64,000 bases of DNA, taken from an uncultured Verrucomicrobiae bacterium. Lineage in GTDB: Bacteria > Verrucomicrobiota > Verrucomicrobiia > Chthoniobacterales > JAFAMB01. Location: positions 128,001-192,000 of the forward strand of contig CAWEXO010000013.1 of NCBI GenBank assembly GCA_963813025.1, in the 5' to 3' direction. A program made the position numbers and the translations under genes. Shown here in pieces: positions 1 through 64,000 of this stretch. Below the pieces are notes generated by a model. The model was not told where the DNA came from and did no database searches. It saw only the letters and a list, made by a program, of their open reading frames with translations. How positions within the stretch are numbered: the first letter of the stretch is position 1; each line of letters opens with the position of its first letter.

Positions 1-1140
1 CAAAGCGGCCAGCTGAGTCGGCACTGAGCCGATCCTCGTCGGCTGTATCCCGTTGGCATCCACCAAACAGGGAACCTCCACACAGCAACCGGCGGGCAGA
101 TTATCAATCAGACCGTCATTTGGCACATTACCGTTGATGCGCGTGGGCTTGTTCGTCTCGATCGCTTCCATGATGTATGAGCCGTACTCATGACTGCGGG
201 CCGTGGCAAGTTCCGCGGAACTGATTGAGGCAAATTCCTGATCGAACCGCTGTTGCCTTTCGTAACAATGCCTCAGGTATCCTCCCGTGCGCCCAAAATC
301 GAACCATCCGTCCGATCTGTTTTTGAATTTCGGAACCAGATCCTCGGCGATCATCTTCTCCGATTTCCGAAAATACGGTCCGTACTCGCTGGCGTGTCCG
401 CTGGATTCGGTGACAAAATAGCCGAAGTGTTTCATCAATTCGATCCGAACGGGCTCAGCACCATAAATGTCCGGATTCTCAATAGCCTGCCAGATCTTCG
501 GATAGAGGTCTTCTTTGCCGCGTCGAAACTCCAGGAAGAAAGACTGATGGTTGATACCGGCGCAAAGGAAAGAAACCTCCTCATAGGGGACTTGTGCCCA
601 AGAAGCCAGCATCTCGCTCGTGCCTTGCACGCTGTGGCAGAGGCCGACATGCGGTTGCCCGGTTCCGGCGTCGATCGCCCAGCAGTTAGCCGCCATAGGA
701 TTGACGTAGTTGAGCAGCAACGCTTCCGGAGCCTGTTTGGACAGATCGAGCGCCAGATTGCTAAACACCGGGATGGAGCGGAGGGCTCGGAAAACGCCGC
801 CTGGGCCGAGGGTGTCGCCGACGCACTGCCCTACGCCATACTTCTGGGGAATCTCGATATCAGTCCTGTAGGCAGCCAAGCCGCCTTGCTGAAAGGTAGT
901 AATGACGTAATCCGCGCCTTTGACGGCTTCGCGTTGCTCCTGGGTAGCCACTAGCTGAGCCGAAGTGTGCAGTTGATCGATTTGCGATTGAACGATCTGA
1001 CGGGATTGTTCCAATCGCTGGGCGTCCACATCCATCAAGGCAATCGTGCTATCTTGCAGGCTCGACGTCAGCAGGATGTCGTTACATAGCCTTTGGGTAA
1101 ACACGAGACTGCCGGAACCAACAAAAGTAATCTTCGGCAT
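1..1140 (-). CDS. melA: Family 4 glycoside hydrolase (alpha-galactosidase MelA-like), 3' end runs off the window
   Basis: Manual translation, not in the ORF track: MPKITFVGSGSLVF... NAD-binding start, GDTLGPGGVFRALR, SHEYGSYIMEAIET...GNVPNDGLIDNLP..CCVEVPCLVDANGI. Confidence 0.9.
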   Translation of the reverse strand, partial: MPKITFVGSGSLVFTQRLCNDILLTSSLQDSTIALMDVDAQRLEQSRQIVQSQIDQLHTSAQLVATQEQREAVKGADYVITTFQQGGLAAYRTDIEIPQKYGVGQCVGDTLGPGGVFRALRSIPVFSNLALDLSKQAPEALLLNYVNPMAANCWAIDAGTGQPHVGLCHSVQGTSEMLASWAQVPYEEVSFLCAGINHQSFFLEFRRGKEDLYPKIWQAIENPDIYGAEPVRIELMKHFGYFVTESSGHASEYGPYFRKSEKMIAEDLVPKFKNRSDGWFDFGRTGGYLRHCYERQQRFDQEFASISSAELATARSHEYGSYIMEAIETNKPTRINGNVPNDGLIDNLPAGCCVEVPCLVDANGIQPTRIGSVPTQLAAL

Positions 1141-1266
1141 GGGGTTGGAATTGGATTAATCGCGAATCCCGTTCTGGCCGCAACGGCTTTTTCCGAACTT
1201 TTCTGTTTTTTACTCCACGATCGGTTCTTGTCGCCGGGGAAGGCTCGCATTACGTTCGCGGCTTCC

Positions 1267-2532
1267 ATGAAAGAACTGAGCACGCGCGAGTTGTTCGCAG
1301 AATACGTCGTTCCGAGCTACGGCCGTTACGAAACTGTATTCACACATGGTCAGGGCGCTCGAGTCTGGGACGAGGATGGCAAGGAATACCTCGACTTTGG
1401 CGCCGGCATCGCCGTCTCTATCCTTGGTCACAATCATCCGGCGATCGTGTCGGCGATCGAGCGACAGGCTCGTACCTTGATCCACACCTCAAACCTCTAT
1501 TATACCCGTCCGCAAGGGGAGCTGGCCCAGCGGCTGATCGAACTGGTCGAAGTGCCTGGCAAAATCTTCTTTTCGAATAGTGGCGCGGAGGCCAACGAAG
1601 CGGCGATCAAGCTTGCGCGCAGATTCGGAAGCGTCACGGCAGGAAACAAGTCGGACTCGTCGCGTTACGAGATACTTACCTTTGAAGGGTCTTTCCATGG
1701 CCGGACGATGGCCGGCATTTCGGCTACGGCACAAACCAAGGTCAAAACGGGTTTTGGCCCTCTCCTGACCGGCTTTCGTCATCTGCCTTTTAATGATTTG
1801 GCGGCAGTAGAGCAGGCCATTTCCGCGGAAACCGTCGGCGTCCTTCTGGAAGCAGTTCAGGGAGAAGGCGGCATCCATCCGGCGCGCGCCGAGTTTTTGC
1901 GAGGTCTGCGCCGGCTCTGTGATGAGCGCGGACTCCTGCTGATGTTCGACGAAATTCAATGTGGCATGGGACGGCTGGGAAATTTTTGCGGCTGGAAGAC
2001 GATTGCACCCGACGTGGTTCCCGATTGCGTCAGCTGGGCGAAAGGTATTGGCGGCGGCTTTCCGCTGGGCGCAACCTGGATCAGAAAGACGCCGGTGCGT
2101 TCGAACCCGGAAAATGTTCTCTGCGATCTTCTTGGCCCGGGCTCGCACGGAACAACTTACGGGGGCGCACCGCTGGCGTGTGCGGTATCGTTGGCCGTCC
2201 TCTCAACGATTGAGCGAGAAAAATTGTTGACGCGAGCAAGTGACCTTGGTCGGCGCCTGATACTACAGTTGACTGGTTTGCCTGGCGTACGCGAAGTTCG
2301 TGGATTGGGTTTGATGCTTGGGATCGATTTGGACGGAGCGCCGCCACCGGCGGGGGCTGAGAGCATTGCGCAAACGGTGGTGAAACGCCTGATGAAAGAC
2401 GGTCTGCTGACCGTTCCGGCTGGCTCGGCGGTCATCCGGCTCCTGCCCCCTCTGAATGTCACCGACACGGAGGTCGATCGCGCTCTGGCGATTCTCGCGC
2501 GCACCCTGGGAAACCCTTTGCGGCCTGACTGA
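1267..2532 (+). CDS. argD: Acetylornithine aminotransferase
   Basis: YLDFGAGIAV, FSNSGAEANEAAIK, SFHGRT, DEIQCGMGR, AKGIGGG; start set at ATG 1267; adjacent to argF. Confidence 0.92.
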   Translation: MKELSTRELFAEYVVPSYGRYETVFTHGQGARVWDEDGKEYLDFGAGIAVSILGHNHPAIVSAIERQARTLIHTSNLYYTRPQGELAQRLIELVEVPGKIFFSNSGAEANEAAIKLARRFGSVTAGNKSDSSRYEILTFEGSFHGRTMAGISATAQTKVKTGFGPLLTGFRHLPFNDLAAVEQAISAETVGVLLEAVQGEGGIHPARAEFLRGLRRLCDERGLLLMFDEIQCGMGRLGNFCGWKTIAPDVVPDCVSWAKGIGGGFPLGATWIRKTPVRSNPENVLCDLLGPGSHGTTYGGAPLACAVSLAVLSTIEREKLLTRASDLGRRLILQLTGLPGVREVRGLGLMLGIDLDGAPPPAGAESIAQTVVKRLMKDGLLTVPAGSAVIRLLPPLNVTDTEVDRALAILARTLGNPLRPD

Positions 2533-2538
2533 CTGAGC

Positions 2539-3438
2539 GTGAAGCATTTTCTTTCGATCGAACAGTTGAGTCGAGAGGAGCTCCTGGCACTCCTCAGTTC
2601 GACCGGCCACTTCAAGGCAAGTCGCGGGAAGAACACTCAGCGCCCACTTGCGGAAACGACGTGGGCGCTTCTTTTCAGCAAGCCATCGACGCGGACCAGG
2701 GTAAGCTTCGAGACGGGGCTCCGCGAGCTTGGCGCCGGCGTGATGTTCCTTTCCCAGAACGACATTCAATTGGGCCGCGGCGAACCAATCATCGACACTG
2801 CGCGTGTTCTGGGCAGGCTGGTGCAAGGCGCGGTGATCCGGACGTTCGATCAGAAAGACCTTGAAATTTTCGCCCGGCATAGCGGCATTCCGACAATCAA
2901 TGCGCTCACCGATGACGAGCATCCCTGTCAGATCGTGGCTGATCTGTTCACCATTCTGGAGAAACGCGGGACCCTGGATGGCTTGAAAGTGTGCTTTGTC
3001 GGAGACGGCGATTGCAACGTAGCGCGTTCTTGGATCTGGGCGGCCGAGCGAATTGGGTTCGAACTGCGGATTGCCGCTCCCCAAGATTACCAGCCGCCGC
3101 GCGCATTTCGGGACCGGCTAACTAGTGCAGCGATCCAGTTCTTCACCGATCCAGCTGCCGCCGCCGAGGGCGCTTCCGTGCTCTACACGGATGTGTGGGT
3201 GAGTATGGGTAAAGAGTTAGAAGGTGCGAAGCGGCTTGCGGATCTCGCCAACTTTCAAATAAACCGCAGTCTGCTCGAGCGCGCCGATCGAGATGTTCTC
3301 GTGCTGCATTGTTTACCGGCTTATCGAGGAAAGGAAATCACCGAAGAAGTTCTGGAAGCGCACGCCCAAACAATCTTTGATCAGGCGGAAAACCGGCTGC
3401 ACGCGCAGAAAGCGATCGTGGTTGCCTGCACTGGGTGA
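2539..3438 (+). CDS. argF: Ornithine carbamoyltransferase
   Basis: STRTR, HPCQ, YTDVWVSMG, HCLP, QAENRLH motifs. Confidence 0.96.
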   Translation: MKHFLSIEQLSREELLALLSSTGHFKASRGKNTQRPLAETTWALLFSKPSTRTRVSFETGLRELGAGVMFLSQNDIQLGRGEPIIDTARVLGRLVQGAVIRTFDQKDLEIFARHSGIPTINALTDDEHPCQIVADLFTILEKRGTLDGLKVCFVGDGDCNVARSWIWAAERIGFELRIAAPQDYQPPRAFRDRLTSAAIQFFTDPAAAAEGASVLYTDVWVSMGKELEGAKRLADLANFQINRSLLERADRDVLVLHCLPAYRGKEITEEVLEAHAQTIFDQAENRLHAQKAIVVACTG

Positions 3439-3474
3439 CGGGCGCGCGCAGGCGCTGGGGGTGAAGCGAGAACT

Positions 3475-3626
3475 TAGAGATTTCTCGGAGTGTCTTTGGC
3501 CCTGTGCTGGTAGGGCGAGAACTCGTTTGAGCCTTCGGCGAAGACTTGTTCGAGCCGGACGCAGGAGTTGCCACGTCCAACACCCGGCTCAAACAAGTTC
3601 TCGCTTGGCGCTCGAATGAATTTTCG
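3475..3626. repeat. Left part of a palindromic REP/MITE-like element (GGTAGGGCG family), interrupted by IS110; remainder at 5312-5357
   Basis: GGTAGGGCGAGAACTCGTTTGAGC (3509-3532) pairs with the reconstructed GCTCGAATGAATTTTCG|CCCTACC; inner inverted repeat ACTTGTTCGAGCCGG / CCGGCTCAAACAAGT; related half copy at 39122-39213. Confidence 0.75.
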
Positions 3627-3637
3627 TATAGCAAGTC

Positions 3638-3960
3638 CGGAGTTATTCAGCAAGCTGTGGTCGGAGGCCCTACCGGTCGGAGCTCCAGCTTGTGAATAAC
3701 TCCGCCCGGAGAAAAGAAAGCTTTGGAAAAAAGAAAGGGTTTTCTTTGCCAAGGGCAGTCGGGCAAAATCCCCCGCTGCCCACGCGAAGAAGGACGCGCC
3801 GGCTGGCTACGAATAGGATTTTCGGGTCCGCGAGATCTTTAGGGCAGAGTTTCGAGCCAGCCGGTCGCGCTTTGATTCGTCACAACGAATACTCTAGTTG
3901 AGGTCGAGCACTTCACACTTCGACGACTTAACTATACGGATTTCGGACGGCCAAAGCCAA
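3638..3960 (+). ncRNA. Predicted IS110 bridge RNA (5' hairpins, target-binding loop, donor-binding loop)
   Basis: Stems 3638-3657/3686-3704, 3753-3758/3776-3781, 3799-3808/3855-3864, TAGTTGAG-GTCGA/TCGAC-CTTAACTA; loop segments match the target flanks and IS ends; RNA boundaries inferred. Confidence 0.75.
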
Positions 3961-4004
3961 GCGGCTTTTTTCGCGCTGGGTAAAACCAGAAAAAAGGAGC
4001 AAGC

Positions 4005-5279
4005 ATGAACCGATCAAATCCGTTTCCGGTCCCAGATCCCCATTATATGGTCAGCGTGGGAATCGATTGGGCTGATAAAGAACACGCTGTCTGTCAACGC
4101 TCTGGTCCGGAGGGAGGATGCCGGACATTCCAGCTGGGCGCCGATCCCGTTTCGGTTCGGACCTGGCTCGAAGAGCTCAAAAGCTTGGCTGGTCCGCAGG
4201 GGCGGGTGGCCATTGGTTTTGAACAAAATCGGGGAGCACTCTTTGAAATGCTTCGCACCCAGGGAGACTGGATCGACCTCTATCCGCTCAATCCTTTGAG
4301 TTTAAGCGAATACCGCAAGGTCTTCTTTACTAGTGGCGCCAAGGATGACCCCCTCGACAGCCAATTGATCGAAGAGCTCGTTGATCACCATCGGGATCGG
4401 CTCCGGCTTTATCAACCCCCGGAGCCGGTAGTGCGGGAACTGGATTTGCTCGGTCAGCACCGACGCAAAGCCGTCGAGGCCTCCGTGGTGTGCGAAAACC
4501 AACTCACCAGCTTACTCAAAGTCTACTATCCGCTGGCCCTGGAGGTCCTCGACGATCTGGACACGACCCTGGCACTACATTTTTTGAAACGCTGGCCGAC
4601 CCTGCAGAGTTTAAAAAAAGCCAAGTCCCAGACCCTGCGCTCCTTTTTCTATCAACACCACAGCCGGAGCCAAAGCTTGATTGAGGAGCGGCTGGAAAAG
4701 ATCGCTCGGGCCCAAACCGTCACCGAGGATCGTTCTCTGCTGGAGCCCTCCGTGCTGAGTTGCAAGTGTTTGGTCAGTCAATTGTTGCCGCTGCGAGATT
4801 CCATCAAGGCTTTTGACAAAGCCATCCACACTCTGTTTGCCAAACATCCCGATCGGCACATTTTTGAAAGTCTGCCCGGAGCCGGCCCGCAATTAGCCCC
4901 GCGCTTGTTGGTGGCTTTTGGCTCCAATCGGCAGGCTTTTGCCCAAGCCCTGGAGGTACAGAAAAAAAGCGGAATCGCTCCGGTCCAAGTGCGCAGCGGC
5001 CAAACCAAAAGCGTCCAGCGGCGGCGCTTTCGCTCCAAATTCCTGTGCCAGAGCTTCCACGAATTCGCGGCTCATTCCATTCCTTATTCCCAATGGGCCA
5101 AGCTCTATTATCAAGAGCAAATGGCCCGCGGTAAGTCCCACCACACTGCCGTGCGCGCCTTGGCCTTTAAATGGATCCGCGTCATCTTCCGGCTCTGGCA
5201 GGACCGCACCCCTTATGACGAAGAGCGCTACCTCCAAGTCCTCAAAAAACGCCACTCACCAATCGGTGAAAAACTTTAA
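4005..5279 (+). CDS. IS110-family recombinase/transposase
   Basis: RuvC-like GIDW..GFEQ..KDDPLD (DEDD); C-terminal SLPGAG, SGIAPVQVRSG (catalytic Ser motif), ALAFKWIRVIF. Confidence 0.96.
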   Translation: MNRSNPFPVPDPHYMVSVGIDWADKEHAVCQRSGPEGGCRTFQLGADPVSVRTWLEELKSLAGPQGRVAIGFEQNRGALFEMLRTQGDWIDLYPLNPLSLSEYRKVFFTSGAKDDPLDSQLIEELVDHHRDRLRLYQPPEPVVRELDLLGQHRRKAVEASVVCENQLTSLLKVYYPLALEVLDDLDTTLALHFLKRWPTLQSLKKAKSQTLRSFFYQHHSRSQSLIEERLEKIARAQTVTEDRSLLEPSVLSCKCLVSQLLPLRDSIKAFDKAIHTLFAKHPDRHIFESLPGAGPQLAPRLLVAFGSNRQAFAQALEVQKKSGIAPVQVRSGQTKSVQRRRFRSKFLCQSFHEFAAHSIPYSQWAKLYYQEQMARGKSHHTAVRALAFKWIRVIFRLWQDRTPYDEERYLQVLKKRHSPIGEKL

Positions 5280-5288
5280 CTTTTTCCC

Positions 5289-5294
5289 TTGCCA
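5289..5294 (+). promoter_or_regulatory. Outward-facing -35 (TTGCCA) in the IS110 right end; forms TTGCCA-N17-TATAGC with 3627-3632 on circularisation
   Basis: Spacing counted on the reconstructed junction ...CTCAGATACTG-TATAGC. Confidence 0.6.
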
Positions 5295-5466
5295 GACCTG
5301 CTCAGATACTGCCCTACCGACCCAAGTCCATAGATTACGTTGCGAGACAGCTTCTGAATTTTCGTCCTCCCAGTCGTGGACCAGCAGACCTTCCATCGGC
5401 CTTTTCTCTTTGGTTGCAAAAGAGCCGGGGGTCCGCCACTAGTTGTACCTTTATTTATCAAAATTT

Positions 5467-7551
5467 ATGATTTTGCCCTCCTTGGCGGTGTCCTTCTTAT
5501 ACAAAACGGGTGTTTGGATAGCCCTTCTTTGTGCGCTCCTCGGGTTAGGCGCCGCTTATGGAGTGATTCGGTTTATCCTGTTCCAATCGCCCGGCAACGA
5601 GCGGATGCGCCAGATCGCCAGTGCGATTGAGGAGGGGGCCAAAGCGTATCTGAACCGCCAGATCCGAACCATCAGCGGTATTGCCGTCGTAATTTTCATC
5701 ATACTGATTTTTGCCAAAGATTGGTTCACCGCTTGCGGCTTTTTGATTGGTGCGGCCTGCTCGATGGCGGCGGGTTACATCGGGATGCGCGTGGCCGTCA
5801 TCACGAATTGCCGAACGGCGCAAGCCGCCAGCCGATCGAAGCAAAGCGCGTTGCGCGTCGCCTTCAATGGTGGCGCAGTAACCGGGTTGCTCGTCGTTGC
5901 TCTGGCGCTTCTTTCCGTCGGATTGTTTTTCCTAGTGGGTCAAGCGGCTTTCGGGAAGGAGCACGCCGTCAATAGCCTCGTCGGACTTGCCCTTGGCGCG
6001 AGTTTGATCAGCGTTTTCGCGCGTCTGGGAGGCGGTATTTACACCAAGGCAGCCGACGTCGGGGCCGACCTTGTCGGCAAGATCGAGTGCAACCTCGAAG
6101 AGGACGATCCGCGAAACCCAGCCACGATTGCGGACAATGTCGGGGACAATGTCGGAGACTGCGCGGGAATGGCCGCCGACGTTTTTGAAACCTACGCTGT
6201 CAGTATAATCGGAGCGATCCTGGTTGGGCTGCTGACGCTGCCGAATACGCCGGAAGCGGTGATTTACCCGTTTCTCTTAGGCGGGATTTCCGTCATTGGG
6301 GCCGTTCTGGGGATTCTCTACGTTAATTTCCGTCAAGCAACTCCGACTCAGGTACTCATTGAGGCGGTTTGTGCCAGCGGGTTGGTTTCGGCAATTCTTT
6401 ACTGGCCGGCGACAATGTGGCTCTTCCCGCACACGCTTCGGGCAGGAGACAAGGTCTACGAGCCCCACGAGCTCTACTTCGCTGCTTTGGTTGGACTGGC
6501 GATGACTGGCATCATCGTCGGCATTACTAACTACTACACTTCCACTTCCTTCAATCCGGTCCGCAAGATTGCCCGAGCCTCCGAGACTGGCCACGCGACC
6601 AACATTATCGCTGGCCTGGCGATCGGCCAGCATGCGACGGCTCTTCCTGTACTCTTCATTGGGTTGGCTATCATGCTGAGTTATTTTCTTGGCGGCCTGT
6701 ATGGTATTGCGGTGGCCGTTATGAGCATGCTCTCGATGGCGGGGATTATCATCTCGCTGGACGCATTTGGACCAATCACCGACAACGCGGGGGGTGTTGC
6801 CGTGATGAGTGATTTACCAAAGGAAACGCGAACCATCACGGACGCCCTGGACGCCGTTGGCAATACGATGAAAGCGGTGACCAAGGGGTACGCCATTGCC
6901 TCGGCGGGGTTGGCGGCGCTAGTCCTGTTTGGTTCCTATGTCGCTGAGTTACGCACTCATTTCGCCGGCACCGGCACCCACCAATTGGCGCCGAATGAAT
7001 TCTCGTTGGAGCGGCCCGAGATCATCATCGGGCTGTTTTTCGGGGGATTGCTGCCCTTTTTGTTCACCGCTTTTAGTATGGATGCGGTGGGGAAGGCGGC
7101 TGGAGCCGTGGTTAAAGAGGTGCGCCGCCAGCTGAAAGTGAAACCTGGTATCCTGAACGGAACAGAGTCACCGGAATACGGTGCCTGCGTTGATATTGTA
7201 ACACGGGCTGCCCTCCACGAAATGATTGTGCCGGCGCTATTGCCGGTCGTCTTCGTGATCGTGGCGAGCTGCTTCGGCCACGTGGTTCTAGGCGGGATGC
7301 TGGTCGGCACGATCGTCACCGGCCTGTTTGTGGCGATCTCCATGACCTCGAGTGGCGGAGCCTGGGACAATGCAAAGAAGTTCATCGAAGAAGGCAACTA
7401 CGGAGGAAAAGGCTCGCCGGCGCATCAGGCCGCGGTGACCGGCGATACGGTCGGCGATCCTTACAAGGATACCGCCGGCCCCGCTATTAACCCGATGATC
7501 AAGGTCGCGAACATTCTGGCAATTCTCATCGTTCCGATTATTTTTCGCTAA
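5467..7551 (+). CDS. hppA: Membrane-bound H+-translocating pyrophosphatase, K+-independent type
   Basis: [48 protein letters not shown] (Lys marks the K+-independent type), [11 protein letters not shown]. Confidence 0.95.
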
Positions 7552-7586
7552 CCGCTTGCACGCGAATCCCTTTCTTTAGAGCCGGC

Positions 7587-8798
7587 ATGAAGACCCTCCT
7601 GCTTACCAACGAGTATCCCCCTTTTATCTATGGAGGGGCGGGTGTCCACGTCGATTATTTAAGTCGTGAGCTAGCCAGAATAATGGATGTCGACGTGCGC
7701 GCTTTTGGTAGTCAGAAGATCGACGAACCTCAGCTGAGGGTCCGCGGCTATCCGCTCGATCCGGCGCGGTTCAAATCGCCGAAAAACCTTGCCTCAGTTT
7801 TCGGAGCGGTGCGCCGGTGTATCGACTTCAATACAGACGGAATCGATGCGGACGTTGTCCATTGCCATACCTGGTACACGCATTTCGGCGGAGTCCTGGC
7901 GAAGCTGAATTATGGCATACCCCTGGTAATCACGATTCATTCGCTCGAACCATTGCGGCCCTGGAAACGCGAGCAACTCGGTCACGGTTACGATTTCAGC
8001 ACCTGGATCGAGAGGACCGCCATTGAAATGGCCGATGCGGTCATCGCGGTTTCGCATGGCACCAAGGACGATGTGCTCCGGCTCTTCAACGTTCCCGCGG
8101 ACAGAATCAAAATTGTCTTCAATGGGATTGATCCGGATGAATACCGGCCCGTGAAAGAGGACGACGAACTCCGCAAAAATGGGGTAGATCCGAACCGGCC
8201 TTATGTGCTCTTTGTCGGCCGAATCGCTCGCCAGAAAGGGATCATCCATCTGGTGCGGGCCATTCAATATTTGGATCCGGGTTTTCCAGTGGTGCTTTGC
8301 GCGGGCGCTCCCGACACTCCCGAAATCGCGCAGGAAATGAAGGACGCTGTCGATGAAGCCAAAACAAAACGCGCCGACGTGATCTGGATTGAGCAAATGT
8401 TGCCTAAAGCGGCGATGATCCAGTTTTATTCGCATGCCGGAGTTTTTTGCTGTCCATCGATCTACGAGCCGTTTGGCATCATTAATCTTGAGGCAATGGC
8501 CTGCGAAACTTCTGTCGTGGCCAGCGCCGTAGGAGGGATCAAGGAAGTCGTGGTCGACGGTGAGACGGGGTTTCTTGTTCCCGTCGAACAAATGAAAGAT
8601 AGCCCGTTTGAGCCACTCGATCCGGATAAATTCTCCCGCGATCTTGCCGCCCGGCTAAACCAATTGATGGCCGATACCGCTTTGCGGGAACGGTTCGGAA
8701 AAGCCGGTCGCCAACGGGCCGTCGAGAAGTTCAGTTGGAGCAGGATTGCGTCCGAAACCAAAGAGCTTTATAGGCAGCTGATTGGCCAGAAGCGCTAA
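7587..8798 (+). CDS. glgA: GT4 glycogen synthase / maltose-1-phosphate synthase (GlgA/GlgM type)
   Basis: EYPPFIYGGAGVHV, HSLEPLRPWKREQLG, YEPFGIINLEAMAC. Confidence 0.88.
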   Translation: MKTLLLTNEYPPFIYGGAGVHVDYLSRELARIMDVDVRAFGSQKIDEPQLRVRGYPLDPARFKSPKNLASVFGAVRRCIDFNTDGIDADVVHCHTWYTHFGGVLAKLNYGIPLVITIHSLEPLRPWKREQLGHGYDFSTWIERTAIEMADAVIAVSHGTKDDVLRLFNVPADRIKIVFNGIDPDEYRPVKEDDELRKNGVDPNRPYVLFVGRIARQKGIIHLVRAIQYLDPGFPVVLCAGAPDTPEIAQEMKDAVDEAKTKRADVIWIEQMLPKAAMIQFYSHAGVFCCPSIYEPFGIINLEAMACETSVVASAVGGIKEVVVDGETGFLVPVEQMKDSPFEPLDPDKFSRDLAARLNQLMADTALRERFGKAGRQRAVEKFSWSRIASETKELYRQLIGQKR

Positions 8799-9076
8799 GA
8801 CTAGGTTAGTGGCAGGTCTTGGAAATGCGCGCGACTCGTCGCCGCTTTCAGACCGCGCGGAGCGCGGCGTAAACCTGCCCGGAAGAAAGCTGGAGCCGCA
8901 TCAACGGCGCAGATTAGGTCGGAGCAGCGTCGCGCGGCACCCTCTTCATGGGAGAGCCGAACGCCACCGTGCGCGATTGCCAGCGGGCCCTTCCCAATTA
9001 CCTTCCGCCGCCGAAACCGCTTCATCCGCTCCTACCGCTCAAATGACTGAGACCTGTTCCATGCTAAACTGCCACC

Positions 9077-10198
9077 ATGTTTGTTGACCGGATCAAGATT
9101 CACGCGAAAGCGGGCGATGGCGGTGACGGCTGCGTGAGTTTCCGGCGAGAAAAATTTGTGCCGAAAGGCGGCCCCGATGGCGGCGACGGTGGGCGTGGAG
9201 GCGATATCTATCTCTTGCCGGACCTACATACCGACAATCTAGTCGATTTCTATTATCAGCCTTTGCTTCGATCCAAGCGGGGCGCGCACGGGATGGGTAA
9301 GAACATGTACGGCAAAGCTGGTAAAGACGCCGTGTATAAGGTCCCGGTCGGAACGGTGATTTATCGGATTCCGCAGCAGCCGATTCACCCGCCTGCCGCC
9401 GATGATACGGACTCCGAACCGCGAAAAGTTGCTCCGGTTCTGCCGGCAGATTGCGAGTTCGTGGCTGACTTGGTCAATCCGGGCGAGCCTTTTCTGCTCT
9501 GCCGGGGCGGCGAAGGAGGAAAGGGAAACACGCATTTCAAGAGTTCCCGAAACCGGGCGCCGCGCCAATTTACTGAGGGCGAACCAGCGGAAGAGGGACA
9601 CTTTCTGCTTGAGCTCCGGACGATTGCCGATGCCGGCTTGGTCGGGTATCCGAATGCCGGCAAGTCTACCCTGCTCACCCGCGTGTCGGCCGCCCGGCCG
9701 AAGATCGCTCCGTATCCTTTCACCACCTTGAACCCGACCATCGGTGTGGTGGAATTCGATGGGTTTGCCCGAGCGACCATCGCCGACATTCCAGGACTGA
9801 TTGAGGGAGCTCATCGGAATGTCGGTCTTGGGCATGAATTCCTGCGCCATATCGTTCGTTGTAAAGTCCTTTTATTTGTTCTTGATATGGCCGGCAGCGA
9901 TGGCCGTGATCCGCTCGAAGACCTCGGCTCGCTGCGACGCGAGCTGGATCTCTATGATCCTGCATTGGGGCGTCGACCCTGGATGATCGTTGCTAACAAA
10001 ATGGACCTGCCTGGTTCTGAAGAAAATCTGGCGATTTTGCGCAGACGTTTCTCCAATCGGCAGATCATTGCTATGTCAGCAGAAAAAGGTAACGGACTCG
10101 ATCTTTTCCGTGAAGCGCTCCGGACGCAGTTATTTGCGGGCCAACCTGATCATCTACATCGAATTCCAAAGGACTCTGGTATCCATTGTCTTCCGTGA
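9077..10198 (+). CDS. obgE: GTPase ObgE/CgtA
   Basis: FRREKFVPKGGPDGGDGG, GYPNAGKS, YPFTT, DIPG, NKMD. Confidence 0.97.
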   Translation: MFVDRIKIHAKAGDGGDGCVSFRREKFVPKGGPDGGDGGRGGDIYLLPDLHTDNLVDFYYQPLLRSKRGAHGMGKNMYGKAGKDAVYKVPVGTVIYRIPQQPIHPPAADDTDSEPRKVAPVLPADCEFVADLVNPGEPFLLCRGGEGGKGNTHFKSSRNRAPRQFTEGEPAEEGHFLLELRTIADAGLVGYPNAGKSTLLTRVSAARPKIAPYPFTTLNPTIGVVEFDGFARATIADIPGLIEGAHRNVGLGHEFLRHIVRCKVLLFVLDMAGSDGRDPLEDLGSLRRELDLYDPALGRRPWMIVANKMDLPGSEENLAILRRRFSNRQIIAMSAEKGNGLDLFREALRTQLFAGQPDHLHRIPKDSGIHCLP

Positions 10199-11343
10199 AG
10201 CCTTTGGTGGCCAGCTATTGCACGTTTTTCCTCAAACGCGAGATGCTCCACATTTACCGGCAGGTCAGTGGTCTGCGGCGCTGCGACACCTTCGTAATCA
10301 CGAAACATCGGCAAAACCCCGAAATTTATCCGTTTCCCGATCTGGAGATTCTCCCGCCGAAACGATTCAAGTTCTGGGAACGTGCCTACCGAAGATACCT
10401 AAGGCGCGAGCCGCCGCTGGTGTATCGAGGAGAATTTGAGAGCATGCGCCGTATTCTCATCCGGCGAGACCCGGACTTACTCCACGTCTATTTCGGAAAC
10501 ACCGGGGTCCATCTGCTTCCGTTGCTTGAGGCTTGGGATCGTCCGGTAGTAGTCTCCTTCCACGGGGTGGACGTGCAGACGCGGCCGAGAGAACGCAACT
10601 ATTTGTCGCGGCTGCAACGCCTCTTCCAGGTTGTGCGGCTTGCCTTGGTCCGCAGCAAGTCGCTCGGCGATCGCTTGATCGAGATTGGTTGTGATCCGAC
10701 CAAGATCCGCTTGAACCGAACCGGGATACCACTCGAAAACTTTCCTTATCAGGCGCGCCAACCGCCCGTGGACGGTCAGTGGTGTCTCGTTCAAGCCTCC
10801 CGGCTCATTGAAAAAAAAGGTTTGTTCACAACGTTGCGCGCCTTTGCCACCTTCCGGGACACTCATCCAAAGGCCAGACTCTTCTTTGCTGGAGAGGGTC
10901 CGCTGCGGTCCGGGCTGGAAACGCGTGTTCGGGAAATGGGTTTGACGCGGAACGTTTTCTTCACCGGCTTCCTTGCTCAACCGCAGCTGCGCGATTTGTT
11001 CAAGAGCGCCCACATCTTTGTTCATCCAAGCGAGACGACGGCGGATCAAAACCGCGAAGGCGTGCCAAACTCCATGTTGGAGGCGATGGCCACCGGCCTG
11101 CCGGTAGTGGCGACCCGCCACGGCGGCATTCCCGAAGCGGTCATTCACGGAACAAGCGGCCTTTTGGTGGCGGAGCGTGACGATACCGCGTTGGCTGCCG
11201 CCCTGCTGACGATGGCGGGCGACCTGAGCCGTTGGCGGGAAATGGGCGTAACCGCTTTCCGGGATGTTGCCGCCAATTTCAGCTGCCCGCGACAGGTTGC
11301 CAACCTTGAGGACTGCTACTTCGAAGCATTGCAGAAGACGTAG
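10195..11343 (+). CDS. GT4 glycosyltransferase (WcaL/AmsK-like)
   Basis: SFHGVD, RLIEKKG, EGVPNSMLEAMATGLPVVAT..GGIPE; GTG start overlaps the obgE stop. Confidence 0.88.
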   Translation: MKPLVASYCTFFLKREMLHIYRQVSGLRRCDTFVITKHRQNPEIYPFPDLEILPPKRFKFWERAYRRYLRREPPLVYRGEFESMRRILIRRDPDLLHVYFGNTGVHLLPLLEAWDRPVVVSFHGVDVQTRPRERNYLSRLQRLFQVVRLALVRSKSLGDRLIEIGCDPTKIRLNRTGIPLENFPYQARQPPVDGQWCLVQASRLIEKKGLFTTLRAFATFRDTHPKARLFFAGEGPLRSGLETRVREMGLTRNVFFTGFLAQPQLRDLFKSAHIFVHPSETTADQNREGVPNSMLEAMATGLPVVATRHGGIPEAVIHGTSGLLVAERDDTALAAALLTMAGDLSRWREMGVTAFRDVAANFSCPRQVANLEDCYFEALQKT

Positions 11344-11399
11344 GAGCCTTTTTATTTTCGCCGACCGGCACGGGACTTTCCTTTACCGAGCTGCCCCGC

Positions 11400-11741
11400 T
11401 TAGCGGTTGGCGTCCGCAGGGGGATCCAGGCGAAAGATCGTCTCCCCTGGACGCATCAGATCCAGTTTATCGCGCGCAATCAATTCGATGTAACCGGGAT
11501 CATTCTGCAACAAGTTCAATTGTCGAGTTCGCCTATCGAGGAGCGATCGTTCCTGGTTAACTTGTTCGCGCAGGGATTGTAAGGCGAGTTGTTCTTTTTG
11601 CTGATCTCGCACCAAAGGAAGAAACCAGCAGGTGATCAGAATCAGCGCCGCCAGAAAGACCAGGAAGTAGAGAGCGCGATTGAGAAGCGAATGAAACCAA
11701 TCGTCGCGTGAATCATCAAACTCCTGGTAAACCGATCTCAC
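11400..11741 (-). CDS. ftsB: FtsB/DivIC septum formation initiator
   Basis: TM helix, coiled coil, L.NDPGYIELIARDKLDLMRPGETIF; downstream of eno. Confidence 0.85.
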   Translation of the reverse strand: MRSVYQEFDDSRDDWFHSLLNRALYFLVFLAALILITCWFLPLVRDQQKEQLALQSLREQVNQERSLLDRRTRQLNLLQNDPGYIELIARDKLDLMRPGETIFRLDPPADANR

Positions 11742-13028
<1,287 letters not shown>

Positions 13029-13031
13029 TCA

Positions 13032-14894
13032 CTATTGGTTCGAATGACCCGCTTCCTGCAGGCTCTGCTTTGCGTTGACGGGATAGGCCGAGATCGAAAC
13101 AACTTCGACTTCCTCGCTGCCGGTTTCATTTGGTAGCTCCACGAGTTCGCCAATCTTTTTGCCCAGAAGCGCCTGGCCGATCGCCGTCAGGTAGGAAACG
13201 ATGTGCTGCTCAGGGTTGCCGTCCCATGCTCCCAAAATACTGTAGACTTGGACCGAACCGGTTCGCCGGTTCCGGAGTTTGACTACGGTCCCAATCGACA
13301 CTTGCGAATCATCGACGTTCGCGAAATTAGTGCCCCGCGCGCGAGCAAGCATCTGCTCGAGCTCCGCTTTACGCCGCATCAGGACTGTTTGCATCTCCTT
13401 GGCCGCTTTAAACTCAAAATTCTCCCGAAGATCGCCGTAGGAGCGGGCAACGCCGATCTCGCGCGTATTTTCCGGGATCTTTTTGGAGACAAGGTCATCG
13501 TACTCAGCTTTCCTCTTTTCCAGACTCGCCCAGGAAACGATGAGCGCCTCGTCGCGCCGTTCGGAATCCCCGGTGAGCAGGAACTGCAGATCCGGATTGA
13601 CTTTGATCATTCGAGCCATGAGCGAGCGTTTGTTCAATTCCTCGAATGCGGGAGTGAGCATCATCCTCCGCATGAGGTCACGGCATTCACCCGGTGTCGC
13701 GGTGACCAATAGGTCGGAGATCAAATCACGATCGTCGATCAGCAAATCATGGACTTTCGAACTGCGGCGGACTTCACTGAACTGGTCGCGTTCGAGCGCG
13801 CTGAGGCATGCGGTAAGCAGCTCTGGCCCAAGCAAATCGGGGAACTGGGTGGCGCCTCGTTCCTTGCTCAGCCAGTAAAGAACGTCCGATGAGACCGAGT
13901 GCTCTTTGATTGTGCGATTCAACAGCTGATGCAGTTCTTCGGTCTTGCCGTGTTCGACCAGAACTTTGGCGATCTCGCCGACTGCGCGATAGTTCACTGA
14001 CTGGAGGAGATCGAGCAGCAGCGAATCCCAGCGATCGGGAAAAGCGCGAGGCACTTCGCTGAGGAGCCGGCGGTATTTGGTCGCGGCAATCTGACCGAGA
14101 ATCTTATCAAGCCGCCGTTCGTGCTCGCGCAACGCGGCAACAACAGAGTAATCAGCGTTGACCGAGGAGGGGTGCCGGGCGGCCAACTCCTCTTTCACGA
14201 TCAAAATCTCGAAGCTCTGGGCGGGGTGGAGTCGCAGATTGCGGGCGGCGACATTCTCGGCTTGAGTGACCAGAGTCTGGATCTGTTCCGGCGAGAAGCT
14301 GTCCTCGTTTTTCAAGACCTGTTCCAGCAGGACCTCTTGTTGCTTTAGTTGACGAGCTCCCTGGAAACGCTCGATCAATTCGTCGGCAAAGGAGACACTC
14401 TGGTCGCGGGCGATGATCGGCTCGGTCTTTTTGGCTGGAATACTGACCCGGCCACTTTTCCGCACTGTTTTGCGCGCATTCTCCCACCATTTTTTGAAAT
14501 CAGCCTCCGGAACGATATCGGGGGCCAGAGCCTTCTGGAGTTGATCTTGCGTCACCTTACCGCCGAAACTCTCAATCGCCTGCAAGACTAGTCCGGTCGG
14601 ATCAGTTCGCGCCAAGTCCCGCAACGCCTCGGGATGCTTTGCCTTGCGAACCAGAAAATGGTCCGGCGCAAGTGGTTGCACGGCCTCGGCGGCATAGGAA
14701 AGCTGCATGGAATGTTCTCTTTTTTCCTGAAAATCGATAACGATTTGGTTGAGCAGCAAATTCCAGCTCCGGACCTGACCGAACCCCCAGCTTTTGTGTA
14801 AAACGTAAGTCTCTGGCGACAGACTCTCGATCTGGGCGGCGGTTTTTGAGGTGATTTTACCGGAGTCGACCAGGTTCTGAAGTTCTGCGTCCAT
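13032..14894 (-). CDS. greA: GreA-family transcription elongation factor with a long N-terminal extension
   Basis: C-terminal ARSYGDLRENFEFKAAKE and VSIGT..ILG..VSYLTAIGQALLG; start set at ATG 14894. Confidence 0.85.
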   Translation of the reverse strand: MDAELQNLVDSGKITSKTAAQIESLSPETYVLHKSWGFGQVRSWNLLLNQIVIDFQEKREHSMQLSYAAEAVQPLAPDHFLVRKAKHPEALRDLARTDPTGLVLQAIESFGGKVTQDQLQKALAPDIVPEADFKKWWENARKTVRKSGRVSIPAKKTEPIIARDQSVSFADELIERFQGARQLKQQEVLLEQVLKNEDSFSPEQIQTLVTQAENVAARNLRLHPAQSFEILIVKEELAARHPSSVNADYSVVAALREHERRLDKILGQIAATKYRRLLSEVPRAFPDRWDSLLLDLLQSVNYRAVGEIAKVLVEHGKTEELHQLLNRTIKEHSVSSDVLYWLSKERGATQFPDLLGPELLTACLSALERDQFSEVRRSSKVHDLLIDDRDLISDLLVTATPGECRDLMRRMMLTPAFEELNKRSLMARMIKVNPDLQFLLTGDSERRDEALIVSWASLEKRKAEYDDLVSKKIPENTREIGVARSYGDLRENFEFKAAKEMQTVLMRRKAELEQMLARARGTNFANVDDSQVSIGTVVKLRNRRTGSVQVYSILGAWDGNPEQHIVSYLTAIGQALLGKKIGELVELPNETGSEEVEVVSISAYPVNAKQSLQEAGHSNQ

Positions 14895-15096
14895 AGGGAA
14901 GTTTGAACATAGAGAAGAGAGACGGTGTCGCCACCGAAAACTCCGGGCGGACCAAATTTGTTTCCGGGTTCCCGGCTGGCAAATCTCGGATCGGAGAATC
15001 CCCGACTCGGGACGCGGAACTCGCACCCGGAGAGCGCGGCGCGCCATTTCCGATTGACCCAAAAATATGGGCATCGTACCGTGCGCGGCTTTGAAA

Positions 15097-16155
15097 ATGG
15101 CGAACTTTCTTCTTTCCCGGAGTCGAATCACTGGTCTGATCGGGGTTGTTTTTCTTACATCGGGCGGCGCAATTTTGAGCGAGCCGGCTCAGGCCGATCC
15201 GATCAGCGAGCTCCGGTCGATCTCGGTGTTTAAGAATGCTGATTTGAATAGACTTGCTGCCGGCGAAGTTTTGGCGTCCCGCGGTCCGGCCATGAATTTC
15301 AGTCGTGGCCTGGCGGTGGAATCGGCTTTTGTCATTCGCGCTCCGGTGCAGCGGGCGGTGATGCTCCAGCAACAGTGGAATCCGACGCGCCATTCGGAAT
15401 TGCGAACCTACATACAACAAGATATCTCCGCGCGTCCGTCGCCGGCCGATTTTCAAAGATTGGCGAGCGCACCCTCGAGTGCTGCCGTGCGCGCCTTCGC
15501 CGAAGCGACCAGCCGTCTGCCGGGAGACATGTCCAAGCTTCAGCTCAGCGCGGCCGAGGCAAAGTCCTACAGCGGCGGTGCGGCAGGCGGCGGGGGCAGT
15601 ACGCCGGCATCAGTGGTCGCTTTCTGGTCGAGGATTTTAGCGGCGAGAGCCCAAGCATATCTTTCCGGTGGATTTGCCGCGCAACCTCCTTATGAGACAA
15701 GCAGCGGGACGATCCGGGTTTCCGATGACGCCACGCGGCTGCTGCGCGAAGATCCTGGGGTGCGATCACTGTTTGGTTCTTTCATCAGCAGCGCCGGGAT
15801 TGGCGATAGTCGAGGTTCTTTGTCACCGAGCATTTATTGGCAAATGTTCGATGCGGAAGGATTGGCGGCGGTGAACCTCGGGGCGTTTTATTCCAAACCG
15901 TCCGGAGACGCGATCCAAGCGGCTGATGTACAGTATTATTCAAGCGGCGGTTTCTACACGGCTCTGACGTTTTACCAATTCTGGCCGGTTACCATTGGTG
16001 GGCAAAGCGCCTCGCTGGTGTGGCGTTCTGACCTGATCTCGTCAGCTGGGCTGGATCTGCGCGGGGTCGAACGCATGGGGGCAGGCGCCGCAGCCATGCG
16101 CGAGGTGCAAAAGGGCGTAAAGGCATTTTTGAGAGACAACGGCCGGCCTAGATAA
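15097..16155 (+). CDS. Hypothetical exported protein
   Basis: Long ORF with a signal-peptide-like N-terminus (..AQA|D); first gene of a co-oriented cluster. Confidence 0.7.
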   Translation: MANFLLSRSRITGLIGVVFLTSGGAILSEPAQADPISELRSISVFKNADLNRLAAGEVLASRGPAMNFSRGLAVESAFVIRAPVQRAVMLQQQWNPTRHSELRTYIQQDISARPSPADFQRLASAPSSAAVRAFAEATSRLPGDMSKLQLSAAEAKSYSGGAAGGGGSTPASVVAFWSRILAARAQAYLSGGFAAQPPYETSSGTIRVSDDATRLLREDPGVRSLFGSFISSAGIGDSRGSLSPSIYWQMFDAEGLAAVNLGAFYSKPSGDAIQAADVQYYSSGGFYTALTFYQFWPVTIGGQSASLVWRSDLISSAGLDLRGVERMGAGAAAMREVQKGVKAFLRDNGRPR

Positions 16156-16171
16156 AATGGTTTGGTGATCA

Positions 16172-17134
16172 ATGAACCAGGCGATCAGAGGATGCGATTT
16201 TCGACCAGACGCCAGCCGCGGCCGATGGTTCCTCTGCGGATTCCTCGCCTTCCTGGTCACCGCGACGAGCACGGTGCACGGCGCCCCGGTTTTCGACACG
16301 ACGCCGAGCAATTCCAATTCGGCATCGGCTTTGTCTTGGGATGTTGAAGGAGACGCCTCTTTTGTCGGGTCCGGTGAAATCAATCGGGCCAGCCGCAGCT
16401 TTGGTGATATTTCAGAAATTGAAGCGTCCTTCGGCGCGATCTCCTCGTACCAGCTGACGGACAAATTTCTCCTTCGCCTTGGTGCTGAATGGGAGCGGTT
16501 TTCGTTTGATCCTGACCGCTCAGCGCCGGTCCCGGAAACTCTGGAAGATGTAAACCTGGTCTTGGGTGCTGATATTCAGGTCACGCCGGCTATCTTGATG
16601 CGGATCGACTTTCGCCCCGGTCTTTACGGTGAGTTTTCCCAGCTTTCGACCGGCAGCTTTTTTATGCCTATCCAGATTGGAGGCTCGTACTTTGTCAGTC
16701 CCCAGCTTTTGTTTGTTGCGGGCATCGGCATCAACTATGAGAACGATCTGCCGGTCTTTCCCGCGATCGGGGTGCGGTGGCAGGCAACCCCGAAATTTCT
16801 GGTCGACTTGGTTCTGCCCAAGCCGAGCCTCGATTACCAGCTCACCGACAAACTCACCGCTTTTCTCGGAGCGAATTTGCTTGGGGCGACGTTCCGGGTA
16901 GGAAACCGTTATGGTCGGGATACTGGCATCCGACAGATCGATCACGGCGTTCTCGAGTACACCGAAATTCGAGCGGGAGGAGGAGTAACATGGAAAGTCA
17001 ATCGTATCGTTAACTTCAGTGTAGAAGGCGGCTGCGTACCGTATCGAAGGTTCGATTTCAACAGAGCGGATTTCAAAATCCTGTCGACCGATATTGCTCC
17101 CTATATACAGATCGCCTTTTCGGCGAAGTTCTGA
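16172..17134 (+). CDS. Predicted outer-membrane beta-barrel protein (DUF6268-like)
   Basis: Signal peptide, alternating amphipathic strands, FPAIGVRW, C-terminal YIQIAFSAKF beta-signal. Confidence 0.7.
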   Translation: MNQAIRGCDFRPDASRGRWFLCGFLAFLVTATSTVHGAPVFDTTPSNSNSASALSWDVEGDASFVGSGEINRASRSFGDISEIEASFGAISSYQLTDKFLLRLGAEWERFSFDPDRSAPVPETLEDVNLVLGADIQVTPAILMRIDFRPGLYGEFSQLSTGSFFMPIQIGGSYFVSPQLLFVAGIGINYENDLPVFPAIGVRWQATPKFLVDLVLPKPSLDYQLTDKLTAFLGANLLGATFRVGNRYGRDTGIRQIDHGVLEYTEIRAGGGVTWKVNRIVNFSVEGGCVPYRRFDFNRADFKILSTDIAPYIQIAFSAKF

Positions 17135-17164
17135 TGTCGTAGATTATCACGGCTTTTCCACGGC

Positions 17165-18130
17165 ATGACTGATCCGGCGATTTTGCTACACGATCTCTCC
17201 AAGACGTTCGGGAAAACTGTGGCCGTGGATCGGCTCTCGATGGCGATTGGGCAGGGAGAAATATTTGGTTTCCTCGGCGCGAATGGCGCCGGGAAGACGA
17301 CAACTATCCGGATGCTCTGCGGTTTGACGGCGGCGAGTCGAGGCAGTGGATCCATCTTCGGCCTCGATATTTTCAGGGATCGTTTTCGGATCCGCTCGCG
17401 GTTCGGTTACGTGCCGCAGCGCTTCAGCCTTTACCAGGACCTGACAGTGCTGGAAAACATGCGTTTTTTCGGGGGCGCGTATGGGGTGCCAGTGACCCGT
17501 CTCCGGGAACGGATCACCCATCTGATGGGTGAGTTTGACCTCACCTCCAAACGAGACGCTCGGGCCGGCAGCTTGTCGGGGGGATATAAACAGCTGTTGT
17601 CGATCGCCTGTTCACTCATTCATCAGCCTGCATTACTCTTTCTGGACGAACCGACCGCCGGTCTGGATCCGGTGCATCGCCAATACATTTGGGATCTGCT
17701 CTACGAATTGAGCCAGGACGGTGCCACGATCTTTGTGACGACGCACTACATGGATGAAGCCGAGCGCTGCACTGATGTGGGGTTTATCCAGGGCGGTCGG
17801 CTCCTCGCGAAAGGTTCTCCGCTGGATTTGAAAAACCGTCTGCATGGTAAGCTGCTCGAAGTGCACGTCGAGCCGGTGATGGAGGCGATCGCGGCGTTGC
17901 GCGCTGTTCCCGGCGTCTACGGGGTGGAGTTGCGGAGTGGGCGGCTCCGGCTGCAAGCACACAATCCGGAAGCATTGCTGGGTCAGTGGCTCGAGCACTG
18001 GCCATATGCGCATCTTTGCTGGATGGGCTATGCCTGGGTCGAGCCGGACATGGAGGATGTCTTCATGGCTTATTCTCTCGGAAATTACCAGGCGATTGGC
18101 GCGCCGGCGGAGCAAGGGGCCACACGATGA
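17165..18130 (+). CDS. ABC-2 transporter ATP-binding protein
   Basis: GANGAGKT, LSGG, LFLDEPTAGLDP, TTHYMDEAE. Confidence 0.93.
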   Translation: MTDPAILLHDLSKTFGKTVAVDRLSMAIGQGEIFGFLGANGAGKTTTIRMLCGLTAASRGSGSIFGLDIFRDRFRIRSRFGYVPQRFSLYQDLTVLENMRFFGGAYGVPVTRLRERITHLMGEFDLTSKRDARAGSLSGGYKQLLSIACSLIHQPALLFLDEPTAGLDPVHRQYIWDLLYELSQDGATIFVTTHYMDEAERCTDVGFIQGGRLLAKGSPLDLKNRLHGKLLEVHVEPVMEAIAALRAVPGVYGVELRSGRLRLQAHNPEALLGQWLEHWPYAHLCWMGYAWVEPDMEDVFMAYSLGNYQAIGAPAEQGATR

Positions 18131-19320
18131 AGTTTCGTCTGCGCTGGAGCGCGATTACCACGATAGCGTACAAGGAATTCATTCATGTCTGGCGGGACCG
18201 GCGGGTGTTGCTTTCGATTATCATTCTCCCGCCCTTTTTTACGTTGGTGTTTGGGCACGCTTTTGAGGATACCGGTCCGCACGACATTCCGGCGCTTTTG
18301 TACGATGCAGACAAGTCTAGCGACAGCCAGCAATTGATCGATTTGTTGCGCGCCAAAGGCATTTTCGTGTGGCGCGATTGGAATGGCCCGGAAAAAAATG
18401 GGCATGTCAACCTGCTAAAAAACAGGGCGAGCGTCGCGATCATTATTCCGAAAGGCTGGAGCAACGGTCTTCATAATGGAGATCCGATCCCGGTCCAAGT
18501 TGTCCTCGATGGCACGGACACGAATACTGCTCCGGAGATCCAGGGAACCATCCAGGAAGTACTCGGCGACTTCCAGATGAAGTCGCGGGAGAATATGATC
18601 GATACGCTGCCGGACGAGGTTTTCGAAATGGGTCGCAAGCTACCCGAGAGTGTTCGAAACGAGTTTGGATCCGCCATGACTCCATGGACTCTTCAAAGCA
18701 AGATTCTTTACAATCCAGAGAGGAAATTCATCGATTTCATCATGCCCGGGATTGTCGGCCTGATTCTGCAACTTCTGACGGTCACTCTGATCGCCAGCAC
18801 CATCACTCAGGAACGCGAGGTCGGAACATTGTCGCAGTTGATCGTAACACCCCTTCGACAGACGGAGATTGTGATCGGAAAGGTGCTTCCCTATCTCGTT
18901 ATTTCCTTGCTGCTGATCGCAGGTACGATTGTGCTCAGCCATTGGCATTTCGGCGTACGATTCCGGCAGCCGTTCACCCTGGCTTTGGTTTGCTTTCTCT
19001 TTCTGCTGTGCTCGCTCGGGCTGGGGCTGCTGATCTCGGCGTTTTCCAAAACACAGACACAAGCTATTCAGTTCTCGCTTTTTGTGCTCCTTCCGATTTT
19101 CCTGTTGTCTGGCGCGTTCGCTCCGCTCGATCAGTTGCCGCGCACAGTCCAACTCTTCGCTCAACTCTTTCCTTTAACGCATTTTTGCCGGGCCTTTCGC
19201 CTGACAAATCTCTATAATGCGCCGATTTCTTTCATTGTTGTTGATCTTGTGTTTCTGACATTTGGGGCGCTTGCCACAGGGGCCGCGGCGGCATTCTTGC
19301 TGCGCTCGGCGGATGACTAG
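18127..19320 (+). CDS. ABC-2 transporter permease (YbhR/YbhS-like)
   Basis: KEFIHVWRDRR, PGIVG, EREVGTLSQLIVTP, LLSG.FAPL; ATGA overlap with the ATPase. Confidence 0.92.
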   Translation: MKFRLRWSAITTIAYKEFIHVWRDRRVLLSIIILPPFFTLVFGHAFEDTGPHDIPALLYDADKSSDSQQLIDLLRAKGIFVWRDWNGPEKNGHVNLLKNRASVAIIIPKGWSNGLHNGDPIPVQVVLDGTDTNTAPEIQGTIQEVLGDFQMKSRENMIDTLPDEVFEMGRKLPESVRNEFGSAMTPWTLQSKILYNPERKFIDFIMPGIVGLILQLLTVTLIASTITQEREVGTLSQLIVTPLRQTEIVIGKVLPYLVISLLLIAGTIVLSHWHFGVRFRQPFTLALVCFLFLLCSLGLGLLISAFSKTQTQAIQFSLFVLLPIFLLSGAFAPLDQLPRTVQLFAQLFPLTHFCRAFRLTNLYNAPISFIVVDLVFLTFGALATGAAAAFLLRSADD

Positions 19321-20446
19321 TGCCTAATTGCGTAAGTTAGTTATATGTATGGCGACTTTCCCCTGATGTACCTGGGATTTGGTCCATTCGAAGGGAGCCG
19401 CATTGTTATTGTAGTTCTTGATGAAGGTGTCGATGGCGTTGCGCAGCTCTGCCACGCTGGTGAAGTTTGCCCCCTGGAGGGCTTGGCGGCTCAAGATACT
19501 AAACCAGATCTCAATCTGGTTGAGCCAAGAAGCGTGGGTTGGAGTGAAATGAAAATGCACATTGGGGTGAGCCTTCAACCAGCGATCTTGCTTTGGCTTA
19601 TGGGTCGCAAGGTTGTCTAAGACCACATGAATTTCTTTGTCGAGATTTCCGGCAACTACCTGGTTCATAAACTCCAGGAATTCCCGTCGGCGCTGGCGCC
19701 GGTAATGACCAGCCTGCACTTGGCCGCTGGCAATGTTGAGGGCGGCAAAGAGAGTGGAGGTGCCATGGCGCTTGTACTCGTGGCTAAAACCCGTCAGCGC
19801 CCTGCCATTGGGCAAGCGAATCCAACCTTGGGCTCTTTCCAGGGCTTGAATGGCTGGTTTTTCATCAATGGCCAAGATGAGCGCATTCTGGGGCGGATTG
19901 AGATAAAGACCGACAATGTCAGCGGCCTTGCGCACAAACTCCGGATCGGTGGAAATGCACCAGCTGCGGCGCCGTTCCAATTCAATGCCTTGTTGGCGCA
20001 AAATGCGCCAGACTTGATCGGAGGAAACATCGGCCAGACTCTGCGCCAGCAGTCGCCCATTCCAGCGCCCGTAGCCCGCCGGTGGATCTTCATCCAGCAG
20101 CGCCAAGACCCGCTTGACCGTCATTTGATCATACTTGGCCGGCTTTCCACTGCGTGGCGCGTCTTCCAAGCCAGCCAGGCCTTGGCGCACAAAGCGCCGC
20201 CGCCATTTACTCACCGTCACCTCGGGAATGCGCAGGCTCTTGGCAATCGCACGTCCACTCAAGCCCGCTGCCGCCTTCAAGATAATCTGACTCCTGACCT
20301 TGAGCCGGTGTTCGACCCGTTGCGCTCGACTCCAACCCTCCAAGAGCTTGCGGTTTTCCACAGAAAGTTTGATGCGACCCGTTGCCATCCATCCAACAAA
20401 TCATAATTTTTCATAAATATAAAGAACTAAAGCAACTAAGTACTAG
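19317..20446 (-). mobile_element. IS630-family insertion sequence
   Basis: Flanked by CTAG (19317-19320, 20443-20446); imperfect inverted repeats TGCCTAATTGC / TACTTAGTTGC. Confidence 0.9.
19324..20388 (-). CDS. IS630-family transposase
   Basis: HTH N-terminus, DAPRSGKP, AIDEK, YKRHGT, VLDNL, SWLNQIEIWF (DDE). Confidence 0.96.
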   Translation of the reverse strand: MATGRIKLSVENRKLLEGWSRAQRVEHRLKVRSQIILKAAAGLSGRAIAKSLRIPEVTVSKWRRRFVRQGLAGLEDAPRSGKPAKYDQMTVKRVLALLDEDPPAGYGRWNGRLLAQSLADVSSDQVWRILRQQGIELERRRSWCISTDPEFVRKAADIVGLYLNPPQNALILAIDEKPAIQALERAQGWIRLPNGRALTGFSHEYKRHGTSTLFAALNIASGQVQAGHYRRQRRREFLEFMNQVVAGNLDKEIHVVLDNLATHKPKQDRWLKAHPNVHFHFTPTHASWLNQIEIWFSILSRQALQGANFTSVAELRNAIDTFIKNYNNNAAPFEWTKSQVHQGKVAIHITNLRN

Positions 20447-20553
20447 TCGGCATTGCTCGCAGATCCTTGAAGATTTCCGAGCGATGCAGAATTTGAGTTC
20501 GACGGAAAGGCCGGCTGGTTGAACCTTAGCGGGAATTCATTACTGATCTGGTT

Positions 20554-22239
20554 TTGAGCACCTCCGCTTTGCAGAACACGTCGGTCTGGTTGGCGTTACG
20601 CAACCGCGTTTTTACGGGTCTCTGGACGGTAAGCGTCATCTCGGGTTGCTGCATCGCTGCCCACGACACGGCGGCCACGTGGCTGATGAATGAATTGGGG
20701 GCGTCGCCCTTTTTGCTCTCGCTCATGGCGACGAGCGCCTCGTTGCCATTTTTTCTTCTCACGCTGCCCGCCGGCGCGTTTGCCGATCTGACAAATCGGC
20801 GAACACTTTTTGTCGTCAGTTATCTGTGGCTCGCGGCCGCCGCCGGACTTCTGGCGATCTGCACCTGGCTGAAGGTGGTTTCACCGTGGTTGATCCTGAC
20901 AACAGTTTTCTTGTTGGGTGTTGGCTTCGCCATCAATGCTCCCGTATGGGCTTCGGTCATTCCGGATATTGTTCGTCGCCGTGAACTGGCTTCCGCCGTC
21001 ACTCTCGGCGGAGTGCAGATGAACCTGGCGGGGATCATCGGCCCTGCGATCGGCGGTTTTCTGCTGTCATTTATCGGACCCGGCACCCTGTTTTTTTTCA
21101 ACTCGGTCGCGTTTCTCATTGCGGCCGGAACGATCGCGCGACGTTATCGCGATCGGCGGCGGCCTGCCGTCCATCTCGAGAATTTCCTGGAATCTTTTGC
21201 GACGGTCGCCCGCTACATTCGCTACACCCAGGGTATGCAGGTTATCGCGGCGCGAAACGCGATTTTCGCGTTCTTTATCTCGGTAGTTCCGGCGCTTGTT
21301 CCGGTGATCGCGTTCCATCGCCTCAATCTGCGGGCGAGCGAGCTGGGCATCGTCTTTACCGGTTTGGGAGTCGGCTCTTTGCTGGGAGCGACGGTCGTTC
21401 TGCCTTACTCCCGCGCCCGAGCGTCGCCGAACGCTTTAACGATCTTTGCCGGGATGATTCTCGTCGTGGTTTACCTCCTCTTGGAACTGGTGCGAGATGG
21501 CCGGGTATTTCCCTTGGTGGCGGTACTGGCGGGAATGAGCTGGGCGGTTTCGGCGACGGAGTTGTGGGTAGCCGGGCAACGAGCCATGCCGGCCTGGGCG
21601 CGCGGGCGGATGAACGCGGTCCATATGATGGTGTCTCAAGGGGGTGTGGCCCTGGGCGGTGTGATCTGGGGCTGGTCGGCGAATTCTTTGGGAATCGATC
21701 GAACCCTGCTCGGTGGGACCGTCCTGCTTTTTGCCAGCCTGCTTCTGGCGCTGCCATTATCGATCAATTTCGCCCAGCAACTTCAACTGGAACCGGCACC
21801 TCTCAGAGCACAACACGATTTTCCGGCTGAACCCGCGCTGCACGAAGGTCCGGTGGCAGTAACGATTGAGTTCAACATTCCACCGGAAAATCGCGAAAAA
21901 TTCCTGGAGATCATCGAAAAGGTGCGTCTGATTTTTCTCCGGAACGGAGCTTTTTCTTATCGCGTAGACGAAAACCTCGAAACGCCCGGCCGTTTTCGAA
22001 CAGAGATGTACGTCAGTTCATGGGCGGAGCATCTTCGGCAGCATGCGCGCATTACTCGCGAGGAAAATGATCTCTTTACAAGCATGTGGGCCCTGCACGT
22101 TGACGGCGTTGAGCCGTTAGTTCGGCATTATGTTGCCGCCAATCGCTCGGCGACGCCGCTCCTGTTCGGACATCCGAAATCAGGAGAGAGCGGCGCGACA
22201 GCAAAGGGAAACGGGGAGAGGAGTTCGGACAATCCTTGA
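20554..22239 (+). CDS. MFS transporter (MFS_3/DHA3-like, with C-terminal soluble domain)
   Basis: 12 TM-like segments, LPAGAFAD..NRR, C-terminal GPVAVTIEF..SWAEHLRQH.R. Confidence 0.88.
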   Translation: MSTSALQNTSVWLALRNRVFTGLWTVSVISGCCIAAHDTAATWLMNELGASPFLLSLMATSASLPFFLLTLPAGAFADLTNRRTLFVVSYLWLAAAAGLLAICTWLKVVSPWLILTTVFLLGVGFAINAPVWASVIPDIVRRRELASAVTLGGVQMNLAGIIGPAIGGFLLSFIGPGTLFFFNSVAFLIAAGTIARRYRDRRRPAVHLENFLESFATVARYIRYTQGMQVIAARNAIFAFFISVVPALVPVIAFHRLNLRASELGIVFTGLGVGSLLGATVVLPYSRARASPNALTIFAGMILVVVYLLLELVRDGRVFPLVAVLAGMSWAVSATELWVAGQRAMPAWARGRMNAVHMMVSQGGVALGGVIWGWSANSLGIDRTLLGGTVLLFASLLLALPLSINFAQQLQLEPAPLRAQHDFPAEPALHEGPVAVTIEFNIPPENREKFLEIIEKVRLIFLRNGAFSYRVDENLETPGRFRTEMYVSSWAEHLRQHARITREENDLFTSMWALHVDGVEPLVRHYVAANRSATPLLFGHPKSGESGATAKGNGERSSDNP

Positions 22240-22290
22240 TTGAAAGATGCCGCCGGAAGCTCCGCGAACTCCTCACGTCAAAAAAGCGGC

Positions 22291-23861
22291 CTACATCCGC
22301 AGTTCCTGATTGTTGGTTCCATCGAGAATCAGGAATTTTTCGTGGTGGTAGGTGGGATCTGTGCGGAAAGTCAGGCGGCCGGTATATTTGCGCTCGATTT
22401 CCACGAGCAGATCTTCGTCTTCGGTTCGGAGCCGGTTCAAGACTTCCGGGTGGACGATGACCCGCACGTCATGCACGTCCTGGTTTTTGCGCATGACGGT
22501 ATGCAGGGCGCGCTGGATTTCCACGCTCATGGTCATCGGGCTTTTCACAACTCCCGCGGCCATGGCAATAGGGGCAGGCAACAAACATCGAGCCGCTGAG
22601 ACTTTCCTGCGCGCGCTGCCGCGTCATTTCCATCAGGCCGAGAGCGGAAATCGGGAGGACGTGCGTTTTGGCTTTGTCGCGTTTCAAGGCGGTCCTTCAT
22701 CCGGTTGTAGACGAGTCTGCTGGTCCTTCCGGTTTTTCATGTCGATGAAATCGCCGATGATCAACCCGCCGATGTTGCGCAGCCGCAGCTGGCGCGCGAT
22801 TTCGTCCGCCGCTTCGAGATTGGTCTGCAGGATCGTCTTCTCGACGTCCTTGCCGCCTTTGTTGCGGCCGGTATTCACGTCGATGGCGATGAGCGCTTCG
22901 GTTTCGTCGATGACGATGTAGCCGCCGCACTTGAGCCAGACCTGGCGATGAAAGGCGTCGTCGATTTGCTTTTGCACGCCGAACCTTTCGAAGATCGGTG
23001 TCGGTTCGGTGTAATGAAAGATTCGATTTCGCGAGCGCTTGGAAATCTGCCCGACGAGCGACTGCATGCGTTCGACCGCACCGGCGTCATCGCAATAGAC
23101 AGCGTCGATTTCGTCGGTCAGAAAATCGCGCACGGTGCGTTCGATCAGGTCCGGCTCCTGAAAAAGCACGGCCGGCGCGGGCTCGGTCTTGAATAGCCTC
23201 TTCGATGTGTCGCCATTGTTCGAGCAGGAGGCCGAGGTCGCGCACGAAATAGCGGGCGCGCTGGCCTTCGCCGACGGTGCGGATGATGACGCCCATGCCC
23301 TCGGGGATATCGAGCTTCTGCAGGATTGTGCGCAGCCGCTCGCGCTCTTTCGGATCTTCGATTTTGCGCGAGATGCCGCTCTGGTCGCTGTGGGGCATGA
23401 GGACGAGATAACGTCCCGCGAGACTGATATTCGTCGTGATGCGCGGGCCCTTGTTGCTGATCGGCCCTTTCGTGACCTGCACGATGACTTCGGAGCCAAC
23501 CGGGTAGATCTCGGGCATGTCTTTGGCGGTGATCTTCTTCGTTGGCTTCGCGTTCGTTGCCGGTTGACTTCTTCGACGCCGCTATCGAGGCCCGGGAGTG
23601 CATCCCAGAAATGGAGAAAGGCGTTTTTCTCGAAGCCGATGTCGACGAACATGGCTTTCAGCCCATGCTCGATATTTTTGACTTTGCCTTTGAAGATGCT
23701 GCCGACGATGTTCCGATCGGTGTCGCGTTCGATGTTATATTCTTCGAGCACGCCGTCCTCGAGAAGGGCGACGCGCTCGTTCGAGTTTTTCGCAGCTGAT
23801 GATGAGTTGATTGCCCGTCTTTTTGGATTAGCCCCAGAAATTGCTTAACTTTTTCCAGCAT
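22291..23861 (-). pseudogene. rne: Ribonuclease E/G family gene split by about five or more frameshifts (likely consensus errors)
   Basis: Fragments in alternating frames: GSIFKGKV..AMFVDIG; VQVTKGPISNKGPRIT; IDETEAL.AIDVNTG..ARQLRLRNIGG; GLMEMTRQR..CPYCHGRG. Confidence 0.85.
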
Positions 23862-23895
23862 TGTACAGATTCCAAAAGAAAGTCCTGGTTTCCGG

Positions 23896-26156
23896 TCAGA
23901 AGAACAGGAAGTGTTTTTTCTTTGGTTGTTGATTTGGTTGCTGCGGCGATTGCTGGTTGCCTGTTCCGGTTTCGGCTTGTCTCCGGAAAAAATCGAAAAA
24001 GCTGTCGCCGCTGTGCTTGAGCCGGTTCGGGCTCGCGATGGTGGTTGATGAGTGTCCGCTTCCGCGCGGATATCCGGTTCTTCCTGGTGCGATCGGGAAG
24101 CATGGTGGGGAGGATTGGCGTGCCGTCGGAGACGTGGTCGGACGTTTCCTGGTCGACCGAAGCGTAATTGCGCTGGGGTACCGTGTTGTCTTTGAAGTTA
24201 ATCGCTTCGACAGGTTTAAAATTGCCGATCGCCGGATCCATCGGTTGTGGTCCGGGGTCATAGCCATGTGTCGAGACCGAGTGTTTCTTCGAGGATCTTC
24301 GAGGCCAGAGGCGCGGCAACGCCTCCGCCGGCTTTGCCGCCCTGAACCAGCACCGCCAAGGCGATCTTCGGGTGGTCATAAGGAGCGAAGGCGACGAACC
24401 AAGTATGATCATCTTTTTTTCCATCCCGCCAGAATTGAGCAGTTCCGGTTTTTCCGGCAACCTCGACTCCGGGAACCTGGGCTTTTCTCCGGTGCCGTCA
24501 GGTGCATTAACCACTCCCACATTCCTTTTCGCACCATCTCGATTTGTTCTTTGGACAAGATATTATCTTTCATCAGGTCGCCTCGGATTTTCGGCGGCCG
24601 GCGCACGATGTCCCGTCCGGCTGCTGAACCTGGTAGATCAGGCTTGGCTGGTAGGCTATTCCGCCATTTGCAACAGTCGCAGCAACCATCGCCATCTGGA
24701 GCGGACTTGCAAGAACGTAGCCTTGCCCAATGGAGGTATTAGCGGTCTGACCCTGGGTCCATTTTTCATTCTTGTTGATCTCCAGCCACTTCGGCGATGG
24801 TAGAATCCCGGGATCCTCGCCGCTGAGCTCGATCCCGGAAACCTGCCCCAATCCAAGAGTTGCTCCGACCTTGTCGATTGCATCAATCCCGGCGGCATTG
24901 CCATATTGGTAAAAATAGGCGTCACAAGAGTTCTTGATGGCCTCGACCAGAGTTTGCGGGCCATGATGACCACCTTTTTCCGCGATCCAGCAGCGCATGT
25001 AGGTGTTGCCATAGGTGACGCCCCCTGAGCAATAGAAGGCTGCTTTGGCGAGGCCGCGCGTCAAACCGGCCAGGGCCACGACAATTTTGTATGTTGACCC
25101 CGGGGCATAGGCGCTGATTGCCCGGTTGGTCAATGGGTCGGCATCGGCGTCTTTGATGCTCGCCCAATCAGCTGCCGAAATCGACGGGATAAACTTATTG
25201 GGATCAAATGAAGGCACCGATGCCATCGCCAGGATCTGGCCGTTATTCGGATCAACGACCACGCAAGCGCCTCTCCCGACCGATCGCATCGCGCGTTCGA
25301 CGATGTATTGGATCCGCGCATCGATCGTCAGGAAAACATTGGATCCGGGGTGGGATGAATGACTTCCTTGTCTCCTTCATACTGGTTTTTTGCGTTCTTC
25401 TTGATGATCCGTTTGCCGGGTTTGCCACGAAGTTCGTCATCCATGAAATACTCGATGTTGGTTCGGCCCTGCACATCGGGTTCATAGAAAGTAAAGTCTC
25501 GTATGTCGGGAAGTTTGTTGATGTCCTTGGGCGCGCCCGACATAGCCCAGAATCTGAGCGGCCAAAGCGTTGTAAACGTATTTGCGCACCGGCTTAACAT
25601 TGACCTGGACGCCAGGCAACCCGAGATCTTTTTCCGCAAACTTCGAAAAAGTAGCGAAGTCGAGATCTTCGCGATACGTGAAGGGCACCAGGTTATTGTT
25701 GCGAAAGTGTGCCCGGAGCCGTTGCGCATTGTACGGTTCCGCGACTTTGAGTTCCTGCAACCGAGGAACGATCGTCCGATCAACGATCTGTACGATATCG
25801 GGTTCCTTGCGATCGCGCAGATTGCCGAAAGAATCTTTGGCGTTGAACTCCAGCATCGGAGGTTCGCCAAATTGCTTTTTGTAACCGCTTACGAGGTCGG
25901 GCAGATAAAAGTCGACTTCATAGCTCGGCCGATTCGTCACCAGCACGACTCCGTTGCGATCCTTAATGTCTCCGCGCACGGCGGGGATTCGCACGGTGAC
26001 CTCCGAACTGCCCTGTATCCGGCTGCGGAAAGTACTATAAAGTTTAACCTGGACGAACCACAGCCGGACGCCCAGGGCCACTAGTGCCAGGACCATGAAG
26101 CCGGCCAGAAAAAGGATTCGGAAGTCGAGGATTGAGGGCTTCGAAACGCGGGCCAT
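23896..26156 (-). pseudogene. mrdA: Penicillin-binding protein 2, multiply frameshifted
   Basis: IPAVRGDIKDRNG, PGSTYK (SxxK), SCD, SIGQG, GKTGT motifs spread over several frames; follows mreD; 3' end approximate. Confidence 0.85.
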
Positions 26157-26236
26157 AAACGGTTAGCCAACTCGGATTTCGGGGGGCGTCCTGTTGGCTG
26201 CCGCCCAGCGGCAGGAACCCTCCACCAGCCGCTGCA

Positions 26237-26785
26237 TCAGCGAACACTTCCACTTAACCCGGGCCGGTAATTCAGCCAATGGGAGAGCGGCGTGAGAATA
26301 AAAAATACACACGGGTTGAGGAAGATCGAGAGAAGGCCAGGGCCAAAAATCCGCCATAGTATAACGTCACTAATAAAAAATTCACGTCGCGCAAAACTCA
26401 AAATCGCATATTCCGCAATCAAAATGACCGGCGTGAACAAGGCGCTCAGTTCCGCCAGCCAGAAATGAATTACCCAGCGATTGCGCAAGAAAAGAGGGCG
26501 AAATCCGTGCATGACCAAGCCCGGTAAGAACCAGATGAGCACCGACGTCCCTAAGGGAAAATCGCTGCGGGCCGGGTCGGGAAGGACCAGCAGGTCCTTA
26601 AGGAGACCAGTGAAAAGGGTAATACCCAGCACCAGCGGAAACGGGAAAGCGAGACAACTGTAAAAGTAGATCGCCGGCACGAGAAGGATTGACGCTCCTT
26701 TGAGCAATAAGAGGGGTGGTACGAATCGTTGGAACAGAAAAAAAACAAAGGTCAGAAAAAGAATCGCCGCGAAAAACCTGATCAT
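26237..26785 (-). CDS. mreD: Rod shape-determining protein MreD-like membrane protein
   Basis: Hydrophobic 182 aa with GLLKDL; located between mreC and mrdA. Confidence 0.7.
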   Translation of the reverse strand: MIRFFAAILFLTFVFFLFQRFVPPLLLLKGASILLVPAIYFYSCLAFPFPLVLGITLFTGLLKDLLVLPDPARSDFPLGTSVLIWFLPGLVMHGFRPLFLRNRWVIHFWLAELSALFTPVILIAEYAILSFARREFFISDVILWRIFGPGLLSIFLNPCVFFILTPLSHWLNYRPGLSGSVR

Positions 26786-27585
26786 CGTCCGCCCCGGATA
26801 ACAAAGACATCCTTGATGTCGGCCAAATCAACTGCTGGAGTGACCGTGGCGACTCCCTCGAGCTCTTTGACCGCGAAATCTTTCACCACTCCAACCAGGA
26901 CGCCGGAAGGAAATACTCCGCCTCTTCCCGCCGTTACGACACGCATTCCAGGCTTGATGTTCGCGGTCTTGCTGAGAAAACGGATACGAAGATCGGGGGC
27001 GTAATTGGAGGAAACCGGCGTTCCGCTAATGATGCCTTTTTCCTGTGTCCCTTCGATTTCGACGGAGACTCGCAAGCTCTCGTCGGAAATCAGCAGGACC
27101 CGGGAGATATCGCGGCTGACGCCAGTCAGTTTGCCGACCAGACCGGCTTCGGTTACGACAGCCATATCAGTCGCGAGTTCGTCCCGGGCGCCTCGATCAA
27201 TCGTACAGGTGTTCCACCAGGTCGCATTGTCCCGTGAGATGATCTCGGCTGGCGCTAGCTGGAAAGGGGATTGCTCCTGGAATCCGAGAGCGCGATTAAG
27301 CCGGTTGACTTCTCCCTCCAGGTTTTCAGAAGAGCATTCGTGGCGCGTAGCTGTTCGTTCTCGCGGCGCAGCCGCCGATTTTCGGCTTCCAGCACATCGT
27401 GCCGGCGCAGGCTTCCGCTGACGCCGCCAATCCGCTCCTGGACAAGTGCGCCTGCCCGCAAAACAGGGGAGATCGCTTGGAGAAGGCCGTTCTGCATGTG
27501 TTGTTTCAACGATTTTGGCAGCAGCAAAACAGCCGCTGCCAAGAAGCAAGAAGACGCCGAGGGCAATGATGTTACTGCTCCTCAT
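26782..27585 (-). CDS. mreC: Rod shape-determining protein MreC (two compensating frameshifts near the 5' end)
   Basis: TIDRG, GLVGK, VVTAGRGGVFPSGVLVG; coiled coil LEAENRRLRRENEQL lies in the alternate frame 27255-27566. Confidence 0.88.
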   Translation of the reverse strand: MRSSNIIALGVFLLLGSGCFAAAKIVETTHAERPSPSDLPCFAGRRTCPGADWRRQRKPAPARCAGSRKSAAAPRERTATRHECSSENLEGEVNRLNRALGFQEQSPFQLAPAEIISRDNATWWNTCTIDRGARDELATDMAVVTEAGLVGKLTGVSRDISRVLLISDESLRVSVEIEGTQEKGIISGTPVSSNYAPDLRIRFLSKTANIKPGMRVVTAGRGGVFPSGVLVGVVKDFAVKELEGVATVTPAVDLADIKDVFVIRGGR

Positions 27586-27599
27586 GAGAGGGCCGCTTT

Positions 27600-28634
<1,035 letters not shown>

Positions 28635-28844
28635 TCAAAGTCTACCTGATTTATTCTGTTGCCGTTTCAATCCCAGCCTCTAGCGGGTAAATCGTTTGCC
28701 GGCCCCTTGGCTCCGCGTTCAGGCCTGGGTCGGTAGAAGCCCTTGTATCTAGGTAGGCGTATGGTCATCGTCAAGGAAACATCGAAGCTTTGTGACTGGA
28801 CCGTCAATTGACTGAGCCCTGATCTGCTGCTCAGATCTCTAGCC

Positions 28845-29324
28845 ATGCTGATGGTTGGGATTATTACGATTTCGGATCGGGCGGCGGGGGGTACCTATGA
28901 GGATCTCAGCGGGCCGGCTCTGGCGGCCGTTGTCCGAAAATACGGCTGGGAGGTTCAGGCCGAGGCGCTGGTACCGGATGAGCTGGAGTCCATCCAGTCA
29001 GCAGTGCGATCTTTTGCCGCGCAGGGCTGCCAGCTTATCCTCACGACAGGCGGTACGGGGATTGCCCGGCGTGACATCACGCCTGAAGCAATACGTGGCA
29101 TTATGAGGGTCGAATTGCCGGGCTTCGGCGAGGTGATGCGCGCCGAGTCCATGAAGCTGACCCCGAATGCGATCTTGTCACGGAACCTGGCTGCTGTCGT
29201 GGATCAGGCTTTGGTCATTGCCTTGCCTGGCAAACCGCAAGGTGCTCTCGATTGCCTGAGCTTTGTGGCGGCGGCGATACCGCACGCCGCGAAAGTCGCG
29301 GCTGAGCTCCCGACGTCGTGCTAG
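28845..29324 (+). CDS. mog: Molybdopterin adenylyltransferase MogA/MoaB
   Basis: TISDR, DLSGP, TTGGTG..RDITPEA, LPGKP. Confidence 0.92.
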   Translation: MLMVGIITISDRAAGGTYEDLSGPALAAVVRKYGWEVQAEALVPDELESIQSAVRSFAAQGCQLILTTGGTGIARRDITPEAIRGIMRVELPGFGEVMRAESMKLTPNAILSRNLAAVVDQALVIALPGKPQGALDCLSFVAAAIPHAAKVAAELPTSC

Positions 29325-29334
29325 CCGGTGGGAG

Positions 29335-29382
29335 TGCCAGTGCCAATGTCAGTGTCAGTGTCAGTGTCAGTGCCAGTGTCAG
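29335..29382 (+). repeat. Hexamer tandem repeat (TGYCAG)x8
   Basis: Read directly; one unit is TGCCAA. Confidence 0.95.
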
Positions 29383-29397
29383 TCGGCTTATCGGACT

Positions 29398-30369
29398 TTG
29401 ACGCCAGTCCCCGAAGGGACTTCAGGACTCAGCGTCAGTGGAGCAGATCGATCTTGCCGTTGCAGAGCGCCCGTAGGCCGTGAATCGTGTCAGGCGAGCG
29501 TCAATGCACCGCCCTTCTGGAAGAAGGCCCTGGGCATTCTCGGAACCGTTTTCCTGCTCACCTACCTCACGGATCTGGTCGGGGCCGCCGTTGTCAGCGC
29601 TTTGGGCTGGGTCGGCTGCCAGCTGTTGCATCTTCCTTACCTCCTTTCGATTCCGCTTTGGTTTTCGGGTTACCTTTTTATTTACAACGTCGATAAAGTT
29701 TATCTGGACCCGGCGGACTCGGTGAACGTGCCACGGCGGGTTCAATGGGCAACGGTTTTACGACAAGTTCGCTTTGTTCTGATCGGGCTTTCCATTCTGG
29801 TACTCGCCAGCTGGCCCCTGCTTCAGGGACAGTGGTGGTTAAGCTTGGCGGTTTTCGGGCTTGGCGGCGCCCTTATTTTCTACTCACGGCCAATTCCCTG
29901 GCTCGGTTACCGAGTGAAGGATCTGCCGTTTGTGAAATCGCTTCTGGTCCCTCTGGTTATCGCGGCGGCGCTGATCGGTTTACCACTTCTGGAAAACCGC
30001 CGAATGCCGGGGCGCAGAGAACTTTTGGTTTTTTGCTGGTGTCTGGTCGTGCTGGCGATCAACAACTTGGTTTTCGATTATCGCGATATTGTCGGTAACC
30101 GGCTGCAGCGGACGCACACTCTGGCCTCTCAGTTGGGACCAATGGGCACCCGGCGTTTGTTTGGCGCACTGTGTTTTTGTCTTTTGACACTCACGACCGC
30201 GCTGGCTCTTGATAGAATCACGACCGCCGCGATGCCGCTGGTCTTGTTCTTCGGCTGTGGCTTTCTGGGCGTCGCCCTGTGTACCGCGAGAGATCCGCTC
30301 GTGTTGAGCCTGGCGGCTGATTTCCTCCTGTTTGCTCCCGCTATTGCGGAGCTGACCCGACATCATTGA
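29398..30369 (+). CDS. UbiA-family prenyltransferase-like membrane protein (start uncertain)
   Basis: YNVDK...D..N.P.R, YS.P...RVKDLPFVK, FDYRDIVGN motifs; many TM segments. Confidence 0.75.
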   Translation: MTPVPEGTSGLSVSGADRSCRCRAPVGRESCQASVNAPPFWKKALGILGTVFLLTYLTDLVGAAVVSALGWVGCQLLHLPYLLSIPLWFSGYLFIYNVDKVYLDPADSVNVPRRVQWATVLRQVRFVLIGLSILVLASWPLLQGQWWLSLAVFGLGGALIFYSRPIPWLGYRVKDLPFVKSLLVPLVIAAALIGLPLLENRRMPGRRELLVFCWCLVVLAINNLVFDYRDIVGNRLQRTHTLASQLGPMGTRRLFGALCFCLLTLTTALALDRITTAAMPLVLFFGCGFLGVALCTARDPLVLSLAADFLLFAPAIAELTRHH

Positions 30370-30384
30370 CACCAGCACTGAACC

Positions 30385-30453
30385 CTGACGCTGACACTGA
30401 CACTGTCACTGTCACTGTCACTGGCACTGGCACTGTCACTGGCACTGTCACTG
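30385..30453 (+). repeat. Hexamer tandem repeat (CTGDCA)x10-11, inverted relative to 29335-29382
   Basis: Read directly. Confidence 0.95.
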
Positions 30454-30502
30454 CCCCCCGCTCGCCGCTTGCGCTCAATTTTGCCGCGCCCTAAGATAGA
30501 CC

Positions 30503-31504
30503 GTGGAAGATCACTTCGGGCACCGCATCGATTATCTCCGTGTTTCCATTACAGATCGTTGCAACGAGCGGTGCCAGTATTGTATGCCGCAAGAGCTGCA
30601 GGAATGGCTCCCGCACACCGAAATTTTGACCTATGACGAGATCGCTCGGCTGTGTCAGGTCGCCGCTGGATTGGGCGTGCGGAAACTGCGCGTAACCGGA
30701 GGCGAACCGCTGACTCGCCGGGAGGTCTTGACGCTTTTTCAGCTGTTGAGCGAGATCAAAGGCATAGAAGAAATCGGCTTATCGACCAACGGATCGCTTT
30801 TAGGGAAAGAGGTTCGGCCTGGTACAACGATGGCTGAGGCGCTCCGTGGGTTTAAAATCAACAGCGTCAATATTTCCCTGGATACCCTTAATCCGGTCAA
30901 ATATCAACAGATCACCGGGCGCGATTTTCTGGAGCGAACACTGACCGGTATTCGCGCCGCCCAACGCGCCGGGTTTTCGCAAATCAAGTTGAATGCTGTG
31001 CTGATGCGGCATCGCAACGAAGACGATCTCGGGCGATTGGTGGAGTTTGCCCGCCGCGAAAAGCTGCTTCTGCGGTTTATTGAATTGATGCCGGTGACGA
31101 CAACGGAGGTTCTCACTGAGGAGAATTTCCTGCCCATCGCCGAGGCCCGCCGCGCGATTGAGAAACAGTTTGGCGACCTGGCGCCCGATCCCGATTTTCG
31201 AACCAATGGCCCGGCGATCTATCATCGGTTTCGTGATTACCCACAGAGAGTTGGTTTTATCGGCGCGATGACCAACCTTCATTTTTGCGAATCGTGCAAC
31301 AAGCTTCGGCTGACCTGTGACGGTAAGCTGCGACCGTGTTTGGGAAGTCACCTCGAGTTTGATATCAAGGCTCCTCTCCGGGCCGGCGCGACTGATGGAG
31401 AGTTGCGACGGTTTTTTTTGCAAGTGGTAGATCGCAAACCGCAACAGCACGATTTCCGGGACAACTATCAGCCAGGGCGAAAGATGGTAGCGATCGGAGG
31501 CTAG
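30503..31504 (+). CDS. moaA: GTP 3',8-cyclase
   Basis: YLRVSITDRCNERCQYC, TGGEP, FCESCNKLRLT...PCL, C-terminal IGG. Confidence 0.96.
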   Translation: MEDHFGHRIDYLRVSITDRCNERCQYCMPQELQEWLPHTEILTYDEIARLCQVAAGLGVRKLRVTGGEPLTRREVLTLFQLLSEIKGIEEIGLSTNGSLLGKEVRPGTTMAEALRGFKINSVNISLDTLNPVKYQQITGRDFLERTLTGIRAAQRAGFSQIKLNAVLMRHRNEDDLGRLVEFARREKLLLRFIELMPVTTTEVLTEENFLPIAEARRAIEKQFGDLAPDPDFRTNGPAIYHRFRDYPQRVGFIGAMTNLHFCESCNKLRLTCDGKLRPCLGSHLEFDIKAPLRAGATDGELRRFFLQVVDRKPQQHDFRDNYQPGRKMVAIGG

Positions 31505-31513
31505 AACTGCGCG

Positions 31514-31972
31514 ATGGGAGATAAGCTGACGCACGTCACGCCGGACGGCCGCGTCCAAATGGTCGATGTTTCGTCCAAGCCGCTCGTTCATCGGGTGGCC
31601 GTGGCGGAAGGATCGCTCACGATGCAGACTGCGACCCGAGCGCTGATCAGCGCTCACCAGATCGCCAAAGGCAATGTGCTGGCCACGGCGCAGATTGCCG
31701 CCATTCAAGCGATCAAACGCACCGATGAACTTATCCCGCTCTGCCATACGCTCCCGGTGCAACACGTTGAGCTCGATTTTGCGGAAAGCTCCTCCGGCTT
31801 GACCATTCGTTGCCGGGTAACGACGATCGCCGGCACGGGAGTGGAGATGGAAGCCCTCACCGGGGTGTGCATTGCCGCCCTGACAATCTATGACATGTGC
31901 AAGGCGGTAGATCAATCGATGGTTATCGGCTCCGTCCGCCTGATCTCAAAGACCAAAGAAACCGCCTCATAA
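31514..31972 (+). CDS. moaC: Cyclic pyranopterin monophosphate synthase
   Basis: MVDVS.K, LIPLCH, GVEMEALT, YDMCKAVD. Confidence 0.96.
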   Translation: MGDKLTHVTPDGRVQMVDVSSKPLVHRVAVAEGSLTMQTATRALISAHQIAKGNVLATAQIAAIQAIKRTDELIPLCHTLPVQHVELDFAESSSGLTIRCRVTTIAGTGVEMEALTGVCIAALTIYDMCKAVDQSMVIGSVRLISKTKETAS

Positions 31973-32082
31973 AAACCCTTATCCGGCCTGTTCTCTTTGT
32001 TCTATTGATCGCTCTGCCTGCTTTCTGCGGAAACTTGCTCTCACACCGTTGAACGTTCAGCGCTCCTCGTTGAACGTAGGCG

Positions 32083-33560
32083 GTGGCGTATTCCGCTCTG
32101 GAAGATTTTGTTCGAAAGCTCGAGCTCTCTGGCGAGTTGTTGCGGATCACTGAGCCGGTGGCAACCGAGCTGGAAATAACGGAGTTTGCCGATCGTCAAA
32201 TGAAGTCGCCGGGCGGCGGCAAGGCGCTGATTTTCGAACGACCCACGATCAAGGGAGTTCCGTCGAGATTTCCCGTGGCGATCAACTTGATGGGCTCCGC
32301 AAAGCGGATGGCCCTCGCTTTGGGAGTTGCTTCAATCGAAGACTTAGCTCATCAGCTTCAGCTCATTTTGAAAGCGAAGCCGCCTGCTTCTGTCGGCGAA
32401 GGTTGGGCGTTGTTGAAGCAGGGAATCGATTTGCTGCACGCGCGACCGCGGAAAGTGCGAACCGGTCCGTGTCAGGAAGTGGTTCACTTAATGAATCGCG
32501 AGCCGAGTCTCACGTTGGACGATCTCCCGATCCTGCAATGCTGGCCGAAAGATGGCGGGACGATTTATCACTCTGCCGATGCGTTTACACCGTGGACCCC
32601 GACTCCGGCCAGCGGAACGTCGGCATGTATCGGATGCAGGTTTTCGATGGCCAGACTACGGGCATGCATTGGCAGGTTCATAAAGTCGGCGCGCGGCATG
32701 GCAAGAGTTATTACGAAAAAACCTGCCGCATGCCGGTGGCGGTCTGTCTAGGGGGCGATCCCGCTTACACGCTTCGCGGCCACGGCTCCGTTGCCGGATG
32801 GGCTGGATGAAATCCTCTTTGCCGGCTTTGTGCGCAAAAAATCAGTCGAGCTGGTGAAATGCGAAACCGTTGATCTTGAGGTGCCGGCCGATGTTGATTT
32901 CGTCTTCGAGGGATATGTTCAGCCTGGTGAACTGAGAGACGAGGGACCGTTCGGTGATCACACCGGCTATTACACTCCGATCGACCAGTATCCGGTCTTC
33001 CATCTCACGGCGATCACGCATCGGCGCGAGGCGATCTATCCGGCGACGATCGTGGGGATTCCTCCGATGGAGGATTTTTACATTGGCGGTGCCAGCGTCC
33101 GAATATTCCTGCCGGTTTTTCGAGATGAATTTTCCGGAGATCGTCGACATGGCTCTGCCGGCTGAAGGCGTTTTCCATAACTTGGTTTTTGTGAGTATTC
33201 GAAAACAGTATCCGTATCAGGCGTTCAAGGTTATGCATGGCCTCTGGGGCATGGGGCAGATGATGTTTTCCAAATACATCGTCGTCGTGGACGAGGATTG
33301 TGACGTGCATAACACGAGCGAGGTGCTCTTTCCGCTGGTGTGCCAATACCGATCCGCAGAGGGACACCAGCCTGATCAAAAATCCGTCCGATAGCCTCGA
33401 TCATGCGCCCTCAGTTCCTAACCTTGGCTCGCACCTGGGATTCGACGCCACCCGGAAACTACCGGGTGAAGGATATCATCGATCGTGGCCTGAACTGGTC
33501 AGGATGGATCCGGCGGTGAAGGAGAGAGTAAGCGAGATGCTGAAGCATTCTTCCCGGTAA
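32083..33560 (+). pseudogene. ubiD: UbiD-family (menaquinone-biosynthesis type) decarboxylase, about four frameshifts
   Basis: CWPKDGG, RNVGMYRMQ, EGPFGDHTGYY, GLWGMGQMMFSK, LDHA...GFDATRK in five successive frames. Confidence 0.85.
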
Positions 33561-33602
33561 ACCAGGCGTTTCGCGGGGCGATTGGGAAATCGGACACGCC
33601 GA

Positions 33603-34682
33603 TCAGGTCCGTTCCAAAATAGCCACAGCCTCGATCTCCGCGGTCTGCGGAAACATGTCAAAAGGCTGTATCTCCCGCATCGCATAGCGCGATTGCAAAC
33701 TTTTCAAATCCCGGGCCAACACCGGCGGGTTACAGGACACATAGATGACCCGTGGTGGCGGGTGATCGTTGATTGTCCGAAGGATCTGCGGATTCAGGCC
33801 GGCGCGCGGGGGATCAAGGATCAGAGTGCCGGGTTGGTTACGGCGGAGCGCTCCTGGCAGGGCTTTATTGACGTCGGCACATAGATAGCCTTCGTTGAGC
33901 CCGGCCATGCGGTGAGCACGCTCGACGGCCGGACGGTTCCATTCAATCCCGACGACCCGGTCGACATGTTTTGCCAACGCGTGGGCAAAAAAGCCGTCTC
34001 CCGAGAAGGCGTCAACGACGATTGGTCCGGTTGCCTGCGCGACGACGTAATCCCGAAGCAGTCCGGCTACTGCATCGTTCGTCTGGGAAAAGGTTCGCTG
34101 GGCCTTATGCTCGCGAAGAGTGTAGTGCTGCTGATCGCCGCGCGGCCCCCCCCTCTGCTCTGTCAGAAGTTCATTGACGGCGGGGCTGGCGATCGGGCAG
34201 GTCGCGATGTCGATAACGGAACGACTGTTGCGGGCAAACAAGCCAAGCGCGTTTTTGTCCGAATGCACGGTAATGCGGTTGCGATAGCCAAAAATCCGGG
34301 GGCTGGGAACTACTTGGGCGACTGGCGGATGGGAAATCCCGGCGATGCGCGTGATCAACTGCTCTACCTGCCGCTGCTTGATCTCCAGTTGATGCGGATA
34401 AGCGACGTGTTGGTAGTCACAGCCTCCGCACTCGCCAAAATATGGGCAACGCGGCTCTTGCCGATGGGGAGACACCTCCGAGACCGCGCACAGCACGCCC
34501 CGGCTCAGAGTTCGGCGATCCTCTATAAGGCGAACAGTCACCAACTCGCCCACAATGGTAAAGGGGACAAAAACGACCTTTCCGTCTCGCCGTCCGACAC
34601 CGGCGCCGCCAAAAGCAACTTCCTCAATCCGGAGCGGAAACGTTTCCGTTTCCGGTTTCACGTTTCCGGTTTTACGTGTCAT
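33603..34682 (-). CDS. TrmA/RlmD-family RNA (uracil-5) methyltransferase with TRAM domain
   Basis: CPYFGECGGCDYQH, GYRNR, FSQTN, LDPPRAG, YVSCNP, DMFPQT.EIE; start may be GTG 34661. Confidence 0.9.
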   Translation of the reverse strand: MTRKTGNVKPETETFPLRIEEVAFGGAGVGRRDGKVVFVPFTIVGELVTVRLIEDRRTLSRGVLCAVSEVSPHRQEPRCPYFGECGGCDYQHVAYPHQLEIKQRQVEQLITRIAGISHPPVAQVVPSPRIFGYRNRITVHSDKNALGLFARNSRSVIDIATCPIASPAVNELLTEQRGGPRGDQQHYTLREHKAQRTFSQTNDAVAGLLRDYVVAQATGPIVVDAFSGDGFFAHALAKHVDRVVGIEWNRPAVERAHRMAGLNEGYLCADVNKALPGALRRNQPGTLILDPPRAGLNPQILRTINDHPPPRVIYVSCNPPVLARDLKSLQSRYAMREIQPFDMFPQTAEIEAVAILERT

Positions 34683-34785
34683 GTTTTACCTCTCGCGTTT
34701 CCGGTTTCGTTTGGCGCCCCCGCCAAACGCGACACCAGATACCTGACACCTGAAACACGAAACGTGAAACACGAAAACGCGAAAC
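34641..34785. repeat. Inverted pair of degenerate GTTTC/GAAAC heptamer tracts around a central hairpin
   Basis: CGTTTGGCG-CCCC-CGCCAAACG at 34708-34729, flanked by GTTTCNN and NNGAAAC repeats. Confidence 0.8.
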
Positions 34786-34795
34786 CCCTAATGCT

Positions 34796-36568
34796 ATGAG
34801 CGAATTGAGTTTTGGCGCCGTCAACACGGAGAACGCGGCAGTCAGGCAGTGGGTGGCGGAGATGGCCGCGCTTTGCCAGCCCGATAGCGTATTCTGGTGC
34901 GATGGGTCCCCAGCGGAGACGGAAATGTTGCTCGCGCGTGCCGTCGACCAAGGCGTCTTGCTACAGCTCGATCCGCAAAAATGGCCCGGTTGCTATTATC
35001 ACCGATCCAAGTCAAACGATGTCGCGCGGGTCGAACAGTTGACTTTCATCTGTACGCCGTTGGCCGAAGAAGCTGGACCGACCAACAACTGGGCGCCGCC
35101 CAAAGAGATGTACGCGAAACTTTATGGACTGGCCCGTGAGTCTATGCGTGGCCGGACCATGTACGTCGTCCCCTATCTCATGGGGCCGCCAGGATCAGAC
35201 CTGGCGAGGGTTGGTCTGGAGCTGACGGATTCTCTTTACGTCGTGCATAGCATGAGGGTGATGACCCGCATGGGCCGCACCGCTCTCGCGCAGATCGGCG
35301 CTGACGGCGATTTCAATCGCGGTTTGCACTGCACGCTCGACGTCCATCCCGAACGCCGGTTTATCGCTCATTTTCCCCGGGACAACGTCATCATATCGGT
35401 CGGCTCGAACTATGGAGGAAACGCCTTGCTCGGGAAAAAATGCCTGAGTCTGCGTATCGGTTCGTACCTGGGCAGAAGGGAACGCTGGATGGCCGAGCAC
35501 ATGCTCATTCTTGGGGTCGAAGACCCGAATGGCGAAAAGACATATGTCGCCGGTGCTTTTCCGAGCGCTTGCGGAAAGACAAACTTTGCCATGCTCGTTC
35601 CGCCAAAGCACTTCGCCGGCTGGAAGGTAACCACCGTGGGCGACGATATTGCCTGGATGAAACCCGGTCCGGATGGACGCCTTTGGGCCATCAATCCCGA
35701 GGTCGGCTATTTCGGGGTTGTCCCGGGCACAAATTACCGATCCAACCCGAACGCCATGGAGTCCATGAAAAAGGACACGATCTTTACCAACGTGGCCCTG
35801 ACGCCGGACGGTGACGTGTGGTGGGAAGGAAAAGACAACCCGCCTCCGCCCTCACTGCTCGATTGGAAAGGAAACCCGTGGCGTCCTGATACAGGAAGTC
35901 CGGCCGCTCATCCGAATAGCCGGTTCTGTGCTCCAATGACCAACAACCCCGCACTCGACTCCGCTGCCGAAGACCCTCGCGGAGTGCCCATCAGTGGAAT
36001 CATCTTTGGCGGCCGGAGAGCGACGACCATGCCGCTCGTCTATCAGGCTTTCAACTGGATCCACGGCGTTTTCGTGGGTGCGACCATGGCTTCGGAAACA
36101 ACGGCGGCTGCGACGGGAGCAGTCGGCGAGGTTCGACGCGATCCCATGGCGATGCTTCCTTTTTGCGGGTACAATATGGGCGAATATTTCGGACATTGGC
36201 TCAAGATGCGCAAGGTCATCCGACGACCACCAAAGATTTTCCATGTAAATTGGTTCCGGAGGGGGAGAGACGGCCAGTATCTCTGGCCTGGATTTGGGGA
36301 AAATATGCGGGTGCTTAAATGGATCGTGGACCGTTGTCGCGGGCGCGTTGGAGCGGACGAAACGCCGATCGGGTGGATGCCCACCCCGGAAAATATCGAC
36401 GTTGAGGGCTTGGATTATGGTCGGGAGAAGCTTGCGGAGTCGCTCACGATCGATGTGGAAGAGTGGAAAAAGGAGGTGATGGCGCAGGATGATCTGTTCA
36501 TCAGGCTGCATAGCGATTTTCCGGTTGAGCTGTTTTTTCAACGTGAACTGCTGATCGCGCGTCTTTAG
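34796..36568 (+). CDS. pckG: Phosphoenolpyruvate carboxykinase (GTP)
   Basis: DVARVE, YGGNALLGKKC, WMAEHM, AFPSACGKTN, VGDDIAW, HPNSRF. Confidence 0.97.
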   Translation: MSELSFGAVNTENAAVRQWVAEMAALCQPDSVFWCDGSPAETEMLLARAVDQGVLLQLDPQKWPGCYYHRSKSNDVARVEQLTFICTPLAEEAGPTNNWAPPKEMYAKLYGLARESMRGRTMYVVPYLMGPPGSDLARVGLELTDSLYVVHSMRVMTRMGRTALAQIGADGDFNRGLHCTLDVHPERRFIAHFPRDNVIISVGSNYGGNALLGKKCLSLRIGSYLGRRERWMAEHMLILGVEDPNGEKTYVAGAFPSACGKTNFAMLVPPKHFAGWKVTTVGDDIAWMKPGPDGRLWAINPEVGYFGVVPGTNYRSNPNAMESMKKDTIFTNVALTPDGDVWWEGKDNPPPPSLLDWKGNPWRPDTGSPAAHPNSRFCAPMTNNPALDSAAEDPRGVPISGIIFGGRRATTMPLVYQAFNWIHGVFVGATMASETTAAATGAVGEVRRDPMAMLPFCGYNMGEYFGHWLKMRKVIRRPPKIFHVNWFRRGRDGQYLWPGFGENMRVLKWIVDRCRGRVGADETPIGWMPTPENIDVEGLDYGREKLAESLTIDVEEWKKEVMAQDDLFIRLHSDFPVELFFQRELLIARL

Positions 36569-36658
36569 CCTGCATCGTTTCGCAAATCCTGAGGGATTGC
36601 CAAAGGATGCAGGCTTTGACGGCAGATAGGCGTTGTGCGAAACGGAGGGGTCAACGAT

Positions 36659-37090
36659 ATGAGCGAAACTACCCTTGTAATATTCAAGCCGGACTGTCTG
36701 GCCGAGCGTCACTGTGGCGAAGTGCTCCAGCGCTTCGAACGCGCCGGTTTGGAAATAGTCGGTTGCAAAATGATACTCCTGACCGGCGAGCTTCTCGACC
36801 GGCATTATGCGCATATCGCGGATCAGCCCTTTTATCCGAACGTAAGGACTTTCATGCAGACCAGCCCGGTGATCGTCATGGCCCTGGCCGGAGAAAACGC
36901 GGTTGCCCGGCTCCGCGAACTGATGGGACCGACTGACTCGCGAAAAGCGGCGCCCGGAACCATTCGAGGCGATTTCGGGAAGGATGTCATGCTCAACGTC
37001 GTCCATGGATCCGATAGCCTGGAGAACGCCGCGTTGGAATTGGCGCGCTTTTTCTCCGCAGATGAACTGTTCGGCTTTGCGGTGCGCTAG
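36659..37090 (+). CDS. ndk: Nucleoside diphosphate kinase
   Basis: TLVIFKPD, PGTIRGDFG, NVVHGSDS. Confidence 0.97.
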   Translation: MSETTLVIFKPDCLAERHCGEVLQRFERAGLEIVGCKMILLTGELLDRHYAHIADQPFYPNVRTFMQTSPVIVMALAGENAVARLRELMGPTDSRKAAPGTIRGDFGKDVMLNVVHGSDSLENAALELARFFSADELFGFAVR

Positions 37091-37101
37091 CACGCCCGGC
37101 A

Positions 37102-38361
37102 ATGCCCGCTTTCCTGGCTCCGTTCGCCAACCGGAACTATCGTCTTTATTTCAGCGGACAGCTCATCAGCCTGATCGGCACATTTGTGACGTTCACGGCT
37201 TTGTCCTGGGTGGTGTACGCGCTGACGAAGTCGCCTTTGATGCTCGGCCTTTTCGGTCTGGCGGGGCAAATTCCGTCTCTGCTCGCGGCGCCGATCGCTG
37301 GGGTATGGGTAGACCGGCTCGATCGCAAGCGGTTGTTGTTGATTACCCAGACGCTATCGCTTTTTCAGAGCGTCGGGCTGGCAATCCTTGCCTTCAGTCA
37401 CGCTTTGAATTTCTGGCTAGTGCTCCTCCTGTCCGCGTTTCAGGGACTGGTCACTGCTTTTGATCTCCCGGCGCGACAGGCAATGATCGGCCAGATCGCG
37501 GAAACAAGAGAAGATCTGCCGGCGGTGATCGGTATGAACTCGACGATGTTCAACCTCGGCCGGATGATCGGGCCGCCCCTCGGGGGAATCATCTTGTCGG
37601 TCTTTGGGGTCGGCGCCTGTTTTGCGATCGATGCTGTGAGCTACCTGGCTGTTCTTGCCGCCATTCTCGGGATGCGATTGCGCCCCAACCCGGGTACCCG
37701 TGGAGCGCCGCGGCCGGTGTTGGAGGACTTGAAAGCCGGCTTGGTCTACGCGTTGCGCAATCATACGATCCGTACACTGATGGTGCTGCTCTGCTGGATA
37801 AGCGTGTTTGGCATCTCGTTTGGAGTGATGAATCCGGCCTTCGCCCGCGATGTTTTTCACGGCGATGCGCATGTCCTTGGCTGGCTAATGGGGGCGTCCG
37901 CCTTGGGCGCGATCTGCGGGGCGCTCCGGACGGCTGCAAGAGTTGGCATCGCACGCCTCGTCCGCGGAATGGTGCTTGGAGCGACTCTTCTCTCAGTCGG
38001 GATGATCGCTTACGCGAACAGCCGATCCCTGCCGCTTGCTCTCCTGAGCTTGTTCATCTGTGGGATAGGTGGAGTTACCTTTGTGACCTCCTCGAACGCT
38101 CTCATCCAAAACGTGGTCGAGGAGAGCAAACGCGGTCGTGTCATGAGCTGGTACCTGCTGTGTTTTCAAGGTGGCTTTCCCCTGGGCGGACTCATTATTG
38201 GAGCGATTGCCCAACGGATCGGGATCAGTCATGCCGTATTCGTTTGGGGCCTCTTGACAGGAGGTGCCGTTCTCTATTTATGGGCCAATCAACAACGTCT
38301 CCGTGCGCGATCGACCGAGCTTGTGCTCGGGCACCGCTATGGCGAACTTCGAGAAATATGA
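37102..38361 (+). CDS. MFS transporter
   Basis: RNYRLYFSGQLIS, GVWVDRLDRKR, D.PARQA, RGRVMS. Confidence 0.9.
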   Translation: MPAFLAPFANRNYRLYFSGQLISLIGTFVTFTALSWVVYALTKSPLMLGLFGLAGQIPSLLAAPIAGVWVDRLDRKRLLLITQTLSLFQSVGLAILAFSHALNFWLVLLLSAFQGLVTAFDLPARQAMIGQIAETREDLPAVIGMNSTMFNLGRMIGPPLGGIILSVFGVGACFAIDAVSYLAVLAAILGMRLRPNPGTRGAPRPVLEDLKAGLVYALRNHTIRTLMVLLCWISVFGISFGVMNPAFARDVFHGDAHVLGWLMGASALGAICGALRTAARVGIARLVRGMVLGATLLSVGMIAYANSRSLPLALLSLFICGIGGVTFVTSSNALIQNVVEESKRGRVMSWYLLCFQGGFPLGGLIIGAIAQRIGISHAVFVWGLLTGGAVLYLWANQQRLRARSTELVLGHRYGELREI

Positions 38362-39047
38362 ACCTGAAAGGACTGATCTTTGACTTCGACGGGCTGATTG
38401 TGGACACCGAGACCGCCGGCTTTTTGAGCTGGGGCGAGATCTACCGCCAGTATGGTCAAGAACTCCGGCTGGAGGACTGGACGCACGCAACTGGATACGT
38501 AGCAGGATTTGATCCGGCGGTTCATTTGGAAAAATTGGTTGGTCACTCGCTGGATTGGGCGGTGCTCGCTCCCAAACGAGAAAATCGAAACTGGGAACTA
38601 ACTCTCCAGGCGAAAACGCTCCCCGGAATCGAAGCATTGATGGTACAGGCTAAAGCGGCCCATTTGGGTGTCGGTGTTGCCAGCAATTCCGGTGGAAGCT
38701 GGGTGTGGGATGGACTCCGGCGGCTTGGCCTCGATGGATATATCGATACGATTGTCACCCGAGACATGGTGCTCAATCCCAAACCAGCCCCAGACATCTA
38801 CCTGAAAACGGCCCAGGATCTGCGGGTGGATCCGGCTGCCACCGTCGCTCTGGAAGATTCCGAACCAGGCGCACGCGCGGCCAAGGCAGCGGGTATGACC
38901 GTGGTGGTCATCCCAAACCAATTCAGCGAACGCCAGAATCTTTCCGTGGCCGACCTCATTGTTAAAAGCGCGCGAGAAGTCGATCTGGCCCGGCTGGATG
39001 AGCTGGTCGAAAAGTCACGCACCGTTGCTTCGGGGAAAGAGGGCTAG
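38358..39047 (+). CDS. HAD-superfamily phosphatase
   Basis: FDFDGLIVDTE, KPAPDIY, EDS..G..AA.AAGM. Confidence 0.92.
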   Translation: MNLKGLIFDFDGLIVDTETAGFLSWGEIYRQYGQELRLEDWTHATGYVAGFDPAVHLEKLVGHSLDWAVLAPKRENRNWELTLQAKTLPGIEALMVQAKAAHLGVGVASNSGGSWVWDGLRRLGLDGYIDTIVTRDMVLNPKPAPDIYLKTAQDLRVDPAATVALEDSEPGARAAKAAGMTVVVIPNQFSERQNLSVADLIVKSAREVDLARLDELVEKSRTVASGKEG

Positions 39048-39049
39048 GA

Positions 39050-39314
39050 ATTTAGGACTTGTAGGAGGTCAGGGGTCGGGAATCGAGAGTATGCGGCAAT
39101 CGACCGATGGGTCGGAGGAGGTCAGGGTCTGTCTCGCAACCTGTTTTGGGCGGTGCGCCAGTAGGGCGATGCGCCTTGGCGGATGAGGCCAGGCGAGAAG
39201 TTGTTTGAGCCGGACGGTACGGCAGTCCATAACGCCTGACTTCTGACTTCTGACTCCTGACTCCTGACTCCCGACTCCTGACTCCCGAGTTCCCGCTCCT
39301 GCAACTCCTGAACT
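39050..39314. repeat. Inverted heptamer tracts (GGAGTCA-like / CTGACTY) enclosing a half copy of the GGTAGGGCG palindromic element
   Basis: (CTGACTY)n at 39236-39290; CTGTCTCGCAAC at 39129-39140; GCGAGAAGTTGTTTGAGCCGG at 39193-39213. Confidence 0.8.
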
Positions 39315-39435
39315 TGTGGCATTTATCCACTTGTGGCATTGGTGGCATTCCTTCGCTGAGACTCTGTCGCCAGCGAAATCAGAAGATGAAAGTTGTCCCC
39401 GCAAACGTCACAGTACGGCTCAGTCCCGGTTGTCT

Positions 39436-40752
39436 ATGAAGATCCCAGAACTTCGCGGAATCCTGCAGTACGTCACGCGATTTCGAGGCAAGATCTTCGT
39501 CATCGCCATTGATGGCGAGGTCCTGGCTTCGGAAAATTTCTCGAACCTTCTTTTGGATATCGCCGTTTTGCGTTCTCTCAATATCAAAACGGTTCTAGTG
39601 CACGGTGCGGGTATCCAAATCGCGCAAACGGCCGAGCGACATGGAATCGCGGTTTCGAACGCGGACGGGAGCGGAGTAGTCGACGAGCAAACTCTTGAAC
39701 TGTCGATCAGCGTCGCCATCCGGCTGACCAACGAAGTGATGGAGGGACTCACCCAGGTCGATCTGCGGGCCGCTTACGCCAACTGCATCATCGCTCATCC
39801 GACCGGGATTCTGCACGGGGTTGACTACCAGTTTTCTGGCAAAGTCGAAAAGATCGATGTCAAATGTCTTGAACTCCTGCTCAATGAGCAAGTCATACCA
39901 GTTATTCCGCCGCTCGGTTTCGATGGGGAAGGAAGGACCTTCCGGGTAAATTCGGATCTGGTCGCATTGGAGGTGGGCGCGGCTCTACATGCCGAAAAGC
40001 TGATCTATCTCTCAACCTCCGATGGCGTGACGATCGATGGCCAGCGAGTGGGGCACCTCGTTGCGGCCGAGGTCGAAGAGATTCTACAAACCCGTCGATC
40101 CGAGCTCGGGGCAGGCCTGGCCTCGAAACTCGAACACGCAGTGCGCGCTTGCCGCTACGGAATACCCCGCGTGCACCTTCTCGATGGGCGGGTGAATGAA
40201 GCTTTGCTGGCTGAAATTTTCAGTAATGGAGGGGTGGGCACCATGATCTACTCCAATGAATACGAACAGATTCGCCGTCTGTATAAACGGGATGTGCGGG
40301 CGGTGATGTCACTCATCCAAGAATCCGTGCGGAGCGAGGAACTCGTGCGGCGGACGCGCGCAGAGATTCTCGCTGATCTCGAACATTATTGGGTGCTCGA
40401 GATAGACCGTCACATCAGCGGGTGCGTCGCGATGTATCCCTATCCGGCAGAGGGTATGGCCGAATTGGCTTGTCTTCATGTAAGCCGCTCCAGTGAAAAT
40501 CAGGGTCTCGGCCGGAAATTGATCTCCTTCGTCGAGAACCAGGCGCGCCAGCAAGGCATCAGCAAGCTTTTTGCCTTGTCAACTCAGGCCTTCGTTTATC
40601 TTCAGCAAAAAGCTGGATTTGCGGAGGCCGGCCCGGAGGTGTTGCCGGCCAGCCGACGCCAGAAATACGAAGCTAGTGGACGGAACTCCAGGATCCTGAT
40701 CAAGGAATTGTCGGCTAAACCCGTTCCGGTTACCTTGGCGGCCTCGGTCTAG
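39436..40752 (+). CDS. argA: Amino-acid N-acetyltransferase (N-acetylglutamate synthase)
   Basis: AAK domain (LVHGAG, LLAEIFSNGGVGTMI) plus GNAT domain (ELACLHV, SGRNSR). Confidence 0.92.
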   Translation: MKIPELRGILQYVTRFRGKIFVIAIDGEVLASENFSNLLLDIAVLRSLNIKTVLVHGAGIQIAQTAERHGIAVSNADGSGVVDEQTLELSISVAIRLTNEVMEGLTQVDLRAAYANCIIAHPTGILHGVDYQFSGKVEKIDVKCLELLLNEQVIPVIPPLGFDGEGRTFRVNSDLVALEVGAALHAEKLIYLSTSDGVTIDGQRVGHLVAAEVEEILQTRRSELGAGLASKLEHAVRACRYGIPRVHLLDGRVNEALLAEIFSNGGVGTMIYSNEYEQIRRLYKRDVRAVMSLIQESVRSEELVRRTRAEILADLEHYWVLEIDRHISGCVAMYPYPAEGMAELACLHVSRSSENQGLGRKLISFVENQARQQGISKLFALSTQAFVYLQQKAGFAEAGPEVLPASRRQKYEASGRNSRILIKELSAKPVPVTLAASV

Positions 40753-41061
40753 TGCACCGTCTCATATTTACCGATGATGTCGTTGCGTTCAAAATGGGCC
40801 GCCGGCAAGGCGGTCCGAGCCGGACTGGCAGTAGGAGGGAGCATATCTGAAGCGATACGTAACCGACGAGCAACGCAGCCGCCGGCCCATTTTCAACGCA
40901 ACCCTCTGGGCCGCGGCCAGTTGGCTGTTTTTCCGCGTTGCTCGCTCGACCCGTATGAATCCAGATATGGGCGCTTTACCGCCAGTCCGGCTCGGACCGC
41001 CTTGAAAAACAGCCAACTGACCTGCGGCGACGTCATCATTATATGTGAGACGGTGCACTAG
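40749..41061. mobile_element. MITE with 16-bp terminal inverted repeat including CTAG ends
   Basis: CTAGTGCACCGTCTCA ... TGAGACGGTGCACTAG; no credible ORF; several long internal inverted repeats. Confidence 0.85.
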
Positions 41062-41154
41062 ACGAATGATATCCACAGTGACCTTTTGCCGCAACTGCCG
41101 TGCGACCTCGCCTAAGCCGCTCGACCTGCATGCGCGGCTCGAAATCCGGACGAG

Positions 41155-41266
41155 GCTGTCCGCCTTCGTGCCCGCATCGCGGCACTACGGCGCCACAAGT
41201 TCCGCGCTACGCCAGCCGCTCCCTCCTTCGCCCTCGCTTCGCTCGGAACTACGGCGGGCAGGCAGG
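41155..41266 (+). repeat. Two copies of a CCTTCG-hairpin-CTACGGCG small repeat
   Basis: CCGCCTTCGTGCCCGCATCGCGGCACTACGGCG and CCTCCTTCGCCCTCGCTTCGCTCGGAACTACGGCG; third copy CCACCTCCGTAAAGCTACGGCG near 61939-61960. Confidence 0.6.
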
Positions 41267-41292
41267 CCGCTCAAGCCACTCAAACCGCTCCC

Positions 41293-43008
41293 GTGAAACT
41301 GGATCCCGGGATCAATCTCACACACCTGGGAATCGACGCCGTGGTGTTGGCCATCTACTTCTTTGGCATCGTGGGAATCGGACTCTGGGCCGGACGCCGG
41401 AATCGAAACCTGACCGAATTCGCGTTGGGCGGGCGAGCCATCCCCTGGTGGGCGGTTCTGGCGTCGATTGTTGCTGCGGAAACCAGTGCGGCCACCTTTC
41501 TCGGCACGCCGGCCGAGGGTTTCAAGACCCGCAGCTTCATCTATGGCCAGTTGGCCATTGGCACGGTTTTAGCCCGAATCATCATCGCCTTTACCTTTAT
41601 CGGGCCTTACTACAGGTATGGCGTCCAGAGCATCTACGAGTTTCTCGAGATCCGGTTCGGTCCGCTGACGAGGAATTTTGCCAGCGCGATCTTTCTGTTC
41701 ACTCGCGTGTTGGGAATCGGTGTTCGGCTCTATCTCGGTGGGGTAATCATTAAGGTCGTGTGGCAATATCTTTTTCCGGATTCCCCCATCAGCCTCTGGA
41801 TTTATTTCTGGGGTATTCTCTTTGTTACCCTGTTAACAACTCTTTACACCGCAGTCGGCGGTATTAAAGCAGTGGTCTGGACTGACTTTATCCAAGCGGC
41901 GCTGATGCTCGGCTCTGTCGGCGTGGCTATTTATTTGTTAGTCGGGAAAATCCCCGGAGGACTAACTACGGTGGGCGATAAGTTAGGCGGCTTTCCCGCG
42001 CTGATCCAAGTGGGATTCAGTGATGAATACGGATGGTTAATTGGCCTCAAACAGATGTTGGAAGATCCCTACACACTGTTCGCCGCCTTTCTTGGTTCCA
42101 CTTTTTTCACGATGGCCACTCACGGAACGGACCAGGACATGGTGCAACGCATGTTAACCGCTCCCAACTTCCGGAAGTCGCAATTGTCTCTCGTGCTCAG
42201 CGGTTTGGCCGATCTGCCGATTGCGGCGGGCTTTCTGCTCGTCGGAATTTTGCTGTGGGTTTTTTATCAGGTTCGTCCGGACCCGCATTTGCCCGCCGCG
42301 ACGAACGAGATTTTCGCGTATTACATTGTAACTCAGATGCCGGTTGGTCTGCGCGGCCTGATTGTCGCCGGCATTTTTGCGACCATGATGGGGTCGACAT
42401 CCGCGGCGTTGAATGCGATGGCGACTAGCTTTACCAAGGATTTTTTTCTGCCCTACTTTCCACGCTCGGGTCGCCCGGGAGACGCTATCAGAGCCGCTCG
42501 CGGAGCCACCGTGGTTTTCGGGGCGCTGATGGTGGTGGTTGCGATGCTCGCGGCTCAAGCCGTCTTGCGCGATGCCAAACTGACGATTATTCCGATCGCG
42601 ATTGGCAGCCTCGGCTACACCTATGGCTCATTGTTAGGAGTATTTTTGCTCGGAATGCTGACGCGGCGGCGGGGCCGGGATAGTGGCAATATCATCGGAA
42701 TGCTCTGCGGAATTCTGGCGGTAATTATTTTCGGAAAGGTTAGTTTTCCCGGAGTTAACTTGCTGGAGTTGTTCAGCCATGGACGAGTAATAGCCGAGGA
42801 CTGGTCGTTGCGGGGGGTTCTTCCGCTTTGGTGGCCTGAGCTTGCCTGGTCGTGGTACGTGCTGCTTGGTTCGATGGTCTGTATTGCGGTTAGTTGCCTG
42901 TTTCCCACGCCAAAAGAGAAGGTAAATCAGGCGAAGAACGTGCCGATTGAGGGACAATCGCCGGAAGACCCAGCCTGGAACAATTCAACGGGTGAGCGTC
43001 AAGCATAA
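41293..43008 (+). CDS. Sodium:solute symporter family protein
   Basis: SIVAAETSAATFLG.P, GGIKAVVWTDFIQ, GTDQDMVQR.L. Confidence 0.92.
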   Translation: MKLDPGINLTHLGIDAVVLAIYFFGIVGIGLWAGRRNRNLTEFALGGRAIPWWAVLASIVAAETSAATFLGTPAEGFKTRSFIYGQLAIGTVLARIIIAFTFIGPYYRYGVQSIYEFLEIRFGPLTRNFASAIFLFTRVLGIGVRLYLGGVIIKVVWQYLFPDSPISLWIYFWGILFVTLLTTLYTAVGGIKAVVWTDFIQAALMLGSVGVAIYLLVGKIPGGLTTVGDKLGGFPALIQVGFSDEYGWLIGLKQMLEDPYTLFAAFLGSTFFTMATHGTDQDMVQRMLTAPNFRKSQLSLVLSGLADLPIAAGFLLVGILLWVFYQVRPDPHLPAATNEIFAYYIVTQMPVGLRGLIVAGIFATMMGSTSAALNAMATSFTKDFFLPYFPRSGRPGDAIRAARGATVVFGALMVVVAMLAAQAVLRDAKLTIIPIAIGSLGYTYGSLLGVFLLGMLTRRRGRDSGNIIGMLCGILAVIIFGKVSFPGVNLLELFSHGRVIAEDWSLRGVLPLWWPELAWSWYVLLGSMVCIAVSCLFPTPKEKVNQAKNVPIEGQSPEDPAWNNSTGERQA

Positions 43009-43404
43009 CTTGTGATCAAGTTGAAAAATTATTTAGGGGTCTTTGTGGACTTTTTACTTGCTGCCGTTTCGGGTGGACCGTATTCTGCGTGTCGCTCGAC
43101 GGTAGAAGGGGTGGGGCTGTGAATAACTTGTGAGCAAATATGTGTCATGACCAACTGAATCGTTTGGGTCGTTGCTGTCGGCTAAGAGGGGAACGATTAC
43201 TGGTCGATCGGAAAAGACTTTAGCGAGAGATCGCGTCGCGCTCGCAAATGCTCCTGCGAGGGCCGGATTGCGCGGATGGTGACCGCGTTTGTTTCTCGAA
43301 ATTAGGGTTGGGTTTTTCGTCTCTGGGTGCGCCGCGAAAAAGTCGGCCGGGGACGGTAAGGGACTGTTACGGTTTGGTCTTAACCATGTGTTAATAAGTC
43401 ATTT
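43009..43404. promoter_or_regulatory. Candidate oriC / dnaA promoter region
   Basis: DnaA box TGTGAATAA at 43118-43126; degenerate boxes such as TGTGAGCAA at 43129-43137; AT-rich 43005-43060; TTGCTG-N17-TATTCT promoter at 43058-43086. Confidence 0.6.
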
Positions 43405-44772
43405 ATGGAGGAAACCTTGCGTCGAATCTGGGGAGAAATCGCCGTTGGAATCCGTCCCCACGTCAGCACCGACGCGTTCCGGCGGTGGTTTGCTGATATC
43501 GAACTCGTTCAGAGCGATGAGCGTTCTTTGACCCTGCAGGTCCCGAACACGATTTATCAACTCTGGATCGAGAGCAATTATCTTGGCCTGGTCCACGCGG
43601 CAATCGTGGGCTTGTTGGGAACTCCTCGGGAAATCAAATTCCGAGTGGCCGACAATGGCAAAGAGGATCACGACCCCCGGGCGAGTCAGGATCTCCCGGA
43701 GGAGCCTTGCCACCCCCGAGCTGCGGATAAAGAAGCGGACGCCGCAACGAATCACGGCATGAATCCGCGATACACCTTCGAAACCTTTGTCGTCGGTTCA
43801 AATAATCAGTTCGCGCATGCTGCGGCGTTGGCGGTCGCGCAGTCTCCCGCAAAAACCTACAACCCGCTTTTCATCTATGGCGGAGTGGGGCTTGGCAAGA
43901 CGCACTTGATGCAGGCCATTGGACAGCACGTCGTGATTCACAAGAGAAATTACAAGGTGATGTATCTGTCCAGCGAGTGTTTCACCAACGAGTTCATTGA
44001 CGCAATTCAACATAATACGCTGGTCAAATTCCGGAAGCGCTACCGCCAAGCCGATCTCCTGTTGATCGATGATATTCATTTCCTTGCCGGGAAAGAGCGT
44101 TCTCAGGAGGAGTTCTTTCACACGTTCAATACCCTTTTTGATGGACGGAAACAGATCGTGCTCTCCAGCGATCGGCCGGCGAGCGAGATTACCAATCTGG
44201 AGCAGCGACTCGTTTCGCGATTTGAATGGGGCTTAACTGCTGAGCTGCAGCCCCCCGACATCGAAACCCGCTTGGCCATCCTTCGAAAGAAAGCGCAGGC
44301 TCTCCAGATACAGTTGTCCCCTGATGTGCTTGAGTTCCTCGCACAACGAGTAAAGACCAATGTGCGCCGCCTCGAAGGAGCGCTCATGAGGGTTGCTTCT
44401 TTCGCGTCGCTGAGTGGACGGGAAGTGACTCGCGATTCGGTCGAGCAGCTCCTGCGCGATTTGCTTCAGGAGGAAGCCCGACGCATGGTGACGATCGATC
44501 AGATCCAGCGCAAGGTGGCTGAACATTTTGATGTTCGTCTGGCCGATATGACCAGCAAGCGCCGGCCGGCCAACATTGCTTTTCCTCGCCAGATAGCCAT
44601 GTATCTCTCGCGTCGCCACACTAAAGCGTCCCTCACCGAGATTGGGGATGCTTTCGGCGGACGCGATCACGGCACGGTCCTGCACGCGTGTAAGGCGGTT
44701 CATGGTAAAATGGTCAAAGAAGACCAGCTTCGGCAGCTCGTGCTCCTCCTCGAAAGCCGCCTCGAGCGTTAA
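43405..44772 (+). CDS. dnaA: Chromosomal replication initiator DnaA
   Basis: YNPLFIYGGVGLGKTHL, LLIDDI, QEEFFHTFN, RFEWGL, PRQIAMYL, GGRDHGTV. Confidence 0.98.
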   Translation: MEETLRRIWGEIAVGIRPHVSTDAFRRWFADIELVQSDERSLTLQVPNTIYQLWIESNYLGLVHAAIVGLLGTPREIKFRVADNGKEDHDPRASQDLPEEPCHPRAADKEADAATNHGMNPRYTFETFVVGSNNQFAHAAALAVAQSPAKTYNPLFIYGGVGLGKTHLMQAIGQHVVIHKRNYKVMYLSSECFTNEFIDAIQHNTLVKFRKRYRQADLLLIDDIHFLAGKERSQEEFFHTFNTLFDGRKQIVLSSDRPASEITNLEQRLVSRFEWGLTAELQPPDIETRLAILRKKAQALQIQLSPDVLEFLAQRVKTNVRRLEGALMRVASFASLSGREVTRDSVEQLLRDLLQEEARRMVTIDQIQRKVAEHFDVRLADMTSKRRPANIAFPRQIAMYLSRRHTKASLTEIGDAFGGRDHGTVLHACKAVHGKMVKEDQLRQLVLLLESRLER

Positions 44773-44964
44773 GGAGATCCGCGGGAGTCGGGACGAAAAT
44801 GCGGAGAATATCTCGGAACGTTCGCCTCGGCCCAGCACCGGTAAGGTGAGAATTTGTCCGAGCCGGTTTCGGCATGTTGGCGCGATGAAGATGCGTGCGG
44901 CAGGCTCGCATCTCCTCCTCCGTTGACGTTCGATGAAGTTCGCTGTTATATCTGCCCCTTACCG

Positions 44965-46059
44965 ATGAAATTCAGTGTCAGTAAAGACAAGCTGCTTGAA
45001 GGTCTGGCGACCGTGCAGAATGTGGTGAGCACCCGCACTACTCTGCCGATCCTCTCAAATGTGCTTCTGCAGGCGAGCGAGAACGAAATACGACTGACGA
45101 CAACTGACCTGGATGTAGGGGTAAGAGGAAGCGTCGAAGCGCAGGTGGAGCGTACCGGAGGGACGACATTGCCGGCGCGCCGGCTCTTCTCGATCGTGCG
45201 CGAGCTGCCTGCGTCGGAAATCTACGTCGACGTCGATTCGAAAAACATGGCATCGATCCGCAGTGGAGCCAGCTTCTTCAAAATACTTGGTTTGCCGGAA
45301 GAGGAATTCCCTCCTTTGGCGCGCTTCGAGAATCCCAAGGTGTTTACGATCGGCCAAAAAGCCCTCAAGGATGGTTTGAAGAAGACGTCCTATGCCATTT
45401 CGACCGACGAAACTCGTTACGTTCTCAACGGAATCCTGTTCTCCTTCAAAGACAACAAGTTGACCCTGGTCGCAACCGATGGGCGGCGCCTGGCGCTGGT
45501 TGATCTGGAGCTGGAATTTCCGAAAAGCCAGGAGATCGATCTGGTCGTTCCAACCAAGGCGGTGACCGAACTTCAGCGTCTGGTCCGGGAGGAGGGGGAG
45601 GCGAAAGTGAGTGTGGGAGACAACCAGATCGCTTTCGAATTGAATCATACGCTCATCGTTTCGAAACTGATCGAAGGCAACTATCCGAATTATCGTCAGG
45701 TCATCCCAACCGAAGCAAAAGAACGCATCACCTTTGAGCGAGAGACTTTGTTGAATGCGGTGCGACGAGTGTCGTTGCTCGCCAGCGAAAAGTCCAATTC
45801 GGTAAAGCTAACCTTCAGCAAAAGCAACATTGATATTGTTGCGACCACGCCCGATGTCGGCGAGGCAAAAGAATCATTGCCGGTCATGTACAAAGGCCGG
45901 GATTTTTCGATCGCGTTCAACCCCGAATTCCTGATGGCGCCGTTGCGGAATCTTTCGAATGACGAGATTTTTCTCGATTTGATCGACGAAATGAGTCCTG
46001 GGGTCATCAAGATACCAGGACCGTTTCTCTACGTTCTCATGCCACTGCGCCTGAGCTAA
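44965..46059 (+). CDS. dnaN: DNA polymerase III beta sliding clamp
   Basis: TTLPILSNVLL, DETRYVLNG, VATDGRRL, SKLIEGNYPNY, YVLMPLR. Confidence 0.97.
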   Translation: MKFSVSKDKLLEGLATVQNVVSTRTTLPILSNVLLQASENEIRLTTTDLDVGVRGSVEAQVERTGGTTLPARRLFSIVRELPASEIYVDVDSKNMASIRSGASFFKILGLPEEEFPPLARFENPKVFTIGQKALKDGLKKTSYAISTDETRYVLNGILFSFKDNKLTLVATDGRRLALVDLELEFPKSQEIDLVVPTKAVTELQRLVREEGEAKVSVGDNQIAFELNHTLIVSKLIEGNYPNYRQVIPTEAKERITFERETLLNAVRRVSLLASEKSNSVKLTFSKSNIDIVATTPDVGEAKESLPVMYKGRDFSIAFNPEFLMAPLRNLSNDEIFLDLIDEMSPGVIKIPGPFLYVLMPLRLS

Positions 46060-46727
46060 AAGAAAGCGGCGGGAGCGGGTTCAGCGGAGGGAGGTAGCTG
46101 CTCTGTTGAGCAGTTCGCATGTGAGGATCGCGGTTCCCCCCAAAGATCCGGACCTCTTTTCGAACACGGGTTGGCCAGCTTACAGCTTCTCAGTTCTCGC
46201 GCTACATCCCTCGGCTGAAGCCGCTCCCTCCGCTCCCTCCGCTCGATTGACTGCCCTTCTGCTCCATTGTTCAGCTGCTCTGAAGAAGCGGGCGGGAGCG
46301 GGTTCAGCGGAGGGAGGTAGCTGCGCTGTTGAGCAGTTCGCATGTGAGGATCGCGGTTCCCCCCAAAGATCCGGACTCCCTTTGAACATCGGCTGGCCAG
46401 CTTACAGCTTCTCAGTTCTCGCGCTACTTCCTCGGCTGAAGCCGCTCCCTCCGCTCCCTCCGCTCGATTGACTGCCCTTCTGCTCCATTGTTCAGCTGCT
46501 CTGAAGAAGCGGGCGGGAGCGGGTTCAGCGGAGGGAGGTAGCTGCGCTGTTGGGCAGTTCGCATGTGAGGATCGCGGTTCCCCAAAAAGATCCGGACCTC
46601 TTTTCGAACACGGGTTGGCGAGCTTACAGCTTCTCAGTTCTCGCGCTACCTTCCTCGGCTGAAGCCGCTCCCTCCGCTCCCTCCGCTCGATTGACTGCCT
46701 TCTGCTCCATTGTTCAGCTGCTCTGAA
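46060..46727. repeat. Three tandem ~221-223-bp units, each an imperfect REP-like palindrome
   Basis: GGTTCAGC anchors at 46078, 46301 and 46522; GGAGCGGGTTCAGCGGAGGGAGGTAGC pairs with GCTAC..CCTCGGCTGAAGCCGCTCC. Confidence 0.93.
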
Positions 46728-46771
46728 TCGCCTTTACAAAGCAGGAAAAGTCATTAGCTTTCGCCCTCTTC

Positions 46772-46853
46772 GCTCACGTGGCGGAACTGGCAGACGCGTA
46801 CGGCTCAGGACCGTATGGGGTAACCCGTGGAGGTTCGAGTCCTCTCGTGAGCA
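46772..46853 (+). tRNA. tRNA-Leu(CAG)
   Basis: Acceptor GCTCACG/CGTGAGC, anticodon arm TACGG-CTCAGGA-CCGTA, long variable arm, GGTTCGAGTCC; CCA not encoded. Confidence 0.96.
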
Positions 46854-46861
46854 ATTCACGA

Positions 46862-47554
46862 ATGCAGAATCCGTTTTCCGCCGACCAGCCCGGTAGTATT
46901 CGTGACATGTTTGCCCGGATCGCTCCCCGGTATGACCGAGTCAACCTTCTGTTGAGTCTCGGCCAAGACAAGTCCTGGCGCCGTCATGTGGCCCGGATCT
47001 GCGCCGGCTGGAATCCCGGCGTTATCCTGGATGTGGCCACCGGAAGTGGCGTCCTTGCGCTCGAGCTACAGCGAACGATGCCGGCTGCTCGCATTGTTGG
47101 AGCTGACTTCTGCGCTCCTATGTTGGAGCGGGCCCGCTGCCGGGGCCTGCGAAATCTGGTTCTCGCAGACGGCATGGCTTTGCCCTTTCGCGACGAGACT
47201 TTTGATCTTGTTACCATTGCTTTTGGCCTGAGAAACATGGCTTCTTTTGAGCGGGCCCTCCAGGAAATGCACCGTGTCCTGAAGGATACGGGGCATCTGG
47301 TCGTTCTGGATTTCTCGATCCCAAGTGGTCCTCTTTGCTGGTTATATCGGCCGTACCTCCACGTTGTTTTGCCGCGGCTGGCTGGCCTCCTCACCGGCGA
47401 GCCGAAGGCCTACCGTTATCTCGGGCGCAGTATCGAAAGCTTCCCGCGCGGAGCGCGTTTCCTGGATCTGCTCGACCGACTGGGTTTCGCTGAAACCTGC
47501 GCCCAACCCCTGAGCAATGGCGTTGTCTCGGTTTATTTCGGCGCCAAGGGTTAG
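46862..47554 (+). CDS. menG: Demethylmenaquinone methyltransferase (UbiE/MenG)
   Basis: [40 protein letters not shown]. Confidence 0.9.
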
Positions 47555-48900
47555 ATCCTCTCCGGGATGTTGGGCACCCTTCCTCGGCCGGTGGACGGTG
47601 TCCCGATCGCCTCTTTGCATTCCCGCAATCTTTGCCTCAAAAACGACTGCTCCGATTTGACCGCTGTTCGCTGCAGCGCCTCGTGAAAGTAGTAAGAGGC
47701 GTTCGAAAAGTTATGCAGTTGTGCCTCGAATTCGCCAAGAACCGCGTAAACCAGATAGTAGTCTTTGAGCTGTCGCCGGTGTTTGATCGACTGAACCGCG
47801 GCGATACCGGCAGCCGGACCGGAGACATGGGCAACGGCCACGGCACGGTTGAGCGCAATGACGGGAGAATCGTTGACCGCAAGCCATCGATCGTAGTGCG
47901 CCAGGATTCTGGACCAATCTGTCGCTTGATAATCCGCGGCCAGGCAATGGCACGCGGCAATCCCGGCTTGCAGATGATACTCGCTGAGTTCATCTCCGGC
48001 AGCCGCCTGACTCAGGTGGGCGATGCCGCGCTCAATCGTCGTTCGGTTCCACTTCGATCGGTCCTGTTCCGGCAACCGCAAAATGTTTCCTTCTTCGTCT
48101 AATCGTGTTGCGAAGCGCGCCTCGTTCAATAGCATGAGCGCGAGCAGCGCATGCGTTTTCGGTCGATCGCCGGCAGGATGACCGATGAGTAAAGTCGAAA
48201 GACGAATCGCTTCATGGCAGAGCTCCTCCTTGAGCAGGTTCTCGCCGCTGGACGCCTTGTAACCTTCGTTGAACAAAAGATAAAGAACCTGGAGCACGCT
48301 TTCGAGCCGATCCGAGAGTTCCTCACCGGACGGGATCTCAAAGGGAATGCGCAGCTCCCGGATCTTTTGCCGGGCACGGGTTAACCTCTTGGCGATCGCT
48401 GCTTCCGTGGTGAGGAAGGCGGTAGCGATTTCGCCCGCGCTGAATCCGCACAGTGTTTTGAGGGCGAGGGCGATCCGCGCCTCGTTCGAGATGAGCGGAT
48501 GGCAACAAGCAAACATCAATCGCAACAGCCGATCCTTTATTTCGTCGCTGAACATGGGCGAATCGGCTTCATCTGGCCTCCACTGCTCCATCGAAACCGC
48601 GATCTGCGGCTGCTTTTCGGAAAAGAGCTTTTTCCGCCGGAGAACATCGAGAGCGAGATTCTTCGCGGTCTGCGTAATCCAGGCCGCGGGATTTTGCGGG
48701 ATTCCATAGTACGGCCAGGTCTGCAAGGCCCGAGCGAGAGCTTCCTGGACGACGTCTTCAACTAATTGGAGGTTATCGATCCCAAAGATGCCGGTCAGCA
48801 CCGAGACCAGCTTCCCGGACTCGTGACGGAAGAGATGCTCCGCGAGCTGCGGAATTTCTCTGGGCGCAGGCGCGGTTTCCTGTTCTTTGGACTGGCTCAT
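47551..48900 (-). CDS. ECF sigma factor with C-terminal TPR extension (ECF42-like)
   Basis: EDVVQEA..AL.TWP, LMFACCHP, LYLLFNEGY, YHLQAGIAACH, LNRAVA. Confidence 0.9.
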   Translation of the reverse strand: MSQSKEQETAPAPREIPQLAEHLFRHESGKLVSVLTGIFGIDNLQLVEDVVQEALARALQTWPYYGIPQNPAAWITQTAKNLALDVLRRKKLFSEKQPQIAVSMEQWRPDEADSPMFSDEIKDRLLRLMFACCHPLISNEARIALALKTLCGFSAGEIATAFLTTEAAIAKRLTRARQKIRELRIPFEIPSGEELSDRLESVLQVLYLLFNEGYKASSGENLLKEELCHEAIRLSTLLIGHPAGDRPKTHALLALMLLNEARFATRLDEEGNILRLPEQDRSKWNRTTIERGIAHLSQAAAGDELSEYHLQAGIAACHCLAADYQATDWSRILAHYDRWLAVNDSPVIALNRAVAVAHVSGPAAGIAAVQSIKHRRQLKDYYLVYAVLGEFEAQLHNFSNASYYFHEALQRTAVKSEQSFLRQRLRECKEAIGTPSTGRGRVPNIPERI

Positions 48901-49307
48901 TCAGCCAGAGCGCGCGAGTATATTTCGCTGGAGATCTCCCCTGCAGTGCAGACGTCGACCACCGGGCGTACTTCAACCGTCAGACCGTATTTCAAAGCGG
49001 GGCATTCGCTGGCTATCTTAATGGCCTCCGCGAAGTCGTGTACCTGAAGCAGGAAATAGCCGCCGATGCTCTCCTTCGACTCAACAAATGGACCATCAAC
49101 GACGGATCCGTTTTTCTCACCGCGAACCACTCTACCTCCTTCTCCAAGTGGATGGCCGCTTTTCAGCTTGCCTTGCTTAGCGAGCCGCTCAAACCAGGTA
49201 AACCACTCGTCCATGACTGTTTGAATCTCTTCGGGCGACAGCCCGTCGTGCCAACCGGGTCCTCGAAATAAGAGCAGGTGTTTGGGATCTTCTGATTGTT
49301 CCTTCAT
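48897..49307 (-). CDS. YciI/DGPF-family protein
   Basis: VDGPFVESKESIGGYFLL, VEVRP; translationally coupled to the ECF gene. Confidence 0.9.
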   Translation of the reverse strand: MKEQSEDPKHLLLFRGPGWHDGLSPEEIQTVMDEWFTWFERLAKQGKLKSGHPLGEGGRVVRGEKNGSVVDGPFVESKESIGGYFLLQVHDFAEAIKIASECPALKYGLTVEVRPVVDVCTAGEISSEIYSRALAE

Positions 49308-49387
49308 AGTGTTCTCTTCCCGAGGTTAGCATCCGCCTTGGCAGCTTCAGAAAAACCTCGATGATGGTGAGTTGATTTCAAAAATAC

Positions 49388-49414
49388 GACGGATGAGCGG
49401 TGAATTGCAGGACA
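49388..49414 (-). promoter_or_regulatory. Candidate ECF42-type autoregulatory promoter (TGTCct-N17-CGTC)
   Basis: Minus strand reads TGTCCTGCAATTCACCGCTCATCCGTC upstream of the DGPF gene; resembles TGTC/CGTC ECF promoters. Confidence 0.45.
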
Positions 49415-49502
49415 ATTGGCCGAGTTCCGTGGCCAAAAGAGTTCCTGCAGGGTCGCATAAGTCCTATAGGTCCTATACTTCCTGCTTTCGAGACCTCACT
49501 AA

Positions 49503-50879
49503 TTAACGCTTCTGGCTGAGCTCCGCGATAGTCTTCGACAGTTTGCCGACAATCGTTTGCGAGACGGCGAAAATATATGGTTCCTCCGCGATTCGGGCAA
49601 AAGTATCGCCCGCTTCGCTGCGGCCCAGCAGCAGGGTCACGAGCGGCTCCTCACCGGCATTGGATTCCGCCGTGTTTTCCGAAGCATAAGAGCTGAAAGT
49701 GATGTGCCAGGAGGGTCGATCGAGACCGTAGCGAGCTAAATCGGTGGCCGTATCCGACACAAAAGCGTTTACATCCTGTTCGTTCAACGACCGAATCAGG
49801 CTATTGACTCGGTTGGAATCGACCGCCCATCCGAAAGGGTTGATCCGCCAGTGGTTCTCGTGGCGTTGAAGGACAAGCTTTGGTTCCCCGGGTCGCTCGA
49901 TCGTGATGCGATCAATCAGATCCGGGTTGAGCCGAACTATTTTGCGATCGCGCAGATCGTTGGGCTTAATCTCGAGAAGCCGAGTCAGCGCAGATTCTAC
50001 CCTTACCGGCGAAGGACGATCCGATATCTTCACCGGAATTTGATTGGATTGCGCCGACTCGGGCGTGCCAAATTCCAGATCCACTTGGCTGCCGCCGGCC
50101 CGGATGGCAATTCTCCGGTCGGAACTTTCATTCACAGACCCACCCGGGCGGTTTGGTGACTGAAAAGAAAGAATGGACGTCACGACGAGCGTATGGAGGA
50201 TTTGGCCCACCGCCCGGTCGCTTGCCCGAGCCTTGATTGGGCGCCGCACCTCCCAGCTGCCTTGAGATCGCTGAATATCGATAGCGCCGTTGGGAGAAGA
50301 CAGACTCAGATCGTCGACCTCGTCACTCCCAAATGGTATCAATCGGTGGTCGCGGAAATAGTCGACACTATTCGAGATCAACGTCTTCAGTTCGCTGGGA
50401 ATGGCCACCACCACGCTGTCGCCTTCCAAGCGAGCGTAAGACTGGCCTGGCAGCGCTGAGTCGTTCCCGAACTCGATGGTTCGCCTCAGCTTGCCGGCCT
50501 TCAGCTCCAGCGTCAGGCGAGGTTTCAGCAGTCCGAAATCTTTCAGCGCGTTCCGCTTTCGGTTGCCTCGTCCCAGGTCATTCAGTGCCGCTTCGAGATG
50601 CAGTGACTCCACCGCGCGCAAGACTTGCTCGATTCGTCCGTTGTCGGCCCGGTCTCGAACCGGCTTAATCATGAACCAGGAATCGCCTTTGCCCGAAAAC
50701 ACGATGCGAACATCGCCGTTCAGAATCTGGAGCTCATGGATCTTTGCGCGATCGCTCGCCAGTCTCTCAACCTGATGCCATTTGTCCTCTGAATTCGGGA
50801 GTCGCTGGTTTAATACGAACACCAGAGCAGCCAGCCCCAGGAGCGCACCAGCAAGAATGAAAGTTGTACGTAAGCGCAT
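49503..50879 (-). CDS. DUF4340-like membrane-anchored protein
   Basis: N-terminal TM, repeated FRD/LRD..W.(I/V)..P units, L..(F/Y)GL..P; last gene of the Gld-like ABC operon. Confidence 0.75.
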   Translation of the reverse strand: MRLRTTFILAGALLGLAALVFVLNQRLPNSEDKWHQVERLASDRAKIHELQILNGDVRIVFSGKGDSWFMIKPVRDRADNGRIEQVLRAVESLHLEAALNDLGRGNRKRNALKDFGLLKPRLTLELKAGKLRRTIEFGNDSALPGQSYARLEGDSVVVAIPSELKTLISNSVDYFRDHRLIPFGSDEVDDLSLSSPNGAIDIQRSQGSWEVRRPIKARASDRAVGQILHTLVVTSILSFQSPNRPGGSVNESSDRRIAIRAGGSQVDLEFGTPESAQSNQIPVKISDRPSPVRVESALTRLLEIKPNDLRDRKIVRLNPDLIDRITIERPGEPKLVLQRHENHWRINPFGWAVDSNRVNSLIRSLNEQDVNAFVSDTATDLARYGLDRPSWHITFSSYASENTAESNAGEEPLVTLLLGRSEAGDTFARIAEEPYIFAVSQTIVGKLSKTIAELSQKR

Positions 50880-50894
50880 GCTCAGATCGAAACT

Positions 50895-52385
50895 TTACCG
50901 TCGGCGGGCGACCCAGACAGCGATCCCGAGGGCGGCGGCCATGAGAGGCAGACCGATCACCACCAGGAAAACAATTCTTGTCAGTTGCCCCGGCCGCAAC
51001 CGGAGAACATACGTCTGCGGTTCCCTGACGGGGATCGCCAGCAGTTGTTCACGATCAGTCAGCCAGTTGACGCTCAGTAAAGCAAAGTCCAGCGCGGGCG
51101 CACTCTGGAGCAAAGCCTCGTCGCGCAGGAAATCGGCATTGCCGACGACCACCATCCGAGACAAAGAACGGACTTGCATGCGTTCATCCTGGATCGAGCC
51201 CTTCTCGAGAGCCCAACCAAAGACGAGCGGAGGTTCAAGATCAACCCCGGGGCGATAGATCGGGCGGAAATTATTTCGAACGAAATCGGCTTTTTCACCC
51301 CAGTAGGGCTCGATCGCTGGCGCGAGGGCCCGGGTGGCCGTAAGGCCAAGCTGCGCTACTTTGTTCCGGTCTATCGAGAGAGAAGTGGTGCCGCCTGGGA
51401 AATATCCGATGACGCGGGCCAGAGGTTTCAGGAAGGATGTTTCCGACAGAAAATGACTGTACACATCGAGCGTAATGGCACCTTCCTCGATTCCGTTCTT
51501 GGTCACCAGCAGGTCGTCTTGAGGGGTCACCCCGAGACCGGCGAGAAAGTTTTTCAGACGCGGCGTTTGCGCTCTCGGATCAAGCAGGATAAAAAGCCGC
51601 CCTTCTTGGTCCCAAAATTTCCGCAATAGTGCTGACTCGTCTTCAGTCAAGTCGTAGCGGGAACCAGGAAGAATGACCGCGGAAAAATCGGCGGGAATCG
51701 CCGTTGCACCTGTAAGGTTGAGTTCCTCTAGCGAAAAGTCCTGGTTTCGCAAAGCCGTGAGGAATCGGTTCAATGACGAATCAGGCCCAATCGAGAGTTC
51801 GCCATGACCGGTCAAAAAACCGATCTTCACCGGCTTACTTTCGATTAACGCGAGGAGGGTGCTGGTGATGACCTGCTCGCCTTTGAATACCCGCACGTCC
51901 TGGTGGTCGTCGAACAGACCGGACGGCCGATAGTCAGCTAGGTCGGTTACCGGCACGATCCTGCTGCGACCAAGGTATTCGAAGATCAGCACACCCTTGT
52001 TTGGGCTGATTTTGAAGCGTGCTTGGAGTTCGCGGGCCCGGCTGATATCGCGATAAGGATCGACTTGCTCAATGCGCAGTTTCCGTTTTGCGGCAGCGTG
52101 ATACTCGTTCAGCAACCCCGCGATATCGTCCGCCAGATCCGTTCCCGGCGATCGGATCGCCGCCGGTGAGAGGTACACGTAAATTGTCGCTTCTTTCTTG
52201 AGCGAATTCAAGACCTTGCGGGTATAGCCTGACAGGACAAACCGCCCGGTGCCCGACAAATCCCATCGTCCGTACCGCGTAAAGCCAATATAGTTAATCA
52301 GCAGGATGATTGCGCCGAGAATGACTAGCTGCAGCAGGACATTGGCCGCGATCCGGGATCGCTTGAGTCCGATCAGACTTTCCAT
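50895..52385 (-). CDS. GldG-like ABC auxiliary protein
   Basis: RWDLS...FVLS..T, FLTGHGE, VVVGNADF, NWL, C-terminal TM. Confidence 0.82.
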   Translation of the reverse strand: MESLIGLKRSRIAANVLLQLVILGAIILLINYIGFTRYGRWDLSGTGRFVLSGYTRKVLNSLKKEATIYVYLSPAAIRSPGTDLADDIAGLLNEYHAAAKRKLRIEQVDPYRDISRARELQARFKISPNKGVLIFEYLGRSRIVPVTDLADYRPSGLFDDHQDVRVFKGEQVITSTLLALIESKPVKIGFLTGHGELSIGPDSSLNRFLTALRNQDFSLEELNLTGATAIPADFSAVILPGSRYDLTEDESALLRKFWDQEGRLFILLDPRAQTPRLKNFLAGLGVTPQDDLLVTKNGIEEGAITLDVYSHFLSETSFLKPLARVIGYFPGGTTSLSIDRNKVAQLGLTATRALAPAIEPYWGEKADFVRNNFRPIYRPGVDLEPPLVFGWALEKGSIQDERMQVRSLSRMVVVGNADFLRDEALLQSAPALDFALLSVNWLTDREQLLAIPVREPQTYVLRLRPGQLTRIVFLVVIGLPLMAAALGIAVWVARRR

Positions 52386-53128
52386 CGGCGATACTGGAAG
52401 ACGTGATAAGTCATGACGAGGAAGAGCAGTGCGAAACTCGGATAAAACACCAGCGGCCGGGTGTCTATGATGCCCCGTGAGAACGCATCCATGTGATCGA
52501 GTTGGGCACAATAAGCACTCAAGTCCCTGATGAAAGGTGACGGGCTATCGATGACAAAATTTATGAGGGTGAGAAAAAAAAGACCCGTCGTGATCACCAG
52601 GGTCATCATCGCCGCTACCAACTGATTGGCGGTGAGGGCCGACGCCAGACAGCCGAGCGAGAGATTGAAGAGCCCCATCACGAATAAGAGGAGGTAGGGA
52701 GCCCAGAGCTGGGCGCCCGAACCAATGACCGCGCGATTGCCCAGCCAACCGAAGATCAGGAAGTAAGCCACGCTCGGCAGCCAGAGAATAACGTAAAAAA
52801 TGACGGCGCTCAAAAACTTCGCGGTGACCACTTGCCAGTCATGCACCGGGGCGGTCATGAGGGTCTCGACGGTGCCAAGCTTAAATTCCTCAGCAAACAA
52901 CCGCATGGTAATGACCGGGAAAACCAGGAAGTAAGCGATCCAGAAAAAGAGCGAATTAAAGAATGATTGGACGACAGTAAATTCGGTGGGGCCGCGCGAC
53001 AGCACAGCCAGCGAAAACCAGAAGGAAAGCCCGTTTAGGATAAGAAAGAAAAATAAGACTACGTAGGCAATCGGCGAGTAGAAAAACGAGGCTATCTCTC
53101 GGCGGAGCAGAATGAGCAAACCTCTCAT
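52373..53128 (-). CDS. GldF-like ABC-2 permease
   Basis: RE..SFF.SPIAY, TMRLFAEE..GT.E.L.TAP, T.NQ, F.RGIID. Confidence 0.88.
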   Translation of the reverse strand: MRGLLILLRREIASFFYSPIAYVVLFFFLILNGLSFWFSLAVLSRGPTEFTVVQSFFNSLFFWIAYFLVFPVITMRLFAEEFKLGTVETLMTAPVHDWQVVTAKFLSAVIFYVILWLPSVAYFLIFGWLGNRAVIGSGAQLWAPYLLLFVMGLFNLSLGCLASALTANQLVAAMMTLVITTGLFFLTLINFVIDSPSPFIRDLSAYCAQLDHMDAFSRGIIDTRPLVFYPSFALLFLVMTYHVFQYRRWKV

Positions 53129-53138
53129 CGATCAATGG

Positions 53139-54071
53139 CTAGTTGTCGCTGTGGGTCAACTCCACAAAGGCATCCTCAAGGGTCGCTCGATCGCGGGTCA
53201 GCTCACGGACGGTCCATTGGCGGGCAACCGCTAGCTCGTAAATCTGGCTGCGCGGATCGGCATTCGCTTCAACCCGGATGGAGCAATGTTGCCAGCCGTC
53301 TTCCGGGGAAACTGTTATCTCTTTTATCCCGGGCAATTTCCGGAGAAATTCTTGGGGATCGTCTTTACCGGGTTGGACTTCCAGGCGGACCAGGCTCGAG
53401 GTGCGAAGTTGCCGGACCAGATTTTCCGGGGTGTCCGAAGCCTCAATCCGGCCGCGGTCGATGATGATTACCCGGGAACAGGTAGCTTCAACCTCCGGCA
53501 GGATATGGGTCGACAAGAGAATGGTGTGTCGTTGCCCGAGCGACTTAATGAGTTCGCGGACCTGTCGGATCTGATTTGGGTCCAATCCGATGGTCGGTTC
53601 GTCCAGAATCAGCAGATCTGGTTCATGAATGATGGCGTCGGCCAAACCGACGCGCTGCTTAAACCCTTTGGACAAACTCGAAATCAGTGATCGTCCGACG
53701 TCGCGCAAGCCGCACAATTCCTTCACGGCGCCAACCCTCGATCGCAGCCGGCTGCCGGCCAGACCCTTCACGGCGGCGCGAAACCGGAGATACTCTTCAA
53801 CTCGCATTTCTCCGTACAATGGCACTTGTTCGGGCAGATAACCGAGATGAAGCCGGGCTCTCTGCGAATCCCGAAAGACGTCATAGCCGGCCACGATCGC
53901 GCGCCCAGAAGTAGCCGGCATATAGCAGGCTAAGATGCGCATCGTCGTAGTCTTGCCCGCGCCGTTTGGTCCCAGAAACCCGACAATCTCGCCTTTTTCG
54001 ACCTCAAAGCTCAAACGGTCGATGGCCAGCAAGCCGGCATATCTTTTGGTGAGCTGCTGGACGACGATCAT
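53139..54071 (-). CDS. GldA-like ABC ATP-binding protein
   Basis: GPNGAGKTT, LSKG.KQRVGLA, LDEPTIGLDPNQI, STHIL.EVE. Confidence 0.92.
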   Translation of the reverse strand: MIVVQQLTKRYAGLLAIDRLSFEVEKGEIVGFLGPNGAGKTTTMRILACYMPATSGRAIVAGYDVFRDSQRARLHLGYLPEQVPLYGEMRVEEYLRFRAAVKGLAGSRLRSRVGAVKELCGLRDVGRSLISSLSKGFKQRVGLADAIIHEPDLLILDEPTIGLDPNQIRQVRELIKSLGQRHTILLSTHILPEVEATCSRVIIIDRGRIEASDTPENLVRQLRTSSLVRLEVQPGKDDPQEFLRKLPGIKEITVSPEDGWQHCSIRVEANADPRSQIYELAVARQWTVRELTRDRATLEDAFVELTHSDN

Positions 54072-54283
54072 AGCAGGTTCGGGACGAGCTGAGCGGTGCA
54101 CTAAAGTCCTTGGACACTGAGATTCGATGTAGCTGAATCAAGTTTTTTTCGAGCGGATTTTCCTCCTAGGCTATTTTTCGCCTTTCCAGGACTCTTTCAA
54201 ACGCGCGCATGCCCACCAAAAATTCGTTGGGGTCCGCGTATTCTTGGCTTAGTTTTTTCTTCCCTGCTCTTTGTGGTTTGATC

Positions 54284-57025
54284 ATGAGAACGTTGAATGA
54301 TTGGAACGCTGGTTTGCTGGACGAGTACTACTCGCGCTGGAAACAAGACCCGCGATCCGTTGATGCAAGTTGGTCTGCTTTCTTTGAAGGCTTTGAGCTG
54401 GGCTCCGCTCCCGGAAAAAATGGAGCCGGAGCCATTGCTGAGACTGAAGAAGCCGCGGAAGAGTTGCAAGACAGGATCGACGCGCTGGTTTACAAGTTTC
54501 GGGTTCTTGGCCACACGCAAGCGTATCTGGATCCGTTAGCCGAGTCGGCTCCGGAACGACCGGCCCTCAGCTTGTCTGAGCTCGGTTTGGAGAAGGTTGC
54601 GCTCGATACGATTGTCTCCAGCCGCTATTTTCAGAAAGGGCGGCAACTGTCGCTTGGTCAATTGATCGACGAATTGCGTCGTATCTACTGCGACACGATC
54701 GGCGTGGAGTTCATGCATATCCAGGACGAGAGGATCCGCGATTGGGTCCGCGACAAAATCGAACAACGGGTGACGCTGCCAATCGCGGATGCCAAGAGGC
54801 AAAAAAGTCTTCTTCGTATCCTGATGGAAGCAGAGACCTTTGAGCAATTTGTCCATACGAAGTTCCTTGGGCAAAAACGATTTTCGCTGCAAGGGTCGGA
54901 GGGGCTGATGATAATGCTGGAGACGATCCTCGAGCATTGTCCGGGACACGACGTCCGCGAAATCGTGATGGGCATGGCTCACCGCGGCCGGCTGACGGTC
55001 TTGGCCAATTTCCTGCGCAAGTCGTACAACACAATTTTTAAGGAATTTTCGGAAAACTATATACCGGATCTGGTCGCCGGAGACGCTGACGTAAAATATC
55101 ACCTCGGATACGAAAGTGTTCGCCGAAGCAATCTTGGCCAGGAGGTCGCGATTGCTTTAGCCGCGAACCCAAGTCATCTCGAAATAGTCAATCCAGTGGT
55201 CGAAGGTAAGGCGAGGGCGCGCCAGCGCATCCTCGATGATACTGTGGAGAGACGGAAGGTCCTCCCGCTGCTGCTGCACGGCGACGCCGCCTTTGCCGGT
55301 CAAGGTATCGTGGCGGAAGTTTTGAACTTGTCCCAGTTACCGGGGTACGAGACTGGCGGGACGGTGCACATTATCGTCAACAATCAGATCGGGTTTACGA
55401 CGTTGCCAGCCGATGCTCGTTCGAGCACCTATTGTACCGATGTGGCGAAGATGATCGAGGCGCCGATCTTCCACGTCAATGGCGATGACCCACTGGCGCT
55501 CGAGTACGTCGCCGGCGTCGCGTTGGAGTTCCGGCAGAGATTCTCCCGAGACGTGGTCTTAGACATGGTTTGTTACCGGCGATACGGCCACAATGAGACG
55601 GATGAGCCAAGCTTCACGCAGCCCCGGCTCTACAAACAGATCCAGAGCCATTCCCCGATTACGAAAATCTTTCGGGAGCGCATGCTCAAATCCGGCGCGT
55701 TAACGTCGGAGGAGGCGGATCGGTTGGGAAAGGAATTCAAGAAACGCCTGGAATCGGCTTTGATCGAGGTCCAGAGCTCGGACGTTACCTCGAAAAAGGA
55801 TCATCACCGCAGCTTTGAGGAATCAACCGCGGTTTTCCAGGCGCCCTATAGTCACGACGAACCCGACACCAGGGTTTCGAAAGAGACGGTCGACTTGATT
55901 GTGGATCGTATTACGCAAGTGCCGGAGTCTTTCCATGTGCAGCCGCAGATCAAGAAGCTCATGCTTGATCGCCGTCGGCAGGCGCACAGCGCGGGCGGTC
56001 CCTACGACTGGTCATTTGGCGAGGCCTTGGCTTTTGGATCCTTGCTGGTCGAGGGCATCCCGGTTCGCTTGTCTGGTCAGGATAGCCGTCGCGGTACTTT
56101 CAGTCAGAGGCATTCGGTACTTTACGATGTCAATACTCGGGAGCGGTACATTCCGCTCGGCAACATTACTCGGGACCAGGCGCGTTTTTGCGTCTATAAC
56201 AGCATGCTGTCTGAGGCGGCGGTGCTCGGATTCGACTACGGGTACTCCCTGGATTATCCTAAGATGCTTTGTCTCTGGGAGGCGCAGTTCGGCGATTTCG
56301 CCAACGGCGCGCAGGTGGTCATCGATCAGTTCATCGCCAGCTCTGAATCGAAATGGCAACGTCCGAGCGGAATCGTTCTGCTCCTGCCTCACGGCTATGA
56401 AGGGCAGGGACCTGAGCACTCCAGTGCGCGCCTGGAACGCTTTCTCCAGCTTTGCGCGGAGGAGAACATGCAGGTTTGCAACCTCACGACACCGGCGCAG
56501 TATTTTCACGTCCTGCGCCGCCAAGTGAAAACGGAGATCCGGAAACCCCTTATACTGATGACTCCCAAATCGCTGCTGCGCAACGAGCGGGCCGTTTCTT
56601 CCCTCCCCGATTTTACGGAGACAGATTTTCAGCAGGTTCTTGGTCCGACGCTGCGCGGAGACGCATCCCGGGTCACTCGGGTAATTTTTTGCGCGGGGAA
56701 AGTTTTCTATGACCTGATCTCCTACCAGGAAGCGCAAAATATCGAGGATGTGGCCCTGATCCGCATCGAGCAACTTTATCCGCTGAATACCGGAGCGGTT
56801 GAAGGGGCGCTCGCACCCTTGCGTTCGACAGCTCACTGGGTGTGGTGTCAGGAAGAGCCGCGCAACATGGGTGCCTGGACCTACATCTCGCCGATCCTCG
56901 GACGGATCACCGGACAGGCGATTGCTTATGCCGGGCGCCCCCCTGCCGCGAGCCCGGCGGTCGGTTCGAAAGCGTGGCACGACCTTCAACAAAAAGAGCT
57001 AATACAAAGCGCCTTCACGATCTGA
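54284..57025 (+). CDS. sucA: 2-oxoglutarate dehydrogenase E1
   Basis: [48 protein letters not shown]. Confidence 0.97.
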
Positions 57026-57026
57026 C

Positions 57027-58286
57027 ATGCCTATCGAGATAAAAATTCCGGCCGTCGGCGAGTCGATCACTTCCGGGCTGCTCTCTGCGTGGCACAAGAA
57101 ATCAGGCGATTTTGTACAGGATGGAGAACCACTTTTCGCGCTGGAGACCGACAAAATCTCCACCGACGTGCCGGCTCCTGCATCTGGGAAAGTGCTGATC
57201 GAGGTTGAGGCTGGGCAGGAAGTCAAAATCGGTCAGGTCATCGGCTCGATCGATGAAGCCGCTCAGCCCGCCGCAAAGGCTGGCAAAACGCCAGGTGAAA
57301 CGCCCACCAAGGCAACTCCGGCGACCTTGGCGGTCGAGGATCCTGCTTCAGAAAGCGAGCGCAGTTCTACGTTATCGCCGGCGGCCCGCCGCGTAGCAGA
57401 GGAGGAAAGAATTCCGGTCGGCGAGGTGAAAGGAACAGGAAAGCGTGGGCAGGTAACCAAATCCGATCTGGTCGAATATCTTGAGCGCGGGCAACCGCCT
57501 CCGGACCAGGCTGCTCCGGTCAAGTCGCGCCAGGCATCGTTACCGCCACTCACAATGACGCCGAAGACCGCTCCGGTCGAACAAAGCGAGAGGTTCGTGC
57601 GCCGCAAGATGACTCCGCTGCGCAAAAAGATTGCCGCTCAACTGGTTTTGGCTCAGCAGAATGCCGCCATGCTCACGACCTTTAATGAGTGTGACATGTC
57701 CTCCGTGATGACGCTGCGTTCCAGATACCAGGAGAGCTTTCAAAAACGCCACGGGATTAAGCTGGGCTTTATGTCGTTCTTTGTGAAGGCGGTTGTTGAC
57801 GCTTTGCATGCCGTTCCGGCAATCAATGCGCGCCTGGATGGCGACGATCTGATCGAAAACAGATACTTTGATATCGGAGTAGCCGTAGGCACTGAGCGCG
57901 GATTGGTAGTCCCGATCATTCGGGATGCCGATAAAAAGAGCTTCGCGGAGATTGAAAAAGACGTCGCAAACTTTGCGGGAAAGGCGCGTGACGGGAAACT
58001 CCAGCTTGACGATTTGACCGGTGGAGTTTTCACGATCACAAATGGAGGGATCTATGGTTCTTTGCTGAGTACGCCCATCCTGAATCCGCCGCAGAGCGGG
58101 ATTCTCGGCATGCACAAGATTCAACCCCGTCCTGTTGCTCTTGAGGGTGAAGTGGAAATTCGGCCCATGATGTACCTGGCTCTGAGTTACGATCACCGCG
58201 TGGTCGACGGTCGGGAGGCGGTGACCTTCCTGGTGCGTGTAAGGGACTGCATCGAAGATCCTTCCAGGCTCCTGTTACAGGGCTAG
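57027..58286 (+). CDS. sucB: Dihydrolipoamide succinyltransferase E2
   Basis: Lipoyl [23 protein letters not shown]. Confidence 0.97.
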
Positions 58287-58302
58287 GAAATTGGAAGACA
58301 CG

Positions 58303-58367
58303 GTCGGGCACGTTTCACGTTTCGCGTCCAATCGGCCGCGAAACCCGAAACGTGAAACGTGCCCGAC
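58303..58367. repeat. Perfect 22-bp inverted repeat built from CACGTTT heptamers (possible terminator or RNA stem after sucB)
   Basis: GTCGGGCACGTTTCACGTTTCG (58303-58324) / CGAAACGTGAAACGTGCCCGAC (58346-58367). Confidence 0.85.
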
Positions 58368-58424
58368 ATTCCCATGGCCGAAAACGGCGAGACGTTCGCC
58401 GAATCGATGTCATGCTGGTCCATT

Positions 58425-59849
58425 ATGTTGGATCGGGAACAGTGTTACCAAGCGGTTTTGACACGCGACAAGCGGTTCGATGGATTGTTCTATGTCGCGG
58501 TCATGACCACGCGGATTTATTGCCGCCCTATCTGTCCATCGAAACGGCCTCGGTTCGAGCACTGCCTTTTTTTCCAGTACGCGGCTGGAGCCGAGGCAGC
58601 AGGTTTTCGCCCGTGTCTGCGCTGCCGCCCCGAGCTGGCGCCGGGACTGGCTCCAGTCGATCAACGAGAACGTCTCCTCAACGCCGCGTTGCGCCACATC
58701 GCCGAATTGGGATCTGAGCTTCGTCTGGAAACCCTCGCTGGCAGGCTCGGCGTCAGCGAGCGACACCTACGCCGGGTGATCAACAGTGCATTTGGTCTCT
58801 CCCCGATTGAACTAGTGCAAACCCAACGGCTCTTAATGGCCAAACGGTTGTTGAGCGACACCAGCTTGCCAATCATCGACGTGGCTTTTGTCAGCGGTTT
58901 TTCAAGTCTCCGGCGTTTTAATTTTTTGTTTCGCGATCGTTACCAGCTGACGCCTGGCCGTCTCCGCAAAAAGCGGGGATTGACGAGTCAATCGCCCCGG
59001 CTCAGCTGCTTTCTTGCTTATCGGGCGCCGTTTGATTGGGAGGCTTGCTTGCAATTCCTTTCGCGCCGGCTCTTTGGTGGGGTGGAAACGATTGTCGATG
59101 GACGCTACTGGCGCACGGTGCAGATCGGCCGCTACGCTGGTTGGCTGATGGCAGAGAATGAACCAGCCAAGGATCGGCTTAGAGTTCAAGTTTCTCCAGA
59201 GCTGGTCCCGGTCCTCGGCCAATTGCTTTTGCGAGTGCGGCATCTTTTCGATCTTGACGCGGTACCGGACCAGATAGCGACGTCACTCGGTGATGTGGCC
59301 GCGCCCAATCCTGGAATACGTGTTCCCGGGGCATTCAACGGTTTCGAGGTGGCGGTGCGAGCGGTTCTGGGGCAGCAGATCAGTGTAGCGGCGGCAACAA
59401 CCCTGGCAGGCCGATTAGCTGTTCGATTCGGCGACCCGTTAAGTACACCGGTGCCAGGTCTGAGTCGACTGACACCGTCGCCCGAAAGATTGGCCCAAGC
59501 TAGCCAGGAAGACATCGGCCGCGTGGGAATGCCCCACTCCCGGGCAGCCGCCCTCCGCGCGCTCGCCGAGGCAGTAAGCAGTAAACAGCTTGATCTGGAG
59601 AGCAATCACAATCTCAAGCAGGCCCTGCGCCAACTTTCGGCTCTCCCGGGCTTCGGCGATTGGACGGTCCAATATATTGCGATGCGAGCTTATGCGTGGC
59701 CGGACTCATTCCCGGCCAGCGATCTTGGTCTGTTGCGAGCCTTGAAAGTGAACAAGAGCAAAGCCGCCATTCGGCTTGCGGAAAAATGGAGGCCCTGGCG
59801 GGCCTACGCGGTCATGCACCTATGGAAGAGCTTGGAGAATTCCTTATGA
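58425..59849 (+). CDS. alkA: AdaA-AlkA fusion (Ada Zn domain, AraC HTH, 3-methyladenine glycosylase II)
   Basis: IYCRPICP, GFRPCLRCRP, AraC HTH, RAVLGQQIS, PGFGDWT..YI.MR, WRPWRAYA. Confidence 0.92.
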   Translation: MLDREQCYQAVLTRDKRFDGLFYVAVMTTRIYCRPICPSKRPRFEHCLFFQYAAGAEAAGFRPCLRCRPELAPGLAPVDQRERLLNAALRHIAELGSELRLETLAGRLGVSERHLRRVINSAFGLSPIELVQTQRLLMAKRLLSDTSLPIIDVAFVSGFSSLRRFNFLFRDRYQLTPGRLRKKRGLTSQSPRLSCFLAYRAPFDWEACLQFLSRRLFGGVETIVDGRYWRTVQIGRYAGWLMAENEPAKDRLRVQVSPELVPVLGQLLLRVRHLFDLDAVPDQIATSLGDVAAPNPGIRVPGAFNGFEVAVRAVLGQQISVAAATTLAGRLAVRFGDPLSTPVPGLSRLTPSPERLAQASQEDIGRVGMPHSRAAALRALAEAVSSKQLDLESNHNLKQALRQLSALPGFGDWTVQYIAMRAYAWPDSFPASDLGLLRALKVNKSKAAIRLAEKWRPWRAYAVMHLWKSLENSL

Positions 59850-60343
59850 AAAGTCATTGTTACTATCATAGCCCGATCGGAAAGTTGCTCCTCGTCGGTG
59901 AAAACGAAGAACTTGCCGGGCTGCATTTTGCGATGGGCGTTTCGGTTGACAACCTGGAACAGGGGCCAAACTCATCGTTGTTTGCCAAGGTCAGCAAGCA
60001 ACTCGATGAATACTTCGAGGGCAAGCGCCATGAGTTTCAGTTACGTCTTCGGCTGAAAGGCAGCCCCTTTCAGATAGCTGCCTGGCGTGCCCTTTCTGAT
60101 ATACCATATGGCACAACCATCTCTTACAAAGAGCAGGCCGATCGGATAGGCAGTGTGCCGCGCGCGGTCGGTCTGGCCAACGGCCAGAACCCGCTCGCAA
60201 TTATTCTGCCATGCCACCGGGTAATTGGCGCAAATGGCAGCCTGACCGGGTACGGCGGAGGGCTGGAAAGAAAAGCAGCACTACTGTCCTTCGAGGCGAA
60301 TGTTCGGGATTTCGGGCCTGCGCCCATGAACGCCCTGGCATGA
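59846..60343 (+). CDS. ogt: Methylated-DNA-protein-cysteine methyltransferase
   Basis: IPYG.T.SY, RAVG.ANG.NP, PCHRV; ATGA overlap with alkA. Confidence 0.95.
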   Translation: MKSHCYYHSPIGKLLLVGENEELAGLHFAMGVSVDNLEQGPNSSLFAKVSKQLDEYFEGKRHEFQLRLRLKGSPFQIAAWRALSDIPYGTTISYKEQADRIGSVPRAVGLANGQNPLAIILPCHRVIGANGSLTGYGGGLERKAALLSFEANVRDFGPAPMNALA

Positions 60344-60420
60344 AAGAACGACCCTTGCTTTCCTGGCGGAAAAAATCCGCTCACAAAACTTGAGTCATCT
60401 ACATCGAATTTCGGAGGAGC

Positions 60421-61818
60421 CTAGGTCTTTGCGGTTGCTGGTTCCAAGGCCTGCGGGCTGGTCGTTTCGACCAACTCCGTCGACGGTTTTGGATCGGCTA
60501 TCGCGCCGATAAGTGAGCTTTTCTTGAAGCGATTGAGATAATCCAAAATATGCTCCTGTACCTGTGACTTGAGTTGAAAAGCGATCTCCGGATTCGCCGC
60601 ACCTAAGGTGATGCGAACAACCATGGAAGCCTCACCCAGCTCGCTGATCATTACCTCCCATTTGCCTCCGTTCCACAGCGGATTGGCGCGCAGCATGGTC
60701 TCCACTTGCTTGCGGATCGCCGGCAGTGAAGCGTCCAAAGAAAGGACCAACGAGAACGAGGTGAGCGATTCAGCCGACGTTCGTGTCCAGTTGGTAAAGG
60801 GCTTTTCGAGGAAATAGGTAACCGGCAGGATCAAGCGACGCAGATCCCGTAACCGGACGGAAACGAAGCTGAAGGTAATTTCCTCAATGGTCCCGACGAC
60901 GTTCTCGACCTCAACCACGTCGCCGAGAGCAATCGGCTGGGTGAGCGCAAGCTGAAGACCGGCGAAGATGTTTTGGAGTGTACGCTGCGCCGCGACCCCC
61001 GCCACCAATCCCAGGATTCCGGCGGAAGTCAGCAGGCTGGCTCCAAAGGCCCGGACCTGGTCAAAGACCATCAAGGCCGCGCCCAGTGTTGCCAGAATAA
61101 TCAGGACATTGAGCATCCGATGCATGACCGAATACTGTGTTTCCGCCGCGCGAATTTGCCGTTCCTCATCGCCATACTTTACCTTCGCGCGTTGAGCTAT
61201 TTTCGCTTCGACCAAACGGAGGGTTCGCAAACTATCGATCCCCACGAAAAGAATAACGACGACCAGAGTAAGGCGCTCAAAAAGTCCCTCCACCTGCCTG
61301 GGAACTCCGAGCATCGGAATGACAAGGAAAGCGAACATCAGTGGCAGAAGAGCCTGCAGAGCTTGAGCGCCGGTCAAAATCAGAATCGCGTGAGAATGTT
61401 CAAGATCTTTCAAGGCAGCTTCACGCAGCCGTCGGCTGCGAAGTCTTATGACTGTAACGATCAAATTAATGAAAACAGCAATCGTCAGGGCAGCAGGCAA
61501 TCTCCATTCCCAGCCAGGCTTGCTAAACCAAGCGGAAATCGCCGGCTGCAGTGCGAAATCATGAAGCAGAATTTGATAACATCCGATGATCGCAGTGAGA
61601 AGGATCAGCCGGGGGATGGTCAATTGGACGATCAAGAACAGCACATTCCAACCGCGCGGCGGCGCTTCGTATTGGCTCCTGGCCGCTAACTGGGTTGGAC
61701 AATGGATACCCGCACGATTGAACCTGTCCGACACGTAGCGTTGCAGGAGCCGCAAACCGAAAAGCACCAAAAAAAGAATCAACAGGTGACCGACGGCAAC
61801 CATGAGAATTTGAAGCAT
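60421..61818 (-). CDS. MscS-family mechanosensitive channel
   Basis: SLL.SAG..GL..G.AAQ..L.N.FAG.Q.A.TQPI..GD.V, F.NWTR. Confidence 0.9.
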   Translation of the reverse strand: MLQILMVAVGHLLILFLVLFGLRLLQRYVSDRFNRAGIHCPTQLAARSQYEAPPRGWNVLFLIVQLTIPRLILLTAIIGCYQILLHDFALQPAISAWFSKPGWEWRLPAALTIAVFINLIVTVIRLRSRRLREAALKDLEHSHAILILTGAQALQALLPLMFAFLVIPMLGVPRQVEGLFERLTLVVVILFVGIDSLRTLRLVEAKIAQRAKVKYGDEERQIRAAETQYSVMHRMLNVLIILATLGAALMVFDQVRAFGASLLTSAGILGLVAGVAAQRTLQNIFAGLQLALTQPIALGDVVEVENVVGTIEEITFSFVSVRLRDLRRLILPVTYFLEKPFTNWTRTSAESLTSFSLVLSLDASLPAIRKQVETMLRANPLWNGGKWEVMISELGEASMVVRITLGAANPEIAFQLKSQVQEHILDYLNRFKKSSLIGAIADPKPSTELVETTSPQALEPATAKT

Positions 61819-61960
61819 GGAATAAAGTCTCGTGGGGAATTAAGGCGATTTAGACAATGAAAGCAACACGGTGCTCGCCCCGGGTTGCAAGGCAAGAGGG
61901 GACATTAGCGGCGACACGTCTCGACCTGGACGAGCAGGCCACCTCCGTAAAGCTACGGCG

Positions 61961-62422
61961 TCAGAACGGAATATCGTCCGGTTCCGCGTCCAGGTCCGGG
62001 TCTTTTGCCGGACGAGACGGCGGCGAGGCAGTGCCCGTTCTGGCCGGTCGTGCACCCGAGGCGGCGGCCGGACCGCCTTCCGCATCCGAGCGACTGCCGA
62101 GCATCTGCAACGTTTCCCCAATCACCCGCAGCTTGGACCGCTTTTGCCCGGTCTGTTTATCGTCCCAACTATCCAACTGAAGGCGGCCTTCAATAAAAAC
62201 TGATCGGCCCTTTTTCAGGTATTGTTCGGCTATTTCGGCCAGACGCGCCCAAAGGACGACATCGACATAGGTAACCTCTTCACGTCGTTCGCCTTCTTCA
62301 GCCGTGAACACGCGATTGACCGCCAACCCGAGATCTGCGACCGCAGTACCCTTTGGAGTGTAACGCACTTCGGGATCTCGCGTGAGGTTCCCAATCAGAA
62401 AAACACGGTTCAGATTAGCCAT
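61961..62422 (-). CDS. ssb: Single-stranded DNA-binding protein
   Basis: NRVFLIGNLTRDPE, EGRL, C-terminal DDIPF. Confidence 0.97.
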   Translation of the reverse strand: MANLNRVFLIGNLTRDPEVRYTPKGTAVADLGLAVNRVFTAEEGERREEVTYVDVVLWARLAEIAEQYLKKGRSVFIEGRLQLDSWDDKQTGQKRSKLRVIGETLQMLGSRSDAEGGPAAASGARPARTGTASPPSRPAKDPDLDAEPDDIPF

Positions 62423-62427
62423 AACGA

Positions 62428-62745
62428 TTAAGCAGCCGCGTTTTTGACCGCAGCCTTTGCGGAGAGCTTTTGATAATGCTGGAGAAAAACCACTGGGTCG
62501 AGCTTGAATTTACCGCGCAGCCTGGCGATCGCTCCCGGTTCCGCTTCGAAGACAAAATTAACGTAATACACTGAATCGACATGTCTCGGAGTATAAGGGA
62601 GTTGCCGTTTATCCATCTTCTGGACTTGCTCGATTTTCGCGTCCTCTTTTCCAAAATCTGCTTCGAGTCGCTCGATAAGTTCTTTTACACCGTCTTCCTG
62701 GCCTCGGGTATCGAGCGCCAACAAACATTCATAACGATTTATCAT
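62428..62745 (-). CDS. rpsF: 30S ribosomal protein S6
   Basis: RYE, RQL.Y, YY...F; upstream of ssb. Confidence 0.88.
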   Translation of the reverse strand: MINRYECLLALDTRGQEDGVKELIERLEADFGKEDAKIEQVQKMDKRQLPYTPRHVDSVYYVNFVFEAEPGAIARLRGKFKLDPVVFLQHYQKLSAKAAVKNAAA

Positions 62746-62752
62746 AGTGTTT

Positions 62753-63322
62753 TCAAATGATTTCTGCCCGATTGTAAAGATTCATCGCGGATACGATCCC
62801 CTCCCGAAGCACGTGCCGGATGGCTTCGACCGCCCGGCTTACGCCGGTTTCCACCGCCGATTTCTCTTCAGCGCTGAATTTCCCAAGTACGTGGTCGACA
62901 AGTTCATTGCCGCCGGCTACCGCCCCAATGCCCACCCGCAGCCGCATAAAGGATTCACCGAGATGCTCGATAACCGATTTCAGCCCATTGTGTCCACCAT
63001 CGCTGCCACCTTGGCGAAGACGCAATCGGCCGAGCGGTAAGGCGGCGTCATCGCTAACTACCAGCACCTGTTCCGGAGCGATCTTGTAATACTGGGCCAG
63101 TGGGCCGAGGGCGTCTCCACTGCGGTTCATAAACGTCATCGGCTTAACCAGCAGGACGTCACCCCAGCGGGCAAGGCACGCATGCCAGACTGATTTTTCG
63201 GCAAAAAGGACCTTATCCGCTTCAGCCAGATGATCCAGAACCATAAAACCAATATTGTGCCGGGTATGCGCGTACTGGCCTCCCGGATTGCCCAAGCCGG
63301 CAACCAGACGAAGCTCAGTCAT
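62753..63322 (-). CDS. pth: Peptidyl-tRNA hydrolase
   Basis: GLGNPG..Y..TRHNIGF, KP.TFMN.SG, GGHNGLKS. Confidence 0.96.
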   Translation of the reverse strand: MTELRLVAGLGNPGGQYAHTRHNIGFMVLDHLAEADKVLFAEKSVWHACLARWGDVLLVKPMTFMNRSGDALGPLAQYYKIAPEQVLVVSDDAALPLGRLRLRQGGSDGGHNGLKSVIEHLGESFMRLRVGIGAVAGGNELVDHVLGKFSAEEKSAVETGVSRAVEAIRHVLREGIVSAMNLYNRAEII

Positions 63323-63327
63323 AAGCC

Positions 63328-63996
63328 TCAACCCGCGGAACCCTCTGCCGCGCCCTCCTCTTTCTTGGCCGTAATTACCTCCGGGGCAGTTACCGGCGCT
63401 TCAGCTACCGTTTCCTCGGCTTCCACCCGCGGCTCCACCACGGCCACCACCGTCAGTTCACCGTCGTTCAGGGCTTTGACCCCGTCCGGCAGCCGCAAGT
63501 CACGCACATGCACCGAATCGCCTACGTTCAGATTGGACACATCGACATGGATCGCTTCCGGCAAGTCTTTCGGCAGACATTCCACTTCCAATCGCCGTAA
63601 AATATGCTCCAGCAACCCACCGAACGTCTTCACCCCGACCGCTTCACCGACCGTTTCAATCGATACCTCTGCCGAGACTTTCTCGGTGGCGGAAACCGCC
63701 TGGAAATCGACGTGCAGCAGTGCTGGCTGAAGCGGGTGATGTTGAACCTCCTGGATCAAGGCAAGCGCGCTCGTCCTGGCCGCGCCATCGACGATCTCGA
63801 GTTCGACCAGAATGTTTTCCCCAGCGCCATGCGAGAGCACCGTCTTGAGCTCACGCCCTTCCACTTCAAGTGGTACCGCTGCTTGATTCGCGCCATAAAT
63901 AATGCCGGGAACCAAGCCGCGGCGGCGTAGCCCCTTAATGTGATTGCGGCCAGTGACGGCTCGTCGATGCACGGTTAACTTCGCTTGTTGTGCCAT
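63328..63996 (-). CDS. rplY: 50S ribosomal protein L25/Ctc
   Basis: LRR.G.VP.IIYG, Q.HP....LHVDF, GEAVGVK..GG. Confidence 0.95.
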   Translation of the reverse strand: MAQQAKLTVHRRAVTGRNHIKGLRRRGLVPGIIYGANQAAVPLEVEGRELKTVLSHGAGENILVELEIVDGAARTSALALIQEVQHHPLQPALLHVDFQAVSATEKVSAEVSIETVGEAVGVKTFGGLLEHILRRLEVECLPKDLPEAIHVDVSNLNVGDSVHVRDLRLPDGVKALNDGELTVVAVVEPRVEAEETVAEAPVTAPEVITAKKEEGAAEGSAG

Positions 63997-64000
63997 GTTT

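Follow-up and report, generated by a model that had tools for sequence, protein, structure and literature searches.

A probable IS621-type bridge RNA in the left end of an IS110-group insertion sequence inserted in a REP-like repeat

The window, i.e., the whole 64,000-nucleotide stretch of DNA that was analysed, carries at positions 3627-5311 what is very probably an IS110-group insertion sequence whose left end encodes a bridge RNA of the IS621 type, with the guide core of this RNA at 3798-3957. The element, its two flanks and its main parts are listed below.

3560..3626, + strand: left flank, one of the copies of a REP-like repeat of the genome, ending in the left target half-site GAATTTTCG (3618-3626)
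3627..5311, + strand: IS110-group insertion sequence of 1,685 bp, with ten full copies that have these ends
3627..3632, + strand: right donor half-site TATAG; TATAGC is a -10-like hexamer (sequence reading)
3636..3703, + strand: long near-perfect hairpin that precedes the guide loops in the left end (minimum free energy fold)
3798..3957, + strand: predicted two-loop bridge RNA guide core (covariance model, compensatory changes, identical in ten copies)
4005..5279, + strand: IS110-family DEDD/serine recombinase of 424 amino acids (profile and structure matches)
5289..5294, + strand: -35-like hexamer TTGCCA (sequence reading, kept as TTGnnn in relatives)
5301..5311, + strand: left donor half-site CTCAGATA (5301-5308) followed by CTG, in which G5311 is the sole base common with the target
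5312..5318, + strand: right target half-site CCCTACC, where the interrupted repeat resumes

The source genome (16 contigs) contains ten full copies of the element, which are 98.5-100% identical, and one additional left-end fragment of 212 nt. With ten copies at this level of identity, the element lineage is evidently active. The left junction reads TTTTCG^TATAG (the caret marks the junction) in all 11 cases, i.e., in the ten copies and the fragment; written out, A or G is followed by AATTTTCG and, beyond the junction, by TATAGCAAG. The right junction reads ATACTG^CCCTACC, or CTCAGATACTG followed by CCCTACC, in nine of the ten full copies. In the copy on contig C4 the final G of the right end is replaced by A, and the copy on contig C16 lacks one right-end base. 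It follows from the junctions of all copies that the element spans 3627-5311, with one G assignable to either side: it can be counted as G5311 or as G3626. The initial annotation had considered that other copies might differ in their ends or lie in unrelated flanks; apart from the few deviating bases, ends and flanks proved to be shared by the ten full copies, all of which sit in the same repeat site. The left end (378 nt, 3627-4004) is far longer than the right end (32 nt, 5280-5311), and the arms of its hairpin at 3636-3703 are present also in the related loci L032 and L033.

Matches to the left-flank stretch were found at over 50 further places of the genome and stop at 3626. All ten copies are inserted at one and the same base of a repeat motif, RAATTTTCG^CCCTACC; insertion is thus site-specific, into a REP-like repeat, and proceeds without a longer target duplication. 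The unoccupied site, A or G followed by AATTTTCGCCCTA, occurs 132 times in the genome. On the right, CCCTA is kept in all ten copies. On the left, the flank starts with GAA in five copies, with AAA in four and with GAAATTTTCG, which has an extra A, in one (the C4 copy). The target consensus proposed earlier, GRATTTTC, therefore has to be corrected, as copies and empty sites give RAATTTTCG^CCCTA, with R in the first place and A in the second. The target sequence of the element can be written out as RAATTTTCGCCCTA or, in an alternative form, as RAATTTTCGCCCTACC. Metagenome contigs that run along the left flank continue with CCCTACC directly after 3626; the metagenome run is possibly the genome's own sample and is therefore not independent of the genome. 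This run, DNA in the form of contigs, was the only public one found to contain the sequence, and no joints were seen in it.

The recombinase gene lies directly 3' of the long left end. Its product matched PF01548 (DEDD_Tnp_IS110, the N-terminal RuvC-like domain; E 1.8e-20, profile positions 1-155 of 155), PF02371 (Transposase_20, C-terminal; E 1.2e-8) and the NCBIfam profile NF033542, "IS110 family RNA-guided transposase", with 148.9 bits at a cut-off of 140. The C-terminal half weakly but specifically matches two solved structures, those of the ISCro4 transposase (9t56, E 1.5e-6) and of the IS621 transposase (8wt6, E 7.1e-6), and RSG at residues 330-332 was aligned to ESG of 9t56. The putative catalytic residues, with numbers read from motif positions, are D21, E73, D115, D118 and S331, which we take to be the counterparts of IS621 D11, E60, D102, D105 and S241 by analogy. 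The IS621 residues are named in PMC11208158.

The left end of the element contains the following parts of the predicted RNA.

3798..3865, + strand: target-binding loop module, made up of stem, inner stem and hairpin (fold and covariation)
3816..3824, + strand: left target guide GGATTTTCG, 8/9 to the left flank; covaries with the flanks of relatives
3840..3847, + strand: right target guide TAGGGC (3840-3845), complementary to G and CCCTA, followed by AG (3846-3847)
3869..3957, + strand: donor-binding loop module, made up of stems (fold and covariation)
3889..3893, + strand: ATACT, a likely coincidental match, 5/5 in this element only
3892..3900, + strand: probable left donor guide CTCTAGTTG (family register), which would pair with 5301-5308
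3932..3939, + strand: right donor guide CTATAC (3932-3937), which pairs with G and TATAG, and GG

Minimum free energy folding of 3627-4004 gave -152 kcal/mol (z = -4.58). The two loops are built alike, each having an outer stem, then an identical inner stem CGAA/TTCG, and a small central hairpin. In the target loop, the 10-bp stem of CCGGCTGGCT (3799-3808) and AGCCAGCCGG (3855-3864) seen by the initial annotation was recovered and lengthens to 3798/3865 via a G.U pair, so that the outer stem comprises 3798-3808/3855-3865. The inner stem of this loop is formed by CGAA 3810-3813 and TTCG 3851-3854, and the GGTC/GATC hairpin that had been described between the two guide strands is found at 3825-3828/3834-3837. 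The stems of the donor loop pair 3869-3875 with 3951-3957 and 3878-3881 with 3946-3949, in agreement with the outer stem originally proposed from GCTTTG (3869-3874), CGTC (3878-3881), GACG (3946-3949) and CAAAGC (3952-3957). The donor-loop inner stem, CGAA 3886-3889 with TTCG 3942-3945, covaries: it reads CGGA/TCCG in L046 and CGCA/TGCG in L036.

Folding the region and building a covariance model from homologous left ends had been suggested as a check. Since the RNA is identical in all ten copies, no covariation could be obtained within the genome, and an earlier alignment of three close sequences, which were too alike, contained 0 compensatory pairs. A covariance model, R1, was built from the window RNA and two relatives of 69% identity. 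It retrieved full-length matches in 17 of 24 loci of the genome collection, directly 5' of the recombinase gene and on the same strand, with E values from 7.8e-42 to 0.066 and at protein identities down to ca. 37%. In metagenomes, 42 of the 80 loci fetched were searched, and the model matched 38 of them (E <= 0.01), 37 over the full length and one, L062, partially at a contig start. Outside the set of 42 are L069, L074 and L075, without a 5' region, and the more distant L096, L101, L102 and L104-L135; L031 and L037 were left out as duplicates of L032 and L035. Partial or weak matches were obtained for L045, L049, L050 and L051 (32-35% identity, Firmicutes-like and others), and these loci are excluded from all counts. 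A search of Rfam returned no curated family, its four matches being at chance level (E 0.065-0.95) and far under the gathering scores.

Among 15 non-redundant sequences, standard pairing was found in 95.3% of pair cells vs. 69.4% in shuffles, in an alignment that was fitted to the model and hence favours the structure. In the same 15 sequences, 33 of the 42 pairs showed compensatory changes on both sides, and the covariation score was 0.507 against 0.135, a value reached by none of 500 shuffles. When pairing partners were slid by 1-3 columns, pairing fell to 26-43%. The outer stems are almost wholly different in sequence among the relatives, yet they are still paired. A two-loop fold with compensatory changes was thus recovered, and the IS621-type layout of target loop and donor loop that had been recognised at the outset stands: it is the same as the published layout, and the fold covaries in the relatives.

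The strands that line the target loop match the DNA on either side of the element. As first noted, the 5' strand GGATTTTCG (3816-3824) agrees with GAATTTTCG of the left flank (3618-3626) at 8/9; the odd base is a G opposite a bottom-strand T, and the first G of the guide tolerates both the A and the G found among the ten flanks. The 3' strand TAGGGCAG (3840-3847) is the exact reverse complement of CTGCCCTA (5309-5316), again as annotated, with 6/6 falling to the target-pairing part, while AG (3846-3847) pairs with the donor C-T at 5309-5310 and not with the target T-C. In the relatives, the left junction was placed from the donor loop alone, as the reverse complement of its 3' strand, and the right junction from the conserved right-end motif. 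This reverse complement of the right-donor-guide segment finds the left end at 7/7, with enough flank, in 46 of 52 parsed related RNAs. In the 46 loci, the left-target-guide score over positions 1-8 was 8 in 15, 7 in 21, 6 in four and 4 or less in six.

When the left guides were compared over 29 guide classes, cognate flanks scored 6.38 on average and non-cognate flanks 3.39, a result matched by 0 of 50,000 permutations, and for the right target guide (12 loci) the scores were 4.17/5 and 2.11/5, matched by 0 of 20,000; since related loci share ancestry, these counts are not true probabilities. Three loci (L034, L095 and L080) match over 7-8 consecutive bases only at a register shifted by 2 nt, and three others (L038, L044 and L067) match the left flank poorly, L067 appearing rearranged. 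Within the clade of the window element, the right flank is constant, CCCTACC, and five left-guide forms each stand at their own left flank: GGATTTTC at GAATTTTC, AGGTTTTC at AGGTTTTC, CAGGTTTTC at CAGGTTTTC, GGAGCCTC at GGAGC(C/T)TC and GGAGTCTC at GGAGGCTC. The suggested comparison of loop segments with the flanks of other loci therefore shows that guide strands track flanks across the relatives, and the reading of the RNA as a guide is supported by comparative evidence beyond a single match. Judged by these comparisons, the predicted RNA is very probably a genuine IS110-group bridge RNA and, its crossover aside, an ordinary member of a system described in 2024. The bridge-RNA reading explains the restriction of the element to one repeat family and predicts the 132 unoccupied copies as further landing sites.

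In the donor loop, CTATACG (3932-3938) is, as had been stated, the reverse complement of CGTATAG (3625-3631) at the left end, a match of 7/7. The GG that follows the right donor guide pairs with C8 (G:C) and T7 (wobble) of the left junction, both derived from the target. As to the left donor guide, we consider it more likely to be 3892-3900 than 3889-3893. In the relatives, the strand after CGAA-T is CCTCAGATG, equal to the right end CCTCAGATG-TCT, and a variable triplet changes in step in guide and end, from ATG to GTG (L034, L080), GGC (L038) or ATC (L081). This family register gives 8/8 in 24 of 26 distinct guide/end pairs of relatives, with one bulged RNA base allowed and wobble included, and in L086 and L078 the match extends to position 8. 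In the window element itself the same register gives 7/8: U3895 is bulged, 3898 and 5306 are mismatched, and 3900 forms a wobble with 5308. Position 5306 is A in the window element and T in the clade consensus; the A is at once what makes the family register weaker and what supplies the fifth base of the match described next.

The initial annotation had assigned the donor 5' strand to ATACT (3889-3893). The letters are indeed equal to 5306-5310; the role of these bases as the donor 5' guide was not confirmed, the match being at chance level and weaker in relatives. We regard it as unlikely that the same bridge RNA uses ATACT to pair with 5306-5310 beside the crossover, even though the match is 5/5 in its own element and 4/5 in five guide/end pairs of its own clade, and ATACT abuts the crossover in the way described for the left donor guide of IS621 (PMC11208160). 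Such a guide would require opening of the final pair of the conserved CGAA/TTCG stem, and its fifth match exists only because of the A at 5306. In 20 other distinct pairs ATACT matches at 3/5 or less, whereas the alternative register is 8/8 with matching variable triplets. When 3798-3957 was shuffled 20,000 times with dinucleotides preserved and a match was allowed anywhere in the RNA, the ATACT match appeared in 2,154 shuffles (10.8%), so it is not significant on its own.

The same shuffles bear on the more general explanation that the matches between loops and flanks arose by chance, which we consider scarcely credible for the RNA as a whole. It draws some support from the left flank, whose 8/9 match was reached in 1,528 shuffles (7.6%) because the flank string is T-rich and of low complexity. 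The 8/8 match to the right junction was found in 62 shuffles and the 7/7 match to the left junction in 228, and the three main matches together in none of the 20,000; the permutations of cognate and non-cognate flanks described above argue in the same direction. Also quite improbable, if less so, is an explanation by which the structured left end acts as a leader to control expression of the recombinase, the protein recognises ends and target, and the matches between loops and flanks are DNA repeats that guide nothing. In its favour, a strong Shine-Dalgarno sequence and the start codon follow the RNA region directly. Against this, the loop strands change across the 29 guide classes together with flanks that belong to the host and not to the element; the stems covary while the loop strands remain unpaired in the consensus; and RNA guidance has been demonstrated in the family of the recombinase (PMC11208160, PMC11208158). 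A bridge RNA with its left donor guide probably at 3892-3900 is thus the reading that we follow below.

In IS621, positions 8-9 are described as a CT core that is the same in donor and target and is paired by each of the four guides; top-strand cleavage takes place after position 9, and two bases 3' of the right guides, the handshake guides, pair after exchange with positions 6-7 of the other DNA (PMC11208158). CG on the left and TG on the right is the junction pattern of the window element and of 14 related loci; a further 23 loci carry CT at each junction, and in L034 and L080 TT is found on the left and AT on the right. As can be seen from the 132 unoccupied sites, the target itself is CG; since the donor is TG, only the G is shared. 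The initial annotation was therefore correct in placing a single common G at the crossover: it is present in all left junctions and in nine of ten right junctions, C4 having A.

An identical core dinucleotide paired by all four guides is not what we found in the window element. The left target guide reads CG, and so do the core-binding bases of the right donor guide. The right target guide has C and then A-G, pairs with the donor G, T and C and not with the target G, C and T, and has an A facing position 8; the left donor guide does not extend as far as the core. It follows from these readings that both 3' strands are fully complementary to the recombined junctions. Among the loci compared, the right donor guide complements the core bases of the left junction and the right target guide those of the right junction in 40 of 42 loci, namely those with a CG/TG, CT/CT or TT/AT pattern. 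The exceptions are L038, which fits on the left only, and L076, which is mis-anchored on the right. A second sublineage, L034 and L080, seems to follow the same scheme, with TT and AT in the place of CG and TG. Position 9 of the left target guide is G, G, A, T and A in the five own-clade classes; since the target keeps its G throughout, pairing at this position is evidently not required. The view that AG (3846-3847) and GG (3938-3939) are handshake bases fits the published definition (PMC11208158). Read from junctions and guides in this way, the departure from the IS621 core rule is modest and real.

The reciprocal pattern, TG on the left and CG on the right, was seen in none of the ten copies and in none of the 14 related loci. 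With a staggered 2-nt exchange of both strands, position 8 would be left mismatched, and replication would yield both the observed and the reciprocal patterns. Absence of the latter would be consistent with a strand-exchange overlap of 1 nt or with transfer of the top strand only; single-strand (top-strand-only) excision is reported for IS621 in a preprint (10.64898/2026.08.31.748434). We regard it as possible, though somewhat less probable than not, that this lineage needs donor/target identity at one base only, G9, and that position 8 is read crosswise as part of a three-base handshake that would favour insertion. If the two 3' guides do read position 8 crosswise, full complementarity of either loop exists only with a recombined junction.

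When the right end is joined to the left end, TTGCCA (5289-5294) is followed, after 17 nt, by TATAGC (3627-3632). TTGnnn is found 16-18 nt before the junction in 31 of the 32 distinct end pairs of the family, as TTGACA in nine of them, and the left ends of the family begin with TATAGT, TATAGG, TATAGC or TATTGT. We infer a promoter across the joint of right and left ends that would arise only once the element is circular; a circle-junction promoter has been described for IS110 elements (PMC11208158, PMC11208160). Scans of the + strand of the integrated copy called neither a sigma-70-like promoter nor a terminator. The hairpin AAAGCC-AAGC-GGCTTT followed by T (3953-3972) was considered as a candidate terminator and discarded, as it failed the scan rule. 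In the RNAalifold structure, 3783-3797 is instead paired with 3960-3975.

One can envisage the following life cycle. The element would be excised as a circle, and in a complex of recombinase and bridge RNA the target loop would pair with a copy of the repeat and the donor loop with the circle junction, with strand exchange presumably taking place at the one shared G. Position 8 would be C in the target and T in the donor. A3846, beside the right target guide, would fit the donor T, and G3938, beside the right donor guide, would fit the target C; both 3' guides would therefore gain pairs only after top-strand exchange. Position 8 would thus act as an extra handshake position and not as a shared core base.

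Bridge recombinases are under development as programmable DNA-rearranging tools. Under the design rules given for IS621 and IS622, donor and target must have the same core dinucleotide, CT or GT (10.1101/2025.05.14.653916). A natural lineage in which position 9 is G and position 8 is mismatched suggests that the core requirement can be relaxed or set anew; it is also a natural system in which to test how direction is set by handshake pairing and by the choice of strand. In a limited literature search, no description was found of a bridge element from nature whose donor and target cores differ.

The closest described system is IS621 of Escherichia coli (PMC11208160, PMC11208158). According to these descriptions, it shares with the window element a recombinase with DEDD and serine parts, an RNA in a long left end and insertion into repetitive extragenic repeats; to its promoter across the circle junction corresponds the predicted one of the window element. 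In both, the 5' strand of each loop equals the top strand of the left half-site and the 3' strand complements the right half-site (PMC11208160), with the 5' strands of the window element agreeing at 8/9 in the target loop and, in the probable register, at 7/8 in the donor loop, and handshake bases stand 3' of the right guides (PMC11208158). The two differ in that protein similarity is detectable over the C-terminal domain only (E 7.1e-6), in that position 9 of the window lineage varies in the left target guide while the target keeps G, and in that the left donor guide falls short of the crossover in the window element and many relatives. Also, IS621 has a shared CT core and the window element CG/TG, so that G takes the place of the near-invariant T at its position 9.

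Closer to the window element within the family are the CT-core relatives (L034-L046 and L076-L103; 32-45% protein identity) from Planctomycetota, Acidobacteriota and other metagenome-assembled genomes. They have the same RNA architecture with CGAA/TTCG inner stems in both loops, a right end CTCAGATGTCT, a left end TATAG or TATTG and the predicted junction promoter element TTGACA. Unlike the window clade, with its CG/TG, they have CT at both junctions (23 loci), and in the model alignment the 3' strand of the target loop is one base longer in the window clade than in these relatives. Elements of the IS1111 group, with their seekRNA or bridge RNA, are also RNA-guided members of the IS110 family; they differ in carrying the RNA in a long right end and in having longer subterminal inverted repeats, as described in PMC11208160. 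ISPpu9 and ISPpu10 of Pseudomonas putida, which we liken to the window element from their description, belong to the IS110 family as well and have identical copies of an intergenic repeat as their insertion sites.

Comparison of the ten full copies of the IS110-group element in the genome to which the window belongs (G000) separates them into two subfamilies, of three and seven copies. The subfamilies differ at approximately 25 positions that are clustered in the recombinase coding sequence (window 4253-4703), with 20 of these falling in 4541-4703. Over 3774-4252, a segment that contains the entire bridge RNA, the ten copies show no variation.

Upstream of the guide loops, the left end of the element contains the following hairpins:

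window 3636-3703, near-perfect long hairpin, first in the left end, found by folding
window about 3713-3781, two more hairpins following it

The arms of the 3636-3703 hairpin are kept in the related loci L032 and L033, while its loop is different there.

When the junctions of the G000 copies were compared, a tandem duplication of the first 13 bp of the element (TATAGCAAGTCCG twice in succession) was detected in two full copies and in a left-end fragment:

G000 C13:92671, full copy
G000 C11:77963, full copy
G000 C1:207984, left-end fragment

In all three cases the duplicated TATAGCAAGTCCG is preceded by the normal left flank, and the two full copies that carry it belong to different coding-sequence subfamilies. 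One possible origin of the duplication would be that a circular form of the element inserted into a left end already present and that the two copies then recombined. The solo fragment is 212 nt long (C1:207772-207984) and ends within the target-loop hairpin.

The element is located in an intergenic repeat between ORFs of window 1093-3438 and 5443-7551. Judged by eye, the products of these neighbouring ORFs resemble an acetylornithine-type aminotransferase, an ornithine carbamoyltransferase and a membrane proton-pumping pyrophosphatase. A second GAATTTTCG is present at 5356-5364, 45 nt past the element; it is followed by TCCTCCC instead of CCCTACC, which makes it the repeat's second target module in degenerate form. 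In many of the unoccupied repeats, a pair of intact modules is present with a spacing of about 50 nt. Directly upstream of the left flank of the element (window 3510-3560) there is also a diverged, inverted copy of the module.

The related locus L067 encodes an RNA of the type found in the element's own clade, yet neither its left nor its right flank bears any relation to the guides; its recombinase is matched only partially, over residues 7-332. This locus looks either rearranged or like the product of an off-target insertion. In the sublineage formed by L034, L080 and L095, the left junction is TT and the right junction is AT, and the flank match of the left target guide lies 2 nt farther from the element than in other loci. 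This sublineage may represent a second case of unequal cores.
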